A DNA stretch of 37,108 nucleotides from a virus: positions 1-37,108 of IMG/VR virus record IMGVR_UViG_3300025890_000007. One strand, written 5' to 3'. A program made the translations under genes and the position numbers. Numbering within the stretch: the stretch's first letter is position 1; each line of letters begins with the position of its first letter. The notes under the pieces were generated by a model that did no database searches, was not told the DNA's origin, and saw only the letters and a program-made list of their open reading frames with translations. This document shows, in pieces, positions 1 to 37,108 of the stretch.

Positions 1-99
1 TGTTGCTACTGAACTATTGTCCGGAAATATGAATCCGGTACACGTGCAACATCTGCTACGACATGAACGTTTATCGACTACAGAACTCTATCTGAATAC
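1..99. repeat. Terminal overlap copy 1 (identical to 37010-37108)
   Basis: Base-by-base comparison of the two window ends gives 99/99 identity. Position 100 (g) is the first base after the repeat. Confidence 0.95.
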
Positions 100-277
100 G
101 ACTCATTTGCCGCTACAAGAATTGGTGAATTCGTTAGGAATTTACAGAGAGGATACAGACGATGTTACAAAAACGATGAAGTGGCCAGAGCGGGAATCGA
201 ACCTGCGACACACGGATTTTCAGTCGTTAGAGGAAAAGATAGATAAACTGTTACAGATAGTACAGAAAGATCAGTAA
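2..277 (+). CDS. int: Integrase 3' end (bases 2-99 duplicate 37011-37108)
   Basis: Same frame as 36333. It carries HLLRHERLSTTELYL (conserved His plus catalytic Tyr), then a ~60-aa tail ending at TAA 275-277. The track ORF 17-277 is an edge artefact using an internal TTG. Confidence 0.9.
   Translation, partial: VATELLSGNMNPVHVQHLLRHERLSTTELYLNTTHLPLQELVNSLGIYREDTDDVTKTMKWPERESNLRHTDFQSLEEKIDKLLQIVQKDQ
182..225 (-). other. attP core candidate: 3' half of a tRNA-Phe(GAA), from anticodon loop to discriminator base
   Basis: The reverse complement reads GA-CTGAAAA-TCCGT-GTGTC-GCAGG-TTCGATT-CCCGC-TCTGGCC-A. That is an anticodon loop with GAA, the 3' anticodon stem, a GTGTC variable loop as in E. 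coli tRNA-Phe, a T arm with the TTCGATT loop, the acceptor 3' strand and A73. The upstream bases (AACGA) do not pair with TCCGT, so this is a fragment and not a gene. The T stem has one A:C mismatch. Confidence 0.8.
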
Positions 278-654
278 GACCAGATCCAGGGACGGGGAGA
301 TTTCGCAGTATTGGTTAAATCGTCACAGTGAAGAAATCTAGTTGACCTGGGTCCAGCCATCTTAAATCCAAGTCCAGTCATCCCGTACTTGAGACAAAGT
401 TTCATAAGATCATAGGCTTCCTGACCGTATATCAGAATGTCTACGGCTCTTCCTGTGGTATGTGGTCCAGTGGGTCCAGTGGATGAAATCTCATCGTTAT
501 AACGTGGACATCTGTATGCAGAACTAATGACCATCGGTTGTTGATATTCATCTCGGATCAACTGTAGTTTTTCTAAGAAAGCCACGTTCATCTGGTTCCC
601 ACCACAGCAATTACAACTAAGTTCTCTATGTTTGAAGTTCCGAGTTTCGATCAT
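271..654 (-). CDS. Endolysin, peptidase M15A (Peptidase_M15_3-like zinc D,D- or L,D-peptidase)
   Basis: SSAYRCPRYN...GPHTTGRAVDI and FLHCDD match the SxYR...H-x-x-G-x-A-x-D...H-x-D metal-site pattern of this family. It is the last gene of the late operon and converges on the int stop with a 7-nt overlap. Confidence 0.8.
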   Translation of the reverse strand: MIETRNFKHRELSCNCCGGNQMNVAFLEKLQLIRDEYQQPMVISSAYRCPRYNDEISSTGPTGPHTTGRAVDILIYGQEAYDLMKLCLKYGMTGLGFKMAGPRSTRFLHCDDLTNTAKSPRPWIWSY

Positions 655-770
655 TTCTTCATCCGTTTGAACATTTTGACTCCGAAGACGAGTCCTGCTG
701 GAGCACCGAGGGCAACCAGACCCATTTCTAGAAATCCGGTATCCAGTGCTAGATTAAATAATTCTTCCAT
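651..770 (-). CDS. 39-aa single-TM protein (holin/antiholin-like), not in the ORF track
   Basis: Hand translation gives MEELFNLALDTGFLEMGLVALGAPAGLVFGVKMFKRMKK. It has a hydrophobic core and a basic C-terminus. Its stop overlaps the endolysin start (ATGA), and it starts 1 nt after the upstream stop. Confidence 0.55.
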   Translation of the reverse strand: MEELFNLALDTGFLEMGLVALGAPAGLVFGVKMFKRMKK

Positions 771-1076
771 TTATAACTCCTGAGTAATTCCACCACAGAC
801 TTGGGCAAAATATAGAGATCGTTCTTCTCGTTCTGCATCATTGAGAGCAAGCAACTGGTCATGAGTGTAGTTCTCTCGGAACTTATCGATGACACAAGAA
901 CATCCCTGTGATGCGAGAGAAAACGCAAATTTCCACGGCATTCCCTGTCTCTCGTAACTCGGAATCATTCTGCTCGTACAGTTTCCTGTCCAGATAAACA
1001 GATAGTGAGTTTTGTATTGCAACTCGGTAGCAGAGATCGTAGTAGCCAGAAGCAACAGGGGGAGCAGGAGTTTCAC
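771..1076 (-). CDS. Secreted protein of the lysis cassette (signal peptide, Cys-containing, no lipobox)
   Basis: The N-terminus KLLLPLLLLATTISA-TE looks like a type I signal peptide. It uses a GTG start in a GTGA overlap with the upstream gene. Confidence 0.6.
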   Translation of the reverse strand: MKLLLPLLLLATTISATELQYKTHYLFIWTGNCTSRMIPSYERQGMPWKFAFSLASQGCSCVIDKFRENYTHDQLLALNDAEREERSLYFAQVCGGITQEL

Positions 1077-1354
1077 CTTCTTTCTCCGTGTTCTATCGTA
1101 TGTTTCAGTTCCGAAATCGCTACCGTCATCTCTTTTAGTGTTGTGTTTACTCCGGTCATGATCTGGATCAACTGATTGTGCGAACTGGACATTAAATTTC
1201 GCAAAGCCTCATCGTTTACACTATCCTTGTCGTAAAGAATTTTTCGTTCTTCCCGATGTTGATCGGAGATGTAGCGGACGTACCAACCAGCACCAATTAA
1301 AGCGATGAATAGACCACCCAGGTTCGATAACTCTTTAATCAATTCTATATCCAT
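1073..1354 (-). CDS. N-terminally membrane-anchored coiled-coil protein (holin or i-spanin-like)
   Basis: It has a TM segment (LGGLFIALIGAGWYV) followed by a charged helical region. It is the first gene of the lysis cassette. Confidence 0.55.
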   Translation of the reverse strand: MDIELIKELSNLGGLFIALIGAGWYVRYISDQHREERKILYDKDSVNDEALRNLMSSSHNQLIQIMTGVNTTLKEMTVAISELKHTIEHGERR

Positions 1355-1410
1355 CGTTTTACTCGTTTTGTTTCTGCTGGCATTGCTCGGCCTAGTTCGG
1401 GTTAGCGGAA

Positions 1411-1440
1411 AATATAGAAACAGATAAAATTCCGTAGTAA
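1411..1440 (-). promoter_or_regulatory. Candidate sigma70-type promoter for the lysis cassette
   Basis: On the - strand: TTACTA (1440-1435), an 18-nt spacer, then TATATT (1416-1411). It lies in the only sizeable gap (1355-1447) at this end of the late operon. Confidence 0.3.
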
Positions 1441-1447
1441 CTTTAAT

Positions 1448-2257
1448 TTATCTAAAAATTGCCATACTAAAACTTCTAGAAAAACTCCCGAAATTGCCAC
1501 CTTCATACATAGTTTTAATTAACACACTGCCGGAATTTGCTGTGTGTAAATAGTGTGTATATCGGCCAGCTTGTTCATCACCAAGACTTAGACATACACT
1601 ATAATTGGTGTCTGGCATAGCATTGGAAAAGTTTACAGTATATGCTCCACCAGATGCACTCACACTGCTAACGTTATGAGAACCAATTATTGTCCCATTT
1701 GCTTGAATCCTAGCCCAAGCCCTACACAACCCTCCTGCTACCAGACCCGGACTGAGTGCTTTGTTGGCAGTGTAGAATGATACTGGGTCACTGCTCAGTG
1801 TTGCGCCTACCGTCCCTGAGAGAGTCACTGATGTCCCTGAGATCGCAGAAACTGTAGTGCCTGGTGCGATTCCCTCACCGACCACATAATCACCTACGTT
1901 AATGCCTGTTCCAGAGGACACCGTCAGGGCGTTAGTGCCTGTCGTAATGCTACCAGTTGTATTGGTCCCAGTGACCTCGCTAGTGCTGGCAAATCCTGCT
2001 CCAATATCCGCTAAAGTGTTCCGCATTTCTACGGCAAGTAAATCTCCTGCTGCTGCCCCTGTGGTCAGAACCACATCGTATCCGTTGGATGCAGTAAAAT
2101 CGGTCCCTGCACTAAGACGGACCCCATTCAAATAAACAGAAATAAAATTCCCGATGACGTACCCACTGGTGTTGAAGGTGGTCTGTGATGCAGTAGCAGT
2201 AAATTCCTGTCGAGTCTCCGATGCTGCTGGAGTGGGGACATTACCAATGTAGGACAT
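1448..2257 (-). CDS. Second tail fiber / receptor-binding protein
   Basis: The N-terminal ~80 aa (ETRQEFTATASQTTFNTSGYVIGNFISVYLNGVRLSAGTDFTA...) follow the same pattern as the N-terminus of the 709-aa fiber. The middle is Gly/Thr/Ser-rich. The C-terminal domain (CRAWARIQANG...YTVNFSNAMPDTNYSV...MAIFR) is shared with ORF 2700-3086. Confidence 0.7.
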   Translation of the reverse strand: MSYIGNVPTPAASETRQEFTATASQTTFNTSGYVIGNFISVYLNGVRLSAGTDFTASNGYDVVLTTGAAAGDLLAVEMRNTLADIGAGFASTSEVTGTNTTGSITTGTNALTVSSGTGINVGDYVVGEGIAPGTTVSAISGTSVTLSGTVGATLSSDPVSFYTANKALSPGLVAGGLCRAWARIQANGTIIGSHNVSSVSASGGAYTVNFSNAMPDTNYSVCLSLGDEQAGRYTHYLHTANSGSVLIKTMYEGGNFGSFSRSFSMAIFR

Positions 2258-2478
2258 TAGATACTCACGGCTTTGAGTTCTTCAACTGTGGTACAAGGAT
2301 CTACTAGGTTGGTGATATTCCGTAGGCGCACCTTTTCCGCAACAATCGCAGTGGTGTCTGCACCGGATTCCAAGGCTCTTTGAAAAGCGACATCTTGAGC
2401 TTCTAGTAACGGTTTGCGCTCTTGTCGGAGAGATTCTTTTTTGATCTCTTTTGCTCTTGTAAGATTGATCGTAATCAC
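2257..2478 (-). CDS. Hypothetical protein, possibly tail-fiber-assembly/chaperone-like
   Basis: GTG start in a GTGA overlap with the upstream ORF. Helical 73 aa between fiber genes. The family call rests on memory of similar phage proteins only. Confidence 0.45.
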   Translation of the reverse strand: MITINLTRAKEIKKESLRQERKPLLEAQDVAFQRALESGADTTAIVAEKVRLRNITNLVDPCTTVEELKAVSI

Positions 2479-2684
2479 GCACCTACTCCATCGTAACTGT
2501 TGGTGAAATCATAGTCCCACGCCCCCCTAAATTCTCGGTCTGGGAGTTCTGAACTGTCGATAATTTTGAACTTGACGCCTGTCGGGATATCTTTAGCACA
2601 GACCTGTTCCAGAGTTAGCCCACAGTTTGGAGCAGGTACTAAAACAGAGATCGTTTCGTCATTGGGGAAAATTGCTAGTTTCAT
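2475..2684 (-). CDS. Hypothetical protein in the fiber module
   Basis: The 69-aa ORF MKLAIFPNDETISVLVP...IPTGVKFKIIDSSELPDREFRGAW is translationally coupled to the downstream gene. Confidence 0.5.
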   Translation of the reverse strand: MKLAIFPNDETISVLVPAPNCGLTLEQVCAKDIPTGVKFKIIDSSELPDREFRGAWDYDFTNSYDGVGA

Positions 2685-2699
2685 TTAAATCCTTTGTAG

Positions 2700-3086
2700 T
2701 TAGCGGAAGATAGCGATTGCTACAACTGCCTGATCCTCCAAACCGTATCCGGAGGGGAATGAATATCCAGTATTAATCTGAACGGCAGATGTTGTAGTGG
2801 AATTTGAAACAATGCTAGCCTGCCTAATCATCGCAGATGCTGCTCCAGATGTCGTATAAGTGGGTGCATTTACTACTGCAAAATTAGCATCCGGCATTGC
2901 TGTCGTAAAATTTACGGTATAAATGCCAGTTCCGTTGTCTTCCACTGTAGATACATTTCCACTATCCAGTATTGTACAAAAACCTGCAGTGTTGGTTGTC
3001 CCATCAAAATTAACCCATGCCCTACAAGCATAAACTGGGGCATCATCACCATTAGTGATATCCGCTATATTCCGTGCATTACTCAT
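2700..3086 (-). CDS. Stand-alone fiber-tip-like domain protein
   Basis: YACRAWVNFDG...IYTVNFTTAMPDANFAV...VAIAIFR aligns by eye with the C-terminal ~95 aa of ORF 1448-2257. Confidence 0.6.
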   Translation of the reverse strand: MSNARNIADITNGDDAPVYACRAWVNFDGTTNTAGFCTILDSGNVSTVEDNGTGIYTVNFTTAMPDANFAVVNAPTYTTSGAASAMIRQASIVSNSTTTSAVQINTGYSFPSGYGLEDQAVVAIAIFR

Positions 3087-3439
3087 TCGCTGATCTCCTC
3101 ATAAGAACAGATTCCTTCCAGATCGCTAGCTGCACTAGCCGTAAGTCGTAGTGAGTCGCCCTCTTCCAAGTAAATGCTTTTGTTGAGCACATCCAAGGTT
3201 GAATCGGCAAAGACTTGTACGGTTTTTACTAAATGATAAGCCGTAGATGATCTGTAGAGATCAACGGTGACTGACGCAGCAGCAGAGCCATCGACATTTG
3301 CGATGAGCAGTGTGTTGACCTTAAAAACCTTGCCCGATGCTGCCGAGTTGGTCACGATTGCCGTGGCACTCGTCCCGATTGCCTGGACTGCCGTTTTCCC
3401 TGTGATCGTACCGACTGAAACAATGTTAGGTGCTGCCAT
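3083..3439 (-). CDS. Small beta-rich virion-associated protein (unknown function)
   Basis: 118 aa, ATGA-type coupling, located between the fiber and the tip-domain gene. Confidence 0.5.
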   Translation of the reverse strand: MAAPNIVSVGTITGKTAVQAIGTSATAIVTNSAASGKVFKVNTLLIANVDGSAAASVTVDLYRSSTAYHLVKTVQVFADSTLDVLNKSIYLEEGDSLRLTASAASDLEGICSYEEISE

Positions 3440-3442
3440 AAA

Positions 3443-5572
3443 TTATCCGAATACGATTGCCATAGCGATTGCTTTGCCTGTTGTGATTCCACCACTTGAC
3501 TGATCCACGAAGCTCAGATTGCCAGCACCATCGGTTTTTAAGACTTGATCGGTTGTCCCATCAGCCGTAGGCCACGAAAGTCCGTCAAGAATGATCTTGC
3601 CTGTGGTATCTGGCGTTATGCTGATGTTCCCTGCTGAAACCGAAACGATGGACTGCCCATTGACATCCAGGTTCCCACCGAGTTGCGGAGTAGTATCACT
3701 GACAATATCGGAGATCCCACCTGTTGCCGCTTCCCACGCAACCCCACCTGTGCCATCTGCAGTCAGAACATATCCGTCTGTAGCGTCAGACACCCCATTA
3801 TTCGATCCCAGATCTGCAGCATTGAGTGATGATAGTGCCGTAACTCCAGTTCCCCCGTTCGCTACGGGGAGGGTCCCAGAAACCGTGCTGAGATTGTTTG
3901 TCTCCGCAGTGAGGTATCCAGAATCATTGGTCCACTGAGAGATGTTTCCTGATTTGTTTGTCAGTGTGGCAGTAGAGGAGTCAGTCAAGTAGGTCTGGAG
4001 GTCACTGATCTGTGACTCTGTGATACTTAGTGCAGCTTGGTGCTGAGTGACAGAAGACTGAGTGATATTAGCATCTGGGACGTTTGCCCAAGTGACTGCG
4101 GCAGACAGATCATTCGCTTCAGCAGTCAAATAACTTTGCAGATCCGAAATCTGCGACTCGGTAATCGTGTCCTGGGTAGCGAGTGTCCCTAACCCTAAAT
4201 GTGTCCGTGTATTTGCAGCATTAAGCGACAGGCTAAAAGTGTTACTATCACCAGTTGAACCTGATGCAACTGTTTTTAGAATGGAAAACTCATCAGCGCC
4301 ACTTATTGTTACGGAAGTCAATGCCCCAACATTTCGATAGGCTGTCGTTAGCCCATCAGCAGTCCCGTTTATTACAATGGCCTGGTTCGCTCTTCCAGTA
4401 AACGAAATCCCAGAAAGATCATTGAGGTTACTATTTTGTGCTTGGACATTCGTACCAATGGTCAAACCCAGAGACGCTCTAGCCGTAGCACCGGATTCAG
4501 CCACCCAGGTAGTGCCGTTGCCAACAATGATATTTCCGTCTGTGACTGCGAGAGCACTGATATCGTCTAACTGCTGGTCCCAAGCTTGTACGTCAGACCC
4601 AATTGAAACCCCAAGTGCAGTCCGTGCTCCCGAAGCAGTCGTAGAGCCTGTGCCACCGAGGGAAACCGGAACCACTCCAGCCGTAATCACTTGATTGGAA
4701 ATCGTTAAATAATTTCCGGTAACAGTCGCTAACGAAGTGGTAACAGGTTCAAAAGCAGATCCTGTGTAGTACTTTAATATCGAATTGGTCTCATCGTACC
4801 AGAGGTCTCCAGCATCAGCAGAACCACCGTATGGGTCGGTAGCCGAAGATTTGTACTGCCCCTGGAAAGAAGCCAGTGCTGTTTCTGCTCCCGTCTTTGC
4901 AGTCTCTGCAGCTTCCTTTAGAGTTCTGACCGTCTCTACATCAACGAGCAGTTCAAAGTAGTCAGTATCAGTCAGATCGGCTGGAGCAGGAGCATCTTGA
5001 AGAGTAAAGTAAACATTATCCGTAGCAGGATCTCGGACCAAGTCTCGGACTACATAAGAGACAGAAACTGAATAATTTCCCCGAAATGCCCCGATCTCTT
5101 GCGTGGTGACAAATGCTCCCGTGGAATCAAAAGCCAGTAGCTTTCCGGCAAGATCTCCGGTTCCTGATGCTAACTTCAGTGAGGTTGTTTCTGACTCATT
5201 GACTGTTTCATCGAATCCGACTGACTTGTCCGCAAGGTTCTTTACCTGCTGGCACATCATGGTCAACTTGTCGAATGCCGCTTCTAAAGTTTCAGCATCA
5301 AGAATGTCGTTATTTGCGTAGTCAACTGTCTGGAGAAAGTCGGTCTCTCGGATAAAGGAAACACCCACTTCGGTCCCTGGTGCAGTCACAAAAGTAACGG
5401 TTCCTGTGCTGTCCGGATCTGTCAGAGTGTAGTGCGTGGTGATCGTCTGAAGAGTTCCATCTAGATAGACCTTGACCTGAGACTTCTCGGTGTACGAAAA
5501 ATTGACAGTAAATTGAGTTGTGGAATTATTCCCTGTGTACTGGACTTGATTCCGGAGTACTGAGACCGTCAT
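3443..5572 (-). CDS. Tail fiber with a T7 gp17-like N-terminal adaptor domain
   Basis: The N-terminus (QYTGNNSTTQFTVNFSYTEKSQVKVYLDGT...FIRETDFLQTVDYANNDILDAETLEAAFDKL) follows the T7 gp17 N-domain pattern. It has GGTG motifs (PVSLGGTGST, PVANGGTGVT) and an internal ITESQISDLQxYLT repeat. Confidence 0.8.
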   Translation of the reverse strand: MTVSVLRNQVQYTGNNSTTQFTVNFSYTEKSQVKVYLDGTLQTITTHYTLTDPDSTGTVTFVTAPGTEVGVSFIRETDFLQTVDYANNDILDAETLEAAFDKLTMMCQQVKNLADKSVGFDETVNESETTSLKLASGTGDLAGKLLAFDSTGAFVTTQEIGAFRGNYSVSVSYVVRDLVRDPATDNVYFTLQDAPAPADLTDTDYFELLVDVETVRTLKEAAETAKTGAETALASFQGQYKSSATDPYGGSADAGDLWYDETNSILKYYTGSAFEPVTTSLATVTGNYLTISNQVITAGVVPVSLGGTGSTTASGARTALGVSIGSDVQAWDQQLDDISALAVTDGNIIVGNGTTWVAESGATARASLGLTIGTNVQAQNSNLNDLSGISFTGRANQAIVINGTADGLTTAYRNVGALTSVTISGADEFSILKTVASGSTGDSNTFSLSLNAANTRTHLGLGTLATQDTITESQISDLQSYLTAEANDLSAAVTWANVPDANITQSSVTQHQAALSITESQISDLQTYLTDSSTATLTNKSGNISQWTNDSGYLTAETNNLSTVSGTLPVANGGTGVTALSSLNAADLGSNNGVSDATDGYVLTADGTGGVAWEAATGGISDIVSDTTPQLGGNLDVNGQSIVSVSAGNISITPDTTGKIILDGLSWPTADGTTDQVLKTDGAGNLSFVDQSSGGITTGKAIAMAIVFG

Positions 5573-8160
5573 AGTGATCCTCCATACGGAACGATTTCAG
5601 CAGGAGACAGTCCAGGCAAGAAGTTCTGATTGTTCTCTCTAGTAAAACGATTCTGCATTCTGGTAAGACTTCCTGGATTCAACATTTCACGGACTTGGTA
5701 ATCAATCATGTAGTCAAAGGCTGTTCTGGAAGCCCAGAAGTTGACATAAGGAGTATTGTTACGGATGACCTTCCAAAGACTTTCTCCAATCTCTCCGATT
5801 TCTTCATCTCCTCTCAGTACTGCGGCTGTTGCTCCACCGACTGCAAATACATCTTGTGCTGTTCCAATTGTAGGTCCACCGAGTAAATCGGCAAGACCAT
5901 AACCGTACTTGCGAACATCGTTAATCAAGAAGTCTCCAGCTAGTCCTCCGAACCCACTTTGCAACACACCGGAGACTGCAATTTTATAGATGTTATCAGG
6001 GTCTCTTGGATCAAGTGGTTCTCGGCCTTTCATGACATCCTTAGCGGACTTTACGGCATAGCCGATGCCAACCATCGGAAGTAAATGAAACATCGCAGGA
6101 GCACCCATCTGGGCTACTCTAGGGAAGTTCCTCATCATCATCGACAACGGAAACCCTCTGAACTGCCAGAAGAGTCTTGCGGCCATACCGGATGCAGTCC
6201 CTGCTTTTCCTGCTCCCTCTCCACCGAAGGGGACTCTTCGCATAAAGGCTTGTTCCCGTGCTCCAGGCTCAATAACAGCCATCGTGTTTTCCCCAACGAG
6301 GAACATCTGGACCTTGTCTGCCAGTTCTCTCGCTTTTGCTACGCTATCCGGTGGGACTGCTCCGTTGTCAATGGCTTGTCGGACTCCATGGGGAGAAATG
6401 ATTTCAATTCCAGAAACCTTGGTCCTCGGTAACTTCTTGATGGCTTCCCAATCTGCTTCTGTAATTCCGTACTGAGAGAGGACGTAACGATAACGTTCAT
6501 TCAACCGATTCCATGGCTTCTTTGCCGCATTGACCATGTCTCTAGCCATCATGTAAGCCGCACCTTGGCGCATGAAGTTTGTCCAGCCATTCAACAGGTT
6601 CCAACGGAAGAAGTTATCGGTTGCTCCGGAAAGATACTGAGTGGCTGAACGTGCTGGAGCAAATCGTGATGCTGCAGAACCAACTGCTCCCTCTAGTCCA
6701 AGACCGAGTAGAGTTCCGAACTCCTTGATCTCTTTGTTCCCAAGAGTTTGTAATGCAGTACGGTAGGTATCGTAATAAGCACTGAAGATGTTCACCCCGT
6801 GGTAACTGCGAGTAAATGCCGTGTAGATCGGATCGCTAAAAGCACTGAATACGGCACTACCAAGTTTGGACATTGTCTGCAGAGAAGCAATTCCGGTTTC
6901 CCATTGATGGATCGTTGGATTGGCAATCTCAAAGGCTTTTCCGGAAACCATGTCAAAGTGACTCTGGATTACGTTTTTCTCTCCTGCGGTTAATTCCGTG
7001 TTCGCCAGCAGTCTCTTGAAAGCAGCATCCGGATTCGGTCCCATTCGGTTGATCAGTTCCAGATCATCAGAAATCCTTTCTAGTCCCGTCAGCACAGCAG
7101 TCACAGGGTTCCGATGACCATACTCGTTGTTGTACGCCAACCATGAATCTGCACCTCTGAAGTGCAACTGTCTGCTCTGAGAGACCTTGGAAGCCAAAGA
7201 CATCTGACCTACGTTTGCCTCAGTGGGAACCAGTTCATGAACCTTGCGATCTCCAGAGATGATATTGTTGTAGACTTCTCGTAGAAACTTCATCCTCTGA
7301 TCTGGATCAACAACTGTCTCGCCTGATGGCTTGACGAAGGTCCGGTCCATGTCCAGTAACCCCTGTCTTTCGTTATTCGGGTCATAGAGACGTTTCGCCC
7401 AACGCTGAAAAGCTTCCTCTTCCGAGAGTCCTTTTCTCAACAGTCCGGTTGCCTCAAAGCCACCTGAGCGAATTGCTACTGAATCGTGATACTGTGTGGT
7501 CACATGATCGGCTAGCCAACCGATATTCACCCCGTTTGCTCTCAGTCTCGCAATCACATCTCGCTTTTCCGAAATAATGGCCTGAGCCATCTTCTGAGCC
7601 TGGATGTTGTTGGTCCCCTGTTTTCCATTCGGCACATCAAAGAGTTCAATCACCAGATCCCGATGGAAATTCACATCATCGAAAAGACCCTGACCAAAAG
7701 GAAAATACTTTCCCATGACCGATGGCTTTGCCAGAGCAAATGCTCCTCGGACTCCCAAGGCATTGATAACTCGACCTAAACGTTCTCTCCGTTTGGACTG
7801 CTGTTGCCCTGAGATCGAATCCAACTCCATGATCCCATCAGACTGTCTGCGATAACTTTGTCTACCGACTAAATACTTTTCCAGTTCTGCTGCGGCCTTC
7901 GGGTTATTGACAATCCGCTGATCCAGCTTTGAATTGATAATGGCCTGGGACTTCCGTGCTCGTTTTGCGAAAGCTAGTGCCTGTTTCATCTGGTTGGACA
8001 TCTCTCCTGCTGCCCGTTTGAACTTGACCTCGTAGTCTGGATCTCCCTGCAGCAGTGCCTTCTCTTTCTTCAGACGGTCCACTAACTCCTTGGCAACATC
8101 TTCGGAAACTCCGAACTTCTCGTTGACTGCTATATTTAAACAGGGATCTTTTTTAGCCAT
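5569..8160 (-). CDS. Large internal virion / ejection protein candidate (gp16 position)
   Basis: 863 aa, located between the other internal-protein candidates and the fiber as in T7-like phages. No catalytic motif was recognised. Confidence 0.5.
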   Translation of the reverse strand: MAKKDPCLNIAVNEKFGVSEDVAKELVDRLKKEKALLQGDPDYEVKFKRAAGEMSNQMKQALAFAKRARKSQAIINSKLDQRIVNNPKAAAELEKYLVGRQSYRRQSDGIMELDSISGQQQSKRRERLGRVINALGVRGAFALAKPSVMGKYFPFGQGLFDDVNFHRDLVIELFDVPNGKQGTNNIQAQKMAQAIISEKRDVIARLRANGVNIGWLADHVTTQYHDSVAIRSGGFEATGLLRKGLSEEEAFQRWAKRLYDPNNERQGLLDMDRTFVKPSGETVVDPDQRMKFLREVYNNIISGDRKVHELVPTEANVGQMSLASKVSQSRQLHFRGADSWLAYNNEYGHRNPVTAVLTGLERISDDLELINRMGPNPDAAFKRLLANTELTAGEKNVIQSHFDMVSGKAFEIANPTIHQWETGIASLQTMSKLGSAVFSAFSDPIYTAFTRSYHGVNIFSAYYDTYRTALQTLGNKEIKEFGTLLGLGLEGAVGSAASRFAPARSATQYLSGATDNFFRWNLLNGWTNFMRQGAAYMMARDMVNAAKKPWNRLNERYRYVLSQYGITEADWEAIKKLPRTKVSGIEIISPHGVRQAIDNGAVPPDSVAKARELADKVQMFLVGENTMAVIEPGAREQAFMRRVPFGGEGAGKAGTASGMAARLFWQFRGFPLSMMMRNFPRVAQMGAPAMFHLLPMVGIGYAVKSAKDVMKGREPLDPRDPDNIYKIAVSGVLQSGFGGLAGDFLINDVRKYGYGLADLLGGPTIGTAQDVFAVGGATAAVLRGDEEIGEIGESLWKVIRNNTPYVNFWASRTAFDYMIDYQVREMLNPGSLTRMQNRFTRENNQNFLPGLSPAEIVPYGGSL

Positions 8161-9376
8161 TACGCATCACACAGTAAGAAACATTGGCATAGTATTCTTC
8201 GATTTCACGATTCGCTTGTTCTGTAGTCAGATCTTCCAGCCGTGCTAACTCCTTGGCATCGTCATCCTTCAGTAGATTCTGTGTTTCCAGTTCTCGGATT
8301 CCGCTATCCAGTTCTGCATCAGATTGTTTTTCAATAGCTGCAATGAATTCATCGACCAAGGGTTCTGGTTCCTCAAGTTTTGCTACTGTGTAGTCAGGGG
8401 TCAGTTCTTCTACTTCATAAGCAAGCCTTTGCATTTCTGAGAATTCTTCTGATGTCAGGTTTTCCTGCTCCTCAAAACGTTTCTCTAGTTCAGCTAACCG
8501 AGTTTGCTTTACTTCATCTCCTGAGATAACAGGTTGCATTTCTGCACTGACATCAATCGGCTTTCCTGCTCTCTGTTGAAGCAACGCCTTCCTGACTGCA
8601 TTAGCACGGTTTTCCGGAGGAACTCTCTCAATAAACTGCTGAAGTTGACCAGGAGGATCAGTAATGGTTGATGGGACATCTGGGTCATAAGCACGGGCTT
8701 CCTCCAGAGTAGGGATTCTTCCTGGGTAACTGTCCTCTGGTTTTACTCGACCCAACAATGCTCCCAACCCTCCACCGAGACCCGTAGCAATTCCAATATC
8801 AAACAAGACATCTTGAGCATCATATTTCTGCTGATAACTCGCCCGTTCTGCCATTAGTAAGGGAGAAGCCAAGGTAGTCAACAAGGCAGCATCTGCTGCT
8901 CCCAATAGTGCTCTGGAACTACGAGCACCAATCCCAGCATACTGTAAGGCTCTTCTCGGTTTATCGAACTGACCGAGCAATGGGATGTAGTTCAACGGAT
9001 CTGGGACTGCACCAGCAATCACTCCTCCGTAAAAGGCAATGTAGTCTGTAAAGTCCTGAGCTTGTTCCAAATAATAGGCGTACTCTCTTTCAGCATCCAT
9101 CCGGTCTTTCAGAAGTCTCGCCTTTGCTTCTGTAAACGAGTCATCCCACTTAATTTGCGGATCAAAAAACTCAGAGTCCTTGTATTCTTCTTCAGTGATC
9201 TTTCCACCACGCATTTCAGAAATGGCTACATCTGCCATTGAAGCAGGAAGTAGGATCGACATATCACTGAACATTTTCTTTGCACCTTGCTTGAGCATGA
9301 ACCCGAAACTTGGGTCATAGTTTTCTACAAGAGGTGCTTGCCCTACATAATTTGGCTCTGGAACGTACCCGATCAT
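8153..9376 (-). CDS. Internal virion / ejection protein candidate with a hydrophobic central segment
   Basis: 407 aa. It has Gly/Ala/Leu-rich stretches (YGGVIAGAVPDP, LLGAADAALLTTLASPLL, IGIATGLGGGLGALLG) followed by an acidic coiled-coil tail. Confidence 0.5.
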   Translation of the reverse strand: MIGYVPEPNYVGQAPLVENYDPSFGFMLKQGAKKMFSDMSILLPASMADVAISEMRGGKITEEEYKDSEFFDPQIKWDDSFTEAKARLLKDRMDAEREYAYYLEQAQDFTDYIAFYGGVIAGAVPDPLNYIPLLGQFDKPRRALQYAGIGARSSRALLGAADAALLTTLASPLLMAERASYQQKYDAQDVLFDIGIATGLGGGLGALLGRVKPEDSYPGRIPTLEEARAYDPDVPSTITDPPGQLQQFIERVPPENRANAVRKALLQQRAGKPIDVSAEMQPVISGDEVKQTRLAELEKRFEEQENLTSEEFSEMQRLAYEVEELTPDYTVAKLEEPEPLVDEFIAAIEKQSDAELDSGIRELETQNLLKDDDAKELARLEDLTTEQANREIEEYYANVSYCVMRNG

Positions 9377-12294
9377 TGTCCCTCATTGAACAAACGATTG
9401 ATCTCTGTATCCAAAGCCTGACGGGATTTGATATTTGCTAAATTCTGGGCTGCTTTCTCCAATAATCGGTCTATGGCTTTCCGTGCTTTCTTCGAGTCTT
9501 TACCGTTGGCAATAATAGCTCTGGCTGTTCCGACATATCGATCAATCATGTCTCTGTCTGCAGAATAGTCTCCGGTCTCTTCCGCTTTTTGTTCAAGCTG
9601 ACGGATTGGGGCAGACAATGCCTGATCTACTTCTTCCATCAGTTCTGGGATCAATCCCTTCGGCTGATTCTTGGAACCTGTAGCCTTGGCTTCTGCTCTT
9701 GGATCAATGACTTCGTCACGGACTCCTGACTGAATACTTTCTACAATTGAATCTGCGGTTTCTTGAAGAGCCTTTAGTGCTGGTGACGCTAAATCCTTAG
9801 TTTCTTTCTTTATAGTTTCACCTACGTTCTCTGGCCCTAAAATTTCACTTAGTATCCCTGCTGTCCCAGGAGGTGTTTCATCCACTACTGAAGCAAGTGC
9901 TCTCAATTCACTCCAGGTAATTTCTCCTTTTTCAGAAGCTACTGGAACAAACAGAAGAGAATCCGGATCTTGAGAATATAAAATCAAACCTGTGTCCAAC
10001 GGACTGTTTGACCATCGGAAGATCCGATCTTCTGCAGTTGCTTTGATTGCTGGATTGTCAATGGATTCCAAGGCTTGCTGTGCTGCTACCGTCAAGGCGT
10101 CTTGAAACTGACCGTCTTCAAGATTCTCCATCTCTGCTCTTGGTATCCGGACCTTGTATCCGTCATCAAACCCAGGAGTCAGAAAGGCGAACTGTTTTCC
10201 AAGAATATGATCATTAGCCATTTCTACGGCATCATTGAACGACTGTCCTTCTTCCATCAACATCAAGGTATATCCCTTGACCATCTCCAAAGTACTGTTG
10301 ACCAATTGCTTCGATGAAGTATCCCCGATTGCCATGGACTGACGGAACCCGTCAAAAATGTCATTGCTGACAATGGCTATACTGAAGTCCTTTGACTGAA
10401 CTGCTCCCAAGATCTCTGCTTGCCGTTTGTTCAACTCTGGCCGGATCAGTTCGGAAGTTCTCATTCTCTGCAGGATCGCATTGCTGTGAGGCATCGTGTA
10501 GTGGTACGCAGAGAGTTCCAGCCCAATTCCTCCATTCTTTTTATCTCTGGAAAACTCTTCCATCAGTAACGGAGCAAACTTTCCTGCTGGTTCTAAGTAG
10601 GTCCGAAGTGCCATGGCATACGGGACTCCCTCTCTGATGTTCCCTAGTTCATTGAGCAGCACTTCCTTGACTTGATTCGGCAACAGATTGATCCGGCCCT
10701 TGCGTACCTCTTCTGCTAACTGAAAGGGGATGTGTCCTTCTCCAGTTAAATACCTTGTCTGCTCTCGGATGCTGCCTTCTAAAGAGGACTCATCAAAGTA
10801 CTCTAAAGCGTTTTGTTTCGGACTTTTCTCTGCGTAGTAAGCTGCAGGGTCTTTTGCTCTGGATTCTCGGATCTGCTTGTGATGATTGATGTAGCGCAAA
10901 TAGGCTCTTTCCTTTAACTCTATCGCAGGATCTCCTCCTTCTATCGAATAGTACTCTGGTGGTTTCCGTGCCAGTGCTGTTTCCACAGTCAGTCGGTTTG
11001 CCTTCAGAGGGTCTGCCATCTCATAAGCTAGAGATTCCACATAATCAAAAGCCATCTGGTACTTTGCCCGAAAGGGTCTTCCGTTTTTTGTCTCTGGTAG
11101 CAGTTCGATGTTCTGGTCAAAGTCATTGGCTAGTCTGGCTAACTGGGCTTTTGGTCTCATCATTTGACCAAGAACTCGGTCAATCACTTCTTGTGCTCCA
11201 GATGCCCGATCTGCGTTGATGCCTTCCAGTGCCTTGGTTGCCTTGTCGAAGAGCCTTAGTCGTTCTTGAATTTTCAACCCAGGGAGCATCGACTCCTTCC
11301 CAGGTTCCTGTGCATTCCAAAGATCTAGAAACTGTTGAGGATCTGAATCGATCAGGCGTTCCCCAAACTCTCGGTCTACTTCTGCTTCTGCTTCTTGTAA
11401 TTTCAAAACCGTTGAATTCTGGTCGAAAAGACCTTTGCCTCCAGACACCTCCGGACCATACTCGTTGATCAACTGACGGTATCGGGTAAGCCTTTCCTCT
11501 CTGGAAAGCTCAATGGACATGATGTCGTTGTAGGATTCGCTAAACGATGCTTGATTGGCATCTGTGGTACGAACATCAAACAAACGAAGACCTTGGTTCA
11601 ATTCCCGATTGATAATGTCCAAACCCCATGCTTCAACATCTGTCTTCAGAGCACCACTAAGACCTGTGGTCGCATCATTCAAATAACCCAGCAACTCTTC
11701 TCTTCTTTGGTCTATGAACGCACTTTTCTCATTGGGATAGTTGTTGATGTCAAAAGACTCGGTTTCATTGAGCAATGTAGTATTGAAAAACTTTTTGGCA
11801 TTTAACCGATTAACGTCTTGTTCCCTTCTTGTTCGTAAGGCCAAAACCTTGGACAAATTGTTTACTTCAAATCTTTTGAAATAGACCTCCATGTCCTTTT
11901 CTGAAATTCCGTACTTCTGTTGCAACTTCTGAAATCTGGAATCTTCCCCTTCTGGTGCTCCGTAGTACCACTCATGAATTCTCTGTTCATCTTCCAAAGC
12001 AGATGCCGAGGGAGCAGTCTCAAAACTCTTCTGTAAATCAATGCTGTCTCGGTTCAGATCCAGGCTCAATAATTCCAGTTCCCTTCGTTTCTCTTCTCTC
12101 TTTTCTTCAGCATAATTCTGAAAAATCGCATCACCGATAGAGAAGATGCCCTTGCCGAGTTGCTTCAGTGATTCCAGTTTTGCATAGTTTGCAGAGGTCT
12201 GGAGGTCCAGAGGTTGTGTCCTCGGAGAAGAAACCGGAGACAGTCGGTTCTGTGAGGGTCTCTGCAGATTGGTCTGGTCGAAAGGTAGTCTCAT
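9373..12294 (-). CDS. Large internal virion protein candidate (gp15 position)
   Basis: 973 aa, helical and charged, translationally coupled on both sides. Confidence 0.5.
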   Translation of the reverse strand: MRLPFDQTNLQRPSQNRLSPVSSPRTQPLDLQTSANYAKLESLKQLGKGIFSIGDAIFQNYAEEKREEKRRELELLSLDLNRDSIDLQKSFETAPSASALEDEQRIHEWYYGAPEGEDSRFQKLQQKYGISEKDMEVYFKRFEVNNLSKVLALRTRREQDVNRLNAKKFFNTTLLNETESFDINNYPNEKSAFIDQRREELLGYLNDATTGLSGALKTDVEAWGLDIINRELNQGLRLFDVRTTDANQASFSESYNDIMSIELSREERLTRYRQLINEYGPEVSGGKGLFDQNSTVLKLQEAEAEVDREFGERLIDSDPQQFLDLWNAQEPGKESMLPGLKIQERLRLFDKATKALEGINADRASGAQEVIDRVLGQMMRPKAQLARLANDFDQNIELLPETKNGRPFRAKYQMAFDYVESLAYEMADPLKANRLTVETALARKPPEYYSIEGGDPAIELKERAYLRYINHHKQIRESRAKDPAAYYAEKSPKQNALEYFDESSLEGSIREQTRYLTGEGHIPFQLAEEVRKGRINLLPNQVKEVLLNELGNIREGVPYAMALRTYLEPAGKFAPLLMEEFSRDKKNGGIGLELSAYHYTMPHSNAILQRMRTSELIRPELNKRQAEILGAVQSKDFSIAIVSNDIFDGFRQSMAIGDTSSKQLVNSTLEMVKGYTLMLMEEGQSFNDAVEMANDHILGKQFAFLTPGFDDGYKVRIPRAEMENLEDGQFQDALTVAAQQALESIDNPAIKATAEDRIFRWSNSPLDTGLILYSQDPDSLLFVPVASEKGEITWSELRALASVVDETPPGTAGILSEILGPENVGETIKKETKDLASPALKALQETADSIVESIQSGVRDEVIDPRAEAKATGSKNQPKGLIPELMEEVDQALSAPIRQLEQKAEETGDYSADRDMIDRYVGTARAIIANGKDSKKARKAIDRLLEKAAQNLANIKSRQALDTEINRLFNEGQ

Positions 12295-12890
12295 TTGAAT
12301 GCCCCGAATCCTGAGATTCCACTACTGGCCCCCTGGAACAGTGCTCCAAATAGAGATTGATCTCTGGAACCCCGTGTTGCTCCTGCTGCTCCTCGTAGGA
12401 CTCCAGCTTGGCCCTGAGCTTGTCTCCAGTTGATTGCTGCCTGTTTGACCTTCATGTCTGCCTGGAGTTGTCCCTGCAGTCTCGTTCTTGCTGCTTCGTA
12501 ACGAGTGTTGTAATTGATCATCCTCTGGTTGTACTGATTCTGAAACTCCTGAGAGATCTGGACGTTTGCTGGAGTACCAACATTGACACTTGCTCCAGAA
12601 GATCCGGCTCTGGCCCGAATCCTACCGATCCTTGCCTTTCCTGCGATCTCTTCCTGAGCTAGTGCAGTCATTCCGGCAAATTCCACCTGTCTGGCGTTCT
12701 CGGCAGAAACCCGTTGTATCAACTGAGCTTCTTCTAGGGAAAACTGATAGTTCTCTTTTCCTGCCCGTAAAATCTCTGCCGCTTGTTGCTCGTAGTTCTG
12801 GGCTTGCAGCGCATTCTGTTGCGCTGTTGTGTACATGTTGAAACCAGTTTCAACTCCCTTGTAAATCAGGAATGCGGTAGCGAGTTCCAT
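12291..12890 (-). CDS. Internal virion protein candidate (gp13/gp14 position)
   Basis: 199 aa, Gln/Ala-rich coiled coil, directly downstream of the tubular B-like gene (TAATG overlap at 12890). Confidence 0.45.
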   Translation of the reverse strand: MELATAFLIYKGVETGFNMYTTAQQNALQAQNYEQQAAEILRAGKENYQFSLEEAQLIQRVSAENARQVEFAGMTALAQEEIAGKARIGRIRARAGSSGASVNVGTPANVQISQEFQNQYNQRMINYNTRYEAARTRLQGQLQADMKVKQAAINWRQAQGQAGVLRGAAGATRGSRDQSLFGALFQGASSGISGFGAFK

Positions 12891-15853
12891 TATTCGTTAG
12901 TCTCGTAATCGATGGCTAAAAGAAGAATATTTGTGGGATACGGCTGATCTTGCCGGATGTACAACTGTGCTTCGGTTCCATAGTCATCTCTCAGGGTGTA
13001 GCTTTTCTCTCCCGTGAAAAATAACAGTGCTGCCCCGATTCGATCTGCTGTCGTTCTAAATACGGCTTCTGTCAGATTCGATGTGTTTGCTCCGAAGATT
13101 ACTCCGATAGACTCCAGATAGTTGATAGTTGCAGTGTCCAAGAGATACGGAGTGCTTCCGTACTTGAAACCGAGGGAGTCGAGTAGCTTGATGACAAACT
13201 TGTGAATCCGCTTTTTGTTGCCTACAGAGGTTCCAGCCGAGGTCGGTTGGACCATCGGGAGCGTTTGGAGATTGCTGTTGTATCCGAGTCCAATTCGGTA
13301 TTTGGTTGCTGCGGTCTGTAGTGTGACTTCTCCGGAGGAATTGACGGTCTGGTTCGGTTGCACTGAAGCATCTGCCAGAATGGAAACCGATTCTCCAGAA
13401 AGGTGCGATAAACCAGTAACGGCAGTAGTAGCTGTGGTTTGGCTAGTTGGCTCTTCCAGACCAGAATCAACAAAATGAGCATCTGTTGGATCGATCTCGT
13501 CACCGACATAGTATCTTTCCATGAATTCGACATAGCGGACCTCTGTGCATTTGCGGAGAGTCGTTACCGAGACATCCGTTGTTGATCCGGAGACGGTGAT
13601 TGCAGATCCTCCAGATGTTGCTGAAAGTTGGAAAGTATCGGTAGTAGCACTGACAACGTAGTAGAGAGTATCGGCACTGAACCCATCGATGGCTGTTCCA
13701 TCAAAGGCAACAGTATTCCCGTTAGTAAGTCCATGGGAGGTATTGCTAAAAAAGTCAGTGGATTGATTGAAGGTACATGATGCTAGTGCTGTTTCTCGTT
13801 TGTGCCGTTTAACCACCATCCAAAGTTGATCGTGTGTATTCCGTGGGATGACTGCAATCGATTCGACCTTGGCGTGATTTCCGTAGGTACTGTCGTAGTG
13901 GGTTCCGGCTATCGTGTGTAAATGCCATGCTCTCATCTGCAACAGGTCGACATACGTGATCCCTGCTAACTTCCCATCGGTTCTTCTACACCAGAGAACG
14001 GAGTACGGCTGATCTTGGTAGGCTGTTCCAATAATACCGGATTCTGTTAGATTCTCTGCTCTCAAAGAAAGATCTGCTGCTGCGTACTGATCCTGCAATT
14101 TATCGAATGCTAACTCTCTGATTTTTCTGCCGTTCTGTTGAACGTAGAGCAGGTTATTGCCGATTTTTGACGGAAGCGCAGTAGCATCGGTAGCCCAGGC
14201 ACTGACCTTGGCAATCGTGAAATTGAACGGAGTGACAGTTAAATCGTCATCTGCTCCATAGATCTGGAAGATTCCACCGGAAGTGCCGAGGGTCATTCTA
14301 CGGTCCTCGTTCATCCATTCAATCAAATCGACTGTGTCTGAAGAGATCGTTAGCGAAAGAGCATTGTTTTCAAAAATCTGCTCCCCAATGATCGTCTGGC
14401 CAGAAGAATCCGTTCTGCCTGTGGATTGACCCAAGGGTTCCGATGCTGCGAAGTTATTGAAGTCTCCTGTCTGAGAAAAAAAGATGGTCTGGGGTTCTGA
14501 AGACGTTCCTCCAAAAACAAGTCTCTGCTGAAAGATCTGAACGGTTCTGGGGTATCCAGAGGTCTCTGAAAAACTGCCGAGTTGCCATTCTGTAGTGGTT
14601 CCTGGGGTCGATAGAGCCGATTTTGTTTTAGCTAGAATCGTGGTGGTCGGATTGCTACTGTCCAGTTCTAAGATCTCGGCATATCCCCATTTGATCTGTG
14701 GAGGAACCTGCAGGTTCAAGCGGATGACTCGTCCGACATCAGTGCTCTGGAAACCAAGGTCCAGATTGATTCCGGTGGTATCGGAAGCCAGTATTTTGAT
14801 GTAGGCATTCTTGTCGATGATGTCTTGGAAAAAGACTACGTCTGTGGTCGGTGCAGCATTGATCAACAGAGGTGTGCCACCAGAGGATGTCGAGAGTTTA
14901 AAGGTGTTCTGCGTTGCCTGGATGATGTAGTAATCGCTTCCTGCGGTAATGCGAGTGGCAATCTCTACGTCTCCAGAAGTGGTCTGGCTTGTACCGGAAG
15001 TCACCTCAAAAGTATCGACATCGACATAAGTAATGTTAAAGAACCCGTTGACTCCATCACCACTGGTAAAGTCCAGATACACTTCTGCTCCATCAGCAAT
15101 GCCGTGTCCTGCTTTAGTGACAGTGACTGTGGTCGTTGATTGCGAATACGTTCCTGCTACGGGATTCCCTGCTAGTCCGGTTGCTCCGGTGAAACGAACC
15201 TTCTGCCCATTGACAAAGGGATGATTGCTGGAGGTAAACGAATTGGTCCCTGGGTCTACGTTGGAAGAAGTGACCGTAATGATCTCTTCTGCAGTCAATG
15301 TTGAATTGGTAAACGACTCTGTCCAGTTTGCTCTATCTGCTAGAGAAACCGTCATCGTGGTGTCTTCTGTATTGACCGGAAAGTAAGGACCGTCCTTTAA
15401 AACCAGTTCCGTCAAGGACCACGAAGCAACGTCTAAACGTTTTAATTCTCTCGGAGGATGAGTCGGATGACAGATGAAGAGTACGTCTGCGGATTGAGTA
15501 AAACTGAGATCGGCTAACTGAGCCGTAGTGTACGTGGTAACGACTTCGTAGGGAGAACCACCGGATTCGATGATTCCATCATTTGCATAGAAACGAAGTT
15601 TGTTATTAGAAAATTCTAGGATGACCGAAGTCCCTTGACCCCGATTGAACGGGACCAAACGGACCTGGGCATTGGAAGGAGTGCTGTTGGCAAAGAACGT
15701 CCCTGGTCTCCGAGTTACGGAACCCTGGGGAAGAACGACCATGTTCTCAAGAAGAGCCAAGGAAGATCGATAGGACTCCAGTTCCACCATCCCCTGCATT
15801 CTCGGAGAGATCATCCCATCTGCAAAGGAAGACTGAAGTGCTTGAATCCTCAT
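12890..15853 (-). CDS. Tail tubular protein B-like (nozzle, T7 gp12 position) with inserted repeat domains
   Basis: The N-terminus (LQSSFADGMISPRMQGMVELESYRSSLALLENMVVLPQGSVTRRPG) resembles the conserved start of podovirus gp12-type proteins. The size (987 aa) and position fit. Confidence 0.7.
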   Translation of the reverse strand: MRIQALQSSFADGMISPRMQGMVELESYRSSLALLENMVVLPQGSVTRRPGTFFANSTPSNAQVRLVPFNRGQGTSVILEFSNNKLRFYANDGIIESGGSPYEVVTTYTTAQLADLSFTQSADVLFICHPTHPPRELKRLDVASWSLTELVLKDGPYFPVNTEDTTMTVSLADRANWTESFTNSTLTAEEIITVTSSNVDPGTNSFTSSNHPFVNGQKVRFTGATGLAGNPVAGTYSQSTTTVTVTKAGHGIADGAEVYLDFTSGDGVNGFFNITYVDVDTFEVTSGTSQTTSGDVEIATRITAGSDYYIIQATQNTFKLSTSSGGTPLLINAAPTTDVVFFQDIIDKNAYIKILASDTTGINLDLGFQSTDVGRVIRLNLQVPPQIKWGYAEILELDSSNPTTTILAKTKSALSTPGTTTEWQLGSFSETSGYPRTVQIFQQRLVFGGTSSEPQTIFFSQTGDFNNFAASEPLGQSTGRTDSSGQTIIGEQIFENNALSLTISSDTVDLIEWMNEDRRMTLGTSGGIFQIYGADDDLTVTPFNFTIAKVSAWATDATALPSKIGNNLLYVQQNGRKIRELAFDKLQDQYAAADLSLRAENLTESGIIGTAYQDQPYSVLWCRRTDGKLAGITYVDLLQMRAWHLHTIAGTHYDSTYGNHAKVESIAVIPRNTHDQLWMVVKRHKRETALASCTFNQSTDFFSNTSHGLTNGNTVAFDGTAIDGFSADTLYYVVSATTDTFQLSATSGGSAITVSGSTTDVSVTTLRKCTEVRYVEFMERYYVGDEIDPTDAHFVDSGLEEPTSQTTATTAVTGLSHLSGESVSILADASVQPNQTVNSSGEVTLQTAATKYRIGLGYNSNLQTLPMVQPTSAGTSVGNKKRIHKFVIKLLDSLGFKYGSTPYLLDTATINYLESIGVIFGANTSNLTEAVFRTTADRIGAALLFFTGEKSYTLRDDYGTEAQLYIRQDQPYPTNILLLAIDYETNE

Positions 15854-16456
15854 CTACACCTCACTGGAAAACTTGGCTCTTCTGGGCTGAGAACCGACCA
15901 AACGGGCATTGATCAAACCATCGGCTACAAACTCGACAGGCATCGACCTCTCCTGAGAATCGACTCCTCTAGCTTCTGAAAGAATCTGAAGATACTTCGT
16001 AAACATCCTGTCCCGAAGATCCGCTCGACCTGTCAGATTTTCTGCAATCTCCGAAGCTAATTTGAGCGCAATGGCATGGACCAACAGAGAATCGAAATCA
16101 TTCGGATCAGTGATCTTTTTGATGTACTTCAGTTTAACTGAAGTACTGTCGGTCAGAATGTACCGACCCTCGACTTCGTATTCTTCAAAGTAGTTTTCAA
16201 TGTCCAGAACTCGGAGACAGTCACTCGGTAGAGCAAAGCGTTTGGCATAACCCCACACGGGAGCACTGACATCGGCAGAGAGTTCTACTCGGTGGACTGC
16301 ACAGTTCCAGGGATGAGACCGGAGGACCGAGTCTCGACAGTCTTCGTAGCGAAGATTGACAACTCTAGCCCTCTCGTTCTCTTCATTCAGTGCTGCAATT
16401 TTGGTCTCACCGACATTCGTCAGTGCGATATTACAGATCTGAACTACTGAAGACAT
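15854..16456 (-). CDS. Tail tubular protein A-like (adaptor, T7 gp11 position)
   Basis: 200 aa. ICNIALTNVGETKIAALNEENERARVVNLRYEDCRDSVLRSHPWNCA matches the usual N-terminal pattern of gp11-type adaptors. It sits immediately upstream of the gp12-like gene. Confidence 0.65.
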   Translation of the reverse strand: MSSVVQICNIALTNVGETKIAALNEENERARVVNLRYEDCRDSVLRSHPWNCAVHRVELSADVSAPVWGYAKRFALPSDCLRVLDIENYFEEYEVEGRYILTDSTSVKLKYIKKITDPNDFDSLLVHAIALKLASEIAENLTGRADLRDRMFTKYLQILSEARGVDSQERSMPVEFVADGLINARLVGSQPRRAKFSSEV

Positions 16457-16950
16457 CAGTCAATCACATAGACAATGTAACCGACCAGATCATCCCCATC
16501 GGCAATAGCCGTATCCTGACTGGTTGCTCGGACCACTACACCTCCCATTGACTGAAAGACATAGGTTCCGCCAGTGGCCTTGATTCCGGCTAAAGCACCT
16601 TCCATGTTGAAGTACCCTGCAGTATCTACTGAGAGACCATCGATCAGACCATCAGGATCAGCAGCAACTGCTGTGTTATCCCCGTCTGTATAAGCATCCC
16701 AACCAAGATCCAAGGTTGCAGAAGCAGTGGTCCAGTTACAGTACATGCGAGAAAGACCCAACAGAACTCGTACTCGTCCTGCCGGAAGTTTCCCGATGGC
16801 TACTGAAGAGGTAGCATCCCCAGCACCGTCCTGGTCATGGGTGAAGAACATTACACGGAGTCGACCTTGGTATTCGGTGGACTCGTTGTTGACTACCGGA
16901 TCAGCCGTAGCATTGGTGTACTCGGTAGTTTTTTGAGTGGTAACAGCCAT
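16456..16950 (-). CDS. Virion structural protein of unknown role (capsid-associated by position)
   Basis: 164 aa, beta-rich, 15 nt downstream of the capsid gene, with an ATGA overlap to the adaptor gene. Confidence 0.45.
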   Translation of the reverse strand: MAVTTQKTTEYTNATADPVVNNESTEYQGRLRVMFFTHDQDGAGDATSSVAIGKLPAGRVRVLLGLSRMYCNWTTASATLDLGWDAYTDGDNTAVAADPDGLIDGLSVDTAGYFNMEGALAGIKATGGTYVFQSMGGVVVRATSQDTAIADGDDLVGYIVYVID

Positions 16951-16965
16951 TAGTGAACTCCGTTA

Positions 16966-17838
16966 TTAAGATTCAACACAATCGATTTGAACAACCTTGG
17001 TCTCTTCCATCCGAGTTGCCCCAATGGACATGCAAGCATAGACCTGGGTAGCGTAGGACTTGTCAGGACGTTCATCGATTCTGACCGTCAAATCTTTGGC
17101 TACTGCCAACAGGACTCCGTCTACTGCATAAGCAAAGCAACTTCTGGTAGAACCAGACAAGCCTAGCCGAGTAGAGGTCACGAAGTTAAAGCCAAGAAAG
17201 TCAGTGACTTGGCCTTGGGCTAAAGATTTTACGGTGTTGAAATCAGAACTGGTGACTTCCGTGGTCGCTAACAGATCCTGGATCTGCTTCGGAGAAACTA
17301 CGATCACTCTAGGAATGCTCGGATCAACATCAGCGTTGTCCAGAATGAATTTGGCTTCCCGAAGTTTAGCGATGGTCATCGCAGTTGCACCAGCAGCAAT
17401 TACCTGAGAACCACCGTTGTATCCGGAGAGAGTCACCGAAGTTGTTCCGGTTTCGCCCGTAGACGCAGTTCCGGTTGCTGCACTGATGATGACATCGTCC
17501 ATCGCTCTACCGATTGCAAAAGCCTGAGCCTGTGCATACGAAGAAGTCGGATCGACAATCATCCGGAGTTTGTCCTGATCATCAATCAGATCTGCTACCT
17601 CGTAGTCTGCCAAACTCACTCGTCTTCGGGCATGAGGCGTATCGTTGATGATCGTGTCTGCTCCACGGGTTGTCCGGACGGAAGCAGTTTGAGAACCGAT
17701 TTGATCAAAAAAGGCTTGTTTTGCTCGGACCCCTTCCGTACGCACCAGACCACGCAAGCGTGATCCTTTCTGTTGGGCGAGGTGAGCTAGATTCTGGGAG
17801 TACTGCTGAACAAAAGCAGTCGTTACCTGATTAGACAT
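16966..17838 (-). CDS. Major capsid protein
   Basis: About 290 aa, after the scaffold gene. The composition and pattern are typical of HK97-fold podovirus capsids (QAFFDQIGSQTA..., YAQAQAFAIGRAMDDVIISAA). The start is taken as MSNQV at 17838; the open frame extends to ATG 17868, and neither start has a strong SD. Confidence 0.7.
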   Translation of the reverse strand: MSNQVTTAFVQQYSQNLAHLAQQKGSRLRGLVRTEGVRAKQAFFDQIGSQTASVRTTRGADTIINDTPHARRRVSLADYEVADLIDDQDKLRMIVDPTSSYAQAQAFAIGRAMDDVIISAATGTASTGETGTTSVTLSGYNGGSQVIAAGATAMTIAKLREAKFILDNADVDPSIPRVIVVSPKQIQDLLATTEVTSSDFNTVKSLAQGQVTDFLGFNFVTSTRLGLSGSTRSCFAYAVDGVLLAVAKDLTVRIDERPDKSYATQVYACMSIGATRMEETKVVQIDCVES

Positions 17839-17942
17839 AATCCAACCTGAGATGAGAATTGATCTCATGCCTATGATTGGAGTTGTCCTACATCAGATGT
17901 CTGATGTCTCAGGATTCCGATAGGAAGCAGAAGAAGTACGGG

Positions 17943-18116
17943 TCAGGATCTGGTTGTCCGTTTCCGTTCCTTTTGCATGAGGGAATCGGTGGGCTTTGTG
18001 ACCCACTGGTAGTATCGATCAGCAAGTTCAATGGGGTTACTGATAACGGCCAATGTACCGTTTTCTACTGCGATACGCAAGCATTCTAATCGAAGCTGAA
18101 TCTGCTCTTCTGTCAT
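17943..18116 (-). CDS. 57-aa hypothetical protein between scaffold and capsid (not in the ORF track)
   Basis: Hand translation gives MTEEQIQLRLECLRIAVENGTLAVISNPIELADRYYQWVTKPTDSLMQKERKRTTRS. Its ATG overlaps the scaffold stop (ATGA at 18113-18116). Confidence 0.5.
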   Translation of the reverse strand: MTEEQIQLRLECLRIAVENGTLAVISNPIELADRYYQWVTKPTDSLMQKERKRTTRS

Positions 18117-18889
18117 GTCAAAAACTCTCGGAGTTTCAATGCCTCGTTGACGTATTTATCGTGCTCTGGATGCATCCCATTCCAGTACGGAGAATCAGAA
18201 TCCATGATCTGTTGCAACCGACTTTCAATTGATGCTCTTCCACCACTGTCACCAAAAGCCACATCGTTCTGTAGCATACCATCTTCCTTTAGTATTTGAC
18301 CGACTCGGTTGAAGAGTTTGATCATCTCCGGAGAGTTTCCCAGGCCGGATGCTTCCACCATCTTGACTGTGTCTGCGTCTGCTAATTGAAGGAATGCCTG
18401 TTTGGCAATCTGGGTCTGACTCTCAAAGTCGGTTCCCCATTCTCGCTTCAGTGATTCAATCCCTTGCTGGACAGCTTCCTGGTACTCGTTTTTTTCCTGG
18501 GATCTGACTTGTTCATACTTGTTCATCATCCAATCGTAAACGTCCCGTGCCTGATCCTTGGAGAGACCCAGTTTGTGAGCGTTGTTGACGTACTCCAGAT
18601 TGATGTCATTCGACAGATCGATTTCGTAACCCTGTGGGTCCGGAGGTCTGCCGAGTTGATTGTAGAGTTCCTCGTAGTTTCCGTCAGAAGGAAGTCGAAC
18701 CAGTTGCTCTGCTGGAACTCCCATTTTTTTAACTAGATTGACATAGCTTTTTGCTAACTTTGATACATCGTCAAAATTCCGTAGAGACGGTTCATGAGCC
18801 AGTTCTTCCGGCAAAGAAGTCGGATCAAACGCCATGGCGGATTCGGTGGGTTCGGTGGTCTCGGTGGATTCCGTTGGAACTTCATTCAT
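18113..18889 (-). CDS. Scaffolding protein
   Basis: 258 aa, acidic and helical, located between the portal and capsid genes. Confidence 0.65.
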   Translation of the reverse strand: MNEVPTESTETTEPTESAMAFDPTSLPEELAHEPSLRNFDDVSKLAKSYVNLVKKMGVPAEQLVRLPSDGNYEELYNQLGRPPDPQGYEIDLSNDINLEYVNNAHKLGLSKDQARDVYDWMMNKYEQVRSQEKNEYQEAVQQGIESLKREWGTDFESQTQIAKQAFLQLADADTVKMVEASGLGNSPEMIKLFNRVGQILKEDGMLQNDVAFGDSGGRASIESRLQQIMDSDSPYWNGMHPEHDKYVNEALKLREFLT

Positions 18890-19121
18890 AGGGTCTTTCC
18901 ATTTGGGTTTCTAGAGTCTCCAGATCAATCTTCAGATACCGTAAAATGTCTACCACCACAGAACGTCTACCGTCCTGGAAAGCAGAAGTGTACGGGTCAT
19001 TGGGGATGTGAGTGGAATTGAAAACGAAGTGGCGTTGGCAAAGGTCCGCTAAGACCTTGCGACCTTGGGGTGAGTCAAAGACAGTCCGATAATCAGACTG
19101 CCTCTTTTTTTGAAAGATCAT
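18882..19121 (-). CDS. Small conserved head-module protein (Bbp19-like by recollection)
   Basis: 79 aa. TVFDSPQGRKVLADL...NDPYTSAFQDGRRSVVVDILRYL resembles a small family found next to portals in BPP-1-like podoviruses. Confidence 0.5.
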   Translation of the reverse strand: MIFQKKRQSDYRTVFDSPQGRKVLADLCQRHFVFNSTHIPNDPYTSAFQDGRRSVVVDILRYLKIDLETLETQMERPYE

Positions 19122-20755
19122 GCGCTTCTGGCTTTTGCTTCATTAAGAGTTGCTACGGATTCGTCTCTGCGAGACTGTGAAATCAAAGACTGTTGCTGGG
19201 CAATTACTTGAGCCTGTTGCATCTGTTCCATCATCTGCTGTTGCTGAAGTTCCTCGTTCTTCTTCTGATCCCGTTCGGCTTCTGTACGGAAAACTGAGGG
19301 AGAAACTTTTAAAATCTCTGCTGCTAATTCGGCAACTCTTCCGGTTTCAAAACGTTCAATGACAGTCGGATCAAGTTGGGCAAATGGAACAAGGAACTGA
19401 ATGAGTTGTGAAATCGAAGCTAGTTCACCGGATCTCTGAGCAATTGCTACCGGATTGGAATACGAGATTTTGAAATCTGCCTGTTGCAAGGACTGTGGTG
19501 CTTCCGGAAGGGAACCATTTCGTAATAGAATCGATACTGTTCTCAGGACCAGAGGTCCAAGCAGTTCAACTTCTTGACGAGCGACAATGGGTCCAAGGAT
19601 CGAAAGTCGATCTCTCTGCCGTGCAGCAATCTCTGTTGCCGAAAACCGGAGGACATCCCCGTCTGCAGCAGTCGGTCCAGGGAGTTCCAGGAGATCAATG
19701 TAGAATGCTCGTTCAATCGCATTCCGGACCTGACCCATTTTTGCTTCATTGAGATCAATTCTTGCATTTGTAATCAACGGAGTGATTCGATCCTGTGGTC
19801 CTAGTCCGGCCCTGAAATAGTTCAATCCTCCTGGCTGGAGTCTTACGGGTCCGAGGAATCCATCGTCTGGCAGTAACATCGGAGGATCGACTACTTTTTG
19901 AAGAGCAATCAGACCGATTCGTTCCATTTCGTTGATCATCCGGACATCGGGCAATGCTTCGATTCCTGGGCCTCGTCCGTAGACTTCCATCGAATTCTTT
20001 TGCCATCGACTGACAATGTACGGTAACTCCTCAAACCCTCCTTCTCGGATTTCCTTCCTGGTTGCTGTTTCGATGTAGACGGATAAATACGGTTTCGACA
20101 GTTGTCCCTTGCCGGACTTGTTCCGAGGTTTGACACAGTGCAGGATTTCAAAGCGTTCAAAGGGATTGTTGTCTGCTGCTTTTTTGATTTCATCGGATAG
20201 CGATCCTCCGAACTGACGGTAGAGAGATCGTGCGGTGTCCCAGAAAGTTCTGTAGATAGCATCCACTCTGCCGAGTTTGTCTTCTGCGATGTAACAGTGT
20301 CCCAAGAAATAGGACCGGAAAACGGGACCGAAGGGAGGTTCATTGGAAACAAACAGGACTGCTGTCCCGAAAGCCATCAGATCCAGAAAGTATTCGTGGA
20401 TCGAAGAATGGAAACTGCTCTGAGGAGAATTGAAAACAGCCATCGTTCTCCGTGTGGTTTCTTCCAGCCACAACTGAACTTCTCTCTCTTTCATCAACTG
20501 CGGATCTTCGGTCTCCAATGAAAACCAGGGAACCGTATTGCTGGTCAACGTATTATGAAGACCGGATGCTCCTCGGACCAAGGCACGGACTGCTGTGGAT
20601 TCATAGATCCGATCTCTTCTCTGTTCTCCGGAAGCACGATACCGATTGGTAAAGTCTGCTCTACGAGGAATCATCAGTTCTGCAATATCCTGCCACTGGC
20701 TCTCCCAGTTGCCTCTATCGCTTTTCAGTGCCTCGTATTCTTCGAGAATGTTCAT
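19118..20755 (-). CDS. Portal protein
   Basis: 545 aa, between the terminase region and the scaffold. The N-terminus (EEYEALKSDRGNWESQWQDIAELMIPRRADFT) is typical of podovirus portals. The C-terminal tail is Gln-rich. Confidence 0.8.
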   Translation of the reverse strand: MNILEEYEALKSDRGNWESQWQDIAELMIPRRADFTNRYRASGEQRRDRIYESTAVRALVRGASGLHNTLTSNTVPWFSLETEDPQLMKEREVQLWLEETTRRTMAVFNSPQSSFHSSIHEYFLDLMAFGTAVLFVSNEPPFGPVFRSYFLGHCYIAEDKLGRVDAIYRTFWDTARSLYRQFGGSLSDEIKKAADNNPFERFEILHCVKPRNKSGKGQLSKPYLSVYIETATRKEIREGGFEELPYIVSRWQKNSMEVYGRGPGIEALPDVRMINEMERIGLIALQKVVDPPMLLPDDGFLGPVRLQPGGLNYFRAGLGPQDRITPLITNARIDLNEAKMGQVRNAIERAFYIDLLELPGPTAADGDVLRFSATEIAARQRDRLSILGPIVARQEVELLGPLVLRTVSILLRNGSLPEAPQSLQQADFKISYSNPVAIAQRSGELASISQLIQFLVPFAQLDPTVIERFETGRVAELAAEILKVSPSVFRTEAERDQKKNEELQQQQMMEQMQQAQVIAQQQSLISQSRRDESVATLNEAKARSA

Positions 20756-21609
20756 AATGCACTCGCATATCTTCTACGATTCATCGGATCTTTTGCTCCA
20801 GTTAAAATCGTGTCTTCTCGTCCATATCTGTTCAACATCAGTCTTCTGATTCTGCGGAGTCTTTCCTCCTCCGTCATCTTGTCTGCCTTGGTGGTTGCTT
20901 TCTCAATATTTCCAAAAACTGCTTCGTTGCCTGTTAGTTCCTTAGCATCCAGATCTGCTGCAGCAGGTTCTTCTGCTACCGTCCCTTCTGTCGTTCCTGG
21001 TTGGAATGGAGAAATGATATTATCCCAAGTCAATTCCAATGCGTCCTTTGCCTTTTCTGTCAAATCCATCGCTAGATTGGAAGTAGGTTTCAATACAGCA
21101 TTTTCTGCAATCTCCACTACCATCTTCGGTGTTTCTGTCACCGTGGTTACTGCTTGATTAACCACATCTTCTGCCACCTTACCAGCATCAATCTGATTGA
21201 TTTTTTCGGGAACCTCGGTTGCTGTAATGATCGTGTCTGCTGTGGCATCAGCGATTGCTGAAACAGCAGGTTCTGCGTCACCTATGACCTGTTCGGGAGT
21301 TTTTACTGCCTGAGTGACAACATTGGTTGTGGTATCCACTGGATCAATCTTTGTGATTTGTTCTACTGCCTGGACAGGGACTGTTGTCGTAACGTCAACT
21401 GCTGCGTCAATTAAAGGCTGAACAGGTTCTGCAAAATTCTGATCCAGATTAAATGTCCAACTGTCCAAATTGTCAGGAATACTGATGTCAATTGGAGAGA
21501 ATTTAAACCCACCACCACCGTATCCACTGCCCTTGCCACCACCACCACCACTTAAGGCTTCCCCTAAATTATTTAGGTTTACTTGAGCCGCATTTACTAA
21601 ATCAACCAT
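20752..21609 (-). CDS. Acidic low-complexity protein with a basic C-terminus (unknown function)
   Basis: 285 aa. It has a Gly run (SGGGGGKGSGYGGGG), a long Thr/Val/Ala/Glu-rich body and the C-terminus RRIRRLMLNRYGREDTILTG. Confidence 0.5.
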   Translation of the reverse strand: MVDLVNAAQVNLNNLGEALSGGGGGKGSGYGGGGFKFSPIDISIPDNLDSWTFNLDQNFAEPVQPLIDAAVDVTTTVPVQAVEQITKIDPVDTTTNVVTQAVKTPEQVIGDAEPAVSAIADATADTIITATEVPEKINQIDAGKVAEDVVNQAVTTVTETPKMVVEIAENAVLKPTSNLAMDLTEKAKDALELTWDNIISPFQPGTTEGTVAEEPAAADLDAKELTGNEAVFGNIEKATTKADKMTEEERLRRIRRLMLNRYGREDTILTGAKDPMNRRRYASAL

Positions 21610-21611
21610 TA

Positions 21612-22052
21612 CTATGCTCCTATAAAATATTGTGACCCAATCTGTTGCCCCCCTTGGCGCTTCAGAAACTTATTCACTCTTTCAAAATCAGACTCCGGTT
21701 TCCGGAAAGTTCCATAGAAAAACGGTAGTTTCACTGACTGTGCTACGGACTTCGCTACTTTGTAGAGTTCAAAGGCTGTTCTCGTTTTTCTGTGCTCCGG
21801 ATTGACGTAGACATAGTATTCATAAAGTGCCGCATCATTCGTGTACCAGTGGCTTTCGACTCGGAGACCCATGTGTCCCAAGAGTTTTTCCTCTTCAGTC
21901 TTCTTCAGAACTATGTGGTGCTGAATACTGTCTGTTAGAAACGAAATACATTTCTCTTCATCCATCTTCCCGAAGGGAGCCATTTCGACATACATGTTCC
22001 GTAAATCTGCCATCAAGGCATCTACATCGGCTAAAGTACACTTTTCAATCAT
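21612..22052 (-). CDS. GNAT-fold-like protein (possible N-acetyltransferase)
   Basis: 146 aa. YEYYVYVNPEHRKTRTAFELYKVAKSVA resembles GNAT motif A, but the R/Q-x-x-G-x-G/A loop is degenerate. Confidence 0.4.
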   Translation of the reverse strand: MIEKCTLADVDALMADLRNMYVEMAPFGKMDEEKCISFLTDSIQHHIVLKKTEEEKLLGHMGLRVESHWYTNDAALYEYYVYVNPEHRKTRTAFELYKVAKSVAQSVKLPFFYGTFRKPESDFERVNKFLKRQGGQQIGSQYFIGA

Positions 22053-22516
22053 CGGATGGCTGAAGGACTCCGGACGGTGGAAGTCAGAATGCTCTGCTGA
22101 TAGTTTCTGCGAATTCCCTGTTTTCTCGGATCTCGTTCCACTTCAATCTGTTTCAACAAGGACGGAAGCATTTCGTTGATCTGGTCTAACTCTGCGCCAC
22201 TTTGTTGCATCGTGGTCTGGTACTGCTGAAGGGTCGGTTCGTATGCCTTGTAATTGGCCTGAAGACCCTCGTAGGTCGATAACAGTGCGTTGTAAGCATC
22301 CAGACGAGCCTGAGTCCTGTTTGATTGAAAAGCATCGTAGGCACTCCGAACCTGGGGTTCAAAGGTAACTGCTTCATCGTAGGCACTTCGATACTGAGGA
22401 TAGTCCTGCTGATACGACTGCTGTGCCGAAATTCCTTGTTGTCGGACTGTTTCAAAACGTTGTCTCAGTTCCTCCACACGGGCGACGGGGTTGTATCCTC
22501 TGGCCATGCTCTCCAA
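22049..22516 (-). CDS. Gln/Tyr-rich coiled-coil protein (unknown function)
   Basis: 155 aa, overlapping the terL 3' end by 52 nt. The C-terminus is RRNYQQSILTS. Confidence 0.45.
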   Translation of the reverse strand: MESMARGYNPVARVEELRQRFETVRQQGISAQQSYQQDYPQYRSAYDEAVTFEPQVRSAYDAFQSNRTQARLDAYNALLSTYEGLQANYKAYEPTLQQYQTTMQQSGAELDQINEMLPSLLKQIEVERDPRKQGIRRNYQQSILTSTVRSPSAIR

Positions 22517-23949
22517 TGGTTGAAAGGGTCAAAAGTGCGATCTGACAAAGATCCCTCGGCTACCTCTGCTCTGGGCCTCCAGGTCCGGATTGTGGCATAC
22601 CGAAGAGATTGAACGGCATAACGGGTTGCGGACATCAGGTCATCATACTTTCTGACAATCTTTCCGTCCTTGCGATGATAGATTCTGTATTCCTTGTACC
22701 AATCCTGCAAATGATCAAAGACCTTCAACCGTCCTGTTTGAAACCTTGTGATCATCGCCATAATTCCTGGTTCGACAGCAATTCCGCCTTCCGGATTGTG
22801 AAAGTGGGAACCCAGGAAATTGACTCCGGCTCTGCGATACTGATCGGCTAAAGCGTGTCCACTGCCCTTGTCATGAATCGAACCGTCATGAGGCCAAGCT
22901 ACCGGAATCCAGTTTCCTCGGAGTTTGATTGCTTCAGCATGTTGCAACATTGCTGCACCGGACTGACAGTAACTGTCATAGAGATAAGCCGTGTCTGTGT
23001 CACGGTCCCAAGCTACCCAGATTGCTGCAGTCGGATGGTCAAAACCGAAGTCGATTCCACAGATCCTTGGCCAGTGTTCCGGAATTTCAAAAGCTCTGAC
23101 CGAAAAGGATTCTTCTGCAATCGGAAAGACTTGTCCGCTTCCAAGTACCGGAATTCCCTTGGATCTCATTTGACGCTCATGCAACGGTAACGCTGAGAGA
23201 ATCTCCTGTTTTACATCTTCAGATAGATGCGGAGCATCGTCCCAGGAAGCAGTCACCAGTTGCTGCGAAGGCTTTCGATCATTCAAAAAGTTCTGGACAA
23301 CTCCCGTTACTCCCCGTTCCGGTGTGAACGTCAGATAGACCGGACCCCCGTTTTTTAAAGAAGCTCGAAGAGATTGCGAGTAAATGTCCTGCGGTGGTTC
23401 CTCGTCCATCCAAACTACGTCTACCGCTACTCCCATCCAGGCAGAAGCACCACTGTCATATGATTTGAACTGAAGTCTGCTCTTCCCATTGACATGCTTG
23501 ACCAACGCCATGCCGATGCCGTTGGGAACCCCAGGGTTTCTTTCTGTCGATAGAATCAATTCTCTCGGAATTGCTGCGGTTCCCTGTGCATCCGGATCTC
23601 CTGGAGTTCCGAGAAGTTCGCACTGAACAATGTCCCTTGTTGCATAGTGGCTCTGTCCTGCGGCCCAGGCTTGAATCGGTCTGTCGAACCTCCAGCCATC
23701 CCACCACTCCGGATAGAGTCCCGTTAGATGATATGCCATCTCTGCTGCACCACAGAACGTTTTCCCGACCTTGTTCCCAGCCATCAGACAACGTTGCCGA
23801 GCCTGATTCCCAGAATCGTCCCTGCTCCGGTGAAACTCTGCCTGATACCGATACGGTTCGTAAGATAATAGCTTGTTGAACTTCTTGGCTTCCTCGTACT
23901 CCTTCTGGAGTTCTAAAGCCTCAACTACTATTTTTTCTTTTTCAAGCAT
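22465..23949 (-). CDS. terL: Terminase large subunit
   Basis: 494 aa. It has a Walker A-like motif (MAGNKVGKT), a Walker B-like motif (VVWMDEEP) and a C-terminal nuclease-like region (CGIDFGFDHPTA...WPHDG). Confidence 0.85.
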   Translation of the reverse strand: MLEKEKIVVEALELQKEYEEAKKFNKLLSYEPYRYQAEFHRSRDDSGNQARQRCLMAGNKVGKTFCGAAEMAYHLTGLYPEWWDGWRFDRPIQAWAAGQSHYATRDIVQCELLGTPGDPDAQGTAAIPRELILSTERNPGVPNGIGMALVKHVNGKSRLQFKSYDSGASAWMGVAVDVVWMDEEPPQDIYSQSLRASLKNGGPVYLTFTPERGVTGVVQNFLNDRKPSQQLVTASWDDAPHLSEDVKQEILSALPLHERQMRSKGIPVLGSGQVFPIAEESFSVRAFEIPEHWPRICGIDFGFDHPTAAIWVAWDRDTDTAYLYDSYCQSGAAMLQHAEAIKLRGNWIPVAWPHDGSIHDKGSGHALADQYRRAGVNFLGSHFHNPEGGIAVEPGIMAMITRFQTGRLKVFDHLQDWYKEYRIYHRKDGKIVRKYDDLMSATRYAVQSLRYATIRTWRPRAEVAEGSLSDRTFDPFNHWRAWPEDTTPSPVWRN

Positions 23950-24035
23950 TTACCAGCCATCTTGCACTTGCTCGGTGACGGACACGTTGCACACGGTTTG
24001 AACGCTTTCTTTGACGTTTTCTTTTTTCCGTACAT
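23928..24035 (-). CDS. 35-aa lysine-rich Cys4 micro-protein (not in the ORF track)
   Basis: Hand translation gives MYGKKKTSKKAFKPCATCPSPSKCKMAGKCLKKKK. Its ATG shares one base with the upstream stop (TAATG at 24035), and its 3' end overlaps the terL start by 22 nt. Confidence 0.4.
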   Translation of the reverse strand: MYGKKKTSKKAFKPCATCPSPSKCKMAGKCLKKKK

Positions 24036-24757
24036 TAGACTCCGAATAAACTAAGTTGCACTGGTCCCCCAGACCATGTCTTGGGAGCATTAAAAGACTC
24101 AATCCGATCCATCAGGACTACTGCTCTGGTTATTAAAGAATTTGGCTTAAAGGCCACACTCTCCCATTTTGGTACTGTCATGTTGCGAGCTACCATTGTG
24201 CTGTCTGCAGAGGCCAAAGGAACTTTTGTGAAAATCTCTGGGTTCAAACATCGAAGGCCATGAACTTTAATAGAAATCTTTCCGTCTACACAAAGGCAAT
24301 CCATTGCCTGATTCATCCTCTCCCAGTATTTTTCAGTGTTTGGGTTCAAACCTTCGGTAGTTCCGATACAGATCCTTGGGAACTCTTCTGCTAACCAAGA
24401 TAACTTCTCTAGACTTTCATCAAAGTGCCAAACTGGAGTCCCTCCTCGTAGTGGACAATTGCGGATCAAATCATTGTTCTGCTGTTCTGTCCCTCCAATG
24501 ACATCTGGGATGATCCAAAAATCTAGAGACGGGTCTTTGAGATCTTCAATGAACTGATAATACTTTTCCCAATTGACCGATTTCCCAGAATTCCAAAAAC
24601 TATAAGCCCCATTATCGAGCATCCAAGATTGACAAAATTCTTGAACAATCGGTAACTGAGACCGGACTGCATACGAAACACAAGCATGTTTGCCATGAAG
24701 AATTCGGGCTACCTGTTCATTGGGACAAGCTAACGGGCCTCCGTGGTAGTGAATCAT
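24035..24757 (-). CDS. dpdA: DpdA-like DNA guanine transglycosylase (TGT superfamily)
   Basis: 240 aa. WMLDNGAYSFW resembles the TGT DSGGFQ/DSGAYQ substrate-Asp motif. IIPDVIGG, RICIGTTEG, KVHGLRC and LASADSTMVARN follow the spacing I recall for phage DpdA and archaeal TGT cores. Adjacency to a YhhQ-like gene supports the call. Confidence 0.55.
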   Translation of the reverse strand: MIHYHGGPLACPNEQVARILHGKHACVSYAVRSQLPIVQEFCQSWMLDNGAYSFWNSGKSVNWEKYYQFIEDLKDPSLDFWIIPDVIGGTEQQNNDLIRNCPLRGGTPVWHFDESLEKLSWLAEEFPRICIGTTEGLNPNTEKYWERMNQAMDCLCVDGKISIKVHGLRCLNPEIFTKVPLASADSTMVARNMTVPKWESVAFKPNSLITRAVVLMDRIESFNAPKTWSGGPVQLSLFGV

Positions 24758-25223
24758 AACGATAGATCAAATAAGACCAAAGAAGACCTCCTGCCCATTT
24801 TGCGATGAATTGACCTAAGATGATCAACCATGGAAATCCACCAAAGGCTAGTACCGGAAAAATCAAAGAGTCACTAAAAGAACCGACTGCATTGGAAGCG
24901 TTTGACTTCACCAAGTACTTTTCGTTTTTTAGAAAATGATAAACCCAACTATCCAGAGCACTACTGACTCCGAAGGCTGCCGCACTGGCTACTGCTATCT
25001 GAAGAGCCTCCAAATTCAACAAGACGGTCAACCCAGATCCACTAAAGATCAACAAGGCCATGTTCCGTTTTAAATTCTGTTTCCACTTCTCATGGAGATG
25101 ATCCCGTAGTGATAAATCAAGACCGATAAAAAAGAACGCATTGAAGATCGATGCAGCAGGACCGAAGTACAGAATGCTCAGATTCGCTGAGACAATGGCT
25201 ACTAGATAAATGGCAACGATCAC
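24717..25223 (-). CDS. yhhQ: YhhQ/VUT-family (DUF165) queuosine-precursor transporter-like membrane protein
   Basis: 168 aa, polytopic. IVSANLSILYFG...FFFIGLDLSLRD compares with E. coli YhhQ ITSSNYLVQ...FIFLATDLTVR. SNASNAVGSFSDSLIFPVLAFGG compares with TASTLFGNVSDTLAFFFIAF. It uses a GTG start in a GTGA overlap with the upstream micro-ORF. Confidence 0.7.
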   Translation of the reverse strand: MIVAIYLVAIVSANLSILYFGPAASIFNAFFFIGLDLSLRDHLHEKWKQNLKRNMALLIFSGSGLTVLLNLEALQIAVASAAAFGVSSALDSWVYHFLKNEKYLVKSNASNAVGSFSDSLIFPVLAFGGFPWLIILGQFIAKWAGGLLWSYLIYRYDSLPRRPVSLSQ

Positions 25224-25387
25224 TTCTTCCTTTTCACGGTTTGTTCAGACTGACCTTCTTCCCCTGGTACTCTGCCACTCCAACATCTCCGATAACGTTC
25301 ACAAAGAATTCGATAATTACAGTCATTACAAAATCTGAAGAGACGCACCTTACAACACCTTGAACTATTGATTATCGGTTTGCCCAT
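25220..25387 (-). CDS. 55-aa Cys-rich small protein (zinc-binding-like), not in the ORF track
   Basis: Hand translation gives MGKPIINSSRCCKVRLFRFCNDCNYRILCERYRRCWSGRVPGEEGQSEQTVKRKK. A GGGGG run lies 3 nt upstream of the ATG, and the stop overlaps the transporter start. Confidence 0.45.
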   Translation of the reverse strand: MGKPIINSSRCCKVRLFRFCNDCNYRILCERYRRCWSGRVPGEEGQSEQTVKRKK

Positions 25388-25470
25388 GGACCCCCAACAG
25401 ATTCGCTCTGCCGAAAAGATGGCTCGACTACCGAGTGCGGACCGTGGTGTCCAACAAAGCCCATGAACGT

Positions 25471-25956
25471 TTACGTCTCTACAATCTCTGCATCCTCTAT
25501 CGATGACAGTCCGAGTAACTTCTCGGCTAACTCGTTGCCTAACTTCTTCCTCGCTTCCTCTTCAATCTCCTTCGGTGACCGCTTGATCACTTCCTGAGTG
25601 ATGTGCGATTCGGTCTTCGGCTTGAACCCTGCTCGGTCCAGTAAATCTCTGGTTGCATTGAAACGAGTCTTCTCATCCTCTGCAGTGAACGCCAGATCAA
25701 CCATGTTCTGTAACGCATCCACCGCAATCTCTCCGAGATTCGCTCGGACCTGCAATTCCACCAGTTCCCCATATTTCCTGTTCATCTCACGGATCGTATT
25801 GGCCGGAAGGCCGGACTTGTCCGATAACTTCTTGACTGTCAAACCTGCCGCTTTGCCCTGGGACCAGAGAGCACCCATCGGAGCACACTGAATCTTTCCG
25901 AACTTCTCCTTGATCTCAATGTCTCTCTGCTTGACTCGGTGTCTGGGGTCTTTCAT
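25471..25956 (-). CDS. terS: Terminase small subunit candidate
   Basis: HTH-like segment (LTVKKLSDKSGLPANTIREM), followed by ATRDLLDRAGFKP, which is typical of small terminases. It is the first gene of the late operon. The start is set at ATG 25956 because of AAGGAG 5 nt upstream; the track start at 25974 is a GTG. Confidence 0.55.
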   Translation of the reverse strand: MKDPRHRVKQRDIEIKEKFGKIQCAPMGALWSQGKAAGLTVKKLSDKSGLPANTIREMNRKYGELVELQVRANLGEIAVDALQNMVDLAFTAEDEKTRFNATRDLLDRAGFKPKTESHITQEVIKRSPKEIEEEARKKLGNELAEKLLGLSSIEDAEIVET

Positions 25957-26451
25957 GTTTCTCCTTTTGATCACTTTATATCAGTTTTGATCAGACCGTC
26001 TAGTAAAAACTCCCCCCGTGTGGGGGAAGGGGATGACCTACCACAGACCAAGGGCCGATTTTGTGCCCCCCATACCTTTTGAACCAGGGAGAAAACGAGG
26101 ACCAAATCGGTGGTTTAATTGCGATTCGATGGTTAAAAGTAGCTATATGTTCACTAATATACGATATGGAACTCATGAAACAGAAACAGCAGTCAATAAA
26201 ATCAGTGACTTATAAGTTCTGATAAGGTTATCAGTGATAAAAAACGAAAGCTATCGGAAGGTACTGGAAGGCATCGGGCAGGTTCAGGAGGTCAAGTTTT
26301 GTTCCGTAAAATTGCTTTTCCCAAACCTTCTAAAACTCAAACTCCAACCTGATACCCAAACTATCATATACGATATACGATATAACCTGAGCAAATGCTT
26401 GGACCTTGAGCAAAAGACCAAAAAAAAATGATCAATAATGATCAAAAAGTA

Positions 26452-26481
26452 TTGACTAGTCATAATGACAAGTGCTAGGGT
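26452..26481 (+). promoter_or_regulatory. Candidate rightward early promoter with an embedded palindromic operator
   Basis: TTGACT (26452-57), an 18-nt spacer, then TAGGGT (26476-81). The spacer contains the inverted repeat GTCAT-A-ATGAC (26459-26469). Confidence 0.4.
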
Positions 26482-26537
26482 GGTTTTACTGATTCAATTC
26501 TGATCAGTGATTAGTACCATATATATACGAGGACAAG

Positions 26538-26726
26538 ATGACTAAGCTCAAAAGCAAAATGATTGACAGAGTTGTAGAGGTATTGGCCAGCAATGATCCG
26601 GTACTCGAAAGCCTACGACAAAATGATCAGGACAAACTGGAAAGAATGATTTCAATGTATTCAGAGACAAAGCTTCTCGCAATGATCCCAGAAAACGAGC
26701 GGCAACACTACCAGAAATACATGTAA
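26538..26726 (+). CDS. Early hypothetical protein (62 aa)
   Basis: GAGGA lies 4 nt upstream of the ATG. It is the first ORF of the rightward block. Confidence 0.6.
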   Translation: MTKLKSKMIDRVVEVLASNDPVLESLRQNDQDKLERMISMYSETKLLAMIPENERQHYQKYM

Positions 26727-26733
26727 TTCAATC

Positions 26734-26755
26734 AGCCCAGGCAACTGGGCTTTCT
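26734..26755 (+). terminator. Hairpin after the first early gene (weak terminator or attenuator)
   Basis: AGCCCAG-gcaa-CTGGGCT is a perfect 7-bp stem, followed only by TTCT. Confidence 0.3.
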
Positions 26756-26777
26756 ACCTTATTAATAAGAGGAACAA

Positions 26778-26957
26778 ATGAAAACGAAACGAGATTGGAC
26801 AACGGTCCTGATTCCAACAGTCCTGATACCGTTGCTACTGCTCAATATGATCTTGATGGTAGCTAAAATTAAAACAGGGATAACCGAAGATGATCTGAAA
26901 AGATTGGAGATAGCCAAAAAGGAAAACAGGATCGTATTTTTCTGGGAGGAATTATGA
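26778..26957 (+). CDS. 59-aa single-TM early protein (not in the ORF track)
   Basis: AGAGGA SD. Hand translation gives MKTKRDWTTVLIPTVLIPLLLLNMILMVAKIKTGITEDDLKRLEIAKKENRIVFFWEEL. Its stop overlaps the next ATG (ATGA). Confidence 0.6.
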   Translation: MKTKRDWTTVLIPTVLIPLLLLNMILMVAKIKTGITEDDLKRLEIAKKENRIVFFWEEL

Positions 26958-27136
26958 AAATCATCATCGAACAAAAACAGGTCTACGGGAAGACCTTGTT
27001 CTATCCCGTTTGCCAAACTGCACAGATCTTTTCAGATCTGACCAGGACAAAAACACTAGACCGTTTCCAGCTACAGAAGATCAAGAGCCTTGGCTATTCC
27101 ATCGAACTGAAACAACCGGAGGTATCGTGGCAGTAG
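26954..27136 (+). CDS. Early hypothetical protein (60 aa)
   Basis: GGGAGGA SD, coupled to the upstream ORF. Confidence 0.6.
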   Translation: MKIIIEQKQVYGKTLFYPVCQTAQIFSDLTRTKTLDRFQLQKIKSLGYSIELKQPEVSWQ

Positions 27137-27345
27137 ATTTAACAAAAGAACCGAAGATTTATCTTTCCTTGGAACAGAGGAAACCAATCAGGGGAACAAT
27201 GCAGAAAGCTTTGTCTTCATTAAATACTGATGATGCCTGGGCTTATGCTAGTCAATGTTTTGCCAGAGAGTACCAGTACTACAAGAAAGCTCAGAGACTT
27301 GAGCGGACCTTGTTTGATTTTACTACTGACGATCAAATCATTTAA
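27127..27345 (+). CDS. Early hypothetical protein (about 72 aa)
   Basis: Same frame as track ORF 27010-27345. The start is placed at GTG 27127, 5 nt after GGAGG. The longer version would fully overlap the previous gene. Confidence 0.5.
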   Translation: MAVDLTKEPKIYLSLEQRKPIRGTMQKALSSLNTDDAWAYASQCFAREYQYYKKAQRLERTLFDFTTDDQII

Positions 27346-27354
27346 GAGGAACAA

Positions 27355-28056
27355 ATGAGTAAGCAACTAATCAAATTACTAGCAGAAACTGGAAACACGA
27401 AACTGGACAAGACCAGAACTGATCAGATCTTGATAGCCGGATTATCCCTTGCTCCTGCCATGGAATCAGGAACTGAACTTTGTCCTAGTCGATCAGAAGG
27501 TTGTACTTCCGTATGTCTATTTGACCAGGGAAGAGGAAAGTTTTCTAACGTGAGACAGGCAAGGATCAAGAAAGCTCAATTGTTTTTAGAGAACAGAAGA
27601 TTATTTCTAAGCACTCTTGAATCAGAGCTTGATGCTATTGAAAGGAAAGCAGAGAAACAAGGGAAAACTCCTTTTGTTCGGTTGAATGTTCTTTCTGATG
27701 TTGCCTGGGAACTAGTAGCACCAAGTCTATTTAAACGAAAGATCAGGTTTTACGATTACACAAAACGGTTTGATCGAATGAACCGATATCTAACAGGAAA
27801 GTTCCCTTGGAACTATGATTTGATCTTTTCAAGATCAGAGGAAAACGAGAGCTTCTGTCTAGATGTTTTGTCTTCCGGTGGTGTGGTCAACGTAGTCTGG
27901 AGAACAAGAGAGAGTATTCCTGATACCTGGTTTGGTTATCACGTGATTAAAGAACAAGACGACACAGATGTTTGGTGGCTAGGGAAAGTCTCACAAGTTG
28001 GCGGAGCATTTGCCAAGGGATCTGCAAAACTAGATCAAACTGGGTTTGTCTTATGA
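27355..28056 (+). CDS. GP88-family-like phage protein (unknown function)
   Basis: AGAGGA SD. NTKLDKT...LSLAPAMESGTELCPSRSEGCTSVCLFDQGRGKFSNV...VRLNVLSDV follows the N-terminal Cys-cluster pattern I recall for Pfam GP88. Confidence 0.45.
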   Translation: MSKQLIKLLAETGNTKLDKTRTDQILIAGLSLAPAMESGTELCPSRSEGCTSVCLFDQGRGKFSNVRQARIKKAQLFLENRRLFLSTLESELDAIERKAEKQGKTPFVRLNVLSDVAWELVAPSLFKRKIRFYDYTKRFDRMNRYLTGKFPWNYDLIFSRSEENESFCLDVLSSGGVVNVVWRTRESIPDTWFGYHVIKEQDDTDVWWLGKVSQVGGAFAKGSAKLDQTGFVL

Positions 28057-28232
28057 GGATCGTTTCAGTTTCCTGGAAAACAGGGAAATTCATTGTAACA
28101 GATCAAGGTATCGTGATTTGGTCCGGACCTCCGGAGTTATGGCATTTTCTACAAGAAGCCATCCATGGTGCTGGAATTCGTTTTACTGACCAAACTGCAA
28201 TGCAACAATATCTCCGAAACTTTCCAAACTAA
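28053..28232 (+). CDS. Early hypothetical protein (59 aa)
   Basis: ATG 28053 sits in an ATGA overlap with the upstream stop. Same frame as track ORF 27972-28232. Confidence 0.5.
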   Translation: MRIVSVSWKTGKFIVTDQGIVIWSGPPELWHFLQEAIHGAGIRFTDQTAMQQYLRNFPN

Positions 28233-28240
28233 CCAACTGA

Positions 28241-28262
28241 ACCCTCTTCGGAGGGTTTTTTC
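28241..28262 (+). terminator. Rho-independent terminator
   Basis: ACCCTC-ttcg-GAGGGT followed by a T run (28257-28261), 9 nt after the stop. Confidence 0.8.
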
Positions 28263-28274
28263 ATTTGAGGAACT

Positions 28275-28520
28275 ATGATCACTATATTTTCAGAAACTCA
28301 CAGGGAAACTTGTTTGTACAAATCAAGAACCATGGACCAAAACGTCTATAATCAACAGATCGAAAAGTATTTTCAGTTTGTCCAGGACAAGGCAAAAGCA
28401 AACGGTATCGAACTGGAAATCATTGACCAACAAAGCACTCATTCATTCAGAGCAGAAACAGATCAAGAATATGAATTCATTTTCTATGGAGTTCCTACTT
28501 TTTGGCAATGGATAAACTGA
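28275..28520 (+). CDS. Hypothetical protein (81 aa) bracketed by two terminators
   Basis: GAGGA SD 4 nt upstream of ATG 28275. Confidence 0.55.
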   Translation: MITIFSETHRETCLYKSRTMDQNVYNQQIEKYFQFVQDKAKANGIELEIIDQQSTHSFRAETDQEYEFIFYGVPTFWQWIN

Positions 28521-28534
28521 TCTGATACTAACCT

Positions 28535-28566
28535 GGGCAAGTTCTCCGGAGCTTGTCCTTTTTTTT
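28535..28566 (+). terminator. Rho-independent terminator
   Basis: GGGCAAG...CTTGTCC stem (one G:T pair) with an internal CTCCGGAG palindrome, followed by T8 (28559-28566). Confidence 0.8.
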
Positions 28567-28784
28567 GTGCTTTGTTCCTGGTATCTCCAGAAACTATCAC
28601 TCTTGACCTCTCAGATCTATCATCACGGACCTTTTCTAGTTCAATGCTAGTCCAGTATACCTTCGAAAAATATCCTGATCTGAACAGATCTATAAACAAT
28701 TGTAATTTTACTTGCTTTTCGTGGATTTGAACACGATTTGACTCGTTCAATCTTGTATTCCGTTTGCATTCGGTTTGATTCTGA

Positions 28785-28834
28785 TCCGCTCAGGACCGCA
28801 AAAATTCTCACTTCCGCTCAGGACCGCAAAAATT
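28785..28834 (+). repeat. Two perfect 22-bp direct repeats (TCCGCTCAGGACCGCAAAAATT), 28-bp period
   Basis: The copies are at 28785-28806 and 28813-28834. The second copy ends at the base before ATG 28835. Confidence 0.9.
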
Positions 28835-29179
28835 ATGGCTAAAAAACCTTTGATTGCTTCAACCGACTGTCTGCAGACCATGACCGATGAGGATTTCTTC
28901 GGAGACAAAAGTCCTGGGGAATGGTTACGTGGAATTAGAACAGAACTCGGATTCACTCAGCAGGAACTATCAGATATACTCGGTTATACAAATGTTGAAA
29001 TCAGTAAGTTTGAATCTGGAAACAGACAATTCTCACAAGTGTTTAAAGTGGCTATGCTCCTGATGAAGATCATGTACGATTCGGATGAACTGGAAAAACG
29101 GATCTTCGTTTCTCCACCACGGATGCACGATGCTTTGATCCAGGAAGCTACGGCTGATCGACCAAATGTGAGACTTTGA
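28835..29179 (+). CDS. XRE-family helix-turn-helix protein
   Basis: LRGIRTELGFTQQELSDILGYTNVEISKFESGNR is a classic XRE HTH. The start is taken as ATG 28835; the track start at 28775 is a TTG that reads through the repeats. Confidence 0.75.
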   Translation: MAKKPLIASTDCLQTMTDEDFFGDKSPGEWLRGIRTELGFTQQELSDILGYTNVEISKFESGNRQFSQVFKVAMLLMKIMYDSDELEKRIFVSPPRMHDALIQEATADRPNVRL

Positions 29180-29199
29180 TTTTTTTTGATCAAAAGTGA

Positions 29200-29229
29200 T
29201 TGACAGAAATCCGGTTTCCATGGTATCTT
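29200..29229 (+). promoter_or_regulatory. Strong sigma70-type promoter candidate with no downstream ORF
   Basis: TTGACA (29200-05), an 18-nt spacer ending in TGg (extended -10), then TATCTT (29224-29). It points toward the 3' end of the - strand helicase gene. Confidence 0.45.
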
Positions 29230-29434
29230 CCAGATCAGCACGGTTCGGAAAAAAGAACTTTACTTACTGTAGTACCGTATTAGTACTGTATAGAGAGTGA
29301 AAATTACCGGAAAAACACGGTAAAATTGCCTTATTGTCATTATCTTTGATGACATTTAATTTGGTCAAATCGCTAGAACCCTGATGTTTACTGGGTTTGC
29401 TTACTGTCTTCATGGCATTAACTGTCTAATGACA

Positions 29435-30766
29435 CTAATGACACTTAGCGATATAACCACGGGATGCTCGTTTCCCACCTAAGATCATCGACTCTTCAAT
29501 CAGTCCTGTTTCCAGTAACTGTAGTACCAGTTGCTCCCGATATCCCTTCGGTAGATGTGGTGTTGCTCTCGCTAAGTCTCGGTTACTGATTCCATCCGGT
29601 TTCTCGGCTATCTTCTGATAGATCTTGTTGATCCTCTGTTCATGTCTGGTTTCTCCCATTTCACCGGATGCTCGTTGACTTGCGTTCCGACACAGATAGT
29701 TCGTTAGTTCCACGGACCACTGCATGTGCTCTTCGGTGACATTCGGTAACTGATGCTGATACCCACTGATAGCGACCAGAAGTGCAGCTTTCCGACACAT
29801 GTCGTTTGCTCGTTTCCACAAGTCTCTAGCCTTGTTTACCGGATTCTGTGATTCTTCCTTCCAGTGCTTCTGTGCTTCCCGTAGTACCTCGTTTGCTGCT
29901 TCTGTAGCCGTAATCACCTGGGGCATTGGAATCGTTGCGTCTTCTCCCATCGAAACTCTCGGTAGAGAATACAGTCTCTTTAATTGCTGGACCATCGATT
30001 GATTCAAAACAGGTTCTTGTACGTTCTGCTCCTCCGGTGATTCATCACGGTTTTCAAAGATCCAGAATCGATTCAGAAATCCATTACTGATCAGATCCCC
30101 GTTCATCAGAGGCCAGAACTGTTCTGGAGTACTCGTTCCATAGATCGCAACATGTGGCTGATGTATGACTTTCCGTCCTCCATCGGTCTTTGTCCAACCG
30201 GATCTGTACGTTCCGTCAGAAAGACCATAGAGTTTCATCAATAGTTCCAGAATCCCAACGAGATACGGAGAACTACTACTTAACTGAGTTCGTTTCAGAA
30301 ACTTGCCGAATTCATCTAACAGAAAAAGTAATTGTGGCTGGTTACTGAGTTGATCGACTACTCCGGCATCACTACTGATTTCATCTCCAGCAATCACCGA
30401 ATCTGCTCCAGCAGCAACGAGATATCTATCGATCATTCTCCGACCATGTTCCTTTCCGGCAGCAGTCGGTGCTACAGAAAGACAATAGATATTTGCTCTC
30501 ATGCCAGACTGTGACTTGATCCGTTGTCCAACTAAAGAACTGATGATCACGGAGGCAGCAGAGATCGATAACAACTTCTGTCGTTTGTAGCCACTGTCAC
30601 AGATCATTTCAGCGAGTTCGCCTAAGAACCCTGGAGGATAGTCCAGTTCTGGAATCACTACTTCCACTTCTTCTGGAAAACTTTCCTCTTCTACCTCTGG
30701 TCTCTGAATTCCCTGTCTCTTCAAGAATTCGATTGCTCTTTGATCACGGAGATCGTTACTCGACAT
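29435..30766 (-). CDS. DUF3987-type replicative helicase/ATPase
   Basis: 443 aa. YPPGFLGELAEMI, a Walker A-like motif (SVAPTAAGKE) and a Walker B-like motif (LLFLLDEFG), with a C-terminal winged-helix-like tail. Confidence 0.7.
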   Translation of the reverse strand: MSSNDLRDQRAIEFLKRQGIQRPEVEEESFPEEVEVVIPELDYPPGFLGELAEMICDSGYKRQKLLSISAASVIISSLVGQRIKSQSGMRANIYCLSVAPTAAGKEHGRRMIDRYLVAAGADSVIAGDEISSDAGVVDQLSNQPQLLFLLDEFGKFLKRTQLSSSSPYLVGILELLMKLYGLSDGTYRSGWTKTDGGRKVIHQPHVAIYGTSTPEQFWPLMNGDLISNGFLNRFWIFENRDESPEEQNVQEPVLNQSMVQQLKRLYSLPRVSMGEDATIPMPQVITATEAANEVLREAQKHWKEESQNPVNKARDLWKRANDMCRKAALLVAISGYQHQLPNVTEEHMQWSVELTNYLCRNASQRASGEMGETRHEQRINKIYQKIAEKPDGISNRDLARATPHLPKGYREQLVLQLLETGLIEESMILGGKRASRGYIAKCH

Positions 30767-31125
30767 CGTGCCTTCCCTTTGTCAATAGGTTTTCGGATTA
30801 CTTCCAGTTCATCGATCTGAGAATCGTTGGTGTAGATATGACCTTCCATGGTGTCCAACAGTGCTTTCAGTCTCCCGTCTATATCAAAAGACCTACGATC
30901 ACCAGGAATCAGTTCTACGAGGATTCTGAGACGTTCTGTGGGGAAGGACGGGAGAAGAGTATCGGATGTTCCTGCATCGCTGAACTCCATGAGACCAACT
31001 AACGCTAGTTGATGAAATTCCCGTCCTTTTTTTGACATATAAACCGATCTACTACGGAAAGAACTCCGGTAGTAGGTGTTTACCGAGGGAGGAAAAGGTA
31101 GTTCAAAATTCAGGTTCATCGTCAT
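30721..31125 (-). CDS. rusA: RusA-family Holliday junction resolvase
   Basis: LPFPPSVNTYY...SKKGREF...DIDGRLKALLDTMEGHIYTNDSQIDEL matches the RusA motif pattern. Confidence 0.8.
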   Translation of the reverse strand: MTMNLNFELPFPPSVNTYYRSSFRSRSVYMSKKGREFHQLALVGLMEFSDAGTSDTLLPSFPTERLRILVELIPGDRRSFDIDGRLKALLDTMEGHIYTNDSQIDELEVIRKPIDKGKARCRVTISVIKEQSNS

Positions 31126-31516
31126 CAGTATCCGTCACCGGTACCTGTGACAGTTTCTCCTTGTACTTCAGCACTTCGATAAATCCGTTCTGATTCAATC
31201 CGAGTTCGACTGCTACGGTTCTGTTCAATAGATCATCGGTATTACTGAACGATCCTTCCAGACCACTACAACGGGCTACTCTTCCCAGTTTCTTCTGAGC
31301 ACTCTGACGAGTGGTTTCACTAGCATGACCAATGTTAAAATTGTCCCAGACATGTCCATGATCGTTCGCTAACTTCATGTTCAGCATCCAGCCACCGGAT
31401 TTCGTTGGTTTGCTACCGATGTATTGAATCTCGACCATATGTTCCCCTGGGGGCAACGGAGAGGTCTGAATCATTTCTTTTGGGTATTCGATTTCGATTG
31501 AAAATCCTAAGTCCAT
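31103..31516 (-). CDS. Phage ssDNA-binding protein candidate (DUF669-like) with an SSB-type acidic tail
   Basis: Start at ATG 31516, with AAGGAG 6 nt upstream. The C-terminus DTDDDEPEF resembles the DDDIPF tail of bacterial SSB. Confidence 0.55.
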   Translation of the reverse strand: MDLGFSIEIEYPKEMIQTSPLPPGEHMVEIQYIGSKPTKSGGWMLNMKLANDHGHVWDNFNIGHASETTRQSAQKKLGRVARCSGLEGSFSNTDDLLNRTVAVELGLNQNGFIEVLKYKEKLSQVPVTDTDDDEPEF

Positions 31517-31526
31517 AGATTTCTCC

Positions 31527-31646
31527 TTAGAGTTGATTGAACACTCTTGTCCAAAAGTTGAGTGCATTGATGATCGCTGGAGTCAATAGCAAGAAAGCTA
31601 AAGAAGCCAACGTGAGGAAAACAGAAAATCGAAGTGTTGCATCCAT
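31527..31646 (-). CDS. 39-aa single-TM micro-protein (not in the ORF track)
   Basis: GGAG lies 6 nt upstream. Hand translation gives MDATLRFSVFLTLASLAFLLLTPAIINALNFWTRVFNQL. Its stop lies within the SD of the next gene. Confidence 0.35.
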   Translation of the reverse strand: MDATLRFSVFLTLASLAFLLLTPAIINALNFWTRVFNQL

Positions 31647-31769
31647 TGCTACTCCATGTGTGGGAGACAGGGTCATCGTAGAGGTGAACTCGTATTGATT
31701 AACCAGTAATGAATTCGGACCATTTATTTAGGGAGGAAGGCCCACTGGCTATACCCTGTCTGATTCTGG

Positions 31770-32639
31770 TTACGGGTGATTCAGTGATCTGTAATAGTCT
31801 TTCAGATACACAGAGAGAGATTTCAAAATCTCTTTGGATTCATCCTCTCCCAATCGAAATTGCTTATCGGATTCCATGCTCGTATAAAACTTGTAGAAGG
31901 CTGGAACCAACCGAGAACTTAAAAAGTAATGACTGACCCGTGCTGTTTTATAAGTAAGATTGTTGGTAAGCCACCGATTGAAGTTCAGTTCCAGTGAATT
32001 AGTTGAAGTCAACGTGATGACGTTCTCGTATCGACTAAAAACTCTTTCCTTTGGTTCCCCAATGAGAACACAAGTCACTGTCACTGCTTTGACGTACTGA
32101 CTACGAATAAACCGTTTCTTTGTCCTTGGCATCTCTTCCATCAGTTCGATGATCTCATCTGTCACTACCGATTTAATCTGAGATGGTCCGATTCTCTTCC
32201 GTTGCATCACTCCTTCTTTTAACTGATAAATCCCATTGAGAATCGATACATGATCCGAGACGATATCAAGGTTGTCATTCAGTGTTCGCTTTGCTCCATT
32301 GTCCATCTGCTCAAAAGATTCTTCTGATAGATTCGATAGAAAATGAAACGGTAGCGTTACTCCTGCTTTGACCAGTGCAGATAACCGATGCTGTCCATTC
32401 AGTAACCGTCCTGACCGTGCAATCCGGATCGGATCTCCGTTGTCTACCCAATTCCCATTGATCATTTCATTCGCATAGTAATCGACTACGGTTTGTCGGA
32501 GTTTCCGGTTGTTCGTGTTTTTTACCAGTAAAGACTTTGCGTCACTTGGATCAATGTGTAATCGACAGTATCCATCTCTGGAAACCTTGCGAATTGTTGA
32601 TAGAAAATCATCTTCCACGAGTGATAGTTGTGGTAACAT
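31770..32639 (-). CDS. ParB/Srx N-terminal-domain (ParB-like nuclease domain) protein
   Basis: NNRKLRQTVVDYYANEMINGNWVDNGDPIRIARSGRLLNGQHRLSAL matches the ParB-N-like pattern (N-R...G-x-W...G-Q-H-R). Confidence 0.6.
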   Translation of the reverse strand: MLPQLSLVEDDFLSTIRKVSRDGYCRLHIDPSDAKSLLVKNTNNRKLRQTVVDYYANEMINGNWVDNGDPIRIARSGRLLNGQHRLSALVKAGVTLPFHFLSNLSEESFEQMDNGAKRTLNDNLDIVSDHVSILNGIYQLKEGVMQRKRIGPSQIKSVVTDEIIELMEEMPRTKKRFIRSQYVKAVTVTCVLIGEPKERVFSRYENVITLTSTNSLELNFNRWLTNNLTYKTARVSHYFLSSRLVPAFYKFYTSMESDKQFRLGEDESKEILKSLSVYLKDYYRSLNHP

Positions 32640-32858
32640 TCAGTCCTCTAGATTTCGTTGTTGGTCCCAATCGTTAAAAGCAATGACATAACGTTCTGCA
32701 GCTTCCAATAGATCCGAGGGAACGGTTTCCCTTCTGTCTTCCTGCAGTAATCGCAGATACACTTGCCAAGTCATCACGCTATATAAATTCTGAATCTCCT
32801 GGAGAGAGACTCCATACTTTCTTTCCATCAGCATGTCTTCCAGATATCCTTCGATCAT
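32640..32858 (-). CDS. Hypothetical protein (72 aa)
   Basis: It abuts the downstream gene with no gap and overlaps the upstream stop. Confidence 0.5.
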   Translation of the reverse strand: MIEGYLEDMLMERKYGVSLQEIQNLYSVMTWQVYLRLLQEDRRETVPSDLLEAAERYVIAFNDWDQQRNLED

Positions 32859-33139
32859 TTGATCCTCCGAACTGCCTCATCCCTGTGTTTCCAGAGAAGT
32901 CTCATTGCTTCTTCTTCTGTTTCGATCTTGTCTCCCAATTTAATACCCGTAGAAGGCTCTTCTCCATTTATCGAAACAAACCACTTCCTTCCGTATCCTT
33001 GGATCGCAGAACCAATGCTGTTTGGGCAATCTACTGAAAAAAGATGATGTTGGGTTCGACCACTGTTGAAGACCAGTGTCTTCATGTAATAATCGTCATC
33101 TGCATAGTGCAGAAAATAAGACATGTGGTTCTTCTTCAT
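32855..33139 (-). CDS. Hypothetical protein (94 aa)
   Basis: Translationally coupled on both sides. Confidence 0.5.
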   Translation of the reverse strand: MKKNHMSYFLHYADDDYYMKTLVFNSGRTQHHLFSVDCPNSIGSAIQGYGRKWFVSINGEEPSTGIKLGDKIETEEEAMRLLWKHRDEAVRRIK

Positions 33140-33594
33140 CGTTTCACTCCTGTCCTCGGCATCGGAGGACCAGCACTGATTGGCATACTGGCATTCCCAT
33201 CGTCATCCATGTCTCCAGCTAGACCCAGAATGCTCTGGTAGCAGTATCTTCGGGCATACGTGATTGCCGATCCGTCTCCCTGTGGATCATCTTTGTGTGT
33301 CGGTAACAAATACTCTGATACGATCCATTGACCTGATGAATGAGACAGTCTGGAGACCAGTTTAGAACTCGTTGGATGCTGCTGAAAAGAGAGTCCATGT
33401 TTAGCGAGTACCGGAGTTGCTGCTTTCAATAGTGCGGACAGCGAAGTAAAACTGTTTCTGAAATGGGGATTGGTTCCGTCCTTTTCTACGAGAGCACTCA
33501 TCTCCTCCTTGACCTTGGCGAGTGCCTTGTCGAGTTCCTGGGTATCCAGTGAAGTCGTTAAGTCTTCTGTGATCTTCAAAATGTTTTCACTCAT
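33136..33594 (-). CDS. erf: ERF-family ssDNA annealing protein
   Basis: NPHFRNSFTSLSALLKAATPVLAKHGLSF...SHSSGQW...GSAITYARRYCYQSILGLAGDMDDDGN follows the ERF superfamily pattern. Confidence 0.75.
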   Translation of the reverse strand: MSENILKITEDLTTSLDTQELDKALAKVKEEMSALVEKDGTNPHFRNSFTSLSALLKAATPVLAKHGLSFQQHPTSSKLVSRLSHSSGQWIVSEYLLPTHKDDPQGDGSAITYARRYCYQSILGLAGDMDDDGNASMPISAGPPMPRTGVKR

Positions 33595-33832
33595 ATCTTT
33601 CCTTTAGTAATCGGTGACAAAAAAGGAGAACGGAATTCGCTAGACGATAGTTTTTCAAATGAATCTGTGACTGAGCAATCTGGAAGGCTTCCAGTAGTTC
33701 GTCATCATCGAAATCTACTTCCGTATCCTCTGGTATTAACGAGAGATCAGAGGCTTTGAATGTCTCCATGACCATTTCCTCCATATAGTTCGGTCCTTTC
33801 ATCAGTGATTTTGCTTTGTCTAAACTGATCAT
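33587..33832 (-). CDS. Hypothetical acidic protein (81 aa)
   Basis: Coupled ORF between the zinc-ribbon protein and Erf genes. Confidence 0.5.
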   Translation of the reverse strand: MISLDKAKSLMKGPNYMEEMVMETFKASDLSLIPEDTEVDFDDDELLEAFQIAQSQIHLKNYRLANSVLLFCHRLLKERYE

Positions 33833-34707
33833 TACTGCTCCATGGTAATGGGTGAGTGACAGAAACCGACTGATAACTTCGTAATCTTTCCTCCTTTCTT
33901 TAAATAGTTTTGAATTTGATCCTTAAAATCCGATGACTCTACGGAAGAGTCGGTCGGTTCCAGATCGATGTGATGCCTCTGTTGTAATCGTGTCCAAGGA
34001 CTACTGAAAAAGTCGTTTGACTCCGGTTCAAAGATGATGTCGGATTCCGGTGCATTGAATTTCTGTCGGTTCATCTTGATCTGCTGAAGATCCTTGGAAC
34101 ATCGATCACAAATCTTCGCCTTGGAATTCTTTGATAGAACCCGTTGTTTACATCGGCTACATGGCCTATTCGGATTCTGTTTGTATCGTTCTCGGTCCCG
34201 AAAGTTTCTGACTAATTGTTTGCACTGATGGCTACAGTAGATCTGGTTGGAGTTCTTCTGAATGAATAGCTTGGAACAAGTTGATACTGCACAATGGACC
34301 TTTTTTCTGTTCAACCATTTTTCGTTTTCAACTACTCTTTCGTTCCCTCTCTGACAGATCGTGCTACAGAAGCGTTTGTTTGGATGAATATCTTTGAATT
34401 TCCGGTTACAGCTCCGATAGGCACAAACCTTTTCTGGTTTGTCCTTTAATCTGATTGAACGTTCTTCTCGTCTCTTCTTTAAATACTCTTGATAGAACTT
34501 CTTGCTTCCGACCTTCTGGCATTCTTTGGAACAATAGACATTGATATTCGTTTTCGGTTGGAAGGTGCTATTGCAGGTTGCACAGTTACTACTGGTTAGT
34601 CTCGTATGCCTTCGGTCATACATTTTATAAGTACAAGGATCTCCACAGTACCTCTGGTTATTGGCTGTTACCGACATCTCCTTCTGGCATAGTTTGCACT
34701 GCTTCAT
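33832..34707 (-). CDS. Protein with five tandem C4 zinc-ribbon (FCS/TRASH-like) units
   Basis: The units are C4/C7...C21/C25, C42/C45...C59/C63, C95/C100...C114/C118, C139/C144...C158/C162 and C183/C186...C200/C203. They show a recurring (R/Q)(Y/F)C(S/G)xxC signature. Confidence 0.65.
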   Translation of the reverse strand: MKQCKLCQKEMSVTANNQRYCGDPCTYKMYDRRHTRLTSSNCATCNSTFQPKTNINVYCSKECQKVGSKKFYQEYLKKRREERSIRLKDKPEKVCAYRSCNRKFKDIHPNKRFCSTICQRGNERVVENEKWLNRKKVHCAVSTCSKLFIQKNSNQIYCSHQCKQLVRNFRDRERYKQNPNRPCSRCKQRVLSKNSKAKICDRCSKDLQQIKMNRQKFNAPESDIIFEPESNDFFSSPWTRLQQRHHIDLEPTDSSVESSDFKDQIQNYLKKGGKITKLSVGFCHSPITMEQ

Positions 34708-35639
34708 GACAACTCCATTACGTCCTCATGGTAACCCTGGCTATAGATCTCTCCAGAGAGATACTGTTTGTATAATTCGACTGCTTGATTGATCTTGAAC
34801 TCTGCGGTGTGCATCAGTTCATCGGACAATTTGTAAAGAGCTACGTTGTACGGTGCGGTGTTTTCGACAACTAAAAATAAAAACTCTGGATAATGACCGG
34901 AAACAGATTGATAGGCTCTTCGATACCAGTTGGCCTGGATGTCGTATTGATACCGTGTGACTGATTTCTTGAATCCGTATGGTGAAGCATCCTGAGCACT
35001 TTTCAGATCCACAACGAGGTGCTGTCCCTCGTCACTGTAATCAAGTCTCGCTTTTGCTCGGATACCGTTTTCTTCCCAAGTGATCACCTGTTCTACTTCT
35101 GCATTCGGAATAATTCTCCAGAACTCAGGATGTCTGAAAACTGACTCGGTCATCAGAACTACGTCTTCGTAATCTTCCTTCTTCAAAACAGTCCTCTTTT
35201 CTTCTGCTACAAACTGATCGTATTCCTCCCGTCCTGCTTTCGTTCTCCTGTCTACATTGGGCGCAACCACATACTTGTCACCGAAAGATTTTCCGGCTAA
35301 CCGAAGTTCAATGGAATCGTGGATCGCTGTTCCCTTTGCCATGGCTGGAGACGGATCTGACGGAGTAGAGAGGTAATGGTTAAGACTCTTGTTCAGTCTT
35401 TTGATCAGAGACGCATTCAGTCCATCCAGTTCACAGTATTCTTCAAAGGACATCCGAGAAGACCTCGGTTTTATCTCAGTGTTCCGGAGGATCTCTGCAG
35501 TGGGGATTAAATGAGGGGATCTATCGTGGGTCTGGATACTCTTGATCTGACCATTACTGATCATTCTTCGTATCTGATCGACACTGACCCCAAGAGCCTT
35601 GGCGGCCTGAGTGGTATTCAGAAGGTTGGTATCTTGCAT
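34704..35639 (-). CDS. Fusion of an excisionase/MerR-type HTH with a PD-(D/E)XK exonuclease (DUF3799/RecE-like)
   Basis: N-terminus LNTTQAAKALGVSVDQIRRMISNGQI. Nuclease core GTAIHDSIE...VDLKSAQDASP...YDIQANWY. GGAG lies 4 nt upstream of the ATG. It is the first gene of the leftward operon. Confidence 0.7.
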   Translation of the reverse strand: MQDTNLLNTTQAAKALGVSVDQIRRMISNGQIKSIQTHDRSPHLIPTAEILRNTEIKPRSSRMSFEEYCELDGLNASLIKRLNKSLNHYLSTPSDPSPAMAKGTAIHDSIELRLAGKSFGDKYVVAPNVDRRTKAGREEYDQFVAEEKRTVLKKEDYEDVVLMTESVFRHPEFWRIIPNAEVEQVITWEENGIRAKARLDYSDEGQHLVVDLKSAQDASPYGFKKSVTRYQYDIQANWYRRAYQSVSGHYPEFLFLVVENTAPYNVALYKLSDELMHTAEFKINQAVELYKQYLSGEIYSQGYHEDVMELS

Positions 35640-35651
35640 TTCACTCCATGT

Positions 35652-35690
35652 TCTAACCGTTAACCGTTCACTCTAGTGCAGCAGAGTGCA
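35652..35690. promoter_or_regulatory. Candidate operator/promoter region of the lysogeny switch
   Basis: The 64-bp divergent gap contains a tandem AACCGTT-AACCGTT, the inverted repeat CACTCT-N8-AGAGTG (35669-35688) and a duplicated AGTGCA. A possible TTCACT-N18-TATCTG promoter would leave the repressor mRNA nearly leaderless. Confidence 0.4.
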
Positions 35691-35703
35691 TATCTGATCA
35701 GAA

Positions 35704-36336
35704 ATGATTAAACGAGTCAACAATAAAGTGCATAAAATATCAGAAAATTTTGATCTGTGGCGGAAGTCCCAGGGATATTCTCAACAGGAGATAGCAGATG
35801 CCATTGGATGGGATCGATCTAAAGTGAACCGAGTTATTCAAGGAAAACAGGATTCATCCTACTTTCTGAGCAAGATAGAACAGGTCTTTGGAGATATAGA
35901 TGAGGTCAAAACGGAAGAAGTGATCAGAGATGATAACTATCGGGTGATCCGAAAGTTCGATACAGAGGCAAGTGGAGGAGCAGGGACTCTGACTACAGAG
36001 GAAAACGGAGAGAAGATCTCTGTGATTACCGAATGGCTACCGAAGCTACCAGATCAGAACTTAGCCTTCATTACCGTAGTCGGTGACAGTATGGCTCCCC
36101 TGATGGGTTCCGGAGATACGATTCTCGTTCATATGAACAGTGGCTTTCTCGGTGACGGAGTCTATGTCTTGAGACTCTGGGAATCACTACATGTCAAAAG
36201 GGTGCAACGGGTAGCTCAAGATGAGTACCGGATTGTTTCTGATAATCCGATCTACAAAGATCTCACGATTACGGCTGATGATAGTGACGGGTTCATGATC
36301 GTTGGAAGAGTCGTTCGTTTAGTAAAGGCACTATGA
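35704..36336 (+). CDS. CI/LexA-type repressor (XRE HTH + S24 autopeptidase domain)
   Basis: The HTH is GYSQQEIADAIGWDRSKVNRVIQG. The S24 motifs are GDSMAPLM (Ser) and LHVKRV (Lys). It is divergent from the early-left operon and upstream of int. Confidence 0.85.
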   Translation: MIKRVNNKVHKISENFDLWRKSQGYSQQEIADAIGWDRSKVNRVIQGKQDSSYFLSKIEQVFGDIDEVKTEEVIRDDNYRVIRKFDTEASGGAGTLTTEENGEKISVITEWLPKLPDQNLAFITVVGDSMAPLMGSGDTILVHMNSGFLGDGVYVLRLWESLHVKRVQRVAQDEYRIVSDNPIYKDLTITADDSDGFMIVGRVVRLVKAL

Positions 36337-37108
36337 TTGATCAATATATCGACTATCTACGGACCTATCGTTCTCAGAGGACTGTTGATACCTATCGACC
36401 TCAATTAGCCCGATGGCAAGCCTTCTCGACATCCAATTCCATTACTTACGAAACTTTTAAGGACTTTGTCGATCATCTCCGGTCCGAAGGTCTATCCGAT
36501 GGTTCAATCAATTCTCATTTACGATCACTGAAGGCTTATCTGAACTGGTGTCATAAATATCTGAATCATCCGAAGTATCATGTGCCGATGCTGAAAGTGA
36601 ACAAAAAGATTCCGAAGGTCTGGACAACTCATCAACTGGAGATCATCGAAACCATTCTCAACCATAGAGCACAACGATCACGGAGATATCAAATACTCAG
36701 GCGAACCCATTACATGCTTCGGTACACCGGAATGCGAGCAGGAGAACTGTTCCATTTAAATTGGACAGATATCGGATCTGGAATCCGTATTGAAGGAAAA
36801 GACGATTGGACAACAAAGAATAAACAAGACTCCATTCTCCCGATACATCCGAAGCTACTGGAGTTTTTACAAATCGAAAAACATGCGGGGGAAACTAATT
36901 ACCTAGATCACCATTTTAAAGAACTGAGTCATTTAACGTATTCGATGAGAAAGTTTCAGAAGTCTATCGATTTAGATGGACCGAAACCACTCCATGGTTA
37001 TAGAGCCAGTGTTGCTACTGAACTATTGTCCGGAAATATGAATCCGGTACACGTGCAACATCTGCTACGACATGAACGTTTATCGACTACAGAACTCTAT
37101 CTGAATAC
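36333..37108 (+). CDS. int: Tyrosine recombinase / phage integrase, 5' part (runs off the window end and continues at 100-277; about 317 aa in total)
   Basis: Hand translation from ATG 36333 (ATGA overlap with the repressor stop) is open to the window end. It is missing from the ORF track because no stop is reached. It has an N-terminal SAM-like core-binding segment (YIDYLRTYRSQRTVDTYRPQLARW...SINSHLRSLKAYLNWC), an Arg box (RYTGMRAGELFHLNWTDI) and H-x-x-R (HGYRASVAT). Confidence 0.9.
   Translation, partial: MIDQYIDYLRTYRSQRTVDTYRPQLARWQAFSTSNSITYETFKDFVDHLRSEGLSDGSINSHLRSLKAYLNWCHKYLNHPKYHVPMLKVNKKIPKVWTTHQLEIIETILNHRAQRSRRYQILRRTHYMLRYTGMRAGELFHLNWTDIGSGIRIEGKDDWTTKNKQDSILPIHPKLLEFLQIEKHAGETNYLDHHFKELSHLTYSMRKFQKSIDLDGPKPLHGYRASVATELLSGNMNPVHVQHLLRHERLSTTELYLN
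37010..37108. repeat. Terminal overlap copy 2 (identical to 1-99)
   Basis: Same comparison. The integrase reading frame is continuous across the junction (36333 and 17 fall in the same frame once 37009 is subtracted). Confidence 0.95.

Follow-up and report, generated by a model that had tools for sequence, protein, structure and literature searches.

A VUT-family transporter gene and a solo DpdA gene between the terminase genes of a marine podovirus: a probable salvage cassette for 7-deazaguanine DNA modification

The closest described relatives of the locus reported here are the group 3 'DpdA-only' phages of Hutinet et al. 2019 (PMC6884629), which include 7-11, BTP1, SPN3UB, SfI, Vibrio phage Athena1 and Pectobacterium phage PEAT2, together with a subset of this group that carries DpdA and YhhQ only (Clostridium phage CDKM15, halophage eHP-6 and Sinorhizobium phage phiLM21). 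Accessions of adjacent DpdA and YhhQ genes are tabulated in Supplementary Data 1 of that study (PMC6884629), which has no VUT entry for either PEAT2 or CAjan, and YhhQ was reported to correlate with no group. The same authors proposed that DpdA-only phages rely on precursor uptake or on the host pool, and suggested that phages with preQ0 genes but without DpdA may boost Q in tRNA (PMC6884629). Phage 7-11, a DpdA-only phage whose enzyme belongs to the same clade as the one described below, carries dADG in its DNA at 50 per 10^6 nt (~0.02% of G), and no modification was found in the DpdA-only Mycobacterium phage Orion (PMC6884629). In the Escherichia phage CAjan (Seuratvirus), DpdA is needed for dPreQ0 in DNA, folE and queC mutants still incorporate host-derived preQ0 at a level ~12-fold lower, and the phage yhhQ is dispensable for modification (PMC7544227). 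Characterised members of the VUT/COG1738 family carry preQ0 or preQ1 (PMC11130926; PMC5699537), and mutagenesis of bDpdA has defined the roles of its Asp nucleophile and general acid/base (PMC10164549).

The DNA analysed here, a viral stretch of 37,108 nt (IMG/VR record IMGVR_UViG_3300025890_000007, hereafter the window), closes on itself via a 99-nt terminal overlap and is counted as complete for this reason: it is the circular genome, ~37 kb long, of a temperate marine podovirus. Its late genes follow the order terS, VUT, DpdA, a 35-aa small ORF and terL (Table 1). The coordinates, ORF lengths, 41-nt overlap and GTGA and TAATG junctions given in a sequence-only reading of the window were all recovered when read again from the sequence, and the placement of the pair between the small and large terminase genes was borne out by phrog_2538 for the former and by Terminase_6N (E=8e-30) and Terminase_6C (E=1e-18) for the latter. 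With the group 3 phages the window shares a short DpdA clade (~235-260 aa) and the absence of genes for preQ0 or G+ synthesis. In PEAT2, too, VUT precedes DpdA, with an overlap of 31 nt where the window has 41 nt. The surroundings differ: in the window the pair belongs to the late operon, in PEAT2 it adjoins the primase and in AB3P2 it lies in the early region, whereas 7-11 carries DpdA alone, near nucleotide-metabolism genes. The terS/terL position is specific to this lineage; in other phages the pair is found in early or replication modules.

Table 1. Features of the late gene string and its surroundings (window coordinates)
Feature	Coordinates	Strand	Remarks
Terminator-like GC hairpin + T-run	26010..26029	-	closely upstream of terS, between divergently oriented genes; consensus scan only
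Small terminase subunit, terS	25471..25956	-	phrog_2538, E=4.8e-12; first gene of late operon
Doubtful 55-aa ORF	25220..25387	-	TGA overlaps VUT GTG (GTGA)
VUT/COG1738 (YhhQ-like) membrane protein	24717..25223	-	168 aa, GTG start
DpdA-type (TGT-superfamily) guanine transglycosylase, 'solo DpdA' clade	24035..24757	-	240 aa, ATG start
Small ORF, 35 aa	23928..24035	-	Lys/Cys-rich, conserved (MYGKKKTSKKAFKPCATCPSPSKCKMAGKCLKKKK); read from sequence
Large terminase subunit, terL	22465..23949	-	directly downstream of cassette

The terL product is 52% identical to those of Pelagibacter phage Baldr and of Vibrio phages, and portal and terL taken together are nearest to Pelagibacter and Vibrio phages (39-52%); a GC content of 45% argues against a SAR11 host. 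Close prophage relatives were not found in GTDB genomes, where the best matches reach at most 47% identity and come from very diverse phyla, and a near-identity DNA search of positions 22000-26000 against 50,697 phage records gave no match. The rest of the genome holds only structural, lysis, recombination, replication and regulatory genes according to Pfam, PHROGs and NCBIfam, and the phage encodes no tRNA; a 45-nt stretch at 182..226(-) corresponds to the 3' half of a tRNA-Phe(GAA). A GP88 gene (PF17338) lies at 27355..28056, and GP88 homologues are located 3-6 kb from DpdA, on the opposite strand, in ~9 other loci of the same layout; these loci probably represent one lineage, we found no literature on a functional link between GP88 and DpdA, and such a link was set aside.

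The late operon is headed by terS, whose likely start is the ATG at 25956 behind AAGGAG; this yields the 161 aa that are also called in the source contig, and a longer version from the GTG at 25974 is less likely. The terminator-like hairpin upstream of terS may conceivably serve as a control point for the late operon. Within the terS-terL string, a sigma-70 promoter scan yielded no signal beyond the level expected from shuffled sequence, and the only hairpin there is a weak one of 5 bp after terS. No preQ1 or other riboswitch was detected upstream of VUT with Rfam, either in the whole window at the gathering threshold or in positions 23800-26400 at E<=1.

The description of the region as one tightly coupled string is correct with respect to the overlaps, but not for all of its members. 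DpdA starts 41 nt inside the VUT gene (overlap 24717..24757), the ATG of the 35-aa ORF overlaps the DpdA stop codon (TAATG), and the first 22 nt of terL, which starts at 23949, are shared with the 35-aa ORF. Homologues of this small ORF occur in related contigs (L030, L032-L036; phmmer), where it lies upstream of VUT instead. The 55-aa ORF at the GTGA junction, in contrast, is doubtful as a gene. It has no family match in Pfam or PHROGs, and we rejected it as a member of the coupled string because it is not called in the source contig and because the DNA upstream of VUT is unrelated in contigs with an identical DpdA (L006-L008), in which homology begins ~13 nt before the VUT start. Judged from these comparisons, it is probably a variable spacer upstream of the cassette.

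Both family assignments hold in profile and structure comparisons (Pfam, PHROGs, hhalign, AF2 and Foldseek), and the Pfam and PHROGs scores lie well outside the range of chance. The VUT protein scores 55.1 bits against Pfam Vut_1 (PF02592; gathering score 27.2, E=1.5e-14), with the best stretch at residues 72-154 only, it matches phrog_4899 over its full length (E=4e-33), and all of its homologues found in a set of 5.8 billion proteins carry PF02592. Its AF2 model (pLDDT 95.6) comprises six helices (residues 2-20, 24-46, 48-69, 71-97, 103-127 and 132-158). It also matches CAjan gp41, the 'preQ0 transporter' (hhalign 96%, E=3e-9). To speak of YhhQ signature blocks is an overstatement: the protein shares its Pfam family and six-helix core with E. 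coli YhhQ/QPTR (COG1738, PF02592), and hhalign aligns residues 4-147 with YhhQ residues 18-191, the whole six-helix core, at 26%, but with a probability of only 77% (E=2e-5), and the scores stay below the NCBIfam equivalog cutoffs (39.3 versus 50.95 bits for TIGR00697; 21 versus 252 bits for NF008406, YhhQ). Compared with the 221 aa of YhhQ, the 168-aa protein has shorter loops and termini, and the similarity is remote. As far as sequence comparison goes, it is a member of the VUT/COG1738 family and no demonstrated YhhQ ortholog, and its role as importer of a 7-deazaguanine base is a prediction made from its genomic association with DpdA.

The second gene product matches phrog_887 ('queuine tRNA-ribosyltransferase') at E=1.3e-53 and the experimentally validated DpdA of CAjan with an hhalign probability of 97.5% (E=6.8e-12; phmmer 1.7e-6). 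It is 34% identical to the DpdA of Salmonella phage 7-11 (BLASTP, E=4e-37), 35% to that of PEAT2 and 44.9% to that of Athena1; the larger CAjan DpdA (306 aa) is ~22% identical. AF2 predicts a TIM barrel of alternating strands and helices (pLDDT 91, pTM 0.87), and Foldseek searches of BFVD returned many phage 'queuine tRNA-ribosyltransferases' (1e-10 to 1e-6). The motifs LDNGAY, VHGL and SADST, which had been singled out as TGT/DpdA-like, correspond to columns that do not vary among 36 aligned family sequences (D48 N49 G50, H166 L168, A184 D185 S186), and in CAjan DpdA the motifs LDSGAFS and SCDSS stand opposite D48 and D185. The analogy to D95 and D256 of bDpdA makes D48 the likely general acid/base and D185 the likely nucleophile. 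The window protein shares with Salmonella Montevideo DpdA and the TGTs the TIM-barrel TGT fold and a nucleophilic Asp embedded in (S/A)DS, as well as an Asp general acid/base with an aromatic residue four positions on (D48...Y52 in the window protein, D95...F99 in bDpdA). We compared D85 (IPDV) as a candidate base-edge-binding Asp (bDpdA D130, TGT D156): it is invariant in the clade, and hhalign places a CAjan Ser opposite it and a CAjan Asp three residues on, where the window protein has Gly.

Unlike Salmonella Montevideo DpdA, the window enzyme is much smaller and lacks the Zn site, the DpdA-specific insertions and the DpdB/DpdC partners. In the 36-sequence alignment no Cys is invariant or nearly so, as the Cys/His cluster of the structural Zn2+ site of TGT/bDpdA would require, and the protein stops soon after the barrel. 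It has no match in Pfam (including TGT, PF01702), NCBIfam, PADLOC or PDB sequences, hhalign gives the family a probability of 0.8% against E. coli Tgt, and PDB sequences, searched with profiles of both families, gave nothing meaningful. The validated CAjan DpdA likewise has no Pfam match and only grazes the PADLOC DpdA profile (E=0.0013); sequence tests against TGT/bDpdA are therefore uninformative for phage DpdAs. The link between this DpdA and the TGTs is thus suggested by its predicted fold and by its homology to phage DpdAs.

That the enzyme acts on RNA, i.e. on host or phage tRNA, instead of DNA appears improbable to us. The TGT-superfamily fold and the RefSeq and PHROGs name 'queuine tRNA-ribosyltransferase' would fit such a target, but this name is a legacy label, the bare 240-aa barrel is devoid of the Zn subdomain and the C-terminal tRNA-binding parts of TGTs, the phage has no tRNA of its own, and the protein is homologous to the DpdAs of CAjan, which modifies DNA, and of 7-11, whose DNA contains dADG. 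We give still less credence, very little in fact, to a non-nucleic-acid target, according to which the enzyme would place deazaguanine on a protein, comparable to the deazaguanylated CdnD that Cap10 handles in type IV CBASS, or would disrupt such a host defence. Cap10 (9ntn) is the best PDB neighbour in Foldseek (E=8e-5, TMq 0.64), and murine TGT ranks below it (1.8e-4); however, its margin over TGT and over the generic TIM barrels that follow closely is small, a Cap9/QueC-like partner is not present, and sequence homology points to phage DpdAs.

The genome contains none of the genes folE, queD, queE, queC and queF, as had been noted for the 37 kb and now holds for a complete circular genome, nor Gat-QueC or ArcS (Pfam, PHROGs and NCBIfam on ORFs). 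FolE, QueD, QueC and QueE of CAjan, used as phmmer queries, matched no stop-to-stop ORF of at least 40 aa in the window. This absence makes salvage or use of the host pool a fair reading of how the phage obtains its base, and the earlier suggestion of import or host supply was a reasonable one that coincides with the published hypothesis of Hutinet et al. 2019 (PMC6884629). Homologues of FolE, QueD, QueE or QueC lie within 10 kb at only 6 of ~245 VUT/DpdA loci. CAjan resembles the window in combining DpdA with a YhhQ-like protein, but it encodes FolE, QueD, QueE and QueC and modifies ~25-32% of G.

Neither the size of the two proteins nor their arrangement is unusual, contrary to what the sequence-only reading had supposed. 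More than 200 VUT relatives measure 154-202 aa, and the CAjan transporter has 159 aa; more than 740 DpdA relatives measure ~235-275 aa, and the 7-11 DpdA has 234 aa. VUTs of ~160 aa and DpdAs of ~240 aa are the norm for these phage clades. Adjacent pairs are found in isolated phages and in most of the best IMG/VR matches: among the 80 loci that best match VUT, 59 have a DpdA homologue, which is adjacent and on the same strand in 57, and 50 of the 80 loci that best match DpdA have an adjacent VUT, counts that were made on stop-to-stop ORFs, are biased to relatives by the choice of the 80 best matches per query and come from IMG/VR contigs that are not independent. The pair is common in phages and of a kind already described. 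In IMG/VR the linkage of VUT with this DpdA clade is strong, whereas the published statement has YhhQ correlate with no group, and it is weak in prophages of sequenced bacteria, where 8 of 80 DpdA loci have an adjacent VUT; the difference between viral metagenomes and prophages is a testable refinement. Both gene orders occur, as in the isolates PEAT2 and AB3P2, and the recurrence of the pair in either order argues for functional rather than accidental linkage.

The pair has been lost in part from close relatives. Two independent deletions (L033; L034/L036) remove DpdA and keep VUT in contigs whose flanks are 93-97% identical, which marks VUT/DpdA as an accessory cassette; variants with DpdA (L030/L032-like) and with DpdA deleted (L033-L037-like) thus both occur naturally. 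A further ~15 VUT loci have room on both sides but no adjacent DpdA. The persistence of VUT in such loci would agree with a mainly auxiliary metabolic function, in which the transporter supplies queuosine precursors to the host for tRNA and phage translation and DpdA draws on the general pool with no dedicated partner, in line with the Q boost suggested by Hutinet et al. for preQ0-gene phages without DpdA. We regard this as distinctly unlikely: at 50-57 of the 80 best loci VUT and DpdA are same-strand neighbours, often with overlapping frames and with either gene coming first; the edge of the cassette coincides exactly with the ribosome-binding site of VUT, and both genes move together.

The deletions bear also on a somewhat stronger alternative, which we nevertheless consider unlikely, namely that the cassette is real but nearly silent, that it leaves a trace of deazaguanine with little or no protection, and that it drifts towards loss in this lineage. 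In addition to the two deletions, the trace of dADG in 7-11 and the similar late module of the related phage Baldr, which has no VUT/DpdA pair, speak for it. On the other hand, the catalytic residues are invariant in 36 diverse homologues, an identical 240-aa DpdA recurs on at least 23 contigs of several samples and is present in SRR1699484 as well as in several ENA and JGI samples, and the co-inheritance of a dedicated transporter in most viral loci is hard to square with a neutral gene.

We thus consider it probable that the pair is a self-contained accessory cassette for 7-deazaguanine DNA modification in a temperate marine podovirus without preQ0 synthesis genes, and that VUT and DpdA together allow the phage to mask its DNA with a modified guanine that it has scavenged. 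The cassette would be transcribed with the late operon, from terS through VUT, DpdA and the small ORF to terL and onward, and the overlapping or abutting reading frames suggest coupled translation. The six-helix VUT would insert in the host inner membrane and enlarge the intracellular pool of free 7-deazaguanine base, on top of what the host makes; the imported base would most likely be preQ0, possibly preQ1 or queuine. By the double-displacement chemistry of TGTs, DpdA could then exchange guanines for the imported base wherever a particular sequence motif occurs in the replicated double-stranded DNA, to an extent that may be limited, before the terminase packages the modified DNA, which might be partially protected from restriction in the next host. 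Installation at the time of packaging, as initially suggested, is a possibility for which gene position is the evidence.

Several observations count against this cassette model. Modification in DpdA-only phages was a trace (7-11) or none (Orion), and no DpdA of the short clade is known to modify DNA heavily. For the transporter, the dispensability of CAjan yhhQ and the sub-cutoff equivalog scores of VUT weigh against the model; for the enzyme, the missing Pfam, NCBIfam, PADLOC and PDB matches, the null hhalign result with Tgt and the lack of a Zn-site cluster do so. The loss of DpdA with retention of VUT, the unpaired VUT loci and the low linkage in prophages point in the same direction.

DpdA-only phages, phage YhhQ homologues and the salvage of preQ0 into DNA have all been described before, and in the one member of this DpdA clade that has been tested, modification is at trace level. 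A wider reading, which we put forward tentatively and hold to be possible rather than probable, is that short VUT and solo DpdA form a dedicated mobile scavenging module and constitute the main deazaguanine-modification route of environmental, especially aquatic, phages, by import of dissolved preQ0, preQ1 or queuine instead of synthesis. If this were true, the published lack of correlation between YhhQ and any DpdA group would need revision, late-operon placement would mean that modification is timed to packaging, and the evasion of restriction by phages would be tied to micronutrients from an exogenous pool. A cassette that works as predicted would achieve DNA hypermodification with two genes, a minimal route that bypasses the four-enzyme preQ0 pathway and could find use as a portable anti-restriction module. 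Such phages would rely on scavenged queuosine precursors to protect their DNA, a dependence that would be ecologically relevant.

Reading the minus strand confirmed the coordinates, lengths and 41-nt overlap first given for both ORFs between terS and terL, the YhhQ-like transporter (VUT) and the DpdA-type transglycosylase (see table). Membership of the latter in the DpdA family is borne out by profile and structure: it matched phrog_887 (E=1.3e-53), aligned with the DpdA of Escherichia phage CAjan over both catalytic motifs (hhalign, 97.5%, E=6.8e-12) and with that of Salmonella phage 7-11 (BLASTP, E=4e-37), and its AF2 model is a (beta/alpha)8 barrel (pLDDT 91). The best PDB neighbours of this model are the TGT-family Cap10 and murine TGT, with generic TIM barrels close behind; its neighbours in BFVD are labelled as phage "queuine tRNA-ribosyltransferases". 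Identity is 44.9% to Vibrio phage Athena1, ~44% to the P22-like BTP1 and SPN3UB and 42.5% to phage SfI, all among the "DpdA-only" phages of Hutinet et al. 2019 (PMC6884629). Searches of Pfam, NCBIfam, PADLOC and PDB sequences gave no match, which carries no weight, because the experimentally validated CAjan DpdA likewise finds none there. D48, D85 and D185 are invariant in a 36-sequence alignment. Analogy with D95 and D256 of bDpdA, the enzyme of the bacterial Dpd system (PMC10164549), would assign the role of general acid/base to D48, which has an aromatic residue at +4, and that of nucleophile to D185; D85 is an uncertain equivalent of the base-binding Asp. The protein carries no Zn-site signature.

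The transporter is best described as a divergent VUT-family member and not as a demonstrated YhhQ ortholog, since it matches the family profiles but scores below the NCBIfam equivalog cutoffs. Pfam Vut_1 matched with 55 bits (threshold 27) in the C-terminal half only, phrog_4899 spans the entire protein, and the AF2 model shows six long helices (pLDDT 95.6). The family profile aligned with the CAjan gp41 "putative preQ0 transporter" (96%, E=3e-9) and with the whole core of E. coli YhhQ (77%, E=2e-5), from which the phage protein differs mainly in its shorter loops and termini. Both proteins had been called unusually short, yet both are of normal size for their clades: in a large protein collection, more than 200 transporter relatives have 154-202 aa, mostly ~160-170 aa (CAjan gp41 159 aa, PEAT2 gp18 155 aa, here 168 aa), and over 740 DpdA relatives have ~235-275 aa.

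Features of the phage genome, in window coordinates
Feature	Position	Strand	Remarks
tRNA-Phe(GAA) 3' half	182..226	-	45 nt, anticodon loop to discriminator base
Tyrosine integrase	36.3 kb to 277, across window junction	+	3' end overlaps tRNA half
GNAT-like gene and Gln-rich coiled-coil ORF	21612..22052 and 22049..22516	-	between terL and portal
terL	22465..23949	-	Terminase_6N and Terminase_6C
Lys/Cys-rich ORF	23928..24035	-	35 aa; ATG overlaps DpdA TAA (TAATG); 22-nt overlap with terL start
DpdA	24035..24757	-	240 aa, ATG start; 41-nt overlap with VUT
VUT	24717..25223	-	168 aa, GTG start
Doubtful ORF	sole ORF in 247-nt stretch between terS and VUT	-	55 aa; TGA overlaps VUT GTG (GTGA)
terS	25471..25956	-	phrog_2538, E=4.8e-12; best start ATG preceded by AAGGAG
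Hairpin + T-run	26010..26029	-	GC-rich; ~35 nt upstream of terS, divergent intergenic region
GP88-family gene	27355..28056	+	PF17338, E=1e-33

The window ends share 99 identical nucleotides (1-99 and 37010-37108), which indicates a closed genome of ~37.0 kb. No ORF matched FolE, QueD, QueE, QueC or QueF in Pfam, PHROGs, NCBIfam or phmmer searches with the CAjan enzymes, and the proposed absence of preQ0 biosynthesis therefore applies to the whole genome. Rfam searches found no family, and thus no preQ1 riboswitch. The phage, whose contig and near-identical relatives originate from marine metagenomes, is a temperate podovirus. It encodes a CI-like S24 repressor and has an early operon running leftward (DUF3799 exonuclease, Erf, RusA, DUF3987 primase/helicase) and a rightward cluster including a GP88-family protein. 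The late operon is long and encodes a T7-like portal, capsid, tail tube A/B, internal virion proteins, an M15 endolysin and tail fibres. The counterparts of portal and terL in Pelagibacter and Vibrio podoviruses show 39-52% identity; a GC content of 45% argues against SAR11 as host. The tRNA-Phe(GAA) half overlapped by the integrase gene is the probable attP and offers a handle for tracing the host; ARAGORN detected no complete tRNA in the window. Near its N-terminus, the GP88-family protein has a CX6CX3C motif (C43, C50, C54). In ~9 other IMG/VR loci, which probably represent one lineage, a homologue is encoded on the strand opposite to DpdA, 3-6 kb away; we found no mention of accession PF17338 in the literature.

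A scan of the terS-terL string revealed neither a convincing internal terminator nor a promoter-like site that exceeded shuffle expectation. The one strong hairpin with T-run precedes terS, a layout that recalls the lambdoid pR'-tR' region, where antitermination controls the late operon; no Q-like antiterminator was identified. The 35-aa ORF between DpdA and terL (KPCATCPSPSKCKMAGKC), Lys-rich with four Cys, matched no family; its product may be a small protein of the packaging region that binds Zn. Relatives L030 and L032-L036 (IMG/VR loci) keep it upstream of VUT. The GNAT acetyltransferase-like gene (weak Pfam match, E=3e-4) and its Gln-rich neighbour are retained in L030-L037, and the equivalent place in Pelagibacter phage Baldr is taken by a "putative acetyltransferase".

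The pair itself, held to be unusual in the sequence-only reading, proved to be common. Both families have at least 600 matches in IMG/VR. With ORFs taken stop to stop, and counting only best-matching loci on contigs that are not independent, 59 of the 80 best VUT loci contain a DpdA homologue, in 57 cases adjacent and on the same strand (12 VUT-then-DpdA, 45 DpdA-then-VUT), and 50 of the 80 best DpdA loci have an adjacent VUT. PreQ0 genes almost never occur within 10 kb of these loci. The two genes are also annotated side by side in isolates, namely in Pectobacterium phage PEAT2, in the same order as here, with a 31-nt overlap and adjoining the primase, and in the early region of Acinetobacter phage AB3P2; Flyfo siphovirus Tbat1_6 and E. 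coli phage ECO111 5-P match the VUT protein. Adjacency is common in IMG/VR contigs (L094-L166, 50/80) but rare in prophages of 80 GTDB genomes with the solo-DpdA clade (L167-L246; 8 with, 60 clearly without), a gap which may reflect whether or not the host synthesizes preQ0. The hosts of these solo-DpdA prophages include Acidobacteriota, Burkholderiales, Enterobacterales, Pseudomonas, Bacteroidota, CPR and Planctomycetota.

The order terS ... VUT-DpdA-terL was seen only in the phage's own lineage (L003-L008, L030, L032, L033), and modification at packaging is reasonably read as applying to this lineage, not as a property of the system. In contigs L006-L008, whose DpdA protein is 100% identical, the upstream DNA is unrelated to the window, and homology sets in at the VUT ribosome-binding site, ~13 nt ahead of the GTG start codon (~25224-25236; AAAGGAAGAAGTGA), which marks a mosaic recombination junction. 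The differing upstream genes encode a DNA methylase, a DUF6378 protein and a 49-aa Lys-rich ORF. Comparison of L032 (5564-6268) with L033, L034 and L036 uncovered two independent deletions, one of most and the other of essentially all of DpdA, with flanks of 93-97% nucleotide identity and VUT and terL intact. Natural DpdA-plus and DpdA-minus variants thus exist in one phage lineage. The late module of Baldr is similar but lacks the pair, which, together with the junction and the deletions, indicates an accessory, mosaic cassette.

Salvage of preQ0 into DNA has been proposed before, from yhhQ within dpd clusters (PMC5699537). In CAjan, deletion of yhhQ left modification unaffected, and preQ0 from the host was still incorporated in folE and queC mutants, ~12-fold less (PMC7544227). 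The model is thus the standard hypothesis, here carried over to a new phage; it stood as regards families and missing biosynthesis, and its claims of unusualness fell. One main alternative is a trace or decaying activity of the cassette: dADG amounts to ~0.02% of G in phage 7-11 and to none in Orion (PMC6884629). The other is a tRNA-oriented role for the transporter. On balance, and with moderate confidence, we consider the most likely mechanism to be that a 7-deazaguanine base would be imported or host-supplied and then exchanged for G in phage DNA by DpdA, after replication and before packaging.

Hutinet et al. 2019 listed 76 phages with DpdA but without preQ0/G+ genes; in their Supplementary Data 1, adjacent DpdA and YhhQ are the sole deazaguanine genes in CDKM15, eHP-6 and phiLM21, and Athena1, PEAT2, BTP1 and 7-11 are entered as DpdA-only (PMC6884629). 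What our data add is modest: in viral metagenomes, short VUTs are linked to this DpdA clade much more strongly than that survey suggested.
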